A stretch of DNA of 64,000 nt. It comes from Nitrospirota bacterium. Its GTDB lineage: Bacteria > Nitrospirota > UBA9217. The notes beneath the pieces were generated by a model. That model made no database searches and was not told where the DNA came from. It saw nothing but the letters and a program-made list of their open reading frames with translations. The stretch spans positions 160,001-224,000 of the forward strand of contig CAVVOB010000018.1 of the NCBI GenBank assembly GCA_963749655.1, read 5' to 3'. The position numbers and the translations under genes were made by a program. This document shows, in pieces, positions 1 to 64,000 of this stretch. The number at the start of each line of letters is the position of its first letter. Position 1 is the stretch's first letter.

Positions 1-648
1 ACGACACTGGCAGGAACAGCAGGCACCCAGGGTTCGGTTGACGGCACTGGTTCCGAAGCACAGTTCAAATCACCAACTGCCATAACGACAAATGGCACGT
101 CGCTTTTCCTGACCGATTCGGACAATCATACCATCAGGAAGATCGTTATCTCCACCGCCGCTGTGACAACTTTTGCCGGAACCGCGGGAGTAATGGGAAC
201 AGCTGACGGCATAGGAACGGCAGCTTCTTTTTACTGTCCCCAGGGGATCACGACAGATGGCACGAACCTTTACGTTGTGGATTCCTACAACAATTCAATT
301 CGCAAGATCGTCATTTCCACCGGCGACGTAACGACGCTCGCAGGAACATCTTGCTTTTATTGCTACGGATCAGCTGACGGCTTCGGCTCTGCAGCAGGCT
401 TCAGCTGGCCCTATGGCGTCACCACGGATGGATCAAACCTTTACGTCACCGATTCCACCTATGCCATTCGCAAAATCGTTTTATCTACCAGAGAAGTCAC
501 GACACTCGCGAGCCTGGCCGGTACCGTCGGACAGATTGACGGCGTTGGTTCAAACGCAAGGTTCCAGCGGCCCTATGGCATCACCACCGATGGAGTAAGC
601 GTTTACGTAGCGGATACGTATAACAACACTATTCGGAGAATTCAGTAA
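1..648 (+). CDS. NHL-repeat beta-propeller protein, C-terminal part (5' end outside window)
   Basis: Frame 1 is open from base 1 (TTLAGTAGTQGSVDGTG...); repeats of P.GITTDG.NLYV.D..N..IRKI; paralog of next gene. Confidence 0.85.
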   Translation, partial: TTLAGTAGTQGSVDGTGSEAQFKSPTAITTNGTSLFLTDSDNHTIRKIVISTAAVTTFAGTAGVMGTADGIGTAASFYCPQGITTDGTNLYVVDSYNNSIRKIVISTGDVTTLAGTSCFYCYGSADGFGSAAGFSWPYGVTTDGSNLYVTDSTYAIRKIVLSTREVTTLASLAGTVGQIDGVGSNARFQRPYGITTDGVSVYVADTYNNTIRRIQ

Positions 649-671
649 TTCGATATTCTAAGGAGCCTATC

Positions 672-3062
672 ATGCATATTTGCCGAAGCTTGACAGTTTT
701 GTTCATTCTTTTTGCGGTCACTCTCGTTTCCTGCGGCAACGGCGCGGGTACGAAACCGGAAGGCGGACCCGGCTCGAACGCCAGTATCATGATAACGCCG
801 ACCACCCCTTCACTGGAAAAAGGGACAACTCAGCAGTTCACAGCAACAGCCATCTACTCGGACAACACGACCCAGGACGTAACGACCCTCGTGACATGGA
901 GCTCTTCATCCACCGCTGTTGCCACGATCAGTAATGACGCGGATACGAAGGGAAGGGTATCCGCCGTTGCTGTGGGAACGACGACGATATCGGCAACCTC
1001 GGACTCCATTTCAGGTTCGGCTGTCATTTCAAATGCGACTGTTCTTACTGTTGCGCCGAATCAAATGGGAGGATCGCTGCAAGGAAAGAATCTAGAGCTG
1101 ACCACTGCTGTGACAACATTAGCCGGCGTTGCCCCGGGCTCTACTGACGGGACAGGAACAGCGGCGCGCTTCTTCTATCCCTCAGGCGTCACGAGTGACG
1201 GGACCAATCTGTATTCAATAGATGCAAATGGTTCCATTAGAAAGATCGTCATTGCAACAGGCGAGGTCACGACATTGGGCGGAACACCGGTGACCCCGGG
1301 ATTGAACCAGGGAGGAAATCTTAGCTGGTATTATATCCCTCCTCATGGGATCACTACCATCGGCACGAACCTGTATGTTGCAAGCTTTTTCAATATCATT
1401 CAAAAAGTCGATTTGACAACAGGAATGACCACAACTCTGGCAGGCTCGATGGGTATGCAGGGAACTGCTGACGGCACCGGCCCGGACGCCCGATTCTGGT
1501 ATCCTACAGGGATCACAAACGATGGTACGAATCTGTATGTTACCGATAAAGGCAATAACAGACTGCGGAAGATCGTCATCGCCACAGGAGAGGTGACAAC
1601 ACTTGCAAATGATGGCACGTGGGGCTCTTCCGGCACCCTAACTGCTGCCACGTTAGGTTCACCGACGGGCATAACTATTAATACGGATAAAACGAATCTT
1701 TTTGTCGTCGAATACGATAAAAACATAATTAGCAGGGTTGTTATTTCTACAGGAGCTGTATCGACAGTAGCCGGGACATCCTGGATGTCGGGAGCCACTG
1801 ATGGCACAGGCTCGGACGCGAGATTCATGTGGCCGACCGGCATAACCGCAGACAACGCCAACCTCTACGTTGCCGACAGCGGCAACAGAACCATCCGCAA
1901 GATCGTCATTTCGACAGGAGAGGTTACGACGCTGGCAGGGACGGTCGGGACAATCGGATCGCTTGACGGAATAGGGACACAAGCCCAATTTGCCAATCCC
2001 TTCGGCATGTACAGCGACGGCACGAATTTGTATGTATCCGACAAAGGAAACTGTACTATCAGAAAGATTGTGATCTCTACCGGTGAGGTATCGACCGTAG
2101 CCGGCACATCCACTCAGGGGTCCTCCGATGGCGTCGGCGCGGCAGCAAGGTTCTTCGAACCGGAGGGTATCACGACCGACGGGTCCAGTCTTTACGTCGC
2201 AGATTATAAGAACCACATCATCAGGGAAATTATAACTGCAACTGGGCAGGTCATAACCCTGGCAGGTTCTGCAGGACAATCCGGCTCATCTGACGCCATC
2301 GGAGCATCTGCACGCTTCAACAATCCCGTTGGGATCACCACGGATGGTGCCAACCTTTACGTTGCCGACACGGGGAACAATACCATCCGCAAGATCGTCA
2401 TAGCTTCTGGCGACGTCACGACCCTTGCAGGGACTGCGCTATCTTCCGGATCAACGGACAGCACGGGGACGAATGCCCGTTTCAATTCACCGGCAGGCAT
2501 TACCACTGATGGAATCAATCTTTATATCTCGGATATGGGGAACCACACGATCCGCAAAGTCGTAATTGCGACAGCAGAGGTCACGACTTTAGCCGGATCC
2601 GCAAGTTTTTCCGGTACCATTGACGCAACGGGAGCAGACGCCAGATTCAACTACCCTTACGGCATCACTACCGACGGTACAAATTTGTACATCGCAGACT
2701 GGGGGAACCACTCCATCCGGAAAATCGTCATTGCATCGGGTGATGTAAGTACTCTGGCGGGGGTGACGGGTACACTCGGCTATGCAGAAGGTGTGGGAAG
2801 TTCTGCACGGTTCAGCAGCCCTTCGGGGATAACGACGGACGGGTCAAGCCTCTACATTGCCGACAGCGGGAATGCGCTTGTCAGAAAACTCACTCTTTCA
2901 ACAAATGAAGTCACGACCCTGGCCGGCACGCTATATTACGAAGGCGCACAGGACGGGACCGGCGCCTCAGCCATGTTCAATGTCCCCAGAGGCATAACTA
3001 CTGACGGGATCAGCCTCTATATCGCAGACTCTTACAACAACACAATCCGCAAAATCCAGTAG
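672..3062 (+). CDS. Lipoprotein with Ig-like (Big_2) domain and ~12 NHL repeats
   Basis: Lipobox LVSC; Big_2 signature GTTQQFTATAIYSDNTTQDVT...VTWSSS; repeated GITTDG.NLY.AD.GN.TIRKIVI. Confidence 0.85.
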   Translation: MHICRSLTVLFILFAVTLVSCGNGAGTKPEGGPGSNASIMITPTTPSLEKGTTQQFTATAIYSDNTTQDVTTLVTWSSSSTAVATISNDADTKGRVSAVAVGTTTISATSDSISGSAVISNATVLTVAPNQMGGSLQGKNLELTTAVTTLAGVAPGSTDGTGTAARFFYPSGVTSDGTNLYSIDANGSIRKIVIATGEVTTLGGTPVTPGLNQGGNLSWYYIPPHGITTIGTNLYVASFFNIIQKVDLTTGMTTTLAGSMGMQGTADGTGPDARFWYPTGITNDGTNLYVTDKGNNRLRKIVIATGEVTTLANDGTWGSSGTLTAATLGSPTGITINTDKTNLFVVEYDKNIISRVVISTGAVSTVAGTSWMSGATDGTGSDARFMWPTGITADNANLYVADSGNRTIRKIVISTGEVTTLAGTVGTIGSLDGIGTQAQFANPFGMYSDGTNLYVSDKGNCTIRKIVISTGEVSTVAGTSTQGSSDGVGAAARFFEPEGITTDGSSLYVADYKNHIIREIITATGQVITLAGSAGQSGSSDAIGASARFNNPVGITTDGANLYVADTGNNTIRKIVIASGDVTTLAGTALSSGSTDSTGTNARFNSPAGITTDGINLYISDMGNHTIRKVVIATAEVTTLAGSASFSGTIDATGADARFNYPYGITTDGTNLYIADWGNHSIRKIVIASGDVSTLAGVTGTLGYAEGVGSSARFSSPSGITTDGSSLYIADSGNALVRKLTLSTNEVTTLAGTLYYEGAQDGTGASAMFNVPRGITTDGISLYIADSYNNTIRKIQ

Positions 3063-3072
3063 GCTCTGAAAA

Positions 3073-3103
3073 AGAGCAGGCGAATCAGCCTGCTCTCCTT
3101 TTT
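3073..3103 (+). terminator. Intrinsic terminator
   Basis: AGAGCAGGC-gaatca-GCCTGCTCT hairpin followed by T run just after the stop codon. Confidence 0.75.
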
Positions 3104-3153
3104 CCCCTTCACTTCCCTGTCGTTTCTGTTATAATGCCCCCGAGGTAAAACCT

Positions 3154-3435
3154 ATGCGCCTATCCAGGGAAATGATCAAACATCTCGCCGACACCATCGC
3201 CTCGAACCTTGAGACCAAGGGGCTGGTCGAGTACGACGTGCCGAAGACCGCCATCAGCGACAAGATCGTCGAGGTGATCACCGCGGACATGGCGGCCGAG
3301 GAAAAGTTGAACAAGGACGTGGAGAAGATCCTTTCGGCCCACGAGGCCGAGATCGCCAAGGAAAACATGGATTACCGCAAGGTGTTCGAGCTGACGAAAC
3401 AGAAGCTGGCGAAGGAGCGGGGGATCGTTCTCTGA
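3154..3435 (+). CDS. DUF507 family protein
   Basis: MRLS... start, 93 aa, DYRKVF..TKQKLAKERG.VL C-terminus; tandem paralog; upstream TGTTATAAT and GAGGT RBS. Confidence 0.75.
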   Translation: MRLSREMIKHLADTIASNLETKGLVEYDVPKTAISDKIVEVITADMAAEEKLNKDVEKILSAHEAEIAKENMDYRKVFELTKQKLAKERGIVL

Positions 3436-3553
3436 AATGCGGAATCGAAAAGCAAGGGTCCAGTAGCCGGTAGTAAGGGGCCAGGAGTGCAATTGCGGAA
3501 GACTGACCTAGCTGATAGCTGACCGCTGATTTTTTTAAAGGAAATTAACCACC

Positions 3554-3832
3554 ATGCGCTTAAGCGAAGACCGGATATCCCATATTTCCCACCTGATCCT
3601 GGACAAGATCGTCCAGGACCGGCATGTCGACGTCATCCAGGCGGAAGAGCGGCTGCTGCGCGAGATCAAAAAGACCATCACCGACGAATTCAAGTTCGAA
3701 GACGAGGCGGACGAGGCGGCGCGCCGCACCATCCAGTCCCTGTCTCGCAGGGTGCCCGAAGGCAGCCGGGAGTGGGATGTTCTGTATCGCAAGTATTTCG
3801 AGGAAGAGATGAACAGGAGAAGAAAGGTTTGA
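3554..3832 (+). CDS. DUF507 family protein (second paralog)
   Basis: MRLSEDRISHISH...VPEGSREWDVLYRKYFEEE motif. Confidence 0.8.
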   Translation: MRLSEDRISHISHLILDKIVQDRHVDVIQAEERLLREIKKTITDEFKFEDEADEAARRTIQSLSRRVPEGSREWDVLYRKYFEEEMNRRRKV

Positions 3833-6030
3833 AAAGAATCATCGTCTCCGGCCTTCTCGTTCTGTACTGCGTGATCGCCGGCTTGGGATGGTTTCTCAGG
3901 CCGAACCCGACCAACCTTCTTCTGTTCTCCTGGCTGACGGGATACCTCATCCTCGCCTTCAGCACAGGCTACTCCGCTTACCTTTCGAAAACCCCTTTCG
4001 ACTCCTTTCCCTTCATCGTCCTCGGCATTATTCTGATGAATTTTTTTGTGCAGACCACGGGCGGCGTCCATTCCTTCCTGTGGCCGGCCTACTTCCCCGT
4101 CGCCGCGGTCATCGCCATCCTTTCGCCGCTCTGGAGGACGCTGTCGGCGACGGCCCTCATCCTGGCCATTGAGGCGGCAAACCTGTTTCTGTCCGGCCAG
4201 GCGGATCCGGACAAGACGCTCCTCTATGCCGGCTCCGCCCTTTCCCTGGTGATTGTCCCGGCGGTCATCTCCCGCAGCATCCGCCGCACGAGGGGAGAGA
4301 AGGAGCAGGTTAAGCAGGAGCTGGAGAAGCTCATCGAACATGCCGATGCCATCGACCCCCTGGCGCAGGGCGACACGATCGACGCGTTGAACGAAAAGAA
4401 CCAGCTCGCCTCGAATGTGAAAGCAGCCCGGAACCGCGAAGAGGCCTTTGACGGGCTCCTGGAAATGATCTACGGGTTCGTGCCCGCCCATACCTACGCG
4501 CTGTTCCTCAAGGAGCGCATCGGAGCGAAGAAGCCTTCGTCCTCAGGGCGCGCCGGAGCGACGCCGACGCCCGGTTTCTGGCGCCCGTCGGCGAAATCCT
4601 CCGGCCGGACAAGGACAACGGGATCATTAGCGGGCTGCACAAAGTACACTCAGCCCCAGTGCCTGTCCAACATGGACCACGCCGGCGGCACTCTCGGGCT
4701 ACTACACGAAGACCATGCCTGTCAAATCCATTCTTGCCATTCCCATCGTGCAGAACAGTGAAAATATCGGCGTGCTCGTGGTCGACAGCCTCGAAGGCGG
4801 CGCCTTTTCCCTCGATACCCAGGACATGCTCGTGCGGTTTTCGCCCTTCTTCATCCAGATCATCGAAAAGATCCGGGTGTCCCAGGAGCTCAATTTCCGG
4901 GCAATGACCTTTGCCGCAATGCACGAAATGAGCGCTGTTCTGAACAGCAGCCTGGAACTCAACGACATTCTGGAGCGTCTGGCGAGGGAGATCAACGTCA
5001 TTGTGCCCCACGATTTCTGCGTCTTCGCGCTTTACGAGGAAAAGACCGGTCCGTGGCGGTCGTCCACCAGAGCGGCGCCGTGACCTTCGCGATGCCGACC
5101 CGTCCCTGTTCAAAGGATCACGTCGCCTTCCTCGCAGGCCGGCGAAGAAAAGAACGGGGACGGAGACAAGACACTTCCCCCTCGAAGCAGGGCACGCTCA
5201 TCAACCAGATGCTGCATCAGTGGGAGCAGCGGCAATCCGCGCCTTATCACTTCTTCGATCTCGGCGAACGCAAGGTGATCGGACTGCTGGACACGACCAC
5301 CGGACTCACCCGGCAGCTCCGGTCGCTCTCCTGCTGGCCCCTTGCCACGGGCGAGAAATTCATCGGCGCTTTTTTCCTGGGATCCCTGCAGGCCAACGCC
5401 TTCTCGGAATTCCACCGCAATTTTCTCGACACCCTGATGAACCAGGTCGCCCTGGTCATGGACAATGCCATCCTGCACAAGCAGATCAGCAACCTGGCCC
5501 GGACCGACGGCCTGACCGGCCTTCTGAACCACCGGACCTTCATGGAAAAGCTTGACGAGGAATACAAGCGGCTCGACCGCGAACCCCGGCCTTTCTCCAT
5601 CCTGCTCATGGACATCGACAACTTCAAGAGGGTGAACGACAAGTACGGCCATCCCGTGGGGGACGTGGCGATCAAGACCATCGCAAAGGTGCTCCACGAA
5701 ACAGGCGCGCAGCATCGACTTTGTGGCGCGCTACGGAGGCGAAGAGTTCGCCGTGGGCATGGTGGACACCGACAGCGGAAGGCGCCCGGGTGATGGCGGA
5801 GCGCATCCGATCAAGTCGTGGAGAAAACCATCGTTACCGCGTATCGGACGGCAGCTCCGGATCACCGTCAGCATCGGCATCAGCTCGTCTTCCGGGGGTG
5901 GAGACAGAAGGACACCGCCGATCTCGTCACCCTGGCGGACAAGGCGCTCTACCAGGCAAAGCACGACGGAAGGAACCGCGTCTGCCGGTACAGGGACATC
6001 AAGGACCGGGAAGCGGCCCCGGCTTCGTAA
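3829..6030 (+). pseudogene. Membrane-bound GAF-GAF-GGDEF diguanylate cyclase split by several frameshifts (probably sequencing errors)
   Basis: TTG start overlaps the upstream TGA; N-terminal TM helices; GAF fragments (4715-5083, 5053-5500); TDGLTGLLN, DIDNFKRVNDKYGH..GD, RYGGEEF and ADKALYQAKHDGRNRV lie in different frames. Confidence 0.8.
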
Positions 6031-6225
6031 AACAGCCGGACCCCGCGTCCCCGGCGGAAAATACTTTTTTCGAACACTCAGACGTCAAACCTTGCAGAAA
6101 AGGGAAATCCGGAAAAACGGAGAAACGACATTGTTCGTCAGAAGTATCGAATTCTCTATTTCGCGAAGTTCCCCCATTTCTCCGCAGTGATTCGTTTCGA
6201 CCCTGTGTAGATACCTCTTTTCAAT

Positions 6226-6251
6226 TCAACCTTTTACCCCGGCAGGTGTCT
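6226..6251 (+). promoter_or_regulatory. Putative ECF sigma autoregulatory promoter
   Basis: TCAAC-N17-GTCT directly upstream of the ECF sigma gene; fits the generic AAC/(C)GT ECF pattern. Confidence 0.4.
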
Positions 6252-6275
6252 TATTAACCAGCACACGGCGCCTGT

Positions 6276-6848
6276 ATGGATGAAGACCTCGACCTGATCA
6301 ACAGAACCACGGCAGGCGAGCGGGAAGCATTCGACGAACTGGTGATAAAGTACCAGAAACCGCTCTATTCCTTGCTCTACCGCATGGTGAGCAACCATGA
6401 CGACGCCGCGGATATCCTCCAGAAGACCTTTATCAGGGCCTTCACCGGGCTCGGTTCGTTCGAGCGGCGGTCGTCCTTCAAGACCTGGCTGTACCAGATC
6501 GCGATCAACCTTGCCAAGAACGTATACCGCGACCGGTCCCGGGTCGAGCAGGTGCCGATAGACGATGTCGTCATCAGGAGAGAGCCCCGCACCCTCGAAA
6601 CGATGATCCACAAGGAGAACAGGATGCTCCTGAGGGCCGCCCTGGACTGCCTTCCGGAAAAACAGCGGATCACGCTTCTGCTGCGGGTGCAGGAGGAAAA
6701 AAAGTTCGAAGAGATCGCAGGCATCATGCAATGCTCCGTGGGCACGGCAAAGGCGAATTATCACCACGCCGTCCAGAAGTTGAAGGCAAAGATCCAGGAC
6801 ACGGGCGCGAATACGGCGAAAGAGAAAGAACACTGCGGATCGTCATGA
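6276..6848 (+). CDS. ECF RNA polymerase sigma factor (RpoE/SigW-like)
   Basis: Region 2 DAADILQKTF..AF, SSFKTWLYQIAIN; region 4 EEIAGIMQCSVGTAK. Confidence 0.92.
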   Translation: MDEDLDLINRTTAGEREAFDELVIKYQKPLYSLLYRMVSNHDDAADILQKTFIRAFTGLGSFERRSSFKTWLYQIAINLAKNVYRDRSRVEQVPIDDVVIRREPRTLETMIHKENRMLLRAALDCLPEKQRITLLLRVQEEKKFEEIAGIMQCSVGTAKANYHHAVQKLKAKIQDTGANTAKEKEHCGSS

Positions 6849-6909
6849 TCCTGTTCGCGCTGCCTGCGGAGTACCGGCGGAAGTAAGCCGGTCATACGGA
6901 GAGAAACAG

Positions 6910-7539
6910 ATGAAATCGTGCACAGACAAGGACATGAAAGCACTCCTCCCCGATTATCGGGAAAAGGGAAACGACCATCCTGAACGGGAACGGATCGAAA
7001 AACATCTGGAAGCGTGCGAAGACTGCCGCACAGAGCTTGTCCTGCTCCGTGCCATGGCTGAGGAGCCGGTGCCTGATCCCGGAGATGCTTTCTGGGCTGC
7101 GATGCCGGACCGGATACACCGGCAGGTCCTGCAGCAGAAAGAGACGGGACAGCACCGCGCAATTACATCGGTTCTTCACGGTTTTCTGGTTGCCCGCTGG
7201 GCATGGGCTTCGGCTGCAGCGGTAATGCTCGCAGTCGTAAGCGTGCTCGTTCTGCGGCCTGCGCCGCTGGAGAAAACCCCGCGCATGGCGACGTCGGGAG
7301 ATGCCTCTATCGAGGACACCTTTCCCGAAGGACCGATTGACGTTGACGATTTCGGAAGACGGGAGCTGAGCGCTGCCGACGCCTGGACCGCGGCGCAACT
7401 GTCCGCCCTGGACGCTGAAATGAATGACTCCGTTTTCGTCCGGAACAACGATACTCTTGACGATGAGCTCGACAGACTCGATGCCGCACAGCTGGACCGT
7501 CTGTCGAAAATGCTGAATAAACAGAAACGGGAGGTATGA
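6910..7539 (+). CDS. Anti-sigma factor with zf-HC2 (ZAS) domain
   Basis: HLEACEDC (HxxxCxxC), one TM helix, follows ECF sigma. Confidence 0.85.
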   Translation: MKSCTDKDMKALLPDYREKGNDHPERERIEKHLEACEDCRTELVLLRAMAEEPVPDPGDAFWAAMPDRIHRQVLQQKETGQHRAITSVLHGFLVARWAWASAAAVMLAVVSVLVLRPAPLEKTPRMATSGDASIEDTFPEGPIDVDDFGRRELSAADAWTAAQLSALDAEMNDSVFVRNNDTLDDELDRLDAAQLDRLSKMLNKQKREV

Positions 7540-7543
7540 ACTA

Positions 7544-8167
7544 ATGAAAAACACCGGAATCTTGGCTTGCTTCGCCCTGATTGCGCTGATCGCGGGAACG
7601 GCTGCGGCACAAGAGTATCCTCTTTTCGCCGCCGGGGAGAAACCTGACCAGGCGGGCGATATCGGCGATCCGGGCCGTAACGACGGTCGACCTTCGGAAG
7701 AGCAGCGCGAGGAGATCAGAAGGAAAATGCAGGCTGTCCGGATCATGCGCCTGACCGAGGAGCTGAACCTCGATGAAAAAACCGCGGCAAAGTTCATCCC
7801 CGCCATCACGTCCCTGGAACAAAAGCAGAGAAACCTGATGCGCGACAACGAACAGCTGATGCGCGACCTGAGACAGACGCTTGCCGCAAAAACGCCTGAT
7901 CAGGGAAAGATCAGGGCAGCCCTGGACAAGATGTTCCGGAACCACCAGGAAAGAAACAAGCTCCGGGACAAGGAGTTTGAAGCCGCGCGGGAGAGCCTGA
8001 GCGTGGAGCAGCAGGCGCGATACGTCATTTTTCAGCATGACTTCATGCAGGAAATGCGCGGCATGCTGGCGGGCGCCCGCGGCCGGGGCGCAGGACGGGG
8101 CGGGATGGGTCCCGGCGGCCGGGGGATGACGGGCGGACCGCTGCCCGGAGAACCGGGCCAGGATTAA
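7544..8167 (+). CDS. Periplasmic Spy/CpxP/heavy-metal-binding-like helical protein
   Basis: Signal peptide, L.L...Q helical repeats, LSVEQQARY motif, Gly/Met-rich tail. Confidence 0.65.
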   Translation: MKNTGILACFALIALIAGTAAAQEYPLFAAGEKPDQAGDIGDPGRNDGRPSEEQREEIRRKMQAVRIMRLTEELNLDEKTAAKFIPAITSLEQKQRNLMRDNEQLMRDLRQTLAAKTPDQGKIRAALDKMFRNHQERNKLRDKEFEAARESLSVEQQARYVIFQHDFMQEMRGMLAGARGRGAGRGGMGPGGRGMTGGPLPGEPGQD

Positions 8168-8197
8168 CGGAGAACAAGAATCCCGAACCTGCACCGT

Positions 8198-8234
8198 GAG
8201 CCTGAAGGCGCCTATCCTTCAGGCTTTTTGTTTT
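8198..8234 (+). terminator. Intrinsic terminator
   Basis: AGCCTGAAGG-loop-CCTTCAGGCT followed by TTTTGTTTT. Confidence 0.8.
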
Positions 8235-8266
8235 CCTCCGATGAAGCCCCTACCCTGCTCTTCATG

Positions 8267-8296
8267 TTGACAAACAGCCTGCCCAGCCCGTATAAT
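8267..8296 (+). promoter_or_regulatory. sigma70 promoter
   Basis: TTGACA-N18-TATAAT consensus hexamers. Confidence 0.7.
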
Positions 8297-8328
8297 CCGT
8301 GACACTGTTACGAGAAAGGTATCCCTTC

Positions 8329-8943
8329 ATGAACCGCATTATAAAGAAATACGCTCAATTCCTCGAACGCTCCAACACCGTCTTTGCAAAAGCAGCATCG
8401 AAGTATGGAGTGGGTTGTAAACGGGGTTGTCATGAGTGCTGTTCCGTCGGCTTTTTCGACATCACCCTGCTGGACGCCATCTACCTGCGCAATGCCCTGA
8501 AGCAGGTCCCTGCTCCGGTCAGGGAAAAGGTAATTGCGCGAGCCAATGAACAGCTCGATATCCTCGAAAAGAAGAAAGCCTTTTCCCGCAAGGACCCCCT
8601 TCTCAAATCGCTGCCCGCTATCGATTCCATTTCGCGCCGCTCGGCCAAGATGCGCTGCCCCGCGCTGGACGACAACGGAGCGTGCCTGATCTACAACCAG
8701 CGACCGCATATCTGCCGCATCTTCGGGCCGACGATCCGCGGTCCGCGGCGCGCTGTAAGGCTCGAAGGCTGCGGCTATTTTTCGAAGGACATCCCGGAGT
8801 CCGATTTCCCGATCTTCGATCATTACGACGAGGAGAGGGAGCTGCAGAAAGCCATGTTCAAAAAGGCGGGAAGGAAGCGCACCCGTGCAGTCGATACGAT
8901 CATCCCGGCTGCTTTGACCCTTGACCTGAAAAAATGGCTGTAA
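8329..8943 (+). CDS. YkgJ family cysteine-cluster (CxxCxxCC) protein
   Basis: CKRGCHECC, CPAL....ACLIY..RPHICR.FG motifs; ATG 8329 preferred to GTG 8299. Confidence 0.85.
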   Translation: MNRIIKKYAQFLERSNTVFAKAASKYGVGCKRGCHECCSVGFFDITLLDAIYLRNALKQVPAPVREKVIARANEQLDILEKKKAFSRKDPLLKSLPAIDSISRRSAKMRCPALDDNGACLIYNQRPHICRIFGPTIRGPRRAVRLEGCGYFSKDIPESDFPIFDHYDEERELQKAMFKKAGRKRTRAVDTIIPAALTLDLKKWL

Positions 8944-9133
8944 GAAACTACAGCAGAGACCGCGGATAAACCCGGAAATAATGTTAACCACGGATGAACA
9001 CTGATAAACACGGATACGTCTGATATGTAAATATGGTTATTAATCCGCCAGCGTGAATTGATTTGGATTAATGGGCATTTTCGATTCTGATCTTCTCCGG
9101 GTTGATCCGTAGTTCTTACTGCCGTGTACCCTT

Positions 9134-9682
9134 ATGGAAATCATCAGTAAAAAGACCGTCTGGAAGGGCAATTTCATGAGCGCCGTGGAGATCACCTACC
9201 GCGATGCCAAGGGGGTCGTCCGCACCTGGGAAGCGCTCGAGCGCGTCGGGATCAAGGGCATCGTCATCATGGTCGCCGTCACGCCGTCGGGGAACGTTAT
9301 TCTTGAGAAACAGTTTCGTCCTCCCATGGGAAGAGACGTGCTGGAGCTGCCGGCCGGACTCGTCGAGGCGGATGAGTCCATGGATACGGCCGCCACACGC
9401 GAATTGATCGAGGAAACGGGCTGGTCCGCCGGAAAGGTAGAATTTCTTGCCGAAGGCCCCATTTCCACGGGGGCCTCGACAGAGGCGCTCAAGGCATATC
9501 TGTGTACGGACCTGACCTTTGTGGGAAAGAACGGCGGCGACGACAACGAGATCATCGAGGTGATTGAAGTGCCCCTGTCGCAGGCGCAGGAGTATCTCAG
9601 GAATGCGCAGCTGAAGGGAATGCTCGTGGACCTCAAGGTCTTCGGACTGGTGGAAATGGCGAGAAAAGCGCTGGAAAAATAA
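9134..9682 (+). CDS. NUDIX hydrolase (ADP-ribose pyrophosphatase-like)
   Basis: Nudix box GLVEADESMDTAATRELIEETG; QFRPP..ELPAG. Confidence 0.9.
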   Translation: MEIISKKTVWKGNFMSAVEITYRDAKGVVRTWEALERVGIKGIVIMVAVTPSGNVILEKQFRPPMGRDVLELPAGLVEADESMDTAATRELIEETGWSAGKVEFLAEGPISTGASTEALKAYLCTDLTFVGKNGGDDNEIIEVIEVPLSQAQEYLRNAQLKGMLVDLKVFGLVEMARKALEK

Positions 9683-9685
9683 TTC

Positions 9686-9836
9686 AGCAGTTTTGAGTTT
9701 TGAGTTTCTAGTTTTTAGTTGGGAAGAACTAAGACCATCCTAAACAGTGTAATCTCCGGTTAACAATGTCCTAACGTGCGCTTTCCCCGGCCCATCGCAA
9801 CCAACTCAAAATTCAAAACTCACAACTCAAAACTGC
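9686..9836. repeat. Heptamer-based inverted repeat (GTTTTGA)n ... (TCAAAAC)n between convergent genes
   Basis: gcagttttgagttttgagtttctagtttttagttgg ... ccaactcaaaattcaaaactcacaactcaaaactgc. Confidence 0.8.
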
Positions 9837-9838
9837 AT

Positions 9839-10417
9839 TTATGAAACCAGCTTCTTCCCCGCCTCATAGGCGTCCTGCAGCGCCGTGGGATGCGATTTGA
9901 TCGCTCCCTTTTCGTCAACGGAATCATAGGCCAGCAGCGCATGCTCCCGGACATTCACGGTCCTGAAAAAAGCCCGGACGGTCGCTTCAGCGCAATCGAA
10001 TCCTACGTTCTTTTCATTCCGCCTCATGCCGCCGATGAGCAGCAGCAGGCCCTTGCGGCCGAAGGGGCCCGCGGGAACCGGATTGCTGTGCACGTATTTT
10101 TCGGCCCAGAAGGACTGGCACCGGTCGATCATGATCTTGGTCTGGGCGCTGACGCTGAAAAAGAAAATAGGGGACGCCACGACGATCCTGTCCGCCTGAC
10201 GGATGTCGTCATGGATGCGCTGCATATCGTCCTTGATCACGCAGCGGGCCGTGTCGTCGCATTTTCCGCAGTTCAGACACGGCCGGAGGTCCATTGACGC
10301 GAGAGGATGCAGCGTTACGGATCCCCCGTTCGCCTCGATGCCCCGCAGTGTTTCCGCCAGCAGGATCTCGGTGTTTCCGTTTTTCCGGGGGCTTCCGTTA
10401 AAAGCGATCACCTTCAT
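9839..10417 (-). CDS. Flavodoxin family / iron-sulfur flavoprotein (NADPH-dependent FMN reductase-like)
   Basis: GSPRKNGNT; CxxCxxC-x5-C; ASPIFF. Confidence 0.9.
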   Translation of the reverse strand: MKVIAFNGSPRKNGNTEILLAETLRGIEANGGSVTLHPLASMDLRPCLNCGKCDDTARCVIKDDMQRIHDDIRQADRIVVASPIFFFSVSAQTKIMIDRCQSFWAEKYVHSNPVPAGPFGRKGLLLLIGGMRRNEKNVGFDCAEATVRAFFRTVNVREHALLAYDSVDEKGAIKSHPTALQDAYEAGKKLVS

Positions 10418-10480
10418 TGCAGTTCTGCCTTCCCTTCAACAACAGCGTGGACACGCCGAGTTCCGCTTCCCGAAATTTCG

Positions 10481-11134
10481 TCACGGGAGCAGTGTCGCCA
10501 AGCGGCATTTAAAATCACCGATTCCCGTAAAATGGATCGTTTGCAGTCCGCGGCTCCGCGCCCGCTCAATGTGTTTGCCATTATCGTCGACGAAGAGCGC
10601 GTGCCGGGGCTCTACGCCGAGTTCCCTGCAAACGTCCGTGAAAACCGAGGCATCGCGCTTGCTCTTGCCGGTTCTGAAGGAATTAAAAACGCGGTCAAAG
10701 TGCCGGTACAATCCTGCAGTCCGGTCCAACTCCTCGAGCCAGTCCGTCTGGTCGCTCAGCATCGCCACCGTGATCCCCCGGCACCTCAGGCGGTCCACGA
10801 TCGACAGCATCTCCGGCCTGGGCGTAAACCGGTCGAGAATTTCGCGCCTGAGAGCTTCGTCGTCGTCGCTGATTCCGGTCCGTGACCTGACGGCATTCCA
10901 GAATGCTGCTTCATCCGCCGTGCCAAGAAGATATCCTGTTTCGAATATGAGCCCATCGACGGTTTTGAAAAAAACTTCGGGATCGAGGCCGCTCCTGCTT
11001 CCGATGGCCCTCAGCCCGTCCCGGAAGCCTTCTTCGGCGATAACGCCCCCAAAATCGATGAGTATCGTTGTGATTGCAGAGAAAGCGTCCGGAGCAGACT
11101 TCGGGTCGCCTTTGATTCTCCAGGAAGAAAACAA
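10481..11134 (-). CDS. HAD family phosphatase (start uncertain)
   Basis: DFGGVI motif I, LSD, K, FVDD motif IV. Confidence 0.85.
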   Translation of the reverse strand: MFSSWRIKGDPKSAPDAFSAITTILIDFGGVIAEEGFRDGLRAIGSRSGLDPEVFFKTVDGLIFETGYLLGTADEAAFWNAVRSRTGISDDDEALRREILDRFTPRPEMLSIVDRLRCRGITVAMLSDQTDWLEELDRTAGLYRHFDRVFNSFRTGKSKRDASVFTDVCRELGVEPRHALFVDDNGKHIERARSRGLQTIHFTGIGDFKCRLATLLP

Positions 11135-11201
11135 AGCATCCTCCTCGTATTTTGAATCGTAACGTCCTCGTCGGTAAATAGCTTTTTTTCATCGCGACCG
11201 C

Positions 11202-11832
11202 AAAAACGGTTTCACCGCAGAGCACGCTAAGAACGCAAAGAATATCCCGGCAAATCATTACTGGATCTTTTATGCTCTGCACAGCTTAGACTTACATCTC
11301 ATGCTGAAATTGTTCACCGCAGAAGACGCAGAACACACAGATAAAGTCCGGCAAAAGATTCAAAGAAAGGCATTCTCCATTTCTGCGTTCTTCTGCGCTT
11401 TCTGCGGTAAAAACGGTTTCACCGAAGAGCACGCTGAGAGCGCAGAGAATAGCCCGGCAAATCATTACTGGATCTTTTATGCTCTGTGCAGCTTAGACTT
11501 AAATCTCATGCTGAAATTGTTCACCGCAGAAGACGCAGAACACGCAGACAAAGTCCGGCAAAAGATTCAAAAAAAGGCATTCTCCATTTCTGCGTTCTTC
11601 TGCGCTTTCTGCGGTAAAAAAGGTTTCACCGAAGAGCAGGCTGAGAGCGCAGAGAATAGCCCGGCAAATCATTACTGGATCTTTTATGCTCTGTGCAGCT
11701 TAGACTTAAATCTCATGCTGAAATTGTTCACCGCAGAAGACGCAGAACACGCAGACAAAGTCCGGTAAAAGATTCAAAGAAAGGCATTCTCCATTTCTGC
11801 GTTCTTCTGCGCTTTCTGTGGTAAAAAAGGTT
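11202..11832. repeat. Tandem repeat, 3 x 207 bp, each unit with an internal inverted repeat
   Basis: atgctgaaattgttcaccgc at 11301, 11508 and 11715; units nearly identical. Confidence 0.95.
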
Positions 11833-12033
11833 CTTATGTGTTTGGGTATTAATAATGTTTCCGTTCTACGCTCGTTGATTAACGCGGCCGACTGTGTTTA
11901 TTTCGGTCACGAAGGATTTTTCACGTCGCAAACCGCAGGCGCAGCAGCCGGAAACGCAAGCACGAGGCACGGAATTCCGGAGTGCATTCATGCACATACC
12001 ATAACACATCAGGAGCATGACTGCAAAAAAAAC

Positions 12034-12061
12034 TTGACTATCTCCCTCTACTCTGTATAAT
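12034..12061 (+). promoter_or_regulatory. sigma70 promoter for dprA
   Basis: TTGACT-N16-TATAAT. Confidence 0.55.
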
Positions 12062-12104
12062 TTCTAACCTTGAGTGCAAAAAAAACCGCGGTACGGTCGG
12101 CCTG

Positions 12105-13208
12105 ATGCAGAATGCCACGGATCCTCTTCTCTCCTGGATAGGGCTCAGCAGCGTTCCCGGAGTGGGAAGAACAACATTCAGAAAGCTCGTTGCACGATTC
12201 GGCTCTCCGGAACGGGCGCTGTTCGCTTCACAGCGCGAGCTTGCTTCCGTCGACGGCGTCCCGCAAAAGACCATCGACGCACTGAGCTCTTTTGCATGGC
12301 GGACGTTTGCCGGGGAAGAACTGGCCAGGGCTGCGGCATCAGGGGTCCGCATCATAACTACGGACGACCCGGCCTATCCCGTCAATCTGAAAAATATCGC
12401 CGACTCGCCCCTCTATCTCTATGTCAGGGGCAATCTCGTTGCCGGTGATGAAAATGCCGTAGCAATCGTGGGTACCCGCAGGCCGTCCCACTTCGGCAGG
12501 ATGGTGACAAACCGTCTGTCCTCCGGTCTCGCCTCCGCGGGACTGACCATCGTAAGCGGCCTGGCGCGCGGCATCGACACGGAAGCCCACCGTGGAGCGC
12601 TCGCGGCGCAGGGCAGGACCATAGCCGTGCTGGGATGCGGCATCGACGTCGCGTACCCGCCGGAGAACAAAGCGCTCATAGAACAGATCTGCAGGTCAGG
12701 GGCCGTGATCGCGGAAAACGCCTTCGGCACGATGCCGGAAGCCGGCTACTTCCCGGCCCGGAACAGAATCATAAGCGGCCTGTCCCGGGGGACCGTGATC
12801 ATTGAAGCAACCAGCGACAGCGGCTCCCTCATAACAGCGAAGTATGCAACGGAGCAAGGCAGAAAGCTCTTCGCCGTCCCGGGAAACGCCGGCGCCCCGA
12901 CCAGCAAGGGAACAAACAGCCTGATCAAAAACGGAACGCTGCTGGTTGAATGCGCCGAGGACCTTCTGAAAGAACTCGGCGGCGGCCGCGCCGGTTCGGG
13001 GAAGACGCAAGCACGCGATCTTCCGATCCTGTCACCGGTCGAATCTGCGGTACTGCAGTTCGTGACCGGAGAACCCAAGCATATTGATGTGCTGATGCGT
13101 GAAAGCCGGCTCACGGCCGGACCGCTGAGCGGCGCCTTGATAAACCTGGAATTAAAGGGACTGGTCAGGCAACTCACGGGAAAATATTTTGTCAGGCACG
13201 AAGAGTGA
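12105..13208 (+). CDS. dprA: DNA-processing protein DprA
   Basis: AIVGTR, IVSGLARGIDT.AH, FPARNRIISGLS, SGSLITA, C-terminal winged helix. Confidence 0.96.
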   Translation: MQNATDPLLSWIGLSSVPGVGRTTFRKLVARFGSPERALFASQRELASVDGVPQKTIDALSSFAWRTFAGEELARAAASGVRIITTDDPAYPVNLKNIADSPLYLYVRGNLVAGDENAVAIVGTRRPSHFGRMVTNRLSSGLASAGLTIVSGLARGIDTEAHRGALAAQGRTIAVLGCGIDVAYPPENKALIEQICRSGAVIAENAFGTMPEAGYFPARNRIISGLSRGTVIIEATSDSGSLITAKYATEQGRKLFAVPGNAGAPTSKGTNSLIKNGTLLVECAEDLLKELGGGRAGSGKTQARDLPILSPVESAVLQFVTGEPKHIDVLMRESRLTAGPLSGALINLELKGLVRQLTGKYFVRHEE

Positions 13209-13311
13209 CGCCTCTCCGCCGGCTGCCGGTTTGCCGGAGGAAAACCGTGATTTTTTAATTGGCTATCGTTTCCGGACGGCTTCGTGGTATAATCAGTGGT
13301 TGGAGGATCTA

Positions 13312-13785
13312 TTGGACGAACGAATGATGACCCTGTTCTCGCTCATCGCGGACCAGGTTCAAAAAAAACAGGAGCTGTTCGAAGAGGAAGGCAAGATCAT
13401 GCAGACGCTGCTGAACAGCGGCTATCGGCTGAACGAGGCCGACGCGGCGCTGACGCTCATGCAGACGCTGGTAAACAAACAATCGGAGGAGCTGTTCACG
13501 AACATGCCCTCCGCCGCTTCAGGGATGCGCGCGATGAACCGGGAGGAGCGTGAGCGGTTCAGTGTCGACGCATTCGGCTTCGTAACGAAGCTTGCAAACC
13601 TGGGGATCATCTCCGATGACCAGCGCGAAGAACTGCTGGAGCGGGCTATGTCGGTTTATACCGAACGCATCGAGGTGGACCATATCAAAAGCCTGGTGGC
13701 TTTTACCCTGTTCGTTCACCCCCATGAACAGGAGGGGCATGCGCCCACGGTCAACCGGCGCACGAAGAAGACCTCCTGGAACTAG
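13312..13785 (+). CDS. DUF494/Smg family protein
   Basis: Lies between dprA and topA; TTG start after GGAGG; L...GY...EADAAL and R.M..EERER motifs. Confidence 0.75.
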   Translation: MDERMMTLFSLIADQVQKKQELFEEEGKIMQTLLNSGYRLNEADAALTLMQTLVNKQSEELFTNMPSAASGMRAMNREERERFSVDAFGFVTKLANLGIISDDQREELLERAMSVYTERIEVDHIKSLVAFTLFVHPHEQEGHAPTVNRRTKKTSWN

Positions 13786-13901
13786 CTGATCGAAAGTGTC
13801 ATGACTGCGGGAGCGGATGCTCGGCGCGTCGACCATGTGCCCGAAGCTCGACGATGCCCGGCCCGGCGCGCTCCCCGGCCTTGATGAAGGTTTGAACAAT
13901 T

Positions 13902-16208
13902 ATGAAATCACTGGTCATAGTCGAATCTCCTGCAAAAGCGAAGACCATTGCCAAGTACCTGGGCAAAGACTACACGGTCAAGGCGTCGGTGGGTCACATC
14001 ATGGACCTCCCGAAGAGCAAACTCGGCGTTGATGTCGAAAACGACTTCGAGCCCAAGTACATCCAGATCAAGGGCAAGGCTCCGGTGGTCAGGGAGCTGA
14101 AATCAGCCGCAAAAAAAGCCGACCGCATCCTGATCGCAACCGACCCCGACCGCGAGGGCGAAGCCATCGCCCACCATGTCGCGGAGACCATCGCGGGCAG
14201 CGCGAAGACGCAGGAGATCTACCGCGTCCTGTTCAACGAGATCACGAAGAAAGCCATCCTCCTGGCCATCGAGCATCCCGGCAAGATCGACGCGAACAAG
14301 GTCGACGCGCAGCAGGCTCGGCGCGTGCTCGACCGTCTCGTAGGCTACCAGATCAGCCCCATCCTGTGGCAGAAAGTCCGCCGCGGTCTTTCCGCCGGCC
14401 GCGTCCAGTCCGTTGCGCTCCGTCTGATCTGCGAGCGCGAAGAGGAGATCAAGGCCTTCGTTCCCGAGGAATTCTGGTCGCTCACGGCCCTCCTTGAAGG
14501 GAAGCTGCCGCCCCAGTTCGAAGCCAAGCTCCTCAAGAAGGACGAGGAAAAGCTCAAGGTCAAGAACAACGACGAGGTCCAGAAAATCCTCGCGGACCTT
14601 CAAAATGCGACCTACACGGTCTCCCGGGTGGAAAAGAAGGAACGACGACGCAACCCCGTTCCCCCGTTCACCACGAGCAAGCTGCAGCAGGAAGGCGTCC
14701 GGAAGCTCGGATTTACCGCAAAACGAACCATGGGCATCGCCCAGTCTTTGTATGAAGGCGTCGACATCGGCGAGGAAGGTACGGTCGGCCTCATCACCTA
14801 TATGAGGACCGACTCGACCCGCGTCGGCAAGGAAGCGCAGGACGAAGCCCGCGAGTTCATCGCGTCCAAATACGGCAAGGACTATCTGCCTGAAAAGGCC
14901 CCGGTGTATGCCAGCGCCAAATCAGCGCAGGAAGCCCACGAGGCCATTCGCCCCACGTCGGTCCTGAGGGAGCCGGACGCCATCAAGAAGCACCTTGCGC
15001 CGGAGCAGTACAAGCTGTACAAGCTCATCTGGAACCGCTTCGTTGCGAGCCAGATGAATCCGGCGATCATAGACCAGACTTCCATCGACGTCACGGCAGC
15101 CGGCTACGTGTTCCGGGCTACGGGATCGATCGTGAAGTTTCCCGGATTCATGGCCGTCTACCTGGAGGAAAAATCCGAAGACCAGGCGCCGTCTGAAGAG
15201 GATAACAGCGAAGCGGTTCTGCCGCCCCTTGCCGAGGGAGATAGCCTGACGCTCATCAAGCTCGACCCCAAACAGCACTTCACCCAGCCCCCGCCCCGTT
15301 TTTCCGAGGCCTTGCTTGTGAAAACGCTGGAGGAAAAAGGCATCGGCAGGCCGAGCACCTATGCCGCCATCATCTCGACCATTCAGGACCGCGATTATGT
15401 GAACAAGGTCGAGAACAAATTCCGCCCCACGGAGCTGGGCGTGCTCGTGAATACGCTTCTGGTGAGCCATTTCCCGGTGGTCATGGACGTGGCGTTCACC
15501 GCAAAGATGGAAGACGAACTCGACAAGATCGAAGAAGGCCAGATGCCCTGGGTTGACGCTGTCCGGGATTTTTATCGGCCCTTCAGCGAAAGCCTGGAAA
15601 AGGCCCAGGCCGAGATGAAGGATTTCAAGGCCGAGCAGACGCCCACCGACATCAACTGCGAAAAATGCGGCAAGCCCATGATCATCAAGTGGGGCAGGAA
15701 CGGCCAGTTCCTCGCCTGCAGCGGCTACCCGGACTGCAAAAACACGAAGCCCTTCGTCCGCACCGAGAACGGCGGCGTCGAGGCGGCGCCCGAAGAGACG
15801 ACCGACGAGAAATGTCCCAAATGCGGCTCCGACATGGTCGTCAAACGCGGCCGGTTCGGAAAGTTTCTGGCCTGCTCGCGCTATCCCGAATGCAACCATA
15901 CCCAGGGGATGTCCACCGGCGTCATCTGTCCCGAGGACGGCGGCAAGATCGTCGAACGCCGCTCGCGCTTCGGCAAGGTCTTCTATTCCTGCGCCAATTA
16001 TCCGGACTGCAAGTACGCCATCTGGTACAAGCCTGTAACACGCGCCTGCCCGCAGTGCGCCGCGCCTTTCCTTGTAGAAAAGTATTCGAAAAAAACGGGC
16101 GCCTATATTGCCTGCCAGAACAAGGAATGCGGATACAAGGAAGAACCGAAAACGGAAACGGCAGCGCAGGACAGCGAACAGAAACAGGACGTTCCCGTCG
16201 GCTCGTAG
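13902..16208 (+). CDS. topA: DNA topoisomerase I with C-terminal zinc ribbons
   Basis: LVIVESPAKAKTI, ATDPDREGE, SAGRVQS, ITYMRTDS, AHEAIRPT. Confidence 0.98.
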   Translation: MKSLVIVESPAKAKTIAKYLGKDYTVKASVGHIMDLPKSKLGVDVENDFEPKYIQIKGKAPVVRELKSAAKKADRILIATDPDREGEAIAHHVAETIAGSAKTQEIYRVLFNEITKKAILLAIEHPGKIDANKVDAQQARRVLDRLVGYQISPILWQKVRRGLSAGRVQSVALRLICEREEEIKAFVPEEFWSLTALLEGKLPPQFEAKLLKKDEEKLKVKNNDEVQKILADLQNATYTVSRVEKKERRRNPVPPFTTSKLQQEGVRKLGFTAKRTMGIAQSLYEGVDIGEEGTVGLITYMRTDSTRVGKEAQDEAREFIASKYGKDYLPEKAPVYASAKSAQEAHEAIRPTSVLREPDAIKKHLAPEQYKLYKLIWNRFVASQMNPAIIDQTSIDVTAAGYVFRATGSIVKFPGFMAVYLEEKSEDQAPSEEDNSEAVLPPLAEGDSLTLIKLDPKQHFTQPPPRFSEALLVKTLEEKGIGRPSTYAAIISTIQDRDYVNKVENKFRPTELGVLVNTLLVSHFPVVMDVAFTAKMEDELDKIEEGQMPWVDAVRDFYRPFSESLEKAQAEMKDFKAEQTPTDINCEKCGKPMIIKWGRNGQFLACSGYPDCKNTKPFVRTENGGVEAAPEETTDEKCPKCGSDMVVKRGRFGKFLACSRYPECNHTQGMSTGVICPEDGGKIVERRSRFGKVFYSCANYPDCKYAIWYKPVTRACPQCAAPFLVEKYSKKTGAYIACQNKECGYKEEPKTETAAQDSEQKQDVPVGS

Positions 16209-16281
16209 TCCCCGCTTCCTCCCGTCCTCCGGAGACCGGATGATCCTTGCAAAACCCGACCTGATACGCTAAAGTATCTGT

Positions 16282-17163
16282 ATGCGGAAGCACATCTTCG
16301 ACTTCATCGCCTATCTGAAAAATCGCAAAAACGTCTCACCCCATACCGAACGCAGCTATCTCTCGGACCTCGATCAGTTTGCCGATTTCCTCGGCAAAAC
16401 GGAGCTTGCCGCAGTCGACCATCTGAAACTCCGGGACTTCATCGCCCATCTCATGAAGAACGGGGTCAAGAAGTCGTCGATCAGCCGCAAGCTCTCCGCC
16501 ATCCGTTCGTTCTTCAAGTACCTGAACCGGGAAGGCATTCTGGAACACAATCCTACCCGGCTCGTTGCTTCGCCGCGCAGGGAAAAACGTCTGCCTGCTG
16601 TTTTGACCGTCGATGATGCCCTGCGTCTCATGCAGGCGCCGGGGAATACGAACGATGCCGCGCCGCGTGACCGAGCTGTGCTCGAAACGCTGTATTCCAG
16701 CGGCATACGCGCAAGCGAGCTCATCGGCATGAATCGCGAGGACGTCGATCGCAGGGAACGGCTCATCCGCATCCGCGGCAAGGGGAAAAAGGAACGGATC
16801 GTACCGATCGGGAGCACGGCGCTGCAGGCCATCGAGACGTACCTCAACGGGAAAAAATCGGGAGCGGACAACCCCGCAGTCTTCACGGGCCCTTCCGGAA
16901 AACGCTTGACAGCCCGGACGGTTCAGCGTATTTTAGAAAACTGCAGAAAAGAGCTGGGGTTGGCGCAAAAAGCAAGCCCACACACGCTCCGCCACAGTTT
17001 TGCAACGCACCTGCTCGAATCGGGCGCGGACCTTCGTGCGATCCAGGAGCTGCTCGGTCATGCAAGCCTTTCGACGACCCAGCGCTACACGCATCTTAAT
17101 CTCGATTCGCTCATGGATGTCTACGACAAAGCCCATCCCAGGGCGAGACGCCGCAAAGCATAG
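16282..17163 (+). CDS. xerC: Tyrosine recombinase XerC
   Basis: [39 protein letters not shown]; topA-xerC-hslV context. Confidence 0.93.
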
Positions 17164-17198
17164 TGACTGAATCAAGCAATCCTGAAGCAGGAGGTATC

Positions 17199-17741
17199 AT
17201 GGGAGAAATAACCCCGCTGTACGGAACGACTATCCTGGCCGTCCGGCGGAACGGCAAGACCGCCATCGGGGGAGATGGTCAGGTCACGGTGGGAACTACC
17301 GTGATGAAACACAACGCCAAAAAAGTGCGGAAGCTCTACAACGAGAAGATCCTTGCCGGGTTTGCCGGGGCAACAGCCGATGCATTCACGCTGTTCGAAA
17401 AATTCGAGGCCAAACTCGAACAGTACCGCGGCAACCTGACACGAGCCGCCGTTGAGCTTGCGAAGGACTGGCGCACCGACAGGGTGCTGCGCAGGCTCGA
17501 GGCGCTGATGATCGTTGCGGACCAGGAGCGGTCGTTCATTCTCTCGGGAAACGGCGACGTCATCGAGCCGGAGAATGGAATCGCGGCAATCGGTTCCGGC
17601 GGACCCTACGCCCTGTCGGCCGCCCGAGCGCTTGCGGACCATACACAGCTTGATGCCCGCACGATCGTTGCGGAGTCGATGAAGATCGCGGGAGAAATCT
17701 GCATCTATACGAACAAGGAAATCACGATCGAGGAGCTTTAA
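17199..17741 (+). CDS. hslV: ATP-dependent protease subunit HslV
   Basis: GTTILAV catalytic Thr, [19 protein letters not shown]. Confidence 0.97.
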
Positions 17742-17815
17742 CAATTGCGGATTGCGTAACACAGAGCACAAAAATCGGGTCTTTCGCTTTGGCTTGTATC
17801 CTGAACATGGCATTG

Positions 17816-18113
17816 AAACCACGGATGGAACCGGATAAAAGCTTAACAAGGCAAGCCTCAAACCAATGAAATTTGTAACCACAGATGAACATGGATAAAC
17901 ACGGATAGAAGCAAGTTTCTTAAATTTGTGTAAAGCTTTTCACCTGTGTTCATCTGTGTGTCCGGCGAAGCCGGACTTGTGGTTGCAAAACTTGACTCAA
18001 AATTCAAGATGTTGGTTCGTAAAGTACTTTAAAACAATAACAATTTTAACGAGGGCTTCTCCCGTAGAGCTTTACGGTTTTTATCCGTGTTTATCTGTGT
18101 TAATCCGTGGTTA
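17816..18113. repeat. Decamer-periodic inverted repeat (AACCAC(A/G)GATGAACA... / ATCCGTGTTTATCTGTG)
   Basis: aaccacagatgaacatggataaacacggat ... atccgtgtttatctgtgttaatccgtggtt; related copy near 8986-9114. Confidence 0.75.
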
Positions 18114-18165
18114 AATGTTTTTTAGTTTCATCAAGTTCGAAATTTTGTAATGGTAGGGAGGCTTT

Positions 18166-19509
18166 TTGAAGAACGACCTGACACCGCGACAGACTGTTGA
18201 GGAGTTGGACCGCTATATCATCGGCCAGCACCGGGCCAAGCGCGCCGTTGCCATAGCGCTCCGGAACCGCTGGAGACGCCAACACCTCCCGGAAGCGCTC
18301 CGCGACGAAGTCATGCCGAAAAACATCATCATGATCGGACCGACGGGCGTTGGCAAGACCGAAATTGCGCGAAGACTCGCCAAGCTGGTCCAGGCTCCCT
18401 TTCTCAAAATCGAAGCATCGAAATTTACCGAAGTAGGGTACGTCGGTCGGGACGTGGATTCGATCATACGCGATCTCACCGAGATCGGCATCAACATGGT
18501 CAAAAGCGATATGGAGGAGCAGGTCAGGGAAAAGGCCGCCGCCATGGCCGAGGAACGGCTTGTCGATGTCTTGCTTCCGCCCCTCAGGAACTCTCCCGGC
18601 TTCGAGGCCCCTACCAGCGAGCAGCAGGAGCAGCACACATCGACGCGGGAGAAACTCAGGCAGCAGCTTCGCGAGGGCAAACTTGACAGCCGGACCGTCG
18701 AGATAGAGACCCGGGAAAAGGTCATGCCTTTCGGCATTGTCTCGAACGTGGGCCTGGAAGAGATCGAGATGAACCTCAAGGACATGCTCGGCGGGCTCCT
18801 GCCGGATAAAACCAAAAAACGCAAGCTCAAGGTGCCCGACGCGCTCAGGCTCCTGGTTCAGGAAGAAGCGTCCAAGCTCATCGATATGGAAAAAGTCACC
18901 CGCGACGCCCTCCAGCGCGTCGAACAGTCGGGAATCGTGTTCCTGGACGAGATCGACAAGATCGCCGGCCGCGAGTCCCATGGCCCCGATGTTTCCCGCG
19001 AGGGGGTGCAGCGGGACCTTCTGCCGATCGTGGAAGGATCGACGGTCGCGACGAAACACGGACCGGTCAAGACCGACCATATCCTCTTCATCGCCGCAGG
19101 CGCTTTTCATGTGTCGAAGCCGTCCGACCTCATTCCCGAGCTGCAGGGACGATTTCCAATCCGCGTAGAGCTGGAATCCCTCGGCAAAGAAGATTTCGTG
19201 CGCATTTTAACGGAGCCGCAGAATGCGCTGATCAAGCAGCAGGTCGCTCTGCTCGCAACAGAGGACATCACTCTGGACTTTACGAAGGAAGCAATCGAGG
19301 AAATAGCCGCCATCGCGGCGCAGGTCAATGAACGAACGGAGAATATCGGCGCCCGCAGGCTGCATACTATCGTGGAGCGGCTGCTCGATGAAATATCTTT
19401 TGACGCACCCGAGAAAAAAGGCGCCAGTTTCAACATCACCGCAGACTACGTACGCGAACGCATGACCGATGTTCTGAAGAGCGAGGACCTGAGCAGGTAC
19501 ATCTTGTAA
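18166..19509 (+). CDS. hslU: ATP-dependent protease ATPase subunit HslU
   Basis: [43 protein letters not shown]. Confidence 0.98.
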
Positions 19510-19581
19510 AACAAGTTTCGGGTTTCGAGTCTAGCTCGAAACAGAAAACTCGGGACGCGAGACATTATTCCTGGGGTTGTT

Positions 19582-20464
19582 ATGCAAAAACTTATCGAAA
19601 AAGCGAAAACCCTCATCGAGGCCATGCCTTACATCCAGACCTTCCGGGGGAAGACCTTCGTGATCAAATACGGCGGCAACGCCATGATCGATGAAGGGCT
19701 GAAGCAGGGATTTGCCCAGGACGTGGTCCTTCTGCGCTACATCGGCATAAATCCCGTGATCATCCACGGGGGCGGACCGCAGATCGGCAAGACCATGGAG
19801 CGGATGGGAAAGAAGCCTGCCTTCGTATCGGGCCAGCGGGTTACGGACGAAGAGACCATGGATATCGTCGAGATGGTGCTCGGCGGAAAAGTGAACAAGG
19901 AAATCGTCAACTTGATCAGCCAGGCGGGCGGCAAAGCCGTGGGTCTCACCGGCAAGGATGGCGGTCTCATCCAGGCGACAAAGCTGAAATTGACCAAACA
20001 GTCCGAAATCACGGGCGAGACCGAGATCATCGACATCGGGCTCGTCGGCCAGGTGACCGAGGTCCGGCCGGGCGCCCTTGTCGCGCTTGATCAGGGCGGC
20101 TTCATTCCCGTCATCGCGCCGGTCGGCGCGGGACCGCAGGGCGAAACCTACAACATCAACGCCGATCTCGTGGCCGGCGCCGTGGCTGGCGCCTTAAAGG
20201 CCGAAAAGCTCATACTTCTCACCGACCAGGCCGGTATTCTGGACAAGGACAAGAAGCTGATCCCGACACTGAATAAGAAAAAGATCGAGGACCTGATCCA
20301 GTCCGGGACCGTCGGCGGAGGCATGCTGCCGAAGACGCGGTCGTGCTTCGATGCGCTTGAAGCGGGCTGCGTCAAGGTCCATATCATCGACGGCCGGGTC
20401 CCCCACGCTCTCCTGCTTGAGAATCTTTACGAAGGAAGGAATCGGAACGGAGATTACGCTTTAA
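19582..20464 (+). CDS. argB: Acetylglutamate kinase; +1 frameshift near the C-terminus (about 20422)
   Basis: KYGGNAM, HGGGPQI, NINAD, GGMLPK; removing one A restores [16 protein letters not shown] with stop at 20464. Confidence 0.95.
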
Positions 20465-20520
20465 GGGGATCGTGACCTGCCGCCTAATCGAAAAGAAAAT
20501 CATCACGCGCAGCGTAAAAT

Positions 20521-20557
20521 AAAGAAAGCCCGGAGGCCAGCGCCTCCGGGCTTTTTC
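20521..20557. terminator. Probably bidirectional intrinsic terminator
   Basis: AAAGCCCGGAGG-loop-CCTCCGGGCTTTTT between convergent units. Confidence 0.8.
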
Positions 20558-20589
20558 ATTCTTCTTGCCGTTGTTATAATACTGCTCCT

Positions 20590-21964
20590 CATTGCTGTCC
20601 AAGATAATCTGATTTCCTGAAGCTCACCCCTACCAATCAAGGCTTTTAGACAGGTAATTCCATCATCTCGGATTCAGGTTCTTTGTTCTGCTGTCCAATT
20701 ACCGATAGCTCATTACCAGTTGTTCTGCCGACGGTACAATCGGCGGTGTTTCAAACGGATTATCCAGCCATGTCCATAAATCTCGATACGTGAACAGGTT
20801 ATACCGGAGCATGGCAACCAAATTCGACAACGACCAGCCGAGTGTGGAACGGAACTTCAAGTACTTCAACACCAGGATTGCGATTAATGCTGTCCAAATC
20901 TGGGTCAGCAAAGCATTCCGGCTCGTTCCCACAAACGTCTTGATCTTCAGATTCTGCTTGATCGTCTTGAAAAATATCTCAATCTGCCAACGGTCTTTAT
21001 ATATGCTCGCGATGGTCGTAGCGCCAAAAGTGAGATGATTTGTCCACAGAACAATCACCCGCTCATTGTCTGCGTCCCATACTTCTACCCGCCGCAGGAT
21101 ATATGGGCATTTCCTGATTGAGTAATGGCCTGTCAGCTCAATGAGCTGGTCTTTAATGATGTTTCTGTTGTCGGGTACCGCTCTCTTTTCGATCACCTTG
21201 AAAGCGGCGTTATCCTTCTCTCTCGTTACAAAAAAAATTCCGGCCTCGGTCCATCGGGCAAACTGCTCATAGTCCACATAACCCCGATCAATTGCCAGGA
21301 TGGAGCCTTTGGGGAACGTGAGCGTATGCGCGATGTTCACTTCATGCACATTCCCCTCGGTCATACTGCAGAAGACCGGAAGATAGCCGTCGTGGTCCAA
21401 CAGCAGGTGAAGCTTGATAGCTCCTTTTTTCTGCCGATACTTTGCCCAGTCAAACAAAGTGATGCAAAGTTCTATCAGCGTGGCATCGAGGCTGAACAGC
21501 TTGTTCTTGAACCGAAACGGCTTCTTGCCGTGTGCCAGAACCCGGCACTTGGCCAGGAGCTGATAAAAGACCTTCTGGTACAGCTGCCACGGCCGATGCT
21601 CGTTGGCATAGGCCAGTGTGGAACGTTTGGGCGCTACATCTATCCCGAGGTGCTTAAGCTTGCCTAGGCATGTCGCCAATCCGCCGCAAATCTCCCGCAG
21701 CGAGTGTGCTTGTCCCAACTGACAGAACACCATTGCAACGAACTGACCCCAGCAACTGAACCCTTTTACGCCTCTTTCTGCCCGTGTTTCCCGCACCGCT
21801 CTCACAAAATCCTGCTGCGAAAATATATCTAGAATCTGTCCGAAAATGCTGTTAAACTTGTTCACGGGGATGTCCTCCTTCGGATATTTTGGTCTTCGAC
21901 AAACCTACTTTATCCGATTGAGGCTTCCCCTGCAATTACTCAAATCCTATCTTGGACGGGTCTG
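20590..21964 (-). mobile_element. Complete IS4-family insertion sequence (1375 bp) with 9-bp target site duplication
   Basis: Imperfect terminal IRs CATTGCTGTCCAAGATA / CAGACCCGTCCAAGATA; direct repeat ACTGCTCCT at 20581-20589 and 21965-21973. Confidence 0.93.
20699..21865 (-). CDS. IS4 family DDE transposase
   Basis: SLREI, RSTLAYAN, LDAT, DRGYVDY, YKDRWQIEIFFK.IKQNL (YREK signature). Confidence 0.95.
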   Translation of the reverse strand: MNKFNSIFGQILDIFSQQDFVRAVRETRAERGVKGFSCWGQFVAMVFCQLGQAHSLREICGGLATCLGKLKHLGIDVAPKRSTLAYANEHRPWQLYQKVFYQLLAKCRVLAHGKKPFRFKNKLFSLDATLIELCITLFDWAKYRQKKGAIKLHLLLDHDGYLPVFCSMTEGNVHEVNIAHTLTFPKGSILAIDRGYVDYEQFARWTEAGIFFVTREKDNAAFKVIEKRAVPDNRNIIKDQLIELTGHYSIRKCPYILRRVEVWDADNERVIVLWTNHLTFGATTIASIYKDRWQIEIFFKTIKQNLKIKTFVGTSRNALLTQIWTALIAILVLKYLKFRSTLGWSLSNLVAMLRYNLFTYRDLWTWLDNPFETPPIVPSAEQLVMSYR

Positions 21965-21971
21965 ACTGCTC

Positions 21972-23321
21972 CTAAAACCACGATCTGGTCCCGGGGTGGC
22001 AGTTTGCGTTGCAAGTCGCACCATTGTAATTCACGTCCGTGAGTATCGTTGCAGACGCGGGCCCTTCCATCGTTGTCGTATTCAAGGTCGAAAAATGATT
22101 GCCTGCGAGCTTGAACGGATCGTGACACTTGAGGCAGCTGAAGTGCTCGGTATTCACGTGGAAATCATGCTGACCGGACACGTAGCTGTTGTACTCAGTA
22201 GTGCCAAAGGCGTGACAGGATGCGCACTGGTCGGTGAACAGGTCGATCGTTGCACCCGAGAGCCAGGCAGGAGTAGTCTGTCCGCCGTGACAGCTTACCG
22301 ATGAACAGGTTCCGTCGGCGTTCGCAACCGCTGTTCCGCTCTTCGCGCTGTAGACGCTCAAGAACTGCAGTTCGACCGTATTGTCAAAGTGCTTGATGGT
22401 GGTCGATCCCGCGCCATTGTGGCAGGTATTGCATACCGATTTGACATTCGGCAAGGCATTGTGCGCTGCATGAGCCCCGCTCCTGTCAGGAGCGGCGGTG
22501 CCGGAAGGAGGATTACCATGGCAGGACGTGCACCCCGTGAATGTGAGGGGGGAGCCTTTGAGATGACAGCTGGTGCATGCAGGACCGCTCCCTGACACTC
22601 CGGCGAGCGTTGTCCCGTGGCATGCCGCATTCGCACAGGACGTTGCCCCGTTGGCATTGACATACGCCGCGTGGTTTATCTGCGGATACTGGCCCCAGTC
22701 CAGAGGATGCACGGAGCTGGCTCCGTCCAGATGACAGCTTGAGCATGCCGGACCGCTGCCGCTGACGCCGCCGAGCGCCGCTCCATGGCATGCTGCAGTA
22801 GCGCAGCCCGCTGTGCCGTTTGTGTTGACGTAGGCGCCGTGCAAAAGATCGATGTTCTGGCCCCACTCGACCGGGTGGAACGAGTTCACGCCTCCCAGGT
22901 GGCAGCTCGTGCACGACGGTCCGCTGTTCGTGACCCCGTCGAGCGCCGTTCCATGACAAGCGGCGTTTGCGCAGGATGTAGTGCCGAGAGCATCGGCATA
23001 GTTTCCGTGCTTGGACAATATGTCCTGACCCCAGTCGGTCGGATGGATCACCGTGGGTCCGCCGAGATGGCAACCCGTGCACGATATGCCGGAAACTCCG
23101 CCGAGGTAATCGATTCCGTGGCATTCCTTGCAGACCGAAGTGCCTTCCTGCGCCGCGGTCATGTGGCCCGCCGGGAGCCAGTTCGCCTGATGGCCGGTGT
23201 CCGCATCGAACGGCGCTTTCGAATTCTTACTCGAGCTACCGCACGCGGTAATGAACATCAACCCCGCGATGAGGAACATACTGATGATCGTCGGTTTGGT
23301 TACCTGTGGCATGCCTTGCAC
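21972..23321 (-). CDS. Multiheme c-type cytochrome lipoprotein (9 CxxCH + 4 CxxxxCH + 1 CxxxCH)
   Basis: Lipobox ITAC; heme motifs counted by hand; Geobacter-type CxxxxCH/CxxCH pairing; start may be 23312. Confidence 0.9.
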   Translation of the reverse strand: MQGMPQVTKPTIISMFLIAGLMFITACGSSSKNSKAPFDADTGHQANWLPAGHMTAAQEGTSVCKECHGIDYLGGVSGISCTGCHLGGPTVIHPTDWGQDILSKHGNYADALGTTSCANAACHGTALDGVTNSGPSCTSCHLGGVNSFHPVEWGQNIDLLHGAYVNTNGTAGCATAACHGAALGGVSGSGPACSSCHLDGASSVHPLDWGQYPQINHAAYVNANGATSCANAACHGTTLAGVSGSGPACTSCHLKGSPLTFTGCTSCHGNPPSGTAAPDRSGAHAAHNALPNVKSVCNTCHNGAGSTTIKHFDNTVELQFLSVYSAKSGTAVANADGTCSSVSCHGGQTTPAWLSGATIDLFTDQCASCHAFGTTEYNSYVSGQHDFHVNTEHFSCLKCHDPFKLAGNHFSTLNTTTMEGPASATILTDVNYNGATCNANCHPGTRSWF

Positions 23322-23746
23322 CTCTCATTGTTCTGACGGCCATGGCACGGGAAGCACGAAGCCGGGTTGATCCTGCCGTCGATCTTGTGCTGGTTCAGGT
23401 AGTCTCCCCGATGGGGCATCGCAATAGCGGGGGAATCCTTGTATTTATCGCTCGGTTTCAATTCTTCCTTGTGAGCATGGCAATCCGAACAGAATGCATC
23501 GCTATGGCATACGCCGCAGGTCTGCCTGTTCTGCGATGCGTAGTACTTGTGCCGCGAGCTGTAAAAATCGGGGGTGTGGTTCAGTACGCCCCGATCATCG
23601 GTATGACAGTCGCTGCAGATGGGCGGCGTCGGCACCTCGGTCGGATGCTTTGCGACCATGCTGGTCGTCTGCGCGCAGGCAAACAGCACGGCAGCGGCCG
23701 CCGGCAGGAGCAGCAAAAAAGCCATTTTTATCATTCTCTTGTTCAT
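23300..23746 (-). CDS. Pentaheme c-type cytochrome lipoprotein
   Basis: Lipobox LFAC; CSDCH, CGVCH, CSDCH, CFPCH, CKACH. Confidence 0.9.
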   Translation of the reverse strand: MNKRMIKMAFLLLLPAAAAVLFACAQTTSMVAKHPTEVPTPPICSDCHTDDRGVLNHTPDFYSSRHKYYASQNRQTCGVCHSDAFCSDCHAHKEELKPSDKYKDSPAIAMPHRGDYLNQHKIDGRINPASCFPCHGRQNNERCKACHR

Positions 23747-23747
23747 G

Positions 23748-25085
23748 CTATACGCCCTCCTTCCGTTTGCCGGTGATTTCAAAACTGTAGATCAGTTTCA
23801 GGAATGTCCGGATGTCCTGGTCGAAATCGGGATTCTTCGAATACTCCACGTCGGCGCCCAGTTTCAGGTTCTCAGCAAGCTCATAGTCGGCGGCAAGGGT
23901 CACGGAATAAGCATCCTTGACATCATTGATCGCGGTGTCATAGGCGACATCCAGCACGTCCAGAGTCACGCCGGCATGTCCGAATTTCCGCGTGCAATAG
24001 ACGCGATATTCAGAGTATTTCAACCGGTCTTCCTTGCCGTCCATACGATGTATCGACACTCCGGATCCGCCGGCCTCCGAATAGGAAAAACGAACGTTGC
24101 CGCCGTAGTAGTTCGCGTCGCCCGCAACGCTGTATCGGAAGGCCTTGTAATTCACGGAAACGTTGAGCTTGTCGGTGATATCATAGGACACTTCTTCGCC
24201 CAGGATGTTGACCTTTTCCTTCTCATCGATGACGGTGGGATCAAATTTGAAGACCGAGGTCAACGAACCCGTGAAGTAATCCTTGTAATTGATCATCGAC
24301 GCTTCCGTATTCAATCGTACCTTCGCAAAAGGTCCGAGGACGAGAAAATAGGTATGGTTCGCCCAATCGTTCGTGATGGAATTGTACTTGGAGTTGCCCA
24401 TGAGTTCCACCTTATTGATCGGCCGGACCCAGAGATCCACGCCTTCTTCCTTGCGGAAGTCCGCGCTGTCCTTCTCTTCCTTGAGGGCCGAGATGCCGAT
24501 GCGGTACAGCCCCGGCATCTGATGGGACAACCTGCCGCCGTAGATGGTATCGCTCACGTCCCCCGAAAAGTTTGCGACATCGGAATCAACGGAGCGGCCG
24601 GCAAAAGCGGACACGCCGAAATTGCCCGCAAGGTCGGTCCTGCCATAGATGCCGTCAACCCTCTCCGCGGCAACGCCTTCAGACACCAGAACGCGCCCCA
24701 GGTTGACAACGGCATTGCCCTTTGAGCTGCGGTAACTCAGGTAGCCGTAGGACAGATCATTGTCCTCCCGAGTTCCCAGCCTGCTGTGGGGCGCATCGGG
24801 TTCCATTGATCCCAGATTGTACCGGAGCCAGCCGCCCATGTGAAACGTAAAGCTTTCCTTTTCCGGATTCAGAACGGAAAAATTGAGATATTCATAGGCG
24901 CCGAGAATATTTCTCTTTTCTGTGTCCTCACGGGACTGCAAATAGGTCGTAGAACTGCCGACAACACTCACCTCCGCCGATGCAGCCGGCGAGAATATCG
25001 GCGCCGCGGACAGAAACAGGACCGCTGCTCCAAACATTCGCATGACCCGTGGACAGCTTAACATCCTTGACAACATCTTCTTCAT
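23748..25085 (-). CDS. Outer-membrane beta-barrel protein of a porin-cytochrome conduit
   Basis: Signal peptide, amphipathic Tyr/Gly-rich strands, C-terminal LKLIYSF; stop 1 bp from the cytochrome start. Confidence 0.75.
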   Translation of the reverse strand: MKKMLSRMLSCPRVMRMFGAAVLFLSAAPIFSPAASAEVSVVGSSTTYLQSREDTEKRNILGAYEYLNFSVLNPEKESFTFHMGGWLRYNLGSMEPDAPHSRLGTREDNDLSYGYLSYRSSKGNAVVNLGRVLVSEGVAAERVDGIYGRTDLAGNFGVSAFAGRSVDSDVANFSGDVSDTIYGGRLSHQMPGLYRIGISALKEEKDSADFRKEEGVDLWVRPINKVELMGNSKYNSITNDWANHTYFLVLGPFAKVRLNTEASMINYKDYFTGSLTSVFKFDPTVIDEKEKVNILGEEVSYDITDKLNVSVNYKAFRYSVAGDANYYGGNVRFSYSEAGGSGVSIHRMDGKEDRLKYSEYRVYCTRKFGHAGVTLDVLDVAYDTAINDVKDAYSVTLAADYELAENLKLGADVEYSKNPDFDQDIRTFLKLIYSFEITGKRKEGV

Positions 25086-25294
25086 CCTCAAGATGCTTCC
25101 TCCTTTCCGAAATATGAATCAGTTATCGAGAAAAACCTTATTGAGCGCTGATAAACAGGTGCCGGTATAACCGCCTGCGAATGCACGGGAGAGGTTTCTC
25201 CGGAAATAAGCAGTAATGCAAAAAACCTCATGGTAATTGCAGGCAGACTGACCCACGGAACCATTGTGCACTTTTTGCTATAAAAATCGATCAT

Positions 25295-25395
25295 ACTATA
25301 CGTGAAAAAACGCGGGAAATCAAGATGAAAGGGATTTCATGGAAGAAAATATCCCGGACGTTGTGTTGACAGTCCAAAGAGAAAAAGTGTATAAT
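25295..25395. promoter_or_regulatory. Divergent sigma70 promoters
   Basis: Minus strand TTGATT-N17-TATAGT (25323-25295); plus strand TTGACA-N18-TATAAT (25366-25395). Confidence 0.6.
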
Positions 25396-25400
25396 TTTTC

Positions 25401-25904
25401 GTGCGCCGAAATTCGAATTCTCCATATGCCTGTTCCGTGGTGGTCCTGCTTCTTGGTGCCGTCACGGCATTGTTTGCCCTTCTGCAGGTCCATGACGCTT
25501 TTGCCCAGCCGGGACCGGTTGCTGATTCAGGAAGCCTTTCAGCCTACCGCCTCATCGGCACTATCGGCGGCAACGCGCTTGCCGGGGCCGTACTGAGCGA
25601 CGGGAAAGGCGAGCAGACCTTCATCCGGCTCAACGACAGACTGCCCGACGGATCGCAGCTCGTAGGCGTTCATTTAGACAGGATTTCAATAAAAGGGACT
25701 GACGGCACGCGCTACGACATGTACATCTCCCACGAGACAAAACCCTCTTCCCCTACTCCTATCAAGCCTGTTGCCGAGGCCAGGCCTGCGCCGCCTGTTG
25801 ATCCTTACACGGGAAACGTTGCACCCACTGCACCGGCCGGGCATCCCGTCACAATGCCGGGCAAACGGGGCCGCGTGGGCCGCACAGGATCAAACGCCGA
25901 ATAA
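25401..25904 (+). CDS. Type II secretion GspC/PilP-like HR-domain protein
   Basis: N-terminal TM; YRLIGTI...GAVL...G.QTF.RLNDRLPDGS.LV.V..DRI; Pro-rich tail. Confidence 0.6.
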   Translation: MRRNSNSPYACSVVVLLLGAVTALFALLQVHDAFAQPGPVADSGSLSAYRLIGTIGGNALAGAVLSDGKGEQTFIRLNDRLPDGSQLVGVHLDRISIKGTDGTRYDMYISHETKPSSPTPIKPVAEARPAPPVDPYTGNVAPTAPAGHPVTMPGKRGRVGRTGSNAE

Positions 25905-26217
25905 CTGCAACCTACTGTTTTCTCTCGAAAAATTTCATGCAAACCGGGCACTTATAACCTATACCAGCGGCAAATACAATCCACCAGCTGTCCCATTTTA
26001 CTCTTTTTCTAGGAACGGCACAGAGACCACGCTCAAAACCTGTATGCCGCTAGTTGCGAGGTGCATGGTACATTATGCGTAGTAAAATTATGAAGAGGAC
26101 ATGCCTCAGATTAAGACATGTCCTCTTAGAGCACAAAACTCATAAGCCAGGGTAATGATTGCTGAAGGCACTATAGCAAAATGTCAGTTTACCAATAAAT
26201 ATAAAAACCCGAATAGG

Positions 26218-26571
26218 TCAATTCCCTAAAATCGCTTTCCAGCCTTCGCGTCCTGTTTTATCTTTTACTTTGTAAATTTTAAATGGAGTGATATTTTCCT
26301 TCGGCTCGGATATTTTGCCATCCGGCATCAGCATGGTAAGCGTCATTTTCACTCTGACTGGCCAGGACCCGTCTGCATTCCGTTTGCCCCGCTCCACGAT
26401 GACGAGGGGAGATGTGACCGTGAACCCCTTGCCCTTCAGTGCCCCGGAACCGTCTATCGCCTTAATCACTTCCTCGTCCTTCGGCTTTGAGAATCCTGAA
26501 CAGCCTACTGCATTCAATACAAAAACGCCCGCAAGTATTAATACAATAAATAGAATAGATCTGTTTCTCAT
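26218..26571 (-). CDS. Hypothetical lipoprotein (paralog of 40013-40399)
   Basis: Lipobox AVGC; shared PKDEE.IKA...SP..IVE...DG.WPV.VK. Confidence 0.7.
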   Translation of the reverse strand: MRNRSILFIVLILAGVFVLNAVGCSGFSKPKDEEVIKAIDGSGALKGKGFTVTSPLVIVERGKRNADGSWPVRVKMTLTMLMPDGKISEPKENITPFKIYKVKDKTGREGWKAILGN

Positions 26572-26681
26572 TTGAGTGAATCTCCTCACGCATGAAATGA
26601 TTGAAGTGCTACAGTACACGATCTGTCCCTCTTTGTCAAATCAACGCGTCTATTCGTAACTCGCGAACCACAATCGGACTC

Positions 26682-26711
26682 AAAAAAAGGCGGACCCCGC
26701 AGGGTCCGCCT
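26682..26711 (-). terminator. Intrinsic terminator of the decaheme cytochrome gene
   Basis: GGCGGACCC-TGCG-GGGTCCGCC followed by T7 on the minus strand. Confidence 0.85.
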
Positions 26712-26771
26712 CAATGGTGTTCGTATGCGCTTTTGAATCCGCGCCTTGCTGGACTACGTTACCTGCTGATA

Positions 26772-29657
26772 CTACTTGGTAACGACGCTGCGTTTCTCGT
26801 AGAGCGAGCCGCCGTTCGCCTTCATGTGCGCCGTTGCTGCGGAGCTGTCATGGCAGGAGAAGCATGCGGCAGCGATCGGCGAGGACACGAGGTTGTCGCC
26901 GGAACCGCCACTGCCGTAGTTCACGTCCATCGTGATATACGGCGAGAAGTCGAATTTCGACGCGTCGGTCGACGACAGCGTACCCGTTGCGGTGGTGCTG
27001 AGAAGCATGTTGTTCATCACCGTATCGGTATATACCGTCGTATTGGTGTTGCCTACCCGTGTTACGCAGGAGAAATCAAATGCGCTGCCCGTGTAGCAGT
27101 CCTTGCCGTTGTTGAGGCCCGTGTTGGCGCCGACATGGCAGGCGTCGCACTTGTTCAGCTCGTTCGGATAGGTAATAAGGAAGAACCCTGCATCTGCCTC
27201 ATCGCCCGCGACCGAGGTAGCATCCCAGGTGAAATTCACCGTCCGCTTCGAGGCCCCATGGATGGCGTGAACAAAGGTGCTGGCGTTCACGGCCCAACCC
27301 TGGCTGGCTCTACCCGGATTGTGGCAGAACGAACAGGTCGGCGCGTCATTGCGCTGACCGACATGGAACGTGGGAGCTGCACCGAGCGCGACGTGGCAAG
27401 CATTACACTTGTCCGTATCCACTGCAGCGCGGCGGCCGGTGTATCCGGTTGCGACCTTCCACGCGTTCGGCGAAGGAACGGCGAGACCGCCCGTTCCGCT
27501 TGCAGCAGTATACAGATAGCCGGACACGTTCGTCTGAACAAGCGGCGGGGTGCCCGATCCGTAGCTGTAGCCGATGCCGCCGGTAAGCATTACCGCGGTG
27601 GAGGGCAGCGTCGTACCGGTCCGGACGATTGTGTAGTAACCGCTTCCGTCAGGTCCGATCATCGTGGCCGTGGTGCCGCTGATGACGCCGTTCCAGACGT
27701 TCCTGATGTAGACGCTGGCGCTCTTGTTGAAGTCAGACGGCGTGGTTCTGCCGTCCTGCGGCTCGGCCCATACGAAGTATGCGCTCGGCGAGCCCGCGAC
27801 GTTGGCAAACAGTTCTGAAGTCGTATCCGTCGGTGCCGTGAATACAACATCCGCGGCGGCCGTGTCATCATGGAACTTGAACGTGATGGCCGGATGGTTG
27901 TTCGACACGGTCACGCTGCTGATCAGCCATGAGAAACGATGTGCGCCGGTCGGCAATGCGTTTGCTGCGGCAATGTACTCAGCATTGGTATGGGTGTTGG
28001 TGCCGCCCAGGCCCATCCGAGGATCGGTCGTATCGGGCGGCACGATCGGAATGTGCTTGTCGGTAATGCCCGCCAGACCGCCGGATGCAGGATGGCAGCC
28101 CGAGCAGGTGGTATCATCGTCATTCGATCCGCCTGAGTGAGCGGTAAGGTTCCCTATTGACGTTGCGAAGCTTATATTGTCGTGGCAGGAACCGCAGGCC
28201 TTGCGGCTGGGTTTGGTCTTCCAGTTATTGCTGTCGGTCCCCTGGTGACACATGGTGCAGTTGCGGATGTCCTGGGGATAGGTGACGTCGTTCGCCAGCA
28301 CGCCAACCGGTCTTTCATTGGCCAGTTTCAGGTTTTCGCCCATGTGGATCTTATGGACCATGGTGTTCATTTCACCCTGCGAGAATCCGGTCGATGATGC
28401 TGTAGGATCGGTGGCAAGATTGATCTGGTCGCCAACGATATAGGTGGTGCTTGCGGGAAGTGCACCCGTCGCATCCACGGTCTGTACAGAACGACCGATC
28501 GCCCGCTGATAGGTATGGCATACCACGCAGTACTTCGTGTCAACACGGCCACCGTGCGGGGTGGTGGTGCCGATCTTGTAATGGCAATTATTGCAGGCTG
28601 CGGCCGTTACGATGTCATGCGATGCCGTACCGGTGAAGGCCGGCAGGTTTGCAGGCACGAAGTCCTGGATAACGTTGATTGCCCTGTCGTTCAGCGAGCC
28701 GCCAGCTACGGTACCGGAGACCTGGATCGTCAGACGGTGCGTGTTGTTGGCGTTATACGTAACCCCGGATACGGCCGTGATGTCCTTGGCAAACGTGTAG
28801 CTGTAGGTGCCGTCGCCGTTGTCCGTCATGTTGGCTGCCGTACCTTCGCTGGTGGGACGGGAGGTGGCGGTAACCATGTAGCTCTGCCAATAGGTGCCCG
28901 ATGCTGATGACTGCAACTGGGCCATCGCAAACTTGACCTGTGTTGCCGTCAGGCCGATAATCCCGTTGCCTGCTGAATCCTGCACCGTGAAATCAACAAC
29001 CGGCGTACCTGCAGAAACATCGATGACCTGGACCGAGCCCGTCATATTGAGCCCGGCAAGCTGCCTGGCACTCTGCTGGTTGATATCAACAAGGCCGCCT
29101 TGCACCGTGATGGGATCCGCGGTTGCGGAAAGCGGCGAGACGGTGTGCATGTCCTGGATAGCTGCCAGTCCGCCTGAAGCATGGCAGACGAGGCACTGCT
29201 CGACCGTGCTGGCCGTCGTGTCCGTGCCGTTGCAGACATAATCAGTGGACGTCACCGAATCAGGTGCGCCGTCGCCGTTCGTGTCCGGACCCACTTCGAT
29301 CTTGAAGCCGCCGTTCGCGCAGTTGGCGCCGGCAGGCTCAGTCGTGATCGATATGCCTACGGACGCGCCGCTTGATCCGGACGAACCGTTGCACACATAC
29401 TGCGTGCTCGTGATCTCGGTCGTATCGAGAACGCCATTGCTGTTCAGGTCGATGCCGGCATTTACAGTGATGCCGTAGCTGCCGTCAATCAAAGCCGAGC
29501 CGGTGCACTGGCCGGCCGGGACGGAATTCTCTTTCGACACAACTACTGAGTTCGTCCCCTGTGCCGTCGTACCGCCGCCGCCGCTGGAGCTGCAGCCCGC
29601 GGCGATCAGCACTGCGAACAGACCCACTGCAAGTACTACGTGCAATGCTTTTTTCAT
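26772..29657 (-). CDS. OmcA/MtrC-family decaheme lipoprotein with N-terminal disulfide repeats; hemes arranged 1+5+4
   Basis: Lipobox AAGC; 10 CxxCH; family motifs DNGDGTYSYTF, HGGRVDTKYCVVCH, VHKIHMG, YPQDIRNCTMCH, PSRKACGSCH, SPIAAACFSCHD. Confidence 0.92.
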   Translation of the reverse strand: MKKALHVVLAVGLFAVLIAAGCSSSGGGGTTAQGTNSVVVSKENSVPAGQCTGSALIDGSYGITVNAGIDLNSNGVLDTTEITSTQYVCNGSSGSSGASVGISITTEPAGANCANGGFKIEVGPDTNGDGAPDSVTSTDYVCNGTDTTASTVEQCLVCHASGGLAAIQDMHTVSPLSATADPITVQGGLVDINQQSARQLAGLNMTGSVQVIDVSAGTPVVDFTVQDSAGNGIIGLTATQVKFAMAQLQSSASGTYWQSYMVTATSRPTSEGTAANMTDNGDGTYSYTFAKDITAVSGVTYNANNTHRLTIQVSGTVAGGSLNDRAINVIQDFVPANLPAFTGTASHDIVTAAACNNCHYKIGTTTPHGGRVDTKYCVVCHTYQRAIGRSVQTVDATGALPASTTYIVGDQINLATDPTASSTGFSQGEMNTMVHKIHMGENLKLANERPVGVLANDVTYPQDIRNCTMCHQGTDSNNWKTKPSRKACGSCHDNISFATSIGNLTAHSGGSNDDDTTCSGCHPASGGLAGITDKHIPIVPPDTTDPRMGLGGTNTHTNAEYIAAANALPTGAHRFSWLISSVTVSNNHPAITFKFHDDTAAADVVFTAPTDTTSELFANVAGSPSAYFVWAEPQDGRTTPSDFNKSASVYIRNVWNGVISGTTATMIGPDGSGYYTIVRTGTTLPSTAVMLTGGIGYSYGSGTPPLVQTNVSGYLYTAASGTGGLAVPSPNAWKVATGYTGRRAAVDTDKCNACHVALGAAPTFHVGQRNDAPTCSFCHNPGRASQGWAVNASTFVHAIHGASKRTVNFTWDATSVAGDEADAGFFLITYPNELNKCDACHVGANTGLNNGKDCYTGSAFDFSCVTRVGNTNTTVYTDTVMNNMLLSTTATGTLSSTDASKFDFSPYITMDVNYGSGGSGDNLVSSPIAAACFSCHDSSAATAHMKANGGSLYEKRSVVTK

Positions 29658-30259
29658 TTTTTTTCTCCCTTTCTTCGGTTTTATACAACAAAAAAACTCT
29701 TTTTTTCTTCCCTTGATGCAAATGATGCAAAAACACCTCGCAAAAACAAAATACTAAAAATCTAGAAGGATTACCGGTGGATACCTGCTAGGACCACCTC
29801 CTTTCGGATCAGACTGAACATCGTATGATAATCAATACTATTTCCCCAATTTGACAGGCGGGTCCTGATTACGGGCAGTACGCAATCAAACGCACGCAGT
29901 TCACACTATATGTTTTCGCTGATGTATTATCAATGAATGAAGAAAAACGTATATGACAATTCGATTTTGAGAAATCGAATTTGTGCATTGAATAATGCCC
30001 GGGAAATGATGAATGAGCACTTGCAGGACAACGAAGGGGCGAAAAATTACATGGTGCCGGCGACTTATGCCTCAATTCTTCCCCCCTCCGGGAAAGCCGA
30101 TTTGCCTGGATTTGCGCGGCAGGCAAACATGGGGAAAATATAGCAACGGGTTTACAGTATGTCAAGCTGGATGCCATATATCTTTTAATGCTTTAGTTTT
30201 AAATTATATATTGACTGTTATTAGCAAAAAATACCATTTCATATCATCTTCCTTTTAAC

Positions 30260-30275
30260 TGCAACTCATATGCCA
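30260..30275 (-). promoter_or_regulatory. sigma54 (-24/-12) promoter upstream of the decaheme cytochrome
   Basis: TGGCATATGAGTTGCA = GG-N10-GC in an AT-rich region beside a sigma54 activator gene. Confidence 0.75.
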
Positions 30276-30608
30276 CAACAATTCACTATTATATTTGGTA
30301 GTTGCAAAATAACGCAACCTAAAATCAACAGCTAAATGGTGAAATGACCACTTCTCACATGGGAATTTAACCGTCAAACTTTTTTCCCTTTCCGGTCCCG
30401 GGCTTCGCAAACGACATTATTATCGTGATGACGGTCAGCCGCGACTAAGCAGGCAAGGGAGGATGCACTGTTCCGAAAGCCTCTAAAATTACTGTTCAGA
30501 ATTTTGTTTGCGGAGATGGCATGAAGAGCGGGAAGAAATGATGAGTGGCAGAACGACAGCCTATGGGTCTTGAAAATGCCGTCTTGCCGTGATGCCGCGG
30601 ATCAGGGG

Positions 30609-32002
30609 TTATTCCAATCCGAACTTTTTCACCTGATAGCGCATAGTATCGTAGCTTATCTGGAGCAGTTTGGCTGCCTGGGTCTTGTTATGATTGGAAC
30701 GTTCGAGGGCCTGCTGGATAAGGTCCTTCTCCAGCTTCTCAAGTGAGACCCCCTCATCAGGAAGAATGAACGTCCGGGTGTGCCGGTGGTACGCGACGCC
30801 TGCCCGTCCGATCAGCCACTCAGGAAGATGCTCGGGACCTATTTCCAGGTCGCTTTCAAGCACGACAATGCGTTCGACGAGGTTCCGGAGTTCCCTGATA
30901 TTGCCGGGCCAGTCGTAGGAAGCCAGAATGTCTTCGGCCTCGTTGGACAGATATTTTACGTTCTTCTTGCTGTGGTCCGGAACTGAAGAGAACAAAAAAT
31001 TTTCTCGCCAGGAGAGGGATGTCCTCTTTTCGCTCCCTGAGCGGCGGCACGTGCAGATGGAAGGTGTTCAGCCTGAAAAACAGGTCTCTCCGGAATTCTC
31101 CCGTCTCGACCGCCTCTGCCAGATTTTTATTCGTCGTTGCGATCACCGTTATGTCGATCGGTATCTCTTCCGTGCCTCCCACATGCCGGATGGTCCTTTC
31201 CTCAAGCACCCGCAGCAATTTTGCCTGCAGGTTCAGCTGCATGTCCCCGATCTCATCAAGGAGCAGCGCTCCTCCCTGCGCCAGCTCGAACAGCCCCTTC
31301 TTGGCCGACGTCGCATCGGTAAAGGCCCCTTTTTCATGGCCGAACAGCTCGCTCTCCAGCAAGGCGTCCGGGCAGCGAAGCGCAGTTGATCTGGATGAAG
31401 GGGGAGAATCCCGAACCGGACGCAGGGCACATCAGCCGGTGCGCATAACGGGCGAACAGCTCCTTGCCGGTCCCGCTCTCCCCCGTGAGAAGAAGGCTGG
31501 AAACAGAGGCGTGGGCGATCTTCTCGATCTGGACCATGAGGTCGCGGACAAGCTTCGAGGAGCCGATAATCTCCGGCTCCTCCAGCAGCCCGGAGCTGAC
31601 TTTTCGAAGATAGGTGACCTCCTGCTTCAACTGTTCCTTTTCCAGGATATTGCGGAGGACGATCTTTACTTCCTCGATATTGAATGGTTTGGTGAGATAA
31701 TCGGCGGCCCCGAGCTTCATCGCCTTCACCGCTGTTTCGGCGGAGTCGTCGGCGGTCAGCATAACGACCTGCGTGGAAGTCCCCTGCGCCATCAGGTCCT
31801 GTAAAATGTCGATACCGCTTTTCTCAGGGAGCCTGTTGTCCAGCAGCACGACATGGGGGGACCATGAGCTGATCTTGTTCAGGATGCCTGTTGAACTCGT
31901 CGCCGAGCGCACCTCGTACCCGCTGTTCTTCAGCACCCGCGAGAGCATGGATACGATAAGCTCATCGTCGTCGACGAGAAATATTCGACCGCCGCTCTTC
32001 AT
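30609..32002 (-). CDS. sigma54-dependent response regulator (REC-AAA+-Fis HTH), split by two frameshifts
   Basis: VDDD receiver, [44 protein letters not shown]. Confidence 0.9.
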
Positions 32003-33843
32003 GCTGTCAACGCCCCCTCCAGCTTCTTAACCGGCAGGCTGACGCTGCAGGTGACTCCGCCGTTCCCGTTGTTTTCGAGCCTGATCCGGCCGCCGTGCTC
32101 CTCAACGAGGCGCCTGGTGATCGAAAGCCCGAGTCCGGTCCCCTTCGACTTCGTGGTGAAGAAAGGATTAAAAATCTTGCCCAAGGTTGCGGGGTCGATC
32201 CCCGATCCCGTATCGGACAGCTCGATCTTCAGGTACTTTGCTTCGGCAAAGTACCTGCGTCCTTATCGTCACGGTCCCCCCGTCGGGCATGGCGTCGACG
32301 GCATTCATCATCAGGTTCAGGAAAATCTGCTGCAGCTGCATCGGGTCGGCCATGATCTCCGGCAAGATCGTCCGCCAGATCGCGTTTCAGGCGGACTGCG
32401 TGTGCCCCGTCCCGGGAACGGGCATGTTCCTTCAGCACCAGGGTAGTGACGTTCTCGAGTATGACATGCACATTCGTGCTGGCAAGCTGCGGCTTCGGCG
32501 GATGGGCGAAATTCAACAGCCCTTTCATCAGGTACTCGATCCGTTTGATCTCTCCGATGACCCTCTTCAGCACATCGCGGTCCTCGTCCGACAGGTAAGA
32601 CTCCTCGGAGAGGGCTTCCATGGACACCTTGATGCCCGCGAGCGGGTTCTTGATTTCATGGGCGAGACCGGTCGCGAGTTCTCCCGCCACTCTGATCCGC
32701 TCCGTTCGCTGCAGTTCTCTTTCGGCCCGCTTCCGCTCGGTTATGTCCCGGTCCATGGCGAGGATGAAGGTCTGGCCGCCCACCTCGAACGGGCCCGCGC
32801 TGACCTCCACGGGGAAGACCGATCCGTCCTTTCTTCGATGCTCCATTTCGGCCTTGATCCACTCTCCCTTGAGGATCCGTTCGATCCGGGAACCTGCATA
32901 GGCGGCATAGTCCGGCGTATCGAGGTCCTGGATCTTCATGCCTCTGAGCTCATCAACGGTGAAGTTGTGCATTCTCGCAGCCGCATGGTTGGCCTGAACG
33001 ATCCTTCCCGCCTGGCTCGCCTTCAGCTTCCAGGATAAAAATGGCATCCGCGGCGTTTTCAAAGAGGAGGCGATAGCGTTTTTCGCTCTCTTCGATGGCG
33101 CGCATATTCGTGCGAAGGGACTCCGCCATATCGTTGAATGCCACGGCCAGTTCCCCGAACTCGTCCTTCAAGCCTTTAATACGGTGGTCCAGATCGCCCC
33201 CCTTCAGTTTTCTCGTGGCCTGCAGGAGGACCAGGACCGGTCCGGTGACCCCCTTGATCACGGACATGGCGAAAATGATCATCAGCAGGGGGCCGGCGGC
33301 AATGACGATGAGCATGACGATCTTCATTTTGTGCGCGTAGCGAAGGGAATCTTCGGTCTGGTAATACAGCTTTTTATTCGTCAGAATGACCATGGTTTCC
33401 ACTTTTCCAATGAGCGAGTCGCCGATGATATGGGCGTTCTCCATCTGTTCCCTGCTGACCGAACGCCTTTCCCTTACCCTGGACAGGATCTCGGTAATGG
33501 AATCGTCGTATTGTCTGATCTGCTGATTGAGATCCTCCAGCCGTTCCTGCACGTAGGCGGAATGATGACAACCAAGGCAATTGCTGATGGAATTGTCTAC
33601 TGAACGAAGATGCTCCATGACCGAATCAGAACTCTGAGGACGAAGAGTGCCCTGTGAATACAGGTCCGTCTCCACTTTCTGTATGTTCATCAGCAGATGC
33701 TCCCGCAGGTTTTCGATCTGATGCAGCATGATGATATTGTCGAATTCGGACACATTGCGTTCGATGGCGATTACGAGATAAATGCCGCCGGCCAGCGTCA
33801 CGAGCGAAAAAATGCTGAGGAGCAGTATGATCTTCTTTTTCAT
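31999..33843 (-). CDS. Sensor histidine kinase (periplasmic CxxCH sensor, HAMP, PAS, HisKA, HATPase), split by frameshifts
   Basis: Two TM helices, CLGCH, DEFGELAVAFNDM HAMP, PAS, LAHEIKNPL, NAVDAM, FFTTK.KGTGLGL. Confidence 0.88.
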
Positions 33844-34221
33844 GTGTGAAGTTCCCGCGAAGCCTCTTCGGATCCGTTCACCTGTTCTTAAAAAACAGCC
33901 CGTGCAACGTTGGTTAGGGAGGGCTGGGAAAACTGTCGGGAATGTCGTTCAGGAAAGCATTCTGGATGAGTCTCTTTGATGCAACATCCCATGACGCTGC
34001 GATTCAGGCAATGCCGGGCCGGTAGCCCGTGAAACCGATCAAATCGCACCATCCATAATAAATCAGAACATGCATTGAGTCAATGCCGCGCTTGCAGAAA
34101 GGGACCAAGGGGAATCCGTACGTCTTCCCTCAGGGGCGACGCGCAGCTGCTGATACCGACGTACCATTGAACTGTAGATCGACGCTCACACCGCAAATTC
34201 CGCGAACGGGTCCGGACGGAC

Positions 34222-35751
34222 TCACGACGGCAATCCGAAAAAATCGCGGATTTTGGACAGCATCCTGCCTGAGACATCCTTTTTGCGGCGTTCGAGGGCG
34301 GCGGCATCCAGCCGTTCCCGCCCCGCATCGAGTCCTGCCTGCCGTTCCGAGAGAATATGGCTCAAAGCTTCCGCGATGGAAGGGTTGTTGGCCAGGGTGG
34401 CTCTGAAGCTGTCTTTATCGATAACGATAAATTCCGCATCCTCTTTGACGTGGATGCTCGCGGTCCGGGCCGCCCCGGTGAGCAGGCTCATCTCTCCGAA
34501 AATGTCGCCTGCGCCGAGCGTGGCTACCACCGTACGCTCGCCGGGAGACTTCTCCACGACGACGACGACCCTCCCGCTTCTGATGATGTAGAAGGAATTA
34601 CCCGCTTCTCCCTGCCGGATAGGCACTTCGCCGGCGGCATAGGTCCTGACGTGCACCTGGCCGACCAGCTCTTTCAGCTCCGCTTTGCTCAAGGGGGAAA
34701 ATATTTCCACCTTCGCCATCATGCCCATGATCTCCTGGACAATGCGGTCCTGGTCGGCGCGCTGCGTCTCCGGCGTTACCTGCTTCACCTGAACATTTCT
34801 CACCGGGAACGGGATCTCGATGCCGCTGCGCCTGAACTGGTACCAGAGCAGGTTCATGATTTCCGCTTCGATTCCGATGCGCCCGGCGAAATCGGTGATC
34901 GCATAGCGGATCTCGAATTGAACGGAATAATCCCCATAGGCGTAAACGCGCACGACGGGCTCCGGAACCTTCAGTACGCCGGGGATAGACGCCAGCACAG
35001 CGAGAATCGCGGTTCGGGCCTTATTGGGAGGGATGGTATAGCCCACGCCGATATTCAACTTTCTCACCGAGACTGCGTCCGGAAGGCTGAAGTTGACGAC
35101 GGCCTCGCTCAAGACCTTGCCGTTCGGAATAAAAACCTCGTTGTGTTCCACCGTCATGATTCTCGTTGATCGAAGTGTGATGTCGACTACGCGGCCCTCG
35201 TGACCTCCTGCAGAAATCCAGTCCCCCTGCTTGAGCGGTTTTTCGAGATGGATGGTCAACCCCGCAAGCATGTTGGCGAGAGTGCTCTGGAACGCCAGAC
35301 CGATCGTCGCGGTAAGCACGGTCGTTGTGGCAATTAGAGACGTAACGTTGACATTGAGAATCTCCTTCAGCAGGATCAGCGCCACGACGATGATTACGGA
35401 CGCAGTGATGATGTTCTTGAACGCGGCGGGAAAACTCCCCCGCTTCCAGCGGACCACGAACAGATCGCCGTAAACATAGAGGCCGAGCTTGAGCGCCGCG
35501 AAGGTGAATATCAGCCAGGAAAAAAAATTCAACTGCATCGCCATGCGGGGATAATAATCGGTGGCGCCGAAATGAAGAAAGACCTGAACGGAAAAAAAGA
35601 GCGCAACAAGGTGCAGCGCTGCGCCGATGGGTTTGAGGAGGGCGGATTGACGGGAGAGGAACTGGATCGCGATGCGACATGCGGCATAGATCACGATACT
35701 CAGCGCCGTGGTCCAGAGCAGTGAACCGGTGAAGTCCTTCAGGAATTCCAT
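34222..35751 (-). CDS. MscS mechanosensitive channel with C-terminal cNMP-binding domain
   Basis: IGLAFQSTLANMLAG, GDWI...GRV.DITLRST, IPFP, FGEMSLLTG..RTAS. Confidence 0.9.
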   Translation of the reverse strand: MEFLKDFTGSLLWTTALSIVIYAACRIAIQFLSRQSALLKPIGAALHLVALFFSVQVFLHFGATDYYPRMAMQLNFFSWLIFTFAALKLGLYVYGDLFVVRWKRGSFPAAFKNIITASVIIVVALILLKEILNVNVTSLIATTTVLTATIGLAFQSTLANMLAGLTIHLEKPLKQGDWISAGGHEGRVVDITLRSTRIMTVEHNEVFIPNGKVLSEAVVNFSLPDAVSVRKLNIGVGYTIPPNKARTAILAVLASIPGVLKVPEPVVRVYAYGDYSVQFEIRYAITDFAGRIGIEAEIMNLLWYQFRRSGIEIPFPVRNVQVKQVTPETQRADQDRIVQEIMGMMAKVEIFSPLSKAELKELVGQVHVRTYAAGEVPIRQGEAGNSFYIIRSGRVVVVVEKSPGERTVVATLGAGDIFGEMSLLTGAARTASIHVKEDAEFIVIDKDSFRATLANNPSIAEALSHILSERQAGLDAGRERLDAAALERRKKDVSGRMLSKIRDFFGLPS

Positions 35752-35814
35752 GGCAGCCCCCCAGAGGAATTATGATCGCTCATTGCGGGCGAATGCAGCC
35801 TCTCTCGTTTCCCG

Positions 35815-36396
35815 CTATTGCCGGATATGCTTGCCGATTTCACCCCAGAGCTCTTTCAAGCCGATGCCGCTCTTGACCGAAGTGACGAGCAGGGGTCCCG
35901 GCAGATTGAGTGCGGCCGTTATCGCGCGGCGGGCCTGTTCCGTTTCCTGACGGTTCAGCTTGTCCGCCTTGGTCAGCGCGCATATCATGGGGATATCATT
36001 GTCGCGCAGCCACTGCGCCAGCCTCGCGTCGCGGTCGTCCGGCGTCCGCCTGATGTCCAGAAGCATGACAACGGCCGACAGCCGGTCGTTGTCTTTCAGA
36101 TACCCTTCGATCATGGGAGCCCAGGCGTCGGTCACCGAATACGGGACCTGGGCATAACCATACCCCGGCAGGTCGACGAAATAATAGGATTGGTTGATGA
36201 CGAAAAAATTGATGAGCTGGGTCTTGCCGGGCGTCTGGCTCGTTTTCACCAGGTTCTTCCGGTGAAGCAGGGCGTTGATGATCGACGATTTTCCCACATT
36301 GGACCGGCCGGCAAAAGCGACCTGCGGTTTCTTGTCCCGGGGGAACTGGCTGGGCCCCGGCGCGCTCACTACGAATTCAGCGGAAAGAATCTTCAT
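35815..36396 (-). CDS. yihA: Ribosome biogenesis GTPase YihA/YsxC
   Basis: GRSNVGKSS, DLPGYG, TKADK; follows clpX. Confidence 0.95.
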   Translation of the reverse strand: MKILSAEFVVSAPGPSQFPRDKKPQVAFAGRSNVGKSSIINALLHRKNLVKTSQTPGKTQLINFFVINQSYYFVDLPGYGYAQVPYSVTDAWAPMIEGYLKDNDRLSAVVMLLDIRRTPDDRDARLAQWLRDNDIPMICALTKADKLNRQETEQARRAITAALNLPGPLLVTSVKSGIGLKELWGEIGKHIRQ

Positions 36397-36502
36397 GTCC
36401 CCCGATCAAACGGCATGTGCTCCGGCGAAAAAAAAGAGATTAAGCAAGGCAAACGCCTTAACCGCCTTAATCTCTCGTGCATTCATGATCCTGACGCCGC
36501 CG

Positions 36503-37744
36503 TTATGCGATTTTCTCGTAGATCAGCAGCGGTTCCGCCCCTTCGGTGATTACCTCTACATTGATCACGCATTCCCTGATGCCGGGCTGCGAAGGAACAT
36601 CATACATCACATTGAGCATGACGTCTTCGAGAATGGCGCGCAGTCCCCGAGCTCCCGTTTTTCGCTGGATGGCTTTCTTCGAGATCGCTATGAGCGCATC
36701 GTCGGTAAACCGCAGCTTGCAGCCCTCGAGCGCCAGCAGCTTCTGATACTGTTTTATGAGCGCGTTCTTCGGCCGTGTCAGAATGTCGATGAGCGCGTGT
36801 TCGTCAAGCTCTTCGAGCGTGGCGACGACCGGCATGCGTCCGATGAACTCGGGGATGAGTCCGTATTTGAGGAGGTCGCCGGGCTGGAGGTTGGCCAGCG
36901 TTTCGCTCAGTTTCCTCTCCTTTTTGCTCTGGATATCGGCGCCGAACCCCATGGTCTTCTGGCCGATCCGCTGATCGATGATCGTATCCAGGCCCACGAA
37001 TGCTCCGCCGCAGACGAAGAGGATGTTCTTCGTATCCACCTGGATGAACTCCTGGTGCGGATGTTTGCGCCCCCCCTGGGGCGGCACGCTCGCAACGGTG
37101 CCTTCGATCAGCTTCAGGAGCGCCTGCTGTACGCCTTCTCCGGAAACATCGCGCGTAATGGACGGGCTCTCGGATTTGCGGCTTATCTTGTCGATTTCAT
37201 CGATATACACGATCCCGCGCTGGGCGCGCTCCACGTCATAGTTGGCGTTCTGAAGGAGCTTGAGGATGATATTTTCAACGTCCTCGCCAACGTAGCCCGC
37301 TTCGGTAAGGGTCGTCGCATCGGCGATGGTGAAGGGCACATCGAGGATGCGCGCCAGGGTCTGGGCGAGAAGGGTCTTGCCGACGCCGGTGGGGCCGATC
37401 AGCAGGATATTGCTTTTCTGAAGTTCGACCTCGTCGCCGATCTCCTGCTGGATGCCGATGCGTTTGTAATGATTGTGGACCGCCACGGACAGGATCTTCT
37501 TGGCCCGTTCCTGGCCGATCACGTATTCATCGAGCGTGCGCTTGATCTCCGCCGGTTTCGGCAGGCGGGGAATCTTAGCTTCCTTTGTTTCCTCCCACTC
37601 CTCGGCAATGATCTCGTTGCACAGGTCCACGCATTCGTTGCAGATGAACACCGACGGCCCTGCGATGAGCTTCTTTACCTCATCCTGGCCCTTGCCGCAG
37701 AACGAGCATTTGAGGGGCGTTGCATGGTCTTTCTTCTCAGTCAT
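36503..37744 (-). CDS. clpX: ATP-dependent Clp protease ATPase ClpX
   Basis: CSFCGK zinc finger, [27 protein letters not shown]. Confidence 0.98.
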
Positions 37745-37747
37745 ACG

Positions 37748-38353
37748 TTACTTCTCCTTGAGCGGCCGGGAAACTTTTTTCGCGATAACCTCGTCAACGA
37801 GCCCGTAGGCCTTCGCGTCAGCTCCGGACATGAAAAAATCCCGCTCCGTGTCCGAATGGATTTTGTCCACCGGCTGGCCGGTATGATTCGCGAGGATCGT
37901 GTTCAACGTTTCCTTCATGTGGAGGATCTCTTTTGCATGAATCTCGATGTCGGTGGCCTGGCCCTGGAACCCTCCCAGGGGCTGATGAATCATGATGCGG
38001 GCGTGGGGCAGCGAGAACCGCTTTCCCTTCGTGCCCGAAGCCAGGAGCAGCGCCCCCATGCTTGCAGCCTGACCGATGCAGATGGTCGATACGGGCGACT
38101 TGATGTAATTCATGGTGTCGTAGATCGCAAGTCCTGCCGTCACGATGCCGCCCGGCGAGTTGATATAAAGGTAAATGTCCTTGTCGGGGTCGTCAGCTTC
38201 GAGAAAAAGCAGCTGCGCGATAACGGTGTTGGCGACAATGTCGTCGATCGCCGTGCCGAGAAATATGATGCGGTCTTTCAGCAGGCGGGAATATATATCG
38301 TAAGCCCGCTCGCCGCGGCTCGTCTGTTCAACAACAATGGGGATCAAGGACAT
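37748..38353 (-). CDS. clpP: Clp protease proteolytic subunit
   Basis: [35 protein letters not shown]. Confidence 0.98.
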
Positions 38354-38376
38354 ATTCATTCCTTTCTTTCTTTGTT

Positions 38377-39657
38377 TCAATTATAACTCTTCTTTGCCTT
38401 TGAAAGCAAGAGACCGAGCACCTTTTCACGCTTCAGCGATCCCCGCAGGTTGTCGAGACCGCCTTCCTGAGACTCGTAGTACTTCCTCACCGCATCGGGA
38501 GTCTGTCCCGCGCTCCGCGCCATGACGGAGATCGACGCGTCGATTTCCTTGTCGGCAACCTCGATATTTTCCTTATCGCCGATCGCGTCGAGCAAAAGGA
38601 TTCCCTTGACCCGCTTTTCGGCCATTTGCTTGTTCTCCTCCGAGAATTTCGCAAAATCGAAGGTCTTCACATCGACGCCGCGCCGTGCCATGCGAGTTGC
38701 ATGGGACCTTGCCATGGATTGCAGCTCCCGTTCCACCATCCCCGGCGGGACATCGAAGGTATGACCATCCACGAGCTTTGACAGGATCGCTTCCCGCTGG
38801 TCTGAGGACTGCTCGTCCCGCTTTCGCGCTTCCAGGTCTTTCCTGATGCCTGACTTCAATTCCTCCGCAGTTGTATAATTGCCGATGTCCTTGGCGAACT
38901 CGTCGTTCATCTCGGGCAGGACCTTCTTTTTGATCTCTTTCAGGGTGACCGTGAATGTCGCGTCCTTTCCGGCAAGGTTCTTGTTGTCGTAGTCCTCCGG
39001 GAAATTCAGCTTGATCTCACGCGTATCTCCCTTTGCCATCCCTACCAGCTGGTCCTCGAAGCCGGGAATCAGGGAATTCGAACCCAGGTGCAGGAGATAA
39101 TCGGATGCTTTGGCGCCTTCTATGGACTTGCCCTCGCGAAACCCTTCAAAATCAATGATCGCGGAATCGTTCTTCTCGAGCGGCCGCCCCTCCACGACCT
39201 CAAGCTGGGCGTACATCTCCCGAAGCCGGTCCACGGTCTCGTTGAGCTCTGCATCGCTCACCGTCAAGGGCGCTTCCTTCACCTCAATGCCTTCGTAGGC
39301 GCCGAGGGTGATATCCGGCCGCACTTCAACAACGGCCGTGAAGTTCAGGGGTGAATTCTTGTCGAGAGGAGAAATATTCGTGATGCTCGGCAGCTCCACG
39401 GGGCTCAGTTTATGCTCCTCCAAGGCCTGAAGATAGGAGGTGGTGATAAGTTTGTTCATCACCTCGGTTTCGATTTCCTGGGCATAGTGGCGCTCGACTA
39501 TGGACCTGGGCGCCTTGCCGGGGCGGAATCCCGGGATCTTGGCTTTCTTTGCCACGTCGGCAACGGCTTTTGTCATTTCCTGTGCAATCGCATCAGGGGT
39601 GACCTGGATGTGCAGCTTTTTTTTGACTGTGCTGATGTCTTCGATCGTTGACTTCAT
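38377..39657 (-). CDS. tig: Trigger factor
   Basis: [14 protein letters not shown] domain [10 protein letters not shown]; tig-clpP-clpX order. Confidence 0.96.
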
Positions 39658-39777
39658 TTTGCTACCGCCTTCTCGTACGAATTTATAAAATTGCCAAGTA
39701 AAACCGGAGCTGAGATGAAAAAATCGCGCCTGATTTCATCCCGCTGAACAATGGCCTGAACTTCCATAATATATAAT

Positions 39778-39860
39778 TGGTGCGAGAGGGGGGACTTGAA
39801 CCCCCACGGTCACCCACCAGATCCTAAGTCTGGCGCGTCTGCCAGTTCCGCCACTCTCGC
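39778..39860 (-). tRNA. tRNA-Leu(TAG)
   Basis: GCGAGAGTGGCGGAACTGGCAGACGCGCCAGAC-TTAGGA-TCTGG...GTTCAAGTCC...CCA. Confidence 0.95.
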
Positions 39861-40012
39861 CAGAGATATAACTGGAGATATAATAAGGAAGGCAGTGAAG
39901 GACGGCCTCTCCTCGCCCTTGTTCAGGAAAATCAGCGAAAACATCAAACGACATTTCGGCTTGCGCCGCGAGAGGCCTTCTGCGGCCATGGTGATCGGAA
40001 CCGATAACAGAC

Positions 40013-40399
40013 CTAGCCGGCTATTTCCGCCTTCCATACTTTTTTACCGGTGCCGTCTTCAACCTTGGACAGCTTAAAGATAAGCGTTTTTTCTTCCGTC
40101 ACTTCAACCGGCTTGGCGTTATTCGGATGAGATTTGAACGAAAGAGCCTTGTTCGACTTATAAGAAAGGGTGATCTTCACCTTGACAGGCCATTTCCCGT
40201 CGCTTCCCCGGCTCATTTTTTCCACGATGGTTACCGGAGACTGCAGTGTAATGAACCCTCCCATGAACAGGCTGCTGTTCTGAACGGCTTTGATTATTTC
40301 TTCGTCCTTAGGTGCAAAAAATTTGGAGCAACCGAACACGGTCAATGCACTCAACGTCACGATCATAATTACCGACAACTGTCTTGAACAGCGAAACAT
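40013..40399 (-). CDS. Hypothetical lipoprotein (paralog of 26218-26571)
   Basis: Lipobox VFGC; motifs shared with the paralog. Confidence 0.7.
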   Translation of the reverse strand: MFRCSRQLSVIMIVTLSALTVFGCSKFFAPKDEEIIKAVQNSSLFMGGFITLQSPVTIVEKMSRGSDGKWPVKVKITLSYKSNKALSFKSHPNNAKPVEVTEEKTLIFKLSKVEDGTGKKVWKAEIAG

Positions 40400-40614
40400 A
40401 AGCTCCTCTCCTCAATAAATAGAATTTGAGCCGACAACGAGTTCCCTTATCATTTGGATCTATAACCGATCATTTCGGGGCACGCCGGTCCTTCTCTCTC
40501 GTCCGGCCCGTGCCGAAAGCAATGATAAATTTACCGGAAATAGCGCTGTTTGTCAAAAAAAAATTAAGGAATTCCGCCTTATGAACGGGCTTCCGGTTTG
40601 CGTCGTTCCTGATT

Positions 40615-40653
40615 AAAAAAACGAGCCCGGCAAGAGAAAACTATTGCCGGGCT
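40615..40653 (-). terminator. Intrinsic terminator after tRNA-Lys
   Basis: AGCCCGGCAA...TTGCCGGGCT hairpin with T run on the minus strand. Confidence 0.7.
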
Positions 40654-40665
40654 TCCCTGAATTTC

Positions 40666-40741
<76 letters not shown>

Positions 40742-41049
40742 ATAGCAAAAAATGATGAGAGTACCAGATGCAAAGCGGCTACATTATACTTATCTTGCCG
40801 TGCAGATGCAACAAGAAAATCAAATCAGGAAGGTTTTTTCGGCCTCTTTTTTAGTGGAGCCCCCTCGGCAGGTGCCGGAGGCTCCCTCGAACAACGCGAC
40901 CTCCCGGAACTGCGAACTCACGCATGCGTGACACGTTTGTGTCACGCGCGAGTGAGCGTTTTCCACCCCCGGCCGGAGCCGGGGGATGCCAAGGCGCGGG
41001 ATTGCGGATTACTCACCCGATTCGTATGATTTTCATTCCCCATTGACTA

Positions 41050-41227
41050 TGGTGCGCCCGGCAGGAGTCGAACCGTGCAGCCGTCGCCCGTGAAGGGCTC
41101 CCCAGAGGGGGCCCGCCCCCTCTGGCATCTCCCCCGAATCGCAGGGGAGCGTCTCCCCTGCACCCCTCAGGCCGCAGGAGAACATTTGCATCGGTCATTG
41201 CCGGATTTTTTGCAATCAGCAAGTTCT
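41050..41227 (-). repeat. tRNA-linked element A: structured core plus duplicated 3' half of tRNA-Arg(TCG)
   Basis: tggtgcgcccggcaggagtcgaacc at 41050 and 41228 (period 178); core homologous to element B. Confidence 0.85.
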
Positions 41228-41304
<77 letters not shown>

Positions 41305-41390
41305 CTAACAAATGCTGAATTCGGTCGGAATGAAGAATTCGAATTTACGATTGGCTTTTCATTCCGCATTCGACATTCTGAATTAAAAAA

Positions 41391-41467
41391 TGGTGCGCCC
41401 GGCGGGAGTCGGACCCACGACCTTTGGCTTCGGAGGCCAACGCTCTATCCAGCTGAGCTACGGGCGC
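41391..41467 (-). tRNA. tRNA-Arg(CCG)
   Basis: Anticodon arm TTGGC-CTCCGAA-GCCAA, CCA end; T-loop reads TCCGAC. Confidence 0.9.
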
Positions 41468-41558
41468 AAACAAATTGCGGATTGTCGACTGCGGATTGCC
41501 GATTTTCAGGCTGTGCCTTCAATCCGCAATCCGAAATTCGCAATCCGCAACTAAAAAT

Positions 41559-41635
41559 TGGGGTGAGCGACGGGGCTTGAACCCGCGGCCACAAGGGCCA
41601 CAACCTTGTGCTCTACCAGCTGAGCTACGCCCACC
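41559..41635 (-). tRNA. tRNA-His(GTG)
   Basis: Anticodon arm CAAGG-TTGTGGC-CCTTG, G-1 and CCCA end. Confidence 0.95.
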
Positions 41636-41753
41636 ATAAAAATATATTTACCCTAACCCTTAATTGAATGGTGCCTATTTTATAGTTTCGTATGCAGTTT
41701 GTCAACAAACAATCAGCAATCCAATCCGCAATTCACAATCCGAACTTGTAAAC

Positions 41754-41932
41754 TGGCGCGCCTGAAGGGATTCGAACCCCTGACCGTCGCCCGTAAAGGG
41801 CTCCCCAGAGGGGGTCTGCCCCCTCTGGTATCTCCCCCGAAGCTCAGGGGAATCTTTCCCCTGAAACCCCTGGGGTCAAGGGACTGCATTTTTCAATTCG
41901 CAATCAGCGATTCGCAATCCGAAATTACAAAC
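41754..41932 (-). repeat. tRNA-linked element B: structured core plus duplicated 3' half of tRNA-Arg(TCT)
   Basis: tggcgcgcctgaagggattcgaacccctgacc at 41754 and 41933 (period 179). Confidence 0.85.
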
Positions 41933-42009
41933 TGGCGCGCCTGAAGGGATTCGAACCCCTGACCCACAGCTTAGAAGGCTGTTGCTCTATCCACCTGAGC
42001 TACAGGCGC
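41933..42009 (-). tRNA. tRNA-Arg(TCT)
   Basis: Anticodon arm ACAGC-CTTCTAA-GCTGT, CCA end. Confidence 0.95.
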
Positions 42010-42129
42010 AAGATTCGTGAGTTTTAAGTTGTTAGTTTTGAGTTTTAAATTGTCGGTGCTGAGTCGATCAGAAAACCCATCCGACAGGAGCTCAAAACTA
42101 ATAACTACAAACTAAAAACCGTCGTAAAC

Positions 42130-42206
42130 TGGTCGGGGCGAGAGGATTTGAACCTCCGGCTTTCTGCTCCCAAAGCAGACGCGCTACCGGGCTGCGCCAC
42201 GCCCCG
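42130..42206 (-). tRNA. tRNA-Pro(TGG)
   Basis: CGGGGCGTGGCGCAGCCCGGTAGCGCGTCTGC-TTTGGGA-GCAGA...CCA. Confidence 0.95.
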
Positions 42207-42247
42207 AGTTCTGTCGCAACTGCTTACCCCTGTTTCGTGTAGGGCAT

Positions 42248-42276
42248 ATAATACTCACACTCCTCTGCCTTGTCAA
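42248..42276 (-). promoter_or_regulatory. sigma70 promoter of the tRNA cluster
   Basis: TTGACA-N17-TATTAT; a second TTGACA-N17-TAAAAT lies at 41705-41677 before tRNA-His. Confidence 0.7.
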
Positions 42277-42512
42277 GCCCCGAAAGACCATAAAACCGCA
42301 ATATTTCACTCATGTGGCGGCATTAACAAATTCCTCGTGACCGACATCCGGAATTGCCGGGGCCGTATCCACCGAATTCGATTATGCACGCCTTTCCTCT
42401 GAATATAGCAAAAATTTGTCCAAAGGCCGCAGCCCGGCAGGCCGCCATATCCGCCGCGCACTAACAAGGTTTTGCCTTGAAATATCACCTGTTTTATACT
42501 ATGATTACGGCT

Positions 42513-42767
42513 ATGGAAGAGCGGATCGGATCGGTGATAAAATTTTTCGACAAGGCGTCCATCGCCGCGGTGAAGCTCGACTTCGGCGATCTTGCGGTCG
42601 GCGACACCATCCGCGTCAAAGGCCCTTCAACCGACTTTACCCAGAAGATAGAAGCCATGGAGTTCGACCATAAATCAGTGGACAAGGCCCTCAGGGGCCA
42701 GTTCACCGGCATCAAGCTCTCCCAGGCGGCAAAACCCTTCGACCTTGTGTACAGGATCACCGGATAG
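42513..42767 (+). CDS. Small translation-factor-like beta-barrel protein (U32 peptidase C-terminal-like)
   Basis: IG.V..FF.K.S.A...L..GDL.VGDTI..KG..TDF.QKI..ME pattern. Confidence 0.7.
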
Positions 42768-42775
42768 CATCTGAC

Positions 42776-43747
42776 ATGCTCGCCTACGTCATAAAACGCG
42801 CCCTCCTGATGATTCCCATCCTTCTCGGCATCACGATACTGAGCTTCGGCGTCATGCGGCTCGCCCCCGGCGGCCCTGCCGAGGCGCAGATGGAATTCTC
42901 GGCCAAGGCGTCAGCGGAGGCCCGGGAGCGGCTCAGGAAACTCTACGGCGCCGACCAGCCCTTCTACAAGCAGTACGGTACGTGGCTCCGGAAATTCATG
43001 ACCCTCGATTTCGGCGAAGCTTTTGCCGACGGCCGCAAGGTCAAGGACAAGATCCTCGAGCGCCTGCCCATCACACTCACGATCAATGCGCTGTCGCTCG
43101 GTCTGGTCCTTGTGATCGCCATTCCCATCGGCATCATGTCGGCCGTGCGACAATACTCGCTGCTCGACCGGTTCACTACGATTTTTGTTTTCATAGGATT
43201 TTCCACGCCTTCGTTCTGGCTTGCGCTCCTGCTGATCTACCTCCTGGGAGTCCAGTGGGGCGTGCTTCCCATTTCGGGTATTCAGAGCCTCGATCTCACG
43301 GGATTAACGTTCTGGGAGAGACTGGGAGACCGCGCCCGACACCTGATCCTTCCGGTCCTTGTTTCAGCATTCGGCGGCCTTGCAGGCTTTTCCCGGTATA
43401 TCAGAAACAACATGCTCGAAGTCCTGCGCCAGGACTATATCAGGACGGCCCGGGCGAAAGGGCTCGTCGAGAGAACGGTGATCTACAAGCATGCGCTCAG
43501 AAACGCGCTGATGCCGGTCATCACGATCCTCGGGCTTGCCCTTCCCGGCATCATCGGCGGCAGCGTGATCATGGAAACCGTATTCGGCATTCCCGGCATG
43601 GGCCAGCTCCTCTACCAGTCGGTTTTTTCGCGCGACTACAACCTGGCCATGGGAATTCTCGTTCCTGCTGCATTTCTTACGATGCTCGGCAACTTCCTGG
43701 CGGACATAGCCTACGCGTTCACGGACCCAAGAGTGAGATTGCGTTAA
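42776..43747 (+). CDS. Peptide/nickel ABC transporter permease (DppB/OppB-like)
   Basis: [33 protein letters not shown]. Confidence 0.93.
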
Positions 43748-43783
43748 TGCGGATTTCGGAATTCGGAATGCGGAATTTAAAAC

Positions 43784-44650
43784 ATGCCGAAAAAAAATAG
43801 CACCAACACTGAGTCGTTCGCAGCTCAAACATTTCACTACCTGATGAAGAACAAGCTCGCCGTCAGCGGCGGAGTGCTGGTTCTGCTCGTGTTTGCGCTG
43901 TCCATCCTTGCACCGTTGGTGGCTCCTTACAACCCCAGCACCATCGACATCAAGAACATTCTTGTCGGTCCAAGCTGTTCCCACCTCCTCGGAACGGACG
44001 ATCTCGGCAGGGACGTGCTTTCCCGCATGCTCTGGGGAGGCAGGATATCCCTTGAGGTCGGTTTCGTCGCCGTAGGAATAGCCACGATCATCGGCGTCAT
44101 TCTCGGCTCGATCGCGGGATATTACGGCGGCTGGATCGACAGCGCGATCATGCGGGCCGTGGACATCATGCTGAGCATCCCCACCATTTTCCTCGTGCTT
44201 GCCGTTATCGCCATCCTCGAACCGAACATCATAAACATCATGATCGTGATCGGGCTCACAAGCTGGATGGAGCCCGCACGGCTCATTCGCGCCGAGTTCA
44301 TCTCGTTGAAGGAGCGGGACTTCGTGATCGCGGCCCGCGCCATCGGAGCCACGGACGGACGCATCATCATCAGGCACGTTCTGCCGAACGGCATCTCCCC
44401 CATCCTGGTGTCAGCCACCATGGGCATAGGCGGTGCGATCCTCGTGGAATCGGCGCTGAGCTTCCTCGGACTCGGCGTTCAGCCTCCGACGCCGTCCTGG
44501 GGAAGCCTGCTCTCCTCGGGCAAGGACAATATTGAGATTGCCTGGTGGCTCTCCGCTTTTCCGGGCCTCGCGATACTGGTTACCGTGCTGGGCTACAACC
44601 TGCTGGGTGAAGGAATCCGTGACGCCCTCGATCCGAGGCAGCGGGAGTAG
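43784..44650 (+). CDS. Peptide/nickel ABC transporter permease (DppC/OppC-like)
   Basis: HLLGTDDLGRDVLSR, ESALSFLGLGVQPPTPSWG. Confidence 0.93.
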   Translation: MPKKNSTNTESFAAQTFHYLMKNKLAVSGGVLVLLVFALSILAPLVAPYNPSTIDIKNILVGPSCSHLLGTDDLGRDVLSRMLWGGRISLEVGFVAVGIATIIGVILGSIAGYYGGWIDSAIMRAVDIMLSIPTIFLVLAVIAILEPNIINIMIVIGLTSWMEPARLIRAEFISLKERDFVIAARAIGATDGRIIIRHVLPNGISPILVSATMGIGGAILVESALSFLGLGVQPPTPSWGSLLSSGKDNIEIAWWLSAFPGLAILVTVLGYNLLGEGIRDALDPRQRE

Positions 44651-44846
44651 GGGCTCACAAGAATCTTACTGTGAATCCGGGGCATGGTGGGAGTACTGCT
44701 GCATCGAAGGAACTTCTGTCCTGAAGGATATTTGCCGGGGCAGACGAATGAAGCTGGATCGAAAGACAGGCTGAGATAAAAAACTCAGCCGCAGGGTAGT
44801 TCAGGCTCCAGCATAGACTTCCCGCACGAAAAACACCGCCCCTTGA

Positions 44847-45932
44847 TCATTTGTTTCCCGCCGACTCCTGCCTCGCCTTCCTCTTGTTCTGGCGGTACCT
44901 GCCCACGGCTTTTTCGTGCGAGCTGAAGTCCTTGGAAAAATAATGGCTGCCGTCGCCCTGGGCGACGAAGAACAGATAGTCCGCGTTCTCGGGATAGAGC
45001 GCAGCGAGGATGGAGCCTTCGCCGGGGTTCGCGATCGGCCCGGGCGGCAGGCCTTTGTGGAGGTAGGTATTGTAGGGCGACCGGCGCTTCAGGTCGTCTT
45101 TCGTCACCCGGGTGATCCAGGCCTTGGTGCCGTACACGGCCGTGGGGTCCGCCTGCAGTCTCATGCCCATCTTGAGACGGTTGTAGTATACCGCGGCAAT
45201 GAGCTTGCGCTCCGCAGGCACCTTCGCTTCCTTCTCGACGATCGATGCGAGCGTCAGGATCTGATGTTCGGTGAAACCGAGCTCACCGGCGCGGTTGCGA
45301 AAGTTGTCGCCGAACACCGCCTTGTATCGCAGGACCATCTTCCGCGGGATGTCTTCCAGCTTGATGCCTTTGGGCAGGTAATAAGTATCAGGGTAGAGAT
45401 ATCCTTCGAGCGTATCTGCCTCGATCCCCAGCGAATGCACATACTCCTTGTTCTTCACCAGCGTGATAAACTCCTGCGGATCGGAGATGAGCGGCGTACC
45501 GGAGAGCGTCCATCCGATCTGGTACAGGTTGTACCCTTCCGGGATAACCACCTCATACTCGATGATCCGCCCCTTGCGCAGGGCATCGAGGACTTCCCAA
45601 AGGCTCATGTTCGTGTTCAAGCCGTAGTAGCCGGTGCGCACTTTGCGGCTGATGCCCTGGATCCTGCCGATGATCTCGAAGTAGCCCCGGTAGCGGATCA
45701 GTCCTTCCCTCTGGAGCGCGCCCGCGATGGCCTTGAAACTCATGCCTTCGGTCACCTGGATTTCCTTCCAGGCCTTTTCCTTGGAGGGAGGGACGATCAA
45801 AGCGATGTAAAAATGGATGAGGATGGTAAGGGCCGCGGTGGCCGCAAGGAACGACAGCCAGAAATTGTGCTTGATCCACGTCCGTAAACGACCCCGGCCC
45901 GGACGCCCCCCCTGCTCAGAACCTTTTCCCAT
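44847..45932 (-). CDS. mltG: Endolytic transglycosylase MltG
   Basis: IPEG, LEGYLYPDTY, LASIVEKE, NRL..GMRLQADPT, SPYNTY..GLPPGPIANPG. Confidence 0.95.
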   Translation of the reverse strand: MGKGSEQGGRPGRGRLRTWIKHNFWLSFLAATAALTILIHFYIALIVPPSKEKAWKEIQVTEGMSFKAIAGALQREGLIRYRGYFEIIGRIQGISRKVRTGYYGLNTNMSLWEVLDALRKGRIIEYEVVIPEGYNLYQIGWTLSGTPLISDPQEFITLVKNKEYVHSLGIEADTLEGYLYPDTYYLPKGIKLEDIPRKMVLRYKAVFGDNFRNRAGELGFTEHQILTLASIVEKEAKVPAERKLIAAVYYNRLKMGMRLQADPTAVYGTKAWITRVTKDDLKRRSPYNTYLHKGLPPGPIANPGEGSILAALYPENADYLFFVAQGDGSHYFSKDFSSHEKAVGRYRQNKRKARQESAGNK

Positions 45933-46090
45933 CTGCGACCTCGCAACGATTAGAAAATTTGTCGGATTAGCGGGATTTAGAGGAGCAGCCGATCAGTGGT
46001 GTCGCGACACGAAAGAAAGCGACCTGCTCCCATACTGGTCTTCCGCCTTCGTGCCTTCATGGTGTAGAGGCCGCCCCATGCCCGGCGACC

Positions 46091-47797
46091 TCAAAGCTGT
46101 CCCGATCTCAGGATGCCGACCAGGATCCATAACCCAAGCAACGCAGCTATAACATACCCTATCAGACCGAACACTGGCAAGTCAAAAAGCGTCGGCCCCT
46201 GACCTGAATGAATGATGATCGATGACGCGACGATGATGGACGCGGTAATAACGCTGAAGGCCAGCCGGTTGCTCGACTTGTCGATGTCCCGTATCAGGTG
46301 ATGGAGTTCCTCGTGGTGGATGTTGACACGGATGTCGCCGTGCATGAATTTTCTGAAGGACGCCTTCACCTGGCGCGGCAGGAGGGCGAAGGCATCGGCA
46401 AATTCTGCAGCGTTCCTTCTGATGCTCCGGACGGCCCTGAGGGGATTTCGTCTCCTGCTGATGAGCTCCGCAACATAAGGCTTTGCAGCCTCGAAATAAT
46501 TGAACTCCGGGTCCAACTGTTTCAGAATGCCTTCGAGGGTGATGAGCGCCTTGTCCATGAGGTACAGGTTCGAGGGAAGCTTCATGCGGTGCCGGAGAAG
46601 GATCTGGGTGACCCGGTCCACATAGGCGCCGAAGTCGATCTGTTTGACCTGCATGACATAATAGGGTTCAAGGAGATCGACCATGTCCGCTTTCATGTCC
46701 CGCTGGAATTTTTCGATGTCGATGGTTTCCTCGGACAGAAATCCCAGATCCACGTACTGCCGGACGAGGGAATCGTAGTCGTGCTCGGCCAGCGCGAGAA
46801 AGATGGACGCGAAGGTCTCCATGTTCTCCTCGGTGACCCTGCCCATGATGCCGAAATCCACGAGTCCGATCCTGCCGTCGGGAAGCACGAATATATTTCC
46901 GGGGTGGGGATCGGCGTGAAAAAAACCGTCCTGGAGGACCATCTTGAAATATGCGGCCGCCCCCTTCTTCGCGAGCTCCCTGCGGTCATGCCCTTCCCGG
47001 TCCAGGCGGTCGTACTCGTCGATCCGTATGCCCTGGATCGTTTCCATGACCAGCACCCGTTTGCTGGAAATATCGTTGTAGATCCGGGGTACGTACAGGA
47101 CAGGGCTTCCCTCAAAACTTTTCCGCAGCTGGGTGGCATTGGAGGCCTCGATAAAGAAATCGAGCTCCCGCTTGATCGTGCGCGTGAACTCCTCAACGAT
47201 CCCCGGAACGTTGTAGGGCGCCAGATCAGGTACACGGGCCTCGATGAGCTCAGCGAGCCAGCGCATGATGCTCACGTCCCGGTCGATGATCCGGACGATG
47301 TTCGGCCGCTGAACCTTGACCATCACCGGGCTGCCGTCGTGAAGCCGTGCGCGGTGGACCTGGGCAATGGAAGCTGCCGCAACAGGCGCCTCGTCAAAGA
47401 AGGAAAAGAGCTCTCCGACAGGCGCCTTCAGGTCCTCTTCGATTATTCGTTTCGCTTCGACGGCAGGGAATGGCGCGACAGAGTCCGTCAGCTTGAGAAA
47501 TTCGCGGGAATATTCGATAGGCAGCATGTCCGGCCTGCAGGCCAGCACCTGCCCGAACTTGATAAAGGTAGGACCCAGCTCCTCGAACATCAGGCGCAGC
47601 CGTTCCGGCGCGCTTATGCGGTGCGCGAGGGCCGGGGGAGTTTTGAACGAAATAATTCGTCTGCCCACGGAAAAAAAACGCTGCAGGCCGACCTGCTCCA
47701 CAAGGTGACCGAACCCGTGGCGGGACGCCACCGCGATGATCCGGCCGATCCGCGGAATGTCCCGAAAGTATCTTTTCCTGAAACCGAACAGAGGCAT
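46091..47797 (-). CDS. UbiB/AarF (ABC1) family atypical kinase
   Basis: LGPTFIKFGQ, AAASIAQVH, VKVQRP, FFHADPHPGN, DFG. Confidence 0.93.
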   Translation of the reverse strand: MPLFGFRKRYFRDIPRIGRIIAVASRHGFGHLVEQVGLQRFFSVGRRIISFKTPPALAHRISAPERLRLMFEELGPTFIKFGQVLACRPDMLPIEYSREFLKLTDSVAPFPAVEAKRIIEEDLKAPVGELFSFFDEAPVAAASIAQVHRARLHDGSPVMVKVQRPNIVRIIDRDVSIMRWLAELIEARVPDLAPYNVPGIVEEFTRTIKRELDFFIEASNATQLRKSFEGSPVLYVPRIYNDISSKRVLVMETIQGIRIDEYDRLDREGHDRRELAKKGAAAYFKMVLQDGFFHADPHPGNIFVLPDGRIGLVDFGIMGRVTEENMETFASIFLALAEHDYDSLVRQYVDLGFLSEETIDIEKFQRDMKADMVDLLEPYYVMQVKQIDFGAYVDRVTQILLRHRMKLPSNLYLMDKALITLEGILKQLDPEFNYFEAAKPYVAELISRRRNPLRAVRSIRRNAAEFADAFALLPRQVKASFRKFMHGDIRVNIHHEELHHLIRDIDKSSNRLAFSVITASIIVASSIIIHSGQGPTLFDLPVFGLIGYVIAALLGLWILVGILRSGQL

Positions 47798-47817
47798 GGG
47801 CTTGCCGGGATCACGAC

Positions 47818-48138
47818 CTACTCCCCGGTCTTCCCTTCGCCTCCTTCGAGTTTGGAGATCCGGGCGGAAAGGCCCTGGAACTTTTTATCCAGTTTCTCGA
47901 AGTCGTCACGGGTCGGGATATTGATTTTTTCAAAGGCGACGGAAATCGCGTCCTTGATCTTCAGGTCCATGTCTTTCGTGCTTTCTTCGGCTTTGGACAT
48001 CCATTCCCTGACGAGCGTGGACCCTTCGCTTTTGGAAAGCTCGCCTGCTTTTACCAGTTCATCTACGAACTCCTTGGCTTTCTCCTGAGCACCCAACCCT
48101 GCAAGCATAGCTTTCTTGATGACCTCTGTTACAATCAT
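47818..48138 (-). CDS. Phasin-like (PhaF/PhaI-related) protein
   Basis: KKAMLAGLG...VDELVKAGELS..EG; IPTRDD...L; typical partner of ubiB. Confidence 0.7.
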   Translation of the reverse strand: MIVTEVIKKAMLAGLGAQEKAKEFVDELVKAGELSKSEGSTLVREWMSKAEESTKDMDLKIKDAISVAFEKINIPTRDDFEKLDKKFQGLSARISKLEGGEGKTGE

Positions 48139-48184
48139 GGCAGCCTCCTTTTCCGGATGTGGATGACAACGGTTGCGGATGTCC

Positions 48185-50821
48185 CTAGCTCTTCTGTAGT
48201 ATAGTATACAACGCATCGAGCGCCGCGTCCAGCTTACCGGGATCTTTTCCGCCGGATTGGGCCAGGTCGGGTTTTCCGCCGCCGGTGCCTCCCAGAATAG
48301 GGGCCATCTCCTTGATTATATTACCGGCATGGAACCTGTTGGTCAGGTCCTTCGATACCATCACGATGAGGCTCACCTTGTCGTCTTTCACGGAACCTAG
48401 CGCCAGAATCCCCGACCCCAGCCTGTCCCGCAATTTATCGCCGAAATCCCGCAGATCCCTGGCATCCATGCCGTCGGCGCGTTTTGCCAGCACTTTGACG
48501 CCTTTGATATCACGGACGTCGGACATCACATCGCCGGCCTGGGAGGATTGGAGCTTGTGCTTCAGCCGGTCAAGTTCTTTTTCGGACTCCCGGAGCTGGT
48601 TCACGAGGCGCTCCACGCGGCCGGCCACATCAGGGTCCGATGCCTTCAGCATCCGGCCGATCTCCCGGAGCTGCTGCTCCTCCTTCCGAACCGCATCATA
48701 GGCCCTGCGTCCGGCCAGGATCTCGATCCGCCGCACCCCCGCTGCAATGCCCGACTCGGACACGATCTTGAACAGGCCGATGTCGCCGCTGGCCTGCGCA
48801 TGGGTCCCGCCGCAAAGCTCCTTGCTCACGTCTTTGACCGTCACGACGCGGACCTTGTCTCCGTACTTTTCGTCAAAAAGCGCCATGGCGCCCGAAGCGA
48901 TGGCCTGCTCGATGTCCATCTCGGCAATGTCGACCGGATGGTTCTCGATGATGCGTTCGTTCACGAGCTCCTCGACGCGCTCCTTTTCCCGCTCGGTCAG
49001 CGCCGTGTAGTGGGTGAAGTCGAACCGGCACCGGTCGGCCGCCACCAGCGAGCCTGCCTGCTTCACATGCTCGCCCAGCACCGACCGGAGCGCCGCGTGC
49101 AGGATGTGCGTCGCCGTGTGATGCCGGACGATGTCCATCCGTTCCGCGGCGTCAACCTTGGCCAGAACAGCGTCTCCGACCTTGAAGCCGCCCTTCTTCA
49201 CCGCGCCCCTGTGCACGAATATTCCTTCCACCGGTTTGACCGTGTCGCTGACCGCAAACTTCGCTCCCTCGCCGAGCAGCTCGCCCCGGTCGCCCACCTG
49301 TCCGCCCGATTCCGCATAGAAGGGCGTCTGGTCGAGGATGATCTCAGCCTCATCGCCTTCCTTCACTTCGGCAACCTTCCGATCGCCCTTGATGAGCGCA
49401 ACGATCTCTCCGGTCCCTTCGAGCATGCCGTAGCCGGTGAAGGTCGTCTTTCTGATGCCCGCAGAGATTTCCTTGTAGACCGGCTTGATCTTCTCCTCGC
49501 CCGACCCTGCCCAGGCTGCGCGGGCCTTATCGCGCTGCTCCTGCATGGCCTTGCGGTAGCCTTCCTCGTCCAGCTCCAGGTGCATGTCTCGCGCCATGTC
49601 GGCCACGAGGTCCAAGGGGAACCCGAACGTATCGTAGAGCTTGAACAGGAGATCGCCCGGGATCATCACCTGCTTCGCGGCTTTGAGTTTCTCCACAGCT
49701 TCGTTCAGAAGGGCCAGGCCGGACTCGAGGGTCGTGGCGAAGCGTTCCTCTTCGAGCAGGACCACCTTGGCCACGTGCTCGCGGCTGTCTGCGAGGTCAG
49801 GGTAGGCGCCCTTCATCTCGTCCACCACCGCGCCGGTGAGCTTGTACAGGAAGGGCTTGTTGATGCCGATGAGCCTGCCGTAGCGGCTTGCGCGCCGCAG
49901 GATGCGCCGGAGCACATACCCCCTGCCCTCGTTTGACGGCAGGACTCCGTCTGAAATGAGGAAGGTCATGGAGCGGAGATGGTCCGCGCAGACCTGGTAG
50001 GAGATGTCGGTCTGTTCGTCCTTGTGATAAGGAACGCCGGCCAGCGCTGCAATTTCCCTGATGATGGGCTGGAACAAATCGGTCTCGAAATTGCTCTTCA
50101 CCTTCTGGGACACGGCGGACACGCGCTCGAGCCCCATACCCGTGTCAATGGACGGCTTCGGAAGCGGCGTCAGCTTGCCGGTCGCATCGCGGTTGTACTG
50201 CATGAAGACGAGGTTCCAGATCTCGAGGTAGCGATCGCAGTCGCAGCCCACGGAGCAGCCCGGCTTGCCGCAGGACATCTCGGGGCCCTGGTCGATGATG
50301 ATCTCTGAGCAGGGACCGCAGGGACCGGTGTCTCCCATGGACCAGAAGTTGTCCTTCTCGCCGAGCCGCACGATGCGCTCGGCCGGGAGGCCTACCACGG
50401 TGCGCCAGAGCTCGAAGGCCTCATCGTCGTCCTTGTATACCGTCGCCCAAAGCTTGTCCGCCGGGAGCTTCACCTCTTTCGTCAGGAACTCCCAGGCGAA
50501 CTGGATGGCCTCTTTTTTGAAATAATCGCCGAAGGAGAAGTTGCCGAGCATCTCGAAAAAGGTGTGGTGCCGGGCCGTATGACCCACGTTCTCGAGGTCG
50601 TTGTGCTTGCCGCCTGCCCGAACGCACTTCTGGGACGTTACCGCGCGTTTGTAGTCCCTCACGTCCTCGCCCAGGAAAACACTCTTGAACTGAACCATGC
50701 CCGCGTTCGTGAACAGGAGCGTGGGATCGTTCTTCGGAACAAGAGACGAACTCGGCACGATCTTGTGGCCACGCCGGGCGAAATAGTCGAGGAACAATTT
50801 GCGTAATTCGTTGGCTTTCAA
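48185..50821 (-). CDS. alaS: Alanine--tRNA ligase
   Basis: DPTLLFTNAGM, HHTFFEMLGNFSFGDYFK, HTATH, ELCGGTH, GGGKPDLAQ. Confidence 0.98.
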   Translation of the reverse strand: MKANELRKLFLDYFARRGHKIVPSSSLVPKNDPTLLFTNAGMVQFKSVFLGEDVRDYKRAVTSQKCVRAGGKHNDLENVGHTARHHTFFEMLGNFSFGDYFKKEAIQFAWEFLTKEVKLPADKLWATVYKDDDEAFELWRTVVGLPAERIVRLGEKDNFWSMGDTGPCGPCSEIIIDQGPEMSCGKPGCSVGCDCDRYLEIWNLVFMQYNRDATGKLTPLPKPSIDTGMGLERVSAVSQKVKSNFETDLFQPIIREIAALAGVPYHKDEQTDISYQVCADHLRSMTFLISDGVLPSNEGRGYVLRRILRRASRYGRLIGINKPFLYKLTGAVVDEMKGAYPDLADSREHVAKVVLLEEERFATTLESGLALLNEAVEKLKAAKQVMIPGDLLFKLYDTFGFPLDLVADMARDMHLELDEEGYRKAMQEQRDKARAAWAGSGEEKIKPVYKEISAGIRKTTFTGYGMLEGTGEIVALIKGDRKVAEVKEGDEAEIILDQTPFYAESGGQVGDRGELLGEGAKFAVSDTVKPVEGIFVHRGAVKKGGFKVGDAVLAKVDAAERMDIVRHHTATHILHAALRSVLGEHVKQAGSLVAADRCRFDFTHYTALTEREKERVEELVNERIIENHPVDIAEMDIEQAIASGAMALFDEKYGDKVRVVTVKDVSKELCGGTHAQASGDIGLFKIVSESGIAAGVRRIEILAGRRAYDAVRKEEQQLREIGRMLKASDPDVAGRVERLVNQLRESEKELDRLKHKLQSSQAGDVMSDVRDIKGVKVLAKRADGMDARDLRDFGDKLRDRLGSGILALGSVKDDKVSLIVMVSKDLTNRFHAGNIIKEMAPILGGTGGGKPDLAQSGGKDPGKLDAALDALYTILQKS

Positions 50822-51025
50822 CGTTTGCTCCTTAAGAAAAAAATATTACCGCAGAGGACGCAGAGGTCGCAGAGAGGGACATCGGGTCGGGAAAAACAAA
50901 ACCCCATTCGTCAACAGGGAAAATAGCAGAAATAACGGAAGAATTCAACTCTTTCGTGAGCGAATCCGGTGAAGTTTTCCGTATGAGGGACGGTGAATGT
51001 CGGAATAAAACCCTTCCCCCTTTGC

Positions 51026-51544
51026 CTACATCGCACCGACACGGCGAAGGACGTCGTAAATGGTCCCTGATGAAAACCCCCTGCGTTCCAGGTGACCGGC
51101 GAGGCGCCTGCGCCTTACCTCGGGAGCGAAGCGAGTAAGGCTCTTTAATTTCTTTTCCGCCTCCTGGTGTGCGATATCCGCTTCCGGTTCGGCCTCGAAA
51201 AGCTCTTCCAGGGCTTCCCGGACAAGCTCGCGGCTGAGCCGCTTGTTCTTCAGTTCCTGCTCGATTCTGCGCCTGCCGAAACCGCGGAGCCTCACCCTGC
51301 CCGCGGCCCACTGCCGGGCGAACTCGCGGTCATTGACGTAGCCCAGCCGGATCAGGTCGGCGATGACCGCCCCAATAACGGCCTCGCCGAACTCCCGGTC
51401 CCGGAGCTTCCCTTCAAGCTCCGCCCTGGTCCGGGGACGGTAGGTAAGCAGCCGGTACGCCGAATTTTTCGCCCTTACAAACTCTTTTCCCTCAAGAACG
51501 CCGGCAGACGCTCCGACGGTATTTTTTAGCTTCTCATTTTGCAT
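51026..51544 (-). CDS. recX: Regulatory protein RecX
   Basis: LLTYRPRT..EL..KL, GYVNDREFA, G.RRI.QEL, L.RRGF. Confidence 0.9.
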   Translation of the reverse strand: MQNEKLKNTVGASAGVLEGKEFVRAKNSAYRLLTYRPRTRAELEGKLRDREFGEAVIGAVIADLIRLGYVNDREFARQWAAGRVRLRGFGRRRIEQELKNKRLSRELVREALEELFEAEPEADIAHQEAEKKLKSLTRFAPEVRRRRLAGHLERRGFSSGTIYDVLRRVGAM

Positions 51545-51616
51545 TAGCCGGTGTCCCCGGCCCCTGGCCCCTGGACCCTGTTTTTTTAATTCCGCATTCC
51601 GCAATCCGCATTTGCG

Positions 51617-52867
51617 CTACTTGTCTCCAAACCGGTCGATCTTGAAATCCGAATCACCCGATCCGCCCTTATACTCCCGCGCCTCGCCCGTCTTCGGCTG
51701 GGGAGAGGACGGTGCGGCCGGCCGTGCGCCGGCGATGGTGCCTTTGATGGTCCCCGGCTTCCTTTTCTCGTCCTCTTCCGCCGCCATATCGCTTGTGGAC
51801 TGAATGCCTTTAACCCGCAGGGCGAAGTCGTCGGGGTTGCTGGCCGTCATCAACGCTTCATCGTAGGTGATAAGCCCCTTCTTGTAAAGGAACAGGAGGG
51901 ACTGGTCGAAAGTCTGCATGCCGTAATGGGTGATGCCTGAGGCAATAATGGTCGGGATCTGGCGTGTCTTGGCATCGTCAATGATCGCTTCGCGCACCGA
52001 AAGCGTGCCGAGCATCACTTCCACGGCAGGCACACGGCCCGTTCCGTCGGCCCGGGCCACCAGGCGCTGGGAGATGATGCCCTTGATCACCGAGGCAAGC
52101 TGCATCCGCACCTGTTTTTGCTGGTAGGGAGGAAACACCGTGATGATGCGGTTGATCGTTTCGGCGGCGTCCAGGGTGTGGAGGGTGGACAGCACGAGGT
52201 GGCCGGTCTCCGCAGCGGTCAGCGCAGTCGAGATCGTCTCGAAGTCGCGCATTTCACCGACGAGAATCACATCGGGGTCCTGGCGGAGCGAGCTCCGGAG
52301 CGCTTCGCTGAAGCTGAAGGTGTCCGAGCCGATCTCGCGCTGGTTCACGATGCTCTTCTTGTCCCGGTGGAGGAATTCGATGGGATCCTCGATCGTGATG
52401 ATATTTGCGGTGCGGGTCGTGTTGATGTAGTCGATCATGGCCGCAAGGGTCGTGGATTTGCCGCTCCCCGTCGTGCCGGTCACGAGAATGAGGCCGCGCT
52501 GCTCGCCCGCCACCTTCTGAAGCACCGTCGGCATCATGAGGTCCTCGAAGTTCAGGATCTTGGCCGGGACCATGCGGAAGACCATGCCCACGCTCCCGCG
52601 CTGCTGGAAGACGTTTACACGGAACCTGCCGAGGCCCGGAACGGCATAGGCCATGTCGAGTTCGTTCTTTTCCTTGAACCGCGCCTTCTGTGTTGCGTTC
52701 ATGATGCCGAGAGCGATGTTCAGGGCGTCTTCCTGCGTGGTGCGCTTTTCCGTCTCGATGGGGGCAAGCCTGCCGTCGATCCGGAGAATGGGAGGAACGC
52801 CGACCTTCACGTGAAGGTCGGACGCCCGTTTTTCAAAGGTCAGCTTGAGCAGATCATTGAGATTCAT
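51617..52867 (-). CDS. pilT: Type IV pilus retraction ATPase (PilT/PilU family)
   Basis: ASDLH, GRFRVN, GTTGSGKSTT, TIEDPIE, LRQDPD, AETGHLV.STLH. Confidence 0.9.
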   Translation of the reverse strand: MNLNDLLKLTFEKRASDLHVKVGVPPILRIDGRLAPIETEKRTTQEDALNIALGIMNATQKARFKEKNELDMAYAVPGLGRFRVNVFQQRGSVGMVFRMVPAKILNFEDLMMPTVLQKVAGEQRGLILVTGTTGSGKSTTLAAMIDYINTTRTANIITIEDPIEFLHRDKKSIVNQREIGSDTFSFSEALRSSLRQDPDVILVGEMRDFETISTALTAAETGHLVLSTLHTLDAAETINRIITVFPPYQQKQVRMQLASVIKGIISQRLVARADGTGRVPAVEVMLGTLSVREAIIDDAKTRQIPTIIASGITHYGMQTFDQSLLFLYKKGLITYDEALMTASNPDDFALRVKGIQSTSDMAAEEDEKRKPGTIKGTIAGARPAAPSSPQPKTGEAREYKGGSGDSDFKIDRFGDK

Positions 52868-53992
52868 TTAAGCCTCCGCGTGTTTTTCCGATTTCTGTGC
52901 CCTTGATGTTTTTCCGGTCCGCTCGGAAGCGGTTTCCTTTTCCTTGACAAGCGCAGGGGCTGGCTCTTCCGTCGCCGTCGCCGCCGGCGCGGCCGTGCCG
53001 GGAAGTCCGCAGCCCTGCCGCACCTTGAGTTCGATCTCCCCGGCCATGTCGGGGTGCTCGTGAAGAAACTGCTTTACGTTCTCCCGGCCCTGGCCGATCC
53101 TGGTCCCGCCGTAGGAGAACCAGGCGCCGCTCTTCTCGATGATGTTTTTCTCGACCCCGATATCGATGATTTCGCCGATCTTCGAGATCCCCTCATTGAA
53201 CATGATATCAAATTCCGAGGACCGGAAGGGGGGGGCGATCTTATTTTTTACGACCTTCACCTTCACTCTCCCGCCCGTGACGTCGTCCCCTTCCTTGATG
53301 GCGGAGATCCTGCGGATGTCGAGGCGGACGGAGGCATAGAATTTGAGGGCGTTGCCGCCCGTCGTAGTTTCAGGGTTCCCGAACATGACGCCGATCTTCA
53401 TGCGGATCTGGTTGATGAAGATGAGCGTAGTGTTGGATTTGCTGATGGCGCCGGTCAGTTTCCTGAGCGCCTGGCTCATGAGCCGCGCCTGGAGCCCCAT
53501 GTGCGCATCGCCCATCTCGCCCTCGATCTCGGCCCGGGGCGTGAGCGCCGCCACGGAGTCCACGATGATCACGTCGATCGCGCCGCTCCGCACCAGCGTT
53601 TCGGTGATCTCCAGGGCCTGTTCGCCGGTGTCCGGCTGGGAGATGAGAAGGTCGTCGGTCCGTACGCCGAGCTTGCGCGCGTAGATCACGTCGAGGGCGT
53701 GCTCGGCATCGATGAAGGCCGCCTGGCCGCCGGCCTTCTGGGCCTCGGCGATGACGTGGAGCGCCAGGGTGGTCTTGCCCGAGGATTCGGGTCCGTAGAT
53801 CTCGATGATCCTTCCGCGCGGGATGCCTCCCACGCCCAGGGCGATATCCAGGCCGAGGGAGCCCGTTGAAATCGCGGGGATCCCGGCGGGGACCTCCTCC
53901 CTGCCGAGCCGCATGATGGAGCCTTTGCCGAACTGCTTTTCGATCTGGCCCACGGCCAGTTCCAATGCCTTTAATTTTTCCTTGTCCGCCAT
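52868..53992 (-). CDS. recA: Recombinase RecA
   Basis: [40 protein letters not shown]. Confidence 0.99.
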
Positions 53993-54109
53993 TCCCGTTC
54001 TCCTTTCGCCGCTGCGCGGCTGTCCGTTGTTTTTAAATATCAGGGTTCAGGGTCCGGTAGCCGGGGTCCGGGAAATAGGATCACGCCGTTCGAATTCCCT
54101 TGCCCCTTG

Positions 54110-54688
54110 CTACTTGCCCCTTGACCCATTTTTTTTTAATTCCACTCTGCCCATTTCCGTATACACCGCTCCCGACCGGTTCAACTCGCTTTTCATCAGG
54201 CTGACCGCGGTCACGTCGAATGCGCCGAGCGCCGCATCCTTGATCCCCTCGATCGCCCGCTGCCACGAGAACTCCGGCCGAAGATACTTGATCCGCGCCA
54301 GGGTCAGATGGGGAGAAAACTTTCGCGCCTCGGGCTCGAACCCGATGCCTTGCATCGCCCGCTCCACCGATGCCTGGAGCAGCGTCAATGCGTCAAGGTC
54401 GCCCTTCACGCCGATCCAGAGCACCCGCGGGTTCCTGGCATGGGGAAAGGCGCCTGCCCCGGAAACCTCGATACGGAACCGGCCCCTGTCCTTCGCCGCG
54501 TCCATAAGGGCGGACGTGATCTCCGGGACCTTTTCACCGGCCGTCTCGCCCAGGAACGACAGCGTAAGGTGAATGCCTTCAGGCCGCGTCCAGCCTGCGT
54601 CGGCCCCCGACTTTCTCAGGCCTTCCTGGACCTTTGCGATCTCCTGCTTGATCGCATCGGGAAGCTCTATGGCGACGAAAAGGCGCAT
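54110..54688 (-). CDS. thpR: RNA 2',3'-cyclic phosphodiesterase (2H family)
   Basis: MRLFVA, HLTL.FLG and PHLTLAR 2H motifs. Confidence 0.93.
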   Translation of the reverse strand: MRLFVAIELPDAIKQEIAKVQEGLRKSGADAGWTRPEGIHLTLSFLGETAGEKVPEITSALMDAAKDRGRFRIEVSGAGAFPHARNPRVLWIGVKGDLDALTLLQASVERAMQGIGFEPEARKFSPHLTLARIKYLRPEFSWQRAIEGIKDAALGAFDVTAVSLMKSELNRSGAVYTEMGRVELKKNGSRGK

Positions 54689-54769
54689 CTTTCAAATTCG
54701 GAATGCGGATTTCGGAATGCGGAATAAAACCGCGGTCACATTCCTTCTAATCCTCTTTTCCATTCCGCA

Positions 54770-56005
54770 TTAACTGATAAGGTGCTTTCTCACCATGTCC
54801 AGGGCCATCTGCGTGGCCCGGACGCGAACCTGCTCCCGGTTTCCCAGGAAGCGGTGCTCGCTGCTCTTCGTCCCCTGGGGAGAATCGAGGGCGATGTACA
54901 CGAGCCCGACCGGTTTCTGCTCCGTCCCCCCGTCGGGGCCGGCAATGCCCGTGACGGCAAGGCCCAGCGACGTCCCGGCCGCCCTGCGGATTCCCGCGGC
55001 CATAGCCGACGCGACCTCGCTGCTCACTGCTCCGTGGTTCGCTATCAGGTCCGCAGGCACGCCGAGCATGGCGGTCTTGGCCTCATTGCTGTATACTACG
55101 GCGCCGCGCTCGAAATACGCGGAGCTCCCCGGAACGTTCGTGATCCTGCCGCCGATCATCCCGCCGGTGCACGATTCGGCGACGGCAAGCGTAAGCCTGC
55201 GCTGCGTGAGAAGCGCGCCGACCACTTCTTCGAGTTCCACGCCGTCCACGCCGAACACGGCGTCTCCCAGCCTTTCCCGGATATCGAACTCGGTCCGGTT
55301 GATCGCCGCCTGCGCCTGTTCGGCATTTCCCCCGCGCGCAATGATCCGGACGTCCACACCCATCGATTTCACCGACATTCCGATGACGGGTTCGCCCCGC
55401 CCGATTATGTCCTGGATCGCCTGATTCACGGCAGACTCCCACAGGCCGCAGGTGTGCAGTATGCGGCGCCTGATAAAAACTTTCGAGCCGTACCGCCCGG
55501 CAAGAACCTGCCGAAGCCCTTCCAGATATATGGCGCGCATTTCCCGGGGCACCCCGGGAAGGACGACGAGAAGCCGCTCATTCTCTTCCAGGTAGAAGCC
55601 CGGCGCGGTGCCCGCCGGGTTCGGAAGAATCCGGGCGCCCGTGGGGACCAGCGCCTGCCGGTCGCCGGCAGCCGCAAATTCCCTTCCCCGCCCCCCAAGC
55701 CGCGCGTGAATAGCCGCGAGAACGTCTTCGTTCAGGACGAGCCGCTTCTTCATGATCTTTGCGACGACCTTGCGGGTGATGTCGTCCTCGGTCGGACCGA
55801 GCCCCCCGGTCACGATCACCACGTCCACCCGTGCCAGCGCGCGCCTGAGGGCTTCTTCCATGTCCTTCTCGTCGTCGCCCACGACCGTCTTGAAGGCCGT
55901 CTCGAGGCCCACGAGCAGCAGCTCTTCCGACAGGAAAAGGGAGTTGGTGTCAAGGGAGCCGCCGGTCAAAAGCTCGGTGCCTGTTGCTATGATTTCAGCG
56001 CGCAT
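54770..56005 (-). CDS. cinA: Competence/damage-inducible protein CinA
   Basis: MRAEIIATGTELL, GGLGPTEDDIT, AESCTGG, GAVS, TGIAGPDGG. Confidence 0.95.
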   Translation of the reverse strand: MRAEIIATGTELLTGGSLDTNSLFLSEELLLVGLETAFKTVVGDDEKDMEEALRRALARVDVVIVTGGLGPTEDDITRKVVAKIMKKRLVLNEDVLAAIHARLGGRGREFAAAGDRQALVPTGARILPNPAGTAPGFYLEENERLLVVLPGVPREMRAIYLEGLRQVLAGRYGSKVFIRRRILHTCGLWESAVNQAIQDIIGRGEPVIGMSVKSMGVDVRIIARGGNAEQAQAAINRTEFDIRERLGDAVFGVDGVELEEVVGALLTQRRLTLAVAESCTGGMIGGRITNVPGSSAYFERGAVVYSNEAKTAMLGVPADLIANHGAVSSEVASAMAAGIRRAAGTSLGLAVTGIAGPDGGTEQKPVGLVYIALDSPQGTKSSEHRFLGNREQVRVRATQMALDMVRKHLIS

Positions 56006-56026
56006 TGTTCCTCGGTTCTTATAATA

Positions 56027-56237
56027 CAGTTTTGAGTTTTGAGTTGTTAGCTTATAGTTTTTCCCACTGTTATATTCCGACTCATAACTCAAAACTGCCC
56101 TTTGCACTTTCTACTCTTCCCGCAGTCCCCGACTCATAACTCAAAACTAAAAACTCACAACTCAAAACTGCCCTTTGCACTTTCTACTCCTCCCGCAGTC
56201 CCAACTCATAACTCAAAACTCACAACTCAAAACTGCC
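56027..56237. repeat. Heptamer (CTCAAAA) repeats within a tandem ~65-72 bp duplication, with an inverted left arm
   Basis: ctcaaaactgccctttgcactttctactc(t/c)tcccgcagtccc present twice; gttttgagttttgagttg arm at 56029. Confidence 0.8.
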
Positions 56238-56304
56238 TTCTGCTCTCTGCAAGTTCAGGCTATTCTATCATCGCCGCGCAACTACAGTCAATGTCAAAGG
56301 CCTT

Positions 56305-56865
56305 CTACAGAAGCTCGTAGGCCCACACCTTCCCGTCCTTGCCCATTTCCTCGACGCGCCGTACGAGCCGCTTCTTGTACAGGTTCAAAAGACGGGTGCC
56401 GCTCGTGTTGGCCTCGATCTTTTTCGCATCGGAGAGGTCTTTTGACGTGGCCTTCTTCTTCTTGACGACGAACTCGAGCGTATCCTTAAGGTAGTTGTTC
56501 AGGCTCCCCAGAACCACCCTGCTGCCGTCCTGCATTTCGGCCAGGAGCGCGAGGTCCTTCCGCTCCACCGCGACCTCGATGTTCTCCTTCTGGTTTTCGT
56601 TCAGCCCCGCAAGGATCATGAACTTATCGCCGTATTCTCCGGCCAGAAGGCGCGAAACAAGCTTGGCAACGATCTCGTCGGCGCAGGAATAGTCGATCAC
56701 CCCGATCTTCGAAAAATCCAGGGCAACAACGGCCCCCTCCGGCTCCTTTTCCAGGTCCTTCTCGATGCGCATCCGGACAGCCTGGCCCGAGGGCCGGGTC
56801 ACGAGGTCCCTGGAGCCGTTGCCGAGCTCGTCTTTGAGCAGTTTATAAAGATCGTATTTAACCAT
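56305..56865 (-). CDS. STAS-like plus winged-helix protein
   Basis: LDFSKIGVIDYSCADEIV (STAS-like motif with Ser); C-terminal TSKDLSD...NTSGTRLLNLYKKRLVRR wHTH. Confidence 0.65.
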   Translation of the reverse strand: MVKYDLYKLLKDELGNGSRDLVTRPSGQAVRMRIEKDLEKEPEGAVVALDFSKIGVIDYSCADEIVAKLVSRLLAGEYGDKFMILAGLNENQKENIEVAVERKDLALLAEMQDGSRVVLGSLNNYLKDTLEFVVKKKKATSKDLSDAKKIEANTSGTRLLNLYKKRLVRRVEEMGKDGKVWAYELL

Positions 56866-57266
56866 TTCAGCTGCCGTATCCGCTCGCGTTCCGGCCTGAA
56901 GAATAAGCAGAGCTGCTTTCTTTGGCCAGAAACCCTATCTTTCTTTTATCTTCTTCAGGCGGGACCATCAACGTGCGGATGGCATCGAACACCGCTCTGA
57001 ACTGAACGTCGTATTTTTTCTCAAGCTCTTCAAGCTTTTTTGCGAGGTCTTTATGCGTTGCGATCATTTCCCGAAGTTTGACGAACGCACGCATGATCTG
57101 AATGTTCACCTCGATTGCCCGCTCGCTGTTTAGAACGCTTGAGAGCATCGCAATACCCTGCTCCGAAAAAACATAAGGCAGATATTTGCGATGTTTTCCT
57201 CGCCCCGTCTTTAAGGTCACAATTTGTAACCTTAAAGATTTGTCCTCGTCTTCGGACAATTGAAAC

Positions 57267-58325
57267 CGCAAGTTCAATTGTGAAGTGCAACACCTGGGAT
57301 AGCAACAAGGAATCTGCTATCCTAGGTGACTATGTCAAAAACCTATGTTCATCTTACCGAAGCTGAGCGTGAGATCATAGCAAGTATGCACTGGGAGGGC
57401 AAAGGCCCCTCCGAAATTGCCCGGACGATCGGCCGCGACAAGGGAACGATCTCCCGCGAGCTTAGACGTAACGCCTCTCAGGGATATAGCTGTTACACCC
57501 CCTGTCAGGCGCAAAAACGATCGGTTCAGAGAAAACTGACAGCACGTCATAGCCGGCCGTTGCTTAAGAGCAAGAAGATCCAGCGCTACGTCAGGCAAAA
57601 GCTGAAACTAGGCTGGTCCCCGGAGATCATCGCCGGTCGCTTAAAGAAAAACGGTCAGTCGATAAGCCATGAAGCGATCTATCAGTTTATTTACCATCGG
57701 GACACTCCCGATGGTAATCAACTTATCTCCCAACTCTGTCGCGCCCATCGGAAACGGCGCATTAAGGGAAAAGGGAGAAAAGTACGAAAAACCAAGATTC
57801 CCAATAGGGTTCCGATTGCTGCTAGGCCAAAGGCCGTTGACCAGCGTAAGCAAGTCGGTCATTGGGAGAGCGATACAATAATCTCTCGCAAAAGCAAGGT
57901 AGCGCTTCACAGCATGACCGAACGTGTAACCCGGCTACTTCGGCTGACGAAGATAAAAAGTAAGTCAGCCGCCGAAACGAATAAGGCGGTCACAAAAGTA
58001 CTCAAGAAGCTTCCGCCTAAGGCGAAAAGAACGCTCACCATGGACAATGGCACGGAGAACGCCAGTCACGAAGTGCTGACAGAAACACTTGGCATCAAGT
58101 GCTACTTCGCAGATCCCTATGCTGCATGGCAACGTGGTTCGAATGAGCAGGTAAATGGCCTCATCCGCCGCTACTTGCCAAAGGGAACCGACTTCAGTAA
58201 GATTGACAAAGATCAGATCAAAAAGATCGAGAAGCTAATTAACAATCGACCCAGAAAATGTCTGGGATTTAAAACACCAGTAGAAGTTGCTAGCTCATTT
58301 GTTGCACTTCAAAGTTGAATGTGGC
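57267..58325 (+). mobile_element. Complete IS30-family insertion sequence (1059 bp) with 3-bp target site duplication AAC
   Basis: Imperfect 25-bp IRs CGCAAGTTCAATTGTGAAGTGCAAC / GCCACATTCAACTTTGAAGTGCAAC; AAC at 57264-57266 and 58326-58328. Confidence 0.93.
57326..58318 (+). CDS. IS30 family transposase
   Basis: [66 protein letters not shown]. Confidence 0.96.
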
Positions 58326-58525
58326 AACATAAAATCTGCGGGAAACCGTTTGATATTGCGTTTGACGGCCTGCAGAAGGACTTTTGTCGGGACCCCGTAA
58401 AGTACGGCAAGATCGTTGTCGAGCAGGACTTTCTGTCCGCGGACCAGGAAGATTTTCCGTTCTATCGTTTCTGTTGTAAGCATAGGTTTCAGGAAGTCTC
58501 CGGCGGAATCGAGGTTCCCCCTTAC

Positions 58526-58569
58526 GTTCAATTGAATCAATTGAACCATATTCGACGACTGTTGTCAAG
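58526..58569 (-). promoter_or_regulatory. Promoter with overlapping 21-bp palindromic operator upstream of the ORF6N gene
   Basis: TTGACA-N17-TTCAAT overlapping GTTCAATTGA-A-TCAATTGAAC (58526-58546). Confidence 0.5.
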
Positions 58570-58676
58570 GGGAAAAATTCACAGGGGAAAAGGATCCGGT
58601 AGTCAGTAGTCAGCTTTCAGCTAAATCCGCAATTGAGAACAATCCGAAAGTCGGCGCTGATCGCTGAATGCTGAAG

Positions 58677-59519
58677 TTACATTTCCGGCAGAAGAATGTT
58701 GATCTGGGCGCCCGGGAAATTCGTGAGGCCCCGCTCCTGTTCCTTTCCGCGGGCCCAGGGAGGAATTATGGAGAGTTTTGCGGTGCCGGAACGGATAGAG
58801 AGCTTGCCCTGCCACTGTGAAACGAACCGGCGAACTGCGGCAAGGCCGTGTCCCCTTCCCTCATCTTCATAGCGGGACGCTCCCTGCATCAGGGCCTTGT
58901 CGATGGCTTCGAGGTCCCCCCGCAATTTGAACCTGCCCGAAAGGGACTTCCGGAAGCCCACGCCCACATCCATGACCGCGATCTTGACCACATTCCTGTT
59001 CAGGCTCTGATACCGGTACTTCTGGATGCCCACGAAACCCTTGTTTTCGCTATGCTCGATGATATTCTGGCAGACTTCGGAAAGGGCCACGATGAAGCCG
59101 TTGATCGCCCGCTCGTCGTAGCGGAGATGGGTCGCGAGGATGGCCTGGGCGCGGTCCCGGACCTTCCCGACAATACCATGGATGTCGTTCGATTTTTCAA
59201 TGGGCGTGATTTCAAGGAGCACGTCGGACTCCTGCGGGCGCAGGGACGTTCGGGAGGGTTCCTGAGCCGAGTCCACGAGGGAAAAGGAACGCTTTGCAAA
59301 GGTAAAAAAATCCATTCGGTCAAGGTACCGGCATACCTCGCCTGACCGCGGCAGGATGATCGTTTTCCGCACGTCTTCGAGCCGGCAAAGCTCTCCGATC
59401 TCAAGAAGCCCCACCATGCCGTAGGGGTCGATAAAAGAAACTGCGGTCAGGTCGATCTGTTCCGAATGAATAAAAGAACGGAGGGTCTGCTCGAAGGTGT
59501 CTTCGGTTATCTGGATCAT
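58677..59519 (-). CDS. ATP-binding protein with N-terminal STAS-like domain and HATPase (GHKL) domain
   Basis: DLTAVSFIDP; ALSEVCQNIIEHS (N box), DVGVGF (G1), GRGHGL (G2); no HisKA His box. Confidence 0.8.
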   Translation of the reverse strand: MIQITEDTFEQTLRSFIHSEQIDLTAVSFIDPYGMVGLLEIGELCRLEDVRKTIILPRSGEVCRYLDRMDFFTFAKRSFSLVDSAQEPSRTSLRPQESDVLLEITPIEKSNDIHGIVGKVRDRAQAILATHLRYDERAINGFIVALSEVCQNIIEHSENKGFVGIQKYRYQSLNRNVVKIAVMDVGVGFRKSLSGRFKLRGDLEAIDKALMQGASRYEDEGRGHGLAAVRRFVSQWQGKLSIRSGTAKLSIIPPWARGKEQERGLTNFPGAQINILLPEM

Positions 59520-60318
59520 CTCAATTGGTTCCCGACCGGCGGAAGCGGTGTGTCGTCCCGGTTTGTCGGGCACCGATCCGCCGCAATCGGGAAACGCGGC
59601 GCGCGCAGCATCGTCACTTTGTCGGCATCGACGAGACCGCGGCCTTGCAGCCGGCGGAAAGACTGCCGGAATTCTGGCTGAGACATTGCATCATCCTGCC
59701 CTCTCCGGGCTGGACGTTCTTGCACAATGAAGCGACATCATCCTTGCACGCCTCAAAGAACGGCGGCGGTTGCATGGCTCCTGAACCGGCTGCCGAAGCG
59801 GAGGTTCCCGCTGCCGGCCGGCGCTTTTGCAGCCTGCGCCGTCGAGGACGGGATCGCCGCCTTGCAGCCGGCGGAAAGGCTGCCGGAATTCTGGTTGAGG
59901 CATTGCTTCATCCTGCCCTCACCGGGCTGGACGTTCTTGCACAATGAGGAGATATCATCCTTGCACGCCTCAAAGAACGCCGGCGGTTGCTGGCGCCTGA
60001 ACCGGCTGCCGGAGCGGAGGTTCCCGTGCCGGCCGGCGCTTTTGCAGCCTGCCCCGTCGAGGACGGGATCGCCGCCTTGCAGCCGGCGGAAAGGCTGTCG
60101 GAGTTCTGATTGAGGCATTGCAGCATCCTTCCCTCACCGGGCTGGGTGTCCTTGCAGAACGAGGTGATATCAGTCTTGCATGCTTCAAAAAAATGCGGGG
60201 TTTGAACACTGCCTGAACCGGCATCCTGGGCTGCGGCCCCGGCAGTTGAGACGACCCAAAGAAGCGCGGCGGCGATTAAAGCACTGGCACGACTTCTCCC
60301 TTTAACAGACCTTTTCAT
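59516..60318 (-). CDS. Secreted Cys-rich repeat protein (3 repeats), frameshifted
   Basis: Signal peptide; FFEACK.DI.S.CK..QPGEGRM.QCL.QNS.SLSAGCKA three times across frames; stop overlaps next ATG. Confidence 0.75.
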
Positions 60319-60397
60319 AGTTCGTTCTCCTTATCGATGGCTGTGGTGTACCTGGCCCACTTCTGCAGGATAGAAAGACCGCTTTCGTTGTCTGCGG

Positions 60398-60865
60398 TCA
60401 ACAGCGTTTTACGATGGTCGAGGCTATCTGCAGCAGGATATTCGTGTAAATTCCGGCGCCGATGTCATCGAGCATCACTCCGAGGCCCCCCCGGACGTCC
60501 TGAAGCCCGTGGAGCGGCCAGGGCTTTATAACATCGAACACCCGGAAGAGCAGGAACCCGGCAACGAGAAAACCCCAGCCCGCGGGGACCATGAACATGG
60601 CGATGAAAAACCCGGCGATCTCGTCGATCACGATGGAGGAGCAGTCCTTGCATCCCAGCAGCAACTCCGCGCGGTCCGCGGCCCATGTCCCGACTGCACA
60701 CAGCAGGACGCAGACGAGCCCGTACGCCGGGGGAGACAGTGCCCGCGCGCCGAGATAGAGCACGACGGCAACGAGCGTGCCCGCCGTGCCCGGCGCAAAA
60801 GGGGATTTCCCCGAATAGGCGCCCTGGGCGATAAAAAGAATGACTGCTCTCGAAAACCTGCTCAT
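60398..60865 (-). CDS. pgpA: Phosphatidylglycerophosphatase A
   Basis: SP.APGT.GT, IVIDEIAG, FR.FD..KPWP, GG.GVMLDD..AG. Confidence 0.95.
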   Translation of the reverse strand: MSRFSRAVILFIAQGAYSGKSPFAPGTAGTLVAVVLYLGARALSPPAYGLVCVLLCAVGTWAADRAELLLGCKDCSSIVIDEIAGFFIAMFMVPAGWGFLVAGFLLFRVFDVIKPWPLHGLQDVRGGLGVMLDDIGAGIYTNILLQIASTIVKRC

Positions 60866-60904
60866 CGGCCCCTTCCGGCGAATTGCCGCTGCAACGGAAT
60901 ACGA

Positions 60905-61471
60905 TTACTCAAGGGAAACGCCGCCGTCGGCGCCTTTTGGGATGCAGCATCGAATGGCATCGAAGGCGAGCAGGACCCGCTTTTCACGCTCATATTTTTC
61001 GGGCGCAAGAGGCTGGAGGACTTTCCCCGATGTCATAACGGCAAGCTGCGCTTTTGCCGGTATCGCGTCGAGTCCCTCGCCGACGACCTTTCCGGTCGCC
61101 GTGTCGAGCACCAGGGCGCTCATGGGGTCCATGACCACGGCAACGGGAACAGGCGTTGCGCCGAGCACCCGTGCAGCCGCAAGCACATGCCGCTCCCGCG
61201 ACCCGATGGAGCCTTCCGCGCACTTGATCACCATGGCATTCATATTGTTCAGAACAATCAGAAAATCAACGGACGACTGAACGGTTTCCGTGCCCACCGT
61301 CACATCGAAGCCGACCTGTCTTTTAATGTCCCTGTCGGCGTAGCCCTTTTCATTGAGAAGCATTCTTTCCGCGATATGCCTGACGGCATCGGCCATCTCC
61401 TCCCCTTCCTCGATTTCCTGTTCGAGAATGGAAAGGATCTTTTTCTCCCTCTCGACAAACTCGTCTTCCAT
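60905..61471 (-). CDS. Stand-alone HsdR N-terminal-like (PD-(D/E)xK) domain protein
   Basis: RMLLNEKGY...DI, VDF.I......VIKC..GS...RER..LAAAR. Confidence 0.6.
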   Translation of the reverse strand: MEDEFVEREKKILSILEQEIEEGEEMADAVRHIAERMLLNEKGYADRDIKRQVGFDVTVGTETVQSSVDFLIVLNNMNAMVIKCAEGSIGSRERHVLAAARVLGATPVPVAVVMDPMSALVLDTATGKVVGEGLDAIPAKAQLAVMTSGKVLQPLAPEKYEREKRVLLAFDAIRCCIPKGADGGVSLE

Positions 61472-61686
61472 GGCAACCTTCTTCCCTAATCCGGACAAGC
61501 CGGAACCCCAAAGAACCGGAAAACGTCTCGCACAACGCCGCAAAGAAAATCGCGAGACCGGGGATGATCCGGCTTTCTTTGCGTCTTGGCGACTTTGCGC
61601 GAAAATATTTCTGCTGTTTTGTGCTGAATTGGTTTTTCAGTAACTACCGTCTCTGTCCGCTGAGGCGACCGGTCAGGACGCACCGA

Positions 61687-62295
61687 TCATTTCCTGCCCG
61701 TTTTCTTCTTCGCTTTTTTCCGGACGACCGCGGATTTTGTCTTCTTGCCTGCGGCAGCCTTTTTCTTCAGGGTCTTCTTCTTTGTTGCCTGCTTCTTTTT
61801 GACGACGGCCTTCTTTGCCGCCTTTTTTACGGTCTTCTTCGCCGCCTTCTTCGCTGCTTTTTTCCGCGGCGCCGCCACGGGCAGCGAGGCAGGGACATGC
61901 TTGATGAGAGCCGTCAGTGCCTGCCCCGAGGTCGTAGCCGGGAGCTGCAGCGGCCGGGGCCGCGCGGCGATCCCCCCGGGCAGCGTGCCGAGAATGTCGC
62001 GCTCACGCACCAGGACCCGCTCCTCGCCGTCTACCTTGTACGTCCGGTCGGCATACTGCGCATAAACCACCACATCTCCCGGCTTGACCGTGGTCGGGAT
62101 GAACTTGCGGTCCTTCTTCTCAATTTTTTTCTTGCCGTACTTTTCTTCCTCGAAAGCGCCCGGACCGATCGCCTCGACCACACCCTGCCGCGGCTTGTCC
62201 TTCGCGGACTCGGGAATATAAAGCCCTCCCGCGGTAACCTCCTCGGCCTCGGACGGCCGTATGACGGCCCAGTCGTGTAATGGTTTCAAACTCAT
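61687..62295 (-). CDS. groES: Co-chaperonin GroES with a C-terminal Lys/Ala-rich histone-H1-like tail
   Basis: LKPLHD, TAGGLYIPESAKDKP..G.V.AIGPG, VKPGD.V, LVRERDILG, then KKAAKK repeats. Confidence 0.85.
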   Translation of the reverse strand: MSLKPLHDWAVIRPSEAEEVTAGGLYIPESAKDKPRQGVVEAIGPGAFEEEKYGKKKIEKKDRKFIPTTVKPGDVVVYAQYADRTYKVDGEERVLVRERDILGTLPGGIAARPRPLQLPATTSGQALTALIKHVPASLPVAAPRKKAAKKAAKKTVKKAAKKAVVKKKQATKKKTLKKKAAAGKKTKSAVVRKKAKKKTGRK

Positions 62296-62360
62296 ATCGC
62301 CTCCCTCATGAACAACTTTAGTTGGAACCATGCTGAACCCTCTTGTTTTTTAACTCTATC

Positions 62361-62389
62361 AGTATACGCCAAAAGCGACTTCCCGTCAA
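62361..62389 (-). promoter_or_regulatory. sigma70 promoter for the groES-like gene
   Basis: TTGACG-N17-TATACT. Confidence 0.65.
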
Positions 62390-62416
62390 AGACGGTTTGT
62401 TTTCGCCGCATCTGCG

Positions 62417-63955
62417 CTAAAACAGGATTCGGGATTCGACTGAGAACTCACTTACGGTCAAGGCCGGTCCGGGGTTGTTGCCGGCGTTTTCGATCCTGCC
62501 GTAACCGATTGTCGTCGCGATTTCCACGCGTTCCGTCAACCGTGTCCGGACCGACAGGACGGCTGTTTTCGACTTTTCCTGCACCGGTTGGGACAGATTG
62601 TGCGCTTCTTCATCGAACGACAAGGCCACCCGGGTATCCTTTTCCGGCACCAGGAGGGAAATTTCCAGGAAAAGATCACGGGCGTCCGTGCCCATGTGAT
62701 GCCCCATGACAGAGCCGTTGTACGTATATCCCGCGGTATAGGTCCCGTGCGTGTACCAGAGATAGGCCTGCCTCTTCCAATAGTTGTTGGCAAATTCGGC
62801 CCGCAGGTCCAGGCGTTCGAAACCGAGCACTCCGGGCAGGTACAGGCCGAAGAGGTCCGCAAGTTTGTACGGCAGACCGCCGAAATACTGTCTGTTCTCC
62901 TCTCCGGCCCTTTCCCAATACAGCTGCACAGGCCGGCGTCCGAGCGGGAACGTCAGCTTCACGTCAAATCCTGCGAGCGAATCCGCGGTATCTGCGCCCG
63001 GAGTCCGGGTTTGCTGATGAATGCCGAGAATGTTGTCCACCCAGGTGTCCAGGTCTTCCGGCTTGCCGTGTCCACCCAGGATCGAGGTCTTCCCGAATCC
63101 TATCTCGATAAAGGGGCTGGGCTTGAAATCGAAGCGCAGACCCCAGAAAGCGGGATCTTTAAAATCGCTCCTGTTGTCATCGAGGAGCGCTGCAAAAAGC
63201 GCAAATTGGAAGGGGCCGAGATGGCTGAATACCCAGGGAAGGCGTATCGGCTCGGAAGCGGTAATCTTCAGCATCTTAACCGGCTCCGCGTTGTCGGTGA
63301 GAAGAAGGGCCCCGTGATAGCCGGGCCCCCACCATTGTGAAGCCTTGCCTGCGGCAAGATCCACCGATGAGATGCTGAGAACCCCGTAGCCGTTTCTTAG
63401 GGCGCCGCTTTTCTCGCGGTCTGAAGATCGAAATTCGGGATTCAGATAGACAGAGAGCGGACCGGCATCCTCAAGGCGGGAGATCAAACCGGTGCGGTAA
63501 TTGGAGTATCGGCTATAACGGTCGCCTTCATTGTTGTAATTAAAGGCCTGTTCCTGTTGAGGAGAAGTTCCCGGATACTTGAGAGAAAGTACGTCGGCAT
63601 TTGTATAGAGGTACTTCGCGTAAACCGAATCCAGCGCCTTCAGACTTCCCCTGCCGATATCCTCGCTCCCGAGGAGCTGCTTCAGATCAAAGACCAGCTC
63701 GTGAATGAACAGGCTGCGGCCTTCGGCGTTCTGTTCCGCTTCATGGAGGAGCCTGAATGCTTCTCTGCGGCTGATCGGTTTCGTGGAGAGCAGTCCGGAG
63801 CGGATGACCCCTTCCGCTTCCAGGCGCGAAAACGCCTGGTACGCGTCATCGCTGATGTCGAGATAGGTTGAGGCAAAGGCGGATGCCGCAGAAAATACCG
63901 CCAGGGCCATAAGAAGGACAATTACGGGACGGTTATGTGGGTAAATGGTGATCAA
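62417..63955 (-). CDS. Capsule assembly Wzi family outer-membrane protein
   Basis: WWGPGYHGALLLTDNA, KP.SR.EA N-terminal helix, GHHMG.D, C-terminal F. Confidence 0.85.
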   Translation of the reverse strand: MITIYPHNRPVIVLLMALAVFSAASAFASTYLDISDDAYQAFSRLEAEGVIRSGLLSTKPISRREAFRLLHEAEQNAEGRSLFIHELVFDLKQLLGSEDIGRGSLKALDSVYAKYLYTNADVLSLKYPGTSPQQEQAFNYNNEGDRYSRYSNYRTGLISRLEDAGPLSVYLNPEFRSSDREKSGALRNGYGVLSISSVDLAAGKASQWWGPGYHGALLLTDNAEPVKMLKITASEPIRLPWVFSHLGPFQFALFAALLDDNRSDFKDPAFWGLRFDFKPSPFIEIGFGKTSILGGHGKPEDLDTWVDNILGIHQQTRTPGADTADSLAGFDVKLTFPLGRRPVQLYWERAGEENRQYFGGLPYKLADLFGLYLPGVLGFERLDLRAEFANNYWKRQAYLWYTHGTYTAGYTYNGSVMGHHMGTDARDLFLEISLLVPEKDTRVALSFDEEAHNLSQPVQEKSKTAVLSVRTRLTERVEIATTIGYGRIENAGNNPGPALTVSEFSVESRILF

Positions 63956-64000
63956 GACGATAAGGTGGATCCGGAGCGCATAGTATACGGAAAAACACTC

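Follow-up and report, generated by a model that had tools for sequence, protein, structure and literature searches.

A Nitrospirota decaheme cytochrome of the OmcA/MtrC family carrying a heme-10-like module ahead of domain I

MtrC-type decaheme cytochromes are the reference system for electron transfer to minerals and electrodes and a favoured bioelectronic scaffold. In the Shewanella proteins MtrF, MtrC, OmcA and UndA (3pmq, 4lm8, 6r2q chain C, 4lmh) the chain runs domain I, hemes 1-5, domain III, hemes 6-10, and the Shewanella system includes MtrA and MtrB. The family's domain order and its flanking barrels are described in a review. Outside Gammaproteobacteria, MtrC-like cytochromes have been reported from Desulfobacterota/Desulfuromonadia, often away from mtrAB and near transposases (PMC12133095 and PMC11492766). 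In the superfamily of NrfA, ONR, MccA and c554, PMC9250108 describes evolution by "grafting and pruning" of heme modules and cites MtrC only in passing, without treating it.

Here, we analyse a decaheme gene in a 64,000-nt stretch of a Nitrospirota assembly (GCA_963749655.1, contig CAVVOB010000018.1), hereafter the window, to whose positions all coordinates refer. Its product belongs to the same family as the Shewanella proteins by TIGR03507, Pfam and PDB matches, and has in common with them a lipoprotein signal, two split barrels, ten orthologous CxxCH motifs and ten conserved extra His. It differs from them in its chain order (heme 10, domain I, hemes 1-5, domain III, hemes 6-9), in a stalk made of DUF7151 repeats and in its neighbours, a porin-like protein of about 447 aa and two other multihemes. 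The gene lies near an IS4 transposase, a likeness to the Desulfobacterota/Desulfuromonadia genes; its clade, unlike theirs, is Nitrospirota, as judged from the nearest loci. Like the NrfA/ONR/MccA/c554 proteins of PMC9250108, it is a multiheme cytochrome, a class that evolves by gain and loss of small heme-bearing modules on a conserved heme core; in contrast to them, no module has been added or shed here, but one has moved to the other chain end and the heme count is still ten.

A further comparison is with circular permutants. As in these, the order of homologous segments is cyclically shifted, and homologues of either order exist; unlike in these, only a 28-residue terminal module moves, while the signal peptide and stalk remain N-terminal. 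Circular permutation in general is explained by a model of duplication followed by trimming. In the literature on MtrC/OmcA multiheme cytochromes we found no description of a permuted layout: the main text of PMC12133095 and PMC11492766 does not mention a permuted heme order, and Baker et al. 2022 (PMC8805035) contains neither "permut" nor N-terminal or CXXCH.

The decaheme gene and its 1+5+4 layout

The gene lies on the minus strand and comprises the following features:

26772..29657, minus strand: whole gene, OmcA/MtrC-family decaheme lipoprotein, 961 aa, layout 1+5+4 (open reading frame and translation, TIGR03507, Pfam MtrC/MtrF domains)
29592..29657, minus strand: signal peptide and lipobox, aa 1-22, Cys22 (read from the translation; relatives have their lipobox Cys at the same alignment position)
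29232..29528, minus strand: stalk of two DUF7151 repeats, the first at about aa 44-91 and the second at about aa 102-142 (Pfam PF23657, E 3.6e-22, two stretches)
about 29136..29219, minus strand: relocated heme-10-like module, aa 147-174, CxxCH 155-159, trailing His171 (heme-10 profile, canonical HMM)
28623..29135, minus strand: linker and split beta-barrel domain I, aa 175-345, approximate bounds (Pfam MtrC-MtrF_N at aa 216-316, OmcA-like_N, hhalign)
28053..28622, minus strand: pentaheme domain II, hemes 1-5, aa 346-535, CxxCH at 355, 377, 467, 488 and 518 (motif positions, per-heme profiles)
27438..28052, minus strand: split beta-barrel domain III, aa 536-740, approximate bounds (TIGR03507 and canonical-HMM coverage, internal repeat with domain I)
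26775..27437, minus strand: domain IV, hemes 6-9 only, aa 741-961, CxxCH at 751, 775, 837 and 932 (Pfam Mtrc-MtrF_II-IV, per-heme profiles)
26687..26712, minus strand: intrinsic terminator-like hairpin 60 nt 3' of the stop (11-pair stem with 8 G-C pairs, then a T run)

The reading frame is intact down to the stop codon at 26774-26772, and the protein scores 359.5 bits against TIGR03507 (cut-off 209.3, E 3.6e-107), aa 214-953 being matched to positions 3-641 of the 672 in the profile, so that the last 30 or so model positions find no partner at the C-terminus. Instead of the usual order of barrel I, pentaheme II, barrel III and pentaheme IV (5+5), a single motif (aa 155) precedes a group of five and a group of four. 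The hydrophobic N-terminus closes in A-G-C at Cys22, by eye a putative lipoprotein anchoring signal. In the stalk, each DUF7151 repeat has one Cys pair and a D.N.NG-type motif, and the two copies have a 26-nt DNA repeat in common; the best PF23657 stretch is aa 102-142, and the bounds of the first repeat were taken from the alignment of relatives. At the other end, Pfam Mtrc-MtrF_II-IV matches aa 743-955 with profile positions 1-148 of 176, and domain IV stops past the HM..NGG motif without a heme-10 module, 29 residues beyond the Cys of the last CxxCH. These data agree with an earlier note on this DNA, which had read the ten motifs as 1+5+4 rather than 5+5, had the chain stop after heme 9 with a terminator next, and had placed the module at about 29145-29205, before domain I and behind two Cys/DxNxxG repeats: the motif positions are the same, the hairpin follows the stop, the two repeats are those found by Pfam, and the coordinates above include the flanks of the module.

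Could the stop after heme 9 be spurious or stem from a recent nonsense mutation, with an incidental motif at the N-terminus? Two neighbouring genes in the same window carry at least five frame changes, and the homologue of the decaheme gene in a second Nitrospirota locus (L040) is split by a frameshift. We rejected a truncated or mis-assembled gene, to which we give a negligible chance, on three grounds: i) the stop is found 28-31 residues past the heme-9 Cys in all 16 full-length 1+5+4 relatives, which are 40-67% identical and include independent assemblies, ii) the terminator follows it, and iii) no heme-10 remnant is left downstream, all frames from the stop codon to the following gene being free of CxxCH.

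Homology of the N-terminal module to heme 10

From 174 canonical decahemes we built one profile for each of the ten hemes. The layout is not a product of chance: against these profiles, the N-terminal module of the window protein scored 39.5 bits with heme 10, 16.6 bits with heme 5 and at most 6.4 bits with the other eight. The motifs of the protein came out as a cyclic shift, motif 1 corresponding to heme 10 and motifs 2-10, in order, to hemes 1-9. All 16 proteins of 1+5+4 layout behaved in this way, with motif 1 best matched by heme 10 (mean 41.9 bits; heme 5 next, 18.2 bits) and motifs 2-10 by canonical hemes 1-9. A full-length HMM of canonical proteins (116 proteins, 873 positions) split the window protein (P0001) into two pieces, aa 190-959 aligning with positions 77-838 and aa 147-174 with positions 837-864, the latter with 19.2 bits (iE 1.5e-8, Z=1). 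The same two-piece split was seen in five of the six permuted proteins tested, P0002 being reported as a single piece; the canonical control gave one piece. When the profile of the 16 proteins was aligned with MtrF 3pmq, the best solved relative (E 5.2e-41), its C-terminal end fell on residues 577-613 and its N-terminal module on residues 608-640.

Conservation at single positions follows the same pattern. All 16 proteins have E153, C155, C158, H159, G162, I167 and H171 in the module, at the positions conserved in canonical proteins. They also agree in His944, which belongs to the HM..NGG motif following heme 9, and have exactly ten invariant non-motif His altogether, candidates for bis-His ligation that equal the hemes in number. 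By homology, then, the N-terminal module is shown to be the counterpart of heme 10 and the other nine motifs those of hemes 1-9 in order. The earlier note had arrived at this view from the usual family ending (heme-9 motif, HM..NGG, then E.C..CH...H), an ending that is indeed seen in the alignment of 121 relatives; the profiles, the HMM split and the MtrF alignment bear it out. It had also named two findings that would speak against it. Neither occurred: the N-terminal CxxCH did not prove unrelated to heme 10, and no close homologue keeps a C-terminal heme 10 that would make the window protein a truncated copy.

The heme-10 assignment is weaker among the more distant proteins that make up the other half of the family: with profiles of their own, 18 of the 25 N-terminal modules scored were best with heme 10, six with heme 5 (all from the 11-heme group) and one with heme 9. 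The six modules that do slightly better as heme 5 would suit a different architecture, a nine-heme core with a separate stalk heme, which might lie next to domain I and act as an added entry or exit point, and a domain IV with truly four hemes. The heme-5 and heme-10 modules are homologous and a heme-5-like copy could serve elsewhere; in addition, unrelated N-terminal heme domains do occur in the family (2+5+5, 6+5+5, 1+5+5). We nevertheless regard a stalk heme as unlikely, given that the module is heme-10-specific in every one of the 16 proteins of the window's half of the family at the mean scores given above, that it is confined to proteins lacking a C-terminal heme 10, none of those examined having heme-10-like modules at both ends, and that the HM..NGG segment, which lies upstream of heme 10 in canonical proteins, stays invariant. 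A recent copy of the protein's own heme-5 module was likewise ruled out by the two scores of the window protein and by the absence of a DNA repeat joining the two regions.

Proposed placement of the module on domain IV

Where would the relocated module sit in the folded protein? The two halves of MtrF are reportedly arranged about a pseudo-twofold axis. Within the window protein, hhalign aligned aa 146-512 with aa 510-961 (99.5% probability, E 2.6e-22), and the alignment is collinear through heme module, linker, barrel and hemes, so that aa 146 onward runs parallel to the stretch leading from the heme-5 module through its linker into domain III. The spacing from the module to heme 1 (179-240 aa) tracks that from heme 5 to heme 6 (180-253 aa) in 41 of the 42 listed N-module proteins, the exception being P0308, in which one motif is absent and the figure is inapplicable.

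We propose that members of the family consist of an internal tandem repeat, with one half on either side of the pseudo-twofold axis, the protein being readable as two copies of a unit made of heme module, linker, barrel and four hemes. The link from the heme-10 module to domain I would be the symmetry mate of the covalent link that joins the heme-5 module to domain III in every member. On this view the heme-10 module of about 28 residues has left the C-terminus and been inserted behind the lipid-anchored stalk, ahead of domain I; by folding back on the domain IV of its own chain, it would restore the usual ten-heme staggered cross. The collinear alignment of the halves points to such a circular-permutation-like relocation with the module folding back in cis, and we hold it quite probable that the window protein is a complete decaheme built in this way. 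Homology and symmetry reasoning would place the module on domain IV and close the structure within one chain, the first of two options put forward in the earlier note and one that fits both the internal-repeat alignment and the conserved ligand and packing residues. PMC12915252 describes an exposed C-terminus in Shewanella MtrC that accepts fusions, which we also count in favour of relocation.

The module may instead complete the domain IV of a neighbouring subunit, the second option of that note, and an unbroken heme path would then run through dimers, rings or head-to-tail chains. Such domain swapping classically arises when a terminal segment is moved, and the linker between module and domain I has only about 8-15 residues in several other lineages, among them clade B, P0148 and the Anaeromyxobacteraceae-type proteins. 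In most relatives, moreover, the module directly follows collagen-like Gly-X-Y repeats (Pfam Collagen is reached in 5 of 16), and repeats of this kind trimerise in other bacterial proteins. The window protein, however, lacks the collagen-like repeats, and the linker of its clade, some 30 residues long, is aligned with the one that joins heme 5 to domain III within the chain. The OmcA/MtrC family is known as one of monomeric lipoproteins, which also counts against swapping. Pfam and PDB searches gave no similarity to polymerising cytochromes: the listed PDB matches are MtrF, MtrC, OmcA and a weak c7-like chain, none of them a filament cytochrome of the OmcS, OmcE or OmcZ type. Nothing found requires a domain swap or speaks for a head-to-tail heme chain, and we think it very unlikely. 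In most relatives the stalk is collagen-like and probably trimeric, and heme-10 modules used in trans could complete the domain IV of neighbours or form a shared hub, giving a multi-subunit surface heme network; this appears to us highly improbable. If it were true, several decahemes would be coupled and the repeated relocation would reflect selection for such assemblies.

The relocation with fold-back in cis bears on how the family is understood. Natural proteins that have all ten sites and take the terminal heme from the other chain end suggest that the terminal heme module is portable, that the family repeat may equally be read as barrel plus five hemes or as heme plus barrel plus four hemes, and that the heme wire would not be fixed by chain topology. 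The 1+5+4 proteins would be ready-made templates for permuted or split designs. Family models leave the N-terminal module unaligned, and miscounts or apparent truncations may result.

Recurrence of the N-module arrangement and its gene neighbourhood

The initial family search gave the best 150 of about 4,280 members. Among 264 first relatives, 16 full-length proteins have the 1+5+4 layout (the window protein and 15 others), and four further fragments fit it as far as they are present, three by their C-terminal ending and one by its N-terminal module; among 311 full-length rows, 266 are canonical and 42 are N-module forms. A single origin for all N-module forms is rejected (AU p = 7e-45), and these comparisons of protein sequences show the arrangement to be conserved and recurrent in separate branches of the family. 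Canonical proteins with an "HRWW" tail nest inside the permuted grade of the window's clade, which would suit a reversal within that clade, but grouping all 13 permuted rows is not rejected (AU p 0.264). Nor is the joining of clade B and P0148 in one clade (p 0.306).

One lineage provides a natural control that supports relocation. In P0313 the order is heme 9, heme 10, Gly linker and an extra heme 11, and in its nine sisters (support 99) the module is at the N-terminus and the C-terminal order is heme 9, Gly linker, heme 11. Because the extra heme 11 is still C-terminal in the sisters, the module would have left an internal position in that lineage, which argues for relocation of the module and not for a strict permutation of the whole chain. 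No intermediate carrying both copies was found: an 11-motif protein with heme-10-like modules at both ends is absent from P0001-P0264 by module scoring, which skipped C-terminal modules with fewer than 20 residues past the Cys, and from P0265-P0384 by layout. Other N-terminal heme additions among the 264 relatives (seven proteins of 2+5+5, one of 6+5+5 and one of 1+5+5, P0200) were considered as intermediates and dropped, since their module is a different, diheme-type domain. Module similarity is uninformative as a guide to the origin of the module, the N-modules of clade B scoring 69.8 against the C-modules of their sisters and 70.9 against the N-modules of clade A.

Syntenic 1+5+4 genes occur in two Nitrospirota MAG loci, L001 and L040. 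The neighbours of the decaheme gene in the window are:

26218..26571, minus strand: small lipoprotein, 117 aa when read from the internal ATG; the next gene, conserved (homologues of 56% identity at this place in both L001 and L040)
23748..25091, minus strand: putative porin-like outer-membrane protein, 447 aa (syntenic in L001, 53%, and L040, 49%)
23300..23782, minus strand: pentaheme cytochrome, 160 aa, five CxxCH by motif count (syntenic in L001, 71%, and L040, 66%)
21972..23321, minus strand: lipoprotein-type multiheme cytochrome, 449 aa, nine CxxCH and five C....CH by motif count (TIGR01904, E 9e-7; syntenic in L001 and L040)

The small lipoprotein has no Pfam or NCBIfam match, and the open reading frame at 25401-25904 reaches no Pfam or NCBIfam family above cut-off. 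The porin-like protein has sub-threshold matches only (BBP2, E 0.0066; Porin_4, E 0.062), and neither it nor the two neighbouring cytochromes has a solved relative; the TIGR01904 match of the 449-aa cytochrome is to a CxxxxCH/CxxCH domain. None of the cluster neighbours matches the MtrA/DmsE or MtrB/PioB models that mark the periplasmic decaheme and the 26-strand porin of an MtrCAB-type conduit. From this context, the decaheme would stand outermost in an electron-transfer path formed with the products of the adjacent porin-cytochrome cluster, and gene order suggests where its electron donor may lie. The 1+5+4 genes also draw attention to this uncharacterised cluster, which is conserved in Nitrospirota.

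An N-terminal heme-10 module in an OmcA/MtrC-family cytochrome

The window cytochrome P0001 (26772..29657, minus strand) is encoded by an intact open reading frame of 961 residues. It starts with a hydrophobic signal that ends at a lipobox (Cys22), followed by two DUF7151 repeats (Pfam, E 3.6e-22). It scores 359.5 bits against the OmcA/MtrC decaheme model TIGR03507 (cut-off 209.3), it is matched by the Pfam MtrC/MtrF N-terminal and II/IV domains, and its best solved relative is MtrF (3pmq). P0001 is thus above the family-model cut-off and keeps all ten heme sites, but departs from the 5+5 sequence order that defines the family. Its ten CxxCH motifs begin at positions 155; 355, 377, 467, 488 and 518; and 751, 775, 837 and 932, a 1+5+4 layout, and the chain stops 29 residues past the first Cys of the last motif. 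A hairpin whose stem has 11 pairs, accompanied by a T run, lies 60 nt 3′ of the stop codon, and no further CxxCH is present in any frame between this stop and the next gene. Motif, hairpin and frame scans therefore agree with what the earlier note had described from the sequence, namely the 1+5+4 count, the C-terminal stop, the terminator and the lack of a Cys codon before it, and its coordinates for the N-terminal module are also correct.

Which heme does the N-terminal motif represent? A set of 174 canonical (5+5) relatives supplied ten ungapped 28-residue profiles, one per heme site, which were scored on every motif of 16 full-length 1+5+4 proteins. Motif 1 fitted heme 10 best in all 16 (mean 41.9 bits; runner-up heme 5, 18.2), with P0001 giving 39.5 bits for heme 10 versus 16.6 for heme 5, and motifs 2-10 corresponded to hemes 1-9 in order, that is, a cyclic shift. 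An HMM of full-length canonical sequences (116 proteins, 873 positions) aligned P0001 in two pieces, residues 190-959 with positions 77-838 and residues 147-174 with positions 837-864 (19.2 bits, iE 1.5e-8, Z=1). The same split was seen in five of the six permuted proteins tested, while the relative P0002, like a canonical control, aligned as a single piece. Against MtrF, the last 37 positions of a profile of the 16 proteins matched residues 577-613 and the N-terminal module matched residues 608-640 (14.5 bits, conditional E 4.3e-7). The homology of the module to heme 10, proposed in the earlier note, is borne out by these three approaches. No DNA repeat joining the heme-10 module to the heme-5 region of the same gene was found.

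The reading of P0001 as a merely truncated copy is ruled out, since layout and stop position are common to 16 full-length relatives. These proteins, 40-67% identical and found among the first 264 relatives collected, all stop 28-31 residues past the heme-9 Cys, and four fragments are consistent as far as they are present (three with the C-terminal ending, one with the N-terminal module). When one genome per species was scanned, the 93 multiheme ORFs listed included three without a motif after heme 9. Two are in Nitrospirota MAGs (loci L001 and L040), and the third is one gene of L035, in an Anaeromyxobacteraceae MAG. Both Nitrospirota loci show synteny with the window (cytochrome, small lipoprotein, porin-like protein of 430-447 aa, pentaheme cytochrome and lipoprotein cytochrome of 429-449 aa), and the housekeeping genes flanking the cluster are 81-94% identical; the source of the window is therefore very probably a related Nitrospirota genome.

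The orthologous permuted gene at L040:7848-10557 carries a frameshift between hemes 2 and 3 that yields two overlapping ORFs. At L035:3470-11881 there are three tandem family genes, the first permuted (734 aa) and the other two canonical; tandem paralogues are common elsewhere too, with two or three genes in 13 of 80 loci.

Probable folding of the permuted chain

Module residues E153, C155, C158, H159, G162, I167 and H171 are invariant in all 16 proteins and are those conserved in canonical heme-10 modules. The HM..NGG segment, which in canonical proteins comes just before heme 10, is kept, with His944 invariant, and the invariant His outside the motifs are exactly ten, equal to the heme number. 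P0001 also shows an internal repeat (residues 146-512 versus 510-961, 99.5% probability, E 2.6e-22), collinear through heme module, linker, barrel and hemes. Among the 42 N-module proteins listed, 41 have a module-to-heme-1 distance that follows the one from heme 5 to heme 6 (P0308 lacks one motif). The two halves of MtrF are reportedly related by a pseudo-twofold axis; if so, that axis would pair the covalent link between heme-5 module and domain III with a counterpart joining heme-10 module and domain I. In the permuted protein this second link would be covalent and the break would fall after heme 9; the heme-10 module would fold back on the chain's own domain IV, and the usual ten-heme cross would form. 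From the conserved residues, the HM..NGG segment, the ten His, the internal repeat and the symmetry argument, we infer this in-chain fold-back. The Shewanella MtrC C-terminus, described in part of one report as exposed and accepting fusions (PMC12915252), agrees with it, and passages of a review place the pentaheme domains of solved structures centrally, with barrels at the flanks. The head-to-tail heme chain that the earlier note had offered as an alternative is unlikely and unsupported.

In most permuted relatives (P0002-P0005, P0009-P0023 and L001:7797-10397) a collagen-like Gly-X-Y run directly follows the lipobox, and the heme-10 module starts a few residues after it. The Pfam Collagen model is reached by 5 of 16 permuted proteins, and P0001 has its DUF7151 repeats in place of the run. 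Trimerisation of these runs, if it occurs, would bring three heme-10 ends together.

Distribution and origins of the layout

A second search was seeded with the divergent L035 protein, and its best 120 matches comprised 17 proteins of 1+5+4 layout, nine 1+5+5, one 1+4+5, 82 5+5 and 11 other or partial. With per-heme profiles built from these 82 canonical members, motif 1 averaged 23.5 bits for heme 10 versus 18.0 for heme 5, so the cyclic shift is present on average, if less sharp. Heme 10 was best in 18 of the 25 modules scored, heme 5 in six, all from the eleven-motif group, and heme 9 in one.

Among 311 full-length rows, a sample skewed by the use of permuted proteins for both queries, 266 were canonical, 33 had the N-module only, nine had it with an unrelated extra C-terminal heme and three were fragments (one row was reassigned manually). 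On trees that left out the module's own columns, the layout requires at least eight changes (FastTree, 311 rows), or 5 and 6 changes on two IQ-TREE subsets. The AU test rejected a single clade of all 17 permuted rows of the first subset (delta lnL 443, p 7e-45); it did not reject grouping the 13 permuted rows of the clade around P0001 (p 0.26), nor grouping clade B, another group in the tree, with the relative P0148 (p 0.31). These tests and the change counts therefore firmly indicate at least two origins, and more than two are likely. An apparent reversal to the canonical order in the 'HRWW'-tail clade is unproven, and recombination exchanging N-terminal cassettes would also fit.

The proteins of this tail type (P0013, P0014, P0017-P0020, P0022, P0024, P0025 and the Geomonas-type P0036, P0043, P0044, P0048 and P0074) are canonical; their heme-10 module is unusually long and ends in HRWW. 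Two trees place them inside the permuted grade of the clade around P0001, a hint that the module may have returned to the C-terminus, although the AU test leaves the simpler topology standing.

The canonical protein P0313 has the C-terminal order heme 9, heme 10, Gly-rich linker and extra heme 11, whereas its nine sisters carry the module at the N-terminus and end with heme 9, Gly linker and heme 11. Judging from this motif order, the module moved away from an internal position in that lineage. The eleven-motif subgroup (P0278, P0280, P0283, P0286, P0288, P0290, P0294, P0307, P0308 and P0318, with P0313 as canonical sister) has its extra CxxCH at the extreme C-terminus, past the Gly-rich linker, and, P0313 excepted, a heme-10/heme-5-like N-terminal module. 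Unrelated heme domains are added at the N-terminus of other members (P0140, P0174, P0180, P0208, P0209, P0212, P0215, P0143 and P0200), giving 2+5+5, 6+5+5 and 1+5+5 layouts, and a domain of ~150 aa precedes their diheme-type module.

MtrC-like proteins are known outside Gammaproteobacteria, according to the main texts of two studies that hold nothing on a permuted heme order (PMC12133095, PMC11492766). The parts of Baker et al. 2022 covered here (PMC8805035) hold nothing on it either, and full-text literature searches that paired terms for permutation with either MtrC or OmcA returned nothing relevant. The closest published idea is that heme modules undergo 'grafting and pruning', described for the NrfA/MccA group (PMC9250108). 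At the sequence level, the permuted layout is real, conserved and recurrent. It does not demonstrate a new mechanism, and is of clear interest for the study or engineering of multiheme wires.

Gene neighbourhood of the window cytochrome

Four conserved genes lie downstream of the cytochrome on the same strand:

Small lipoprotein, minus strand, first of the four
Porin-like protein of 447 aa, minus strand, with sub-threshold porin matches only (BBP2, E 0.0066)
Pentaheme cytochrome, minus strand
21972-23321, minus strand, lipoprotein cytochrome with nine CxxCH and five C....CH motifs (TIGR01904, E 9e-7)

No neighbour in the cluster matched an MtrA- or MtrB-type model. By its gene order the cluster looks like a porin-cytochrome conduit, Geobacter-like rather than Shewanella-like, and on that same basis the permuted MtrC-type protein would be an outer, surface-exposed partner. 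The 21972-23321 cytochrome contains threefold internal repeats, each with one C....CH and one CxxCH, that resemble the Geobacter CxxxxCH/CxxCH domain (TIGR01904); no solved relative was found for it.

At the 3′ end of the cluster lies an IS4-type DDE transposase (20699-21865, minus strand; Pfam E 1e-25). A conserved ORF of 167 aa (25401-25904, plus strand), weakly similar to the type II secretion protein GspC (E 0.004), is located between the small lipoprotein and porin-like genes in the window and past the last cytochrome in L001 and L040, a difference suggestive of local rearrangement. Immediately upstream of the cytochrome (30615-33885, minus strand), a sensor kinase and a sigma-54-type response regulator are both broken relative to the intact 645-aa kinase and 461-aa regulator of L040. 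The kinase spans four frame segments and the regulator three, so that the 3.3-kb stretch next to the intact 2.9-kb cytochrome gene contains at least five frame changes; the two genes are decaying pseudogenes or else the product of local assembly errors. Neither gene is present at the matching position of L001. A sigma-54-promoter-like site (30261-30275, minus strand) with one mismatch to the consensus used lies ~600 nt 5′ of the cytochrome start, in the interval separating that gene from the broken sigma-54 activator; matches with at most two mismatches number 53 in the window versus 61 expected, not above chance. Seven tRNA genes (Leu, Lys, three Arg, His and Pro) occupy 39778-42206 on the minus strand, a stretch free of long ORFs.
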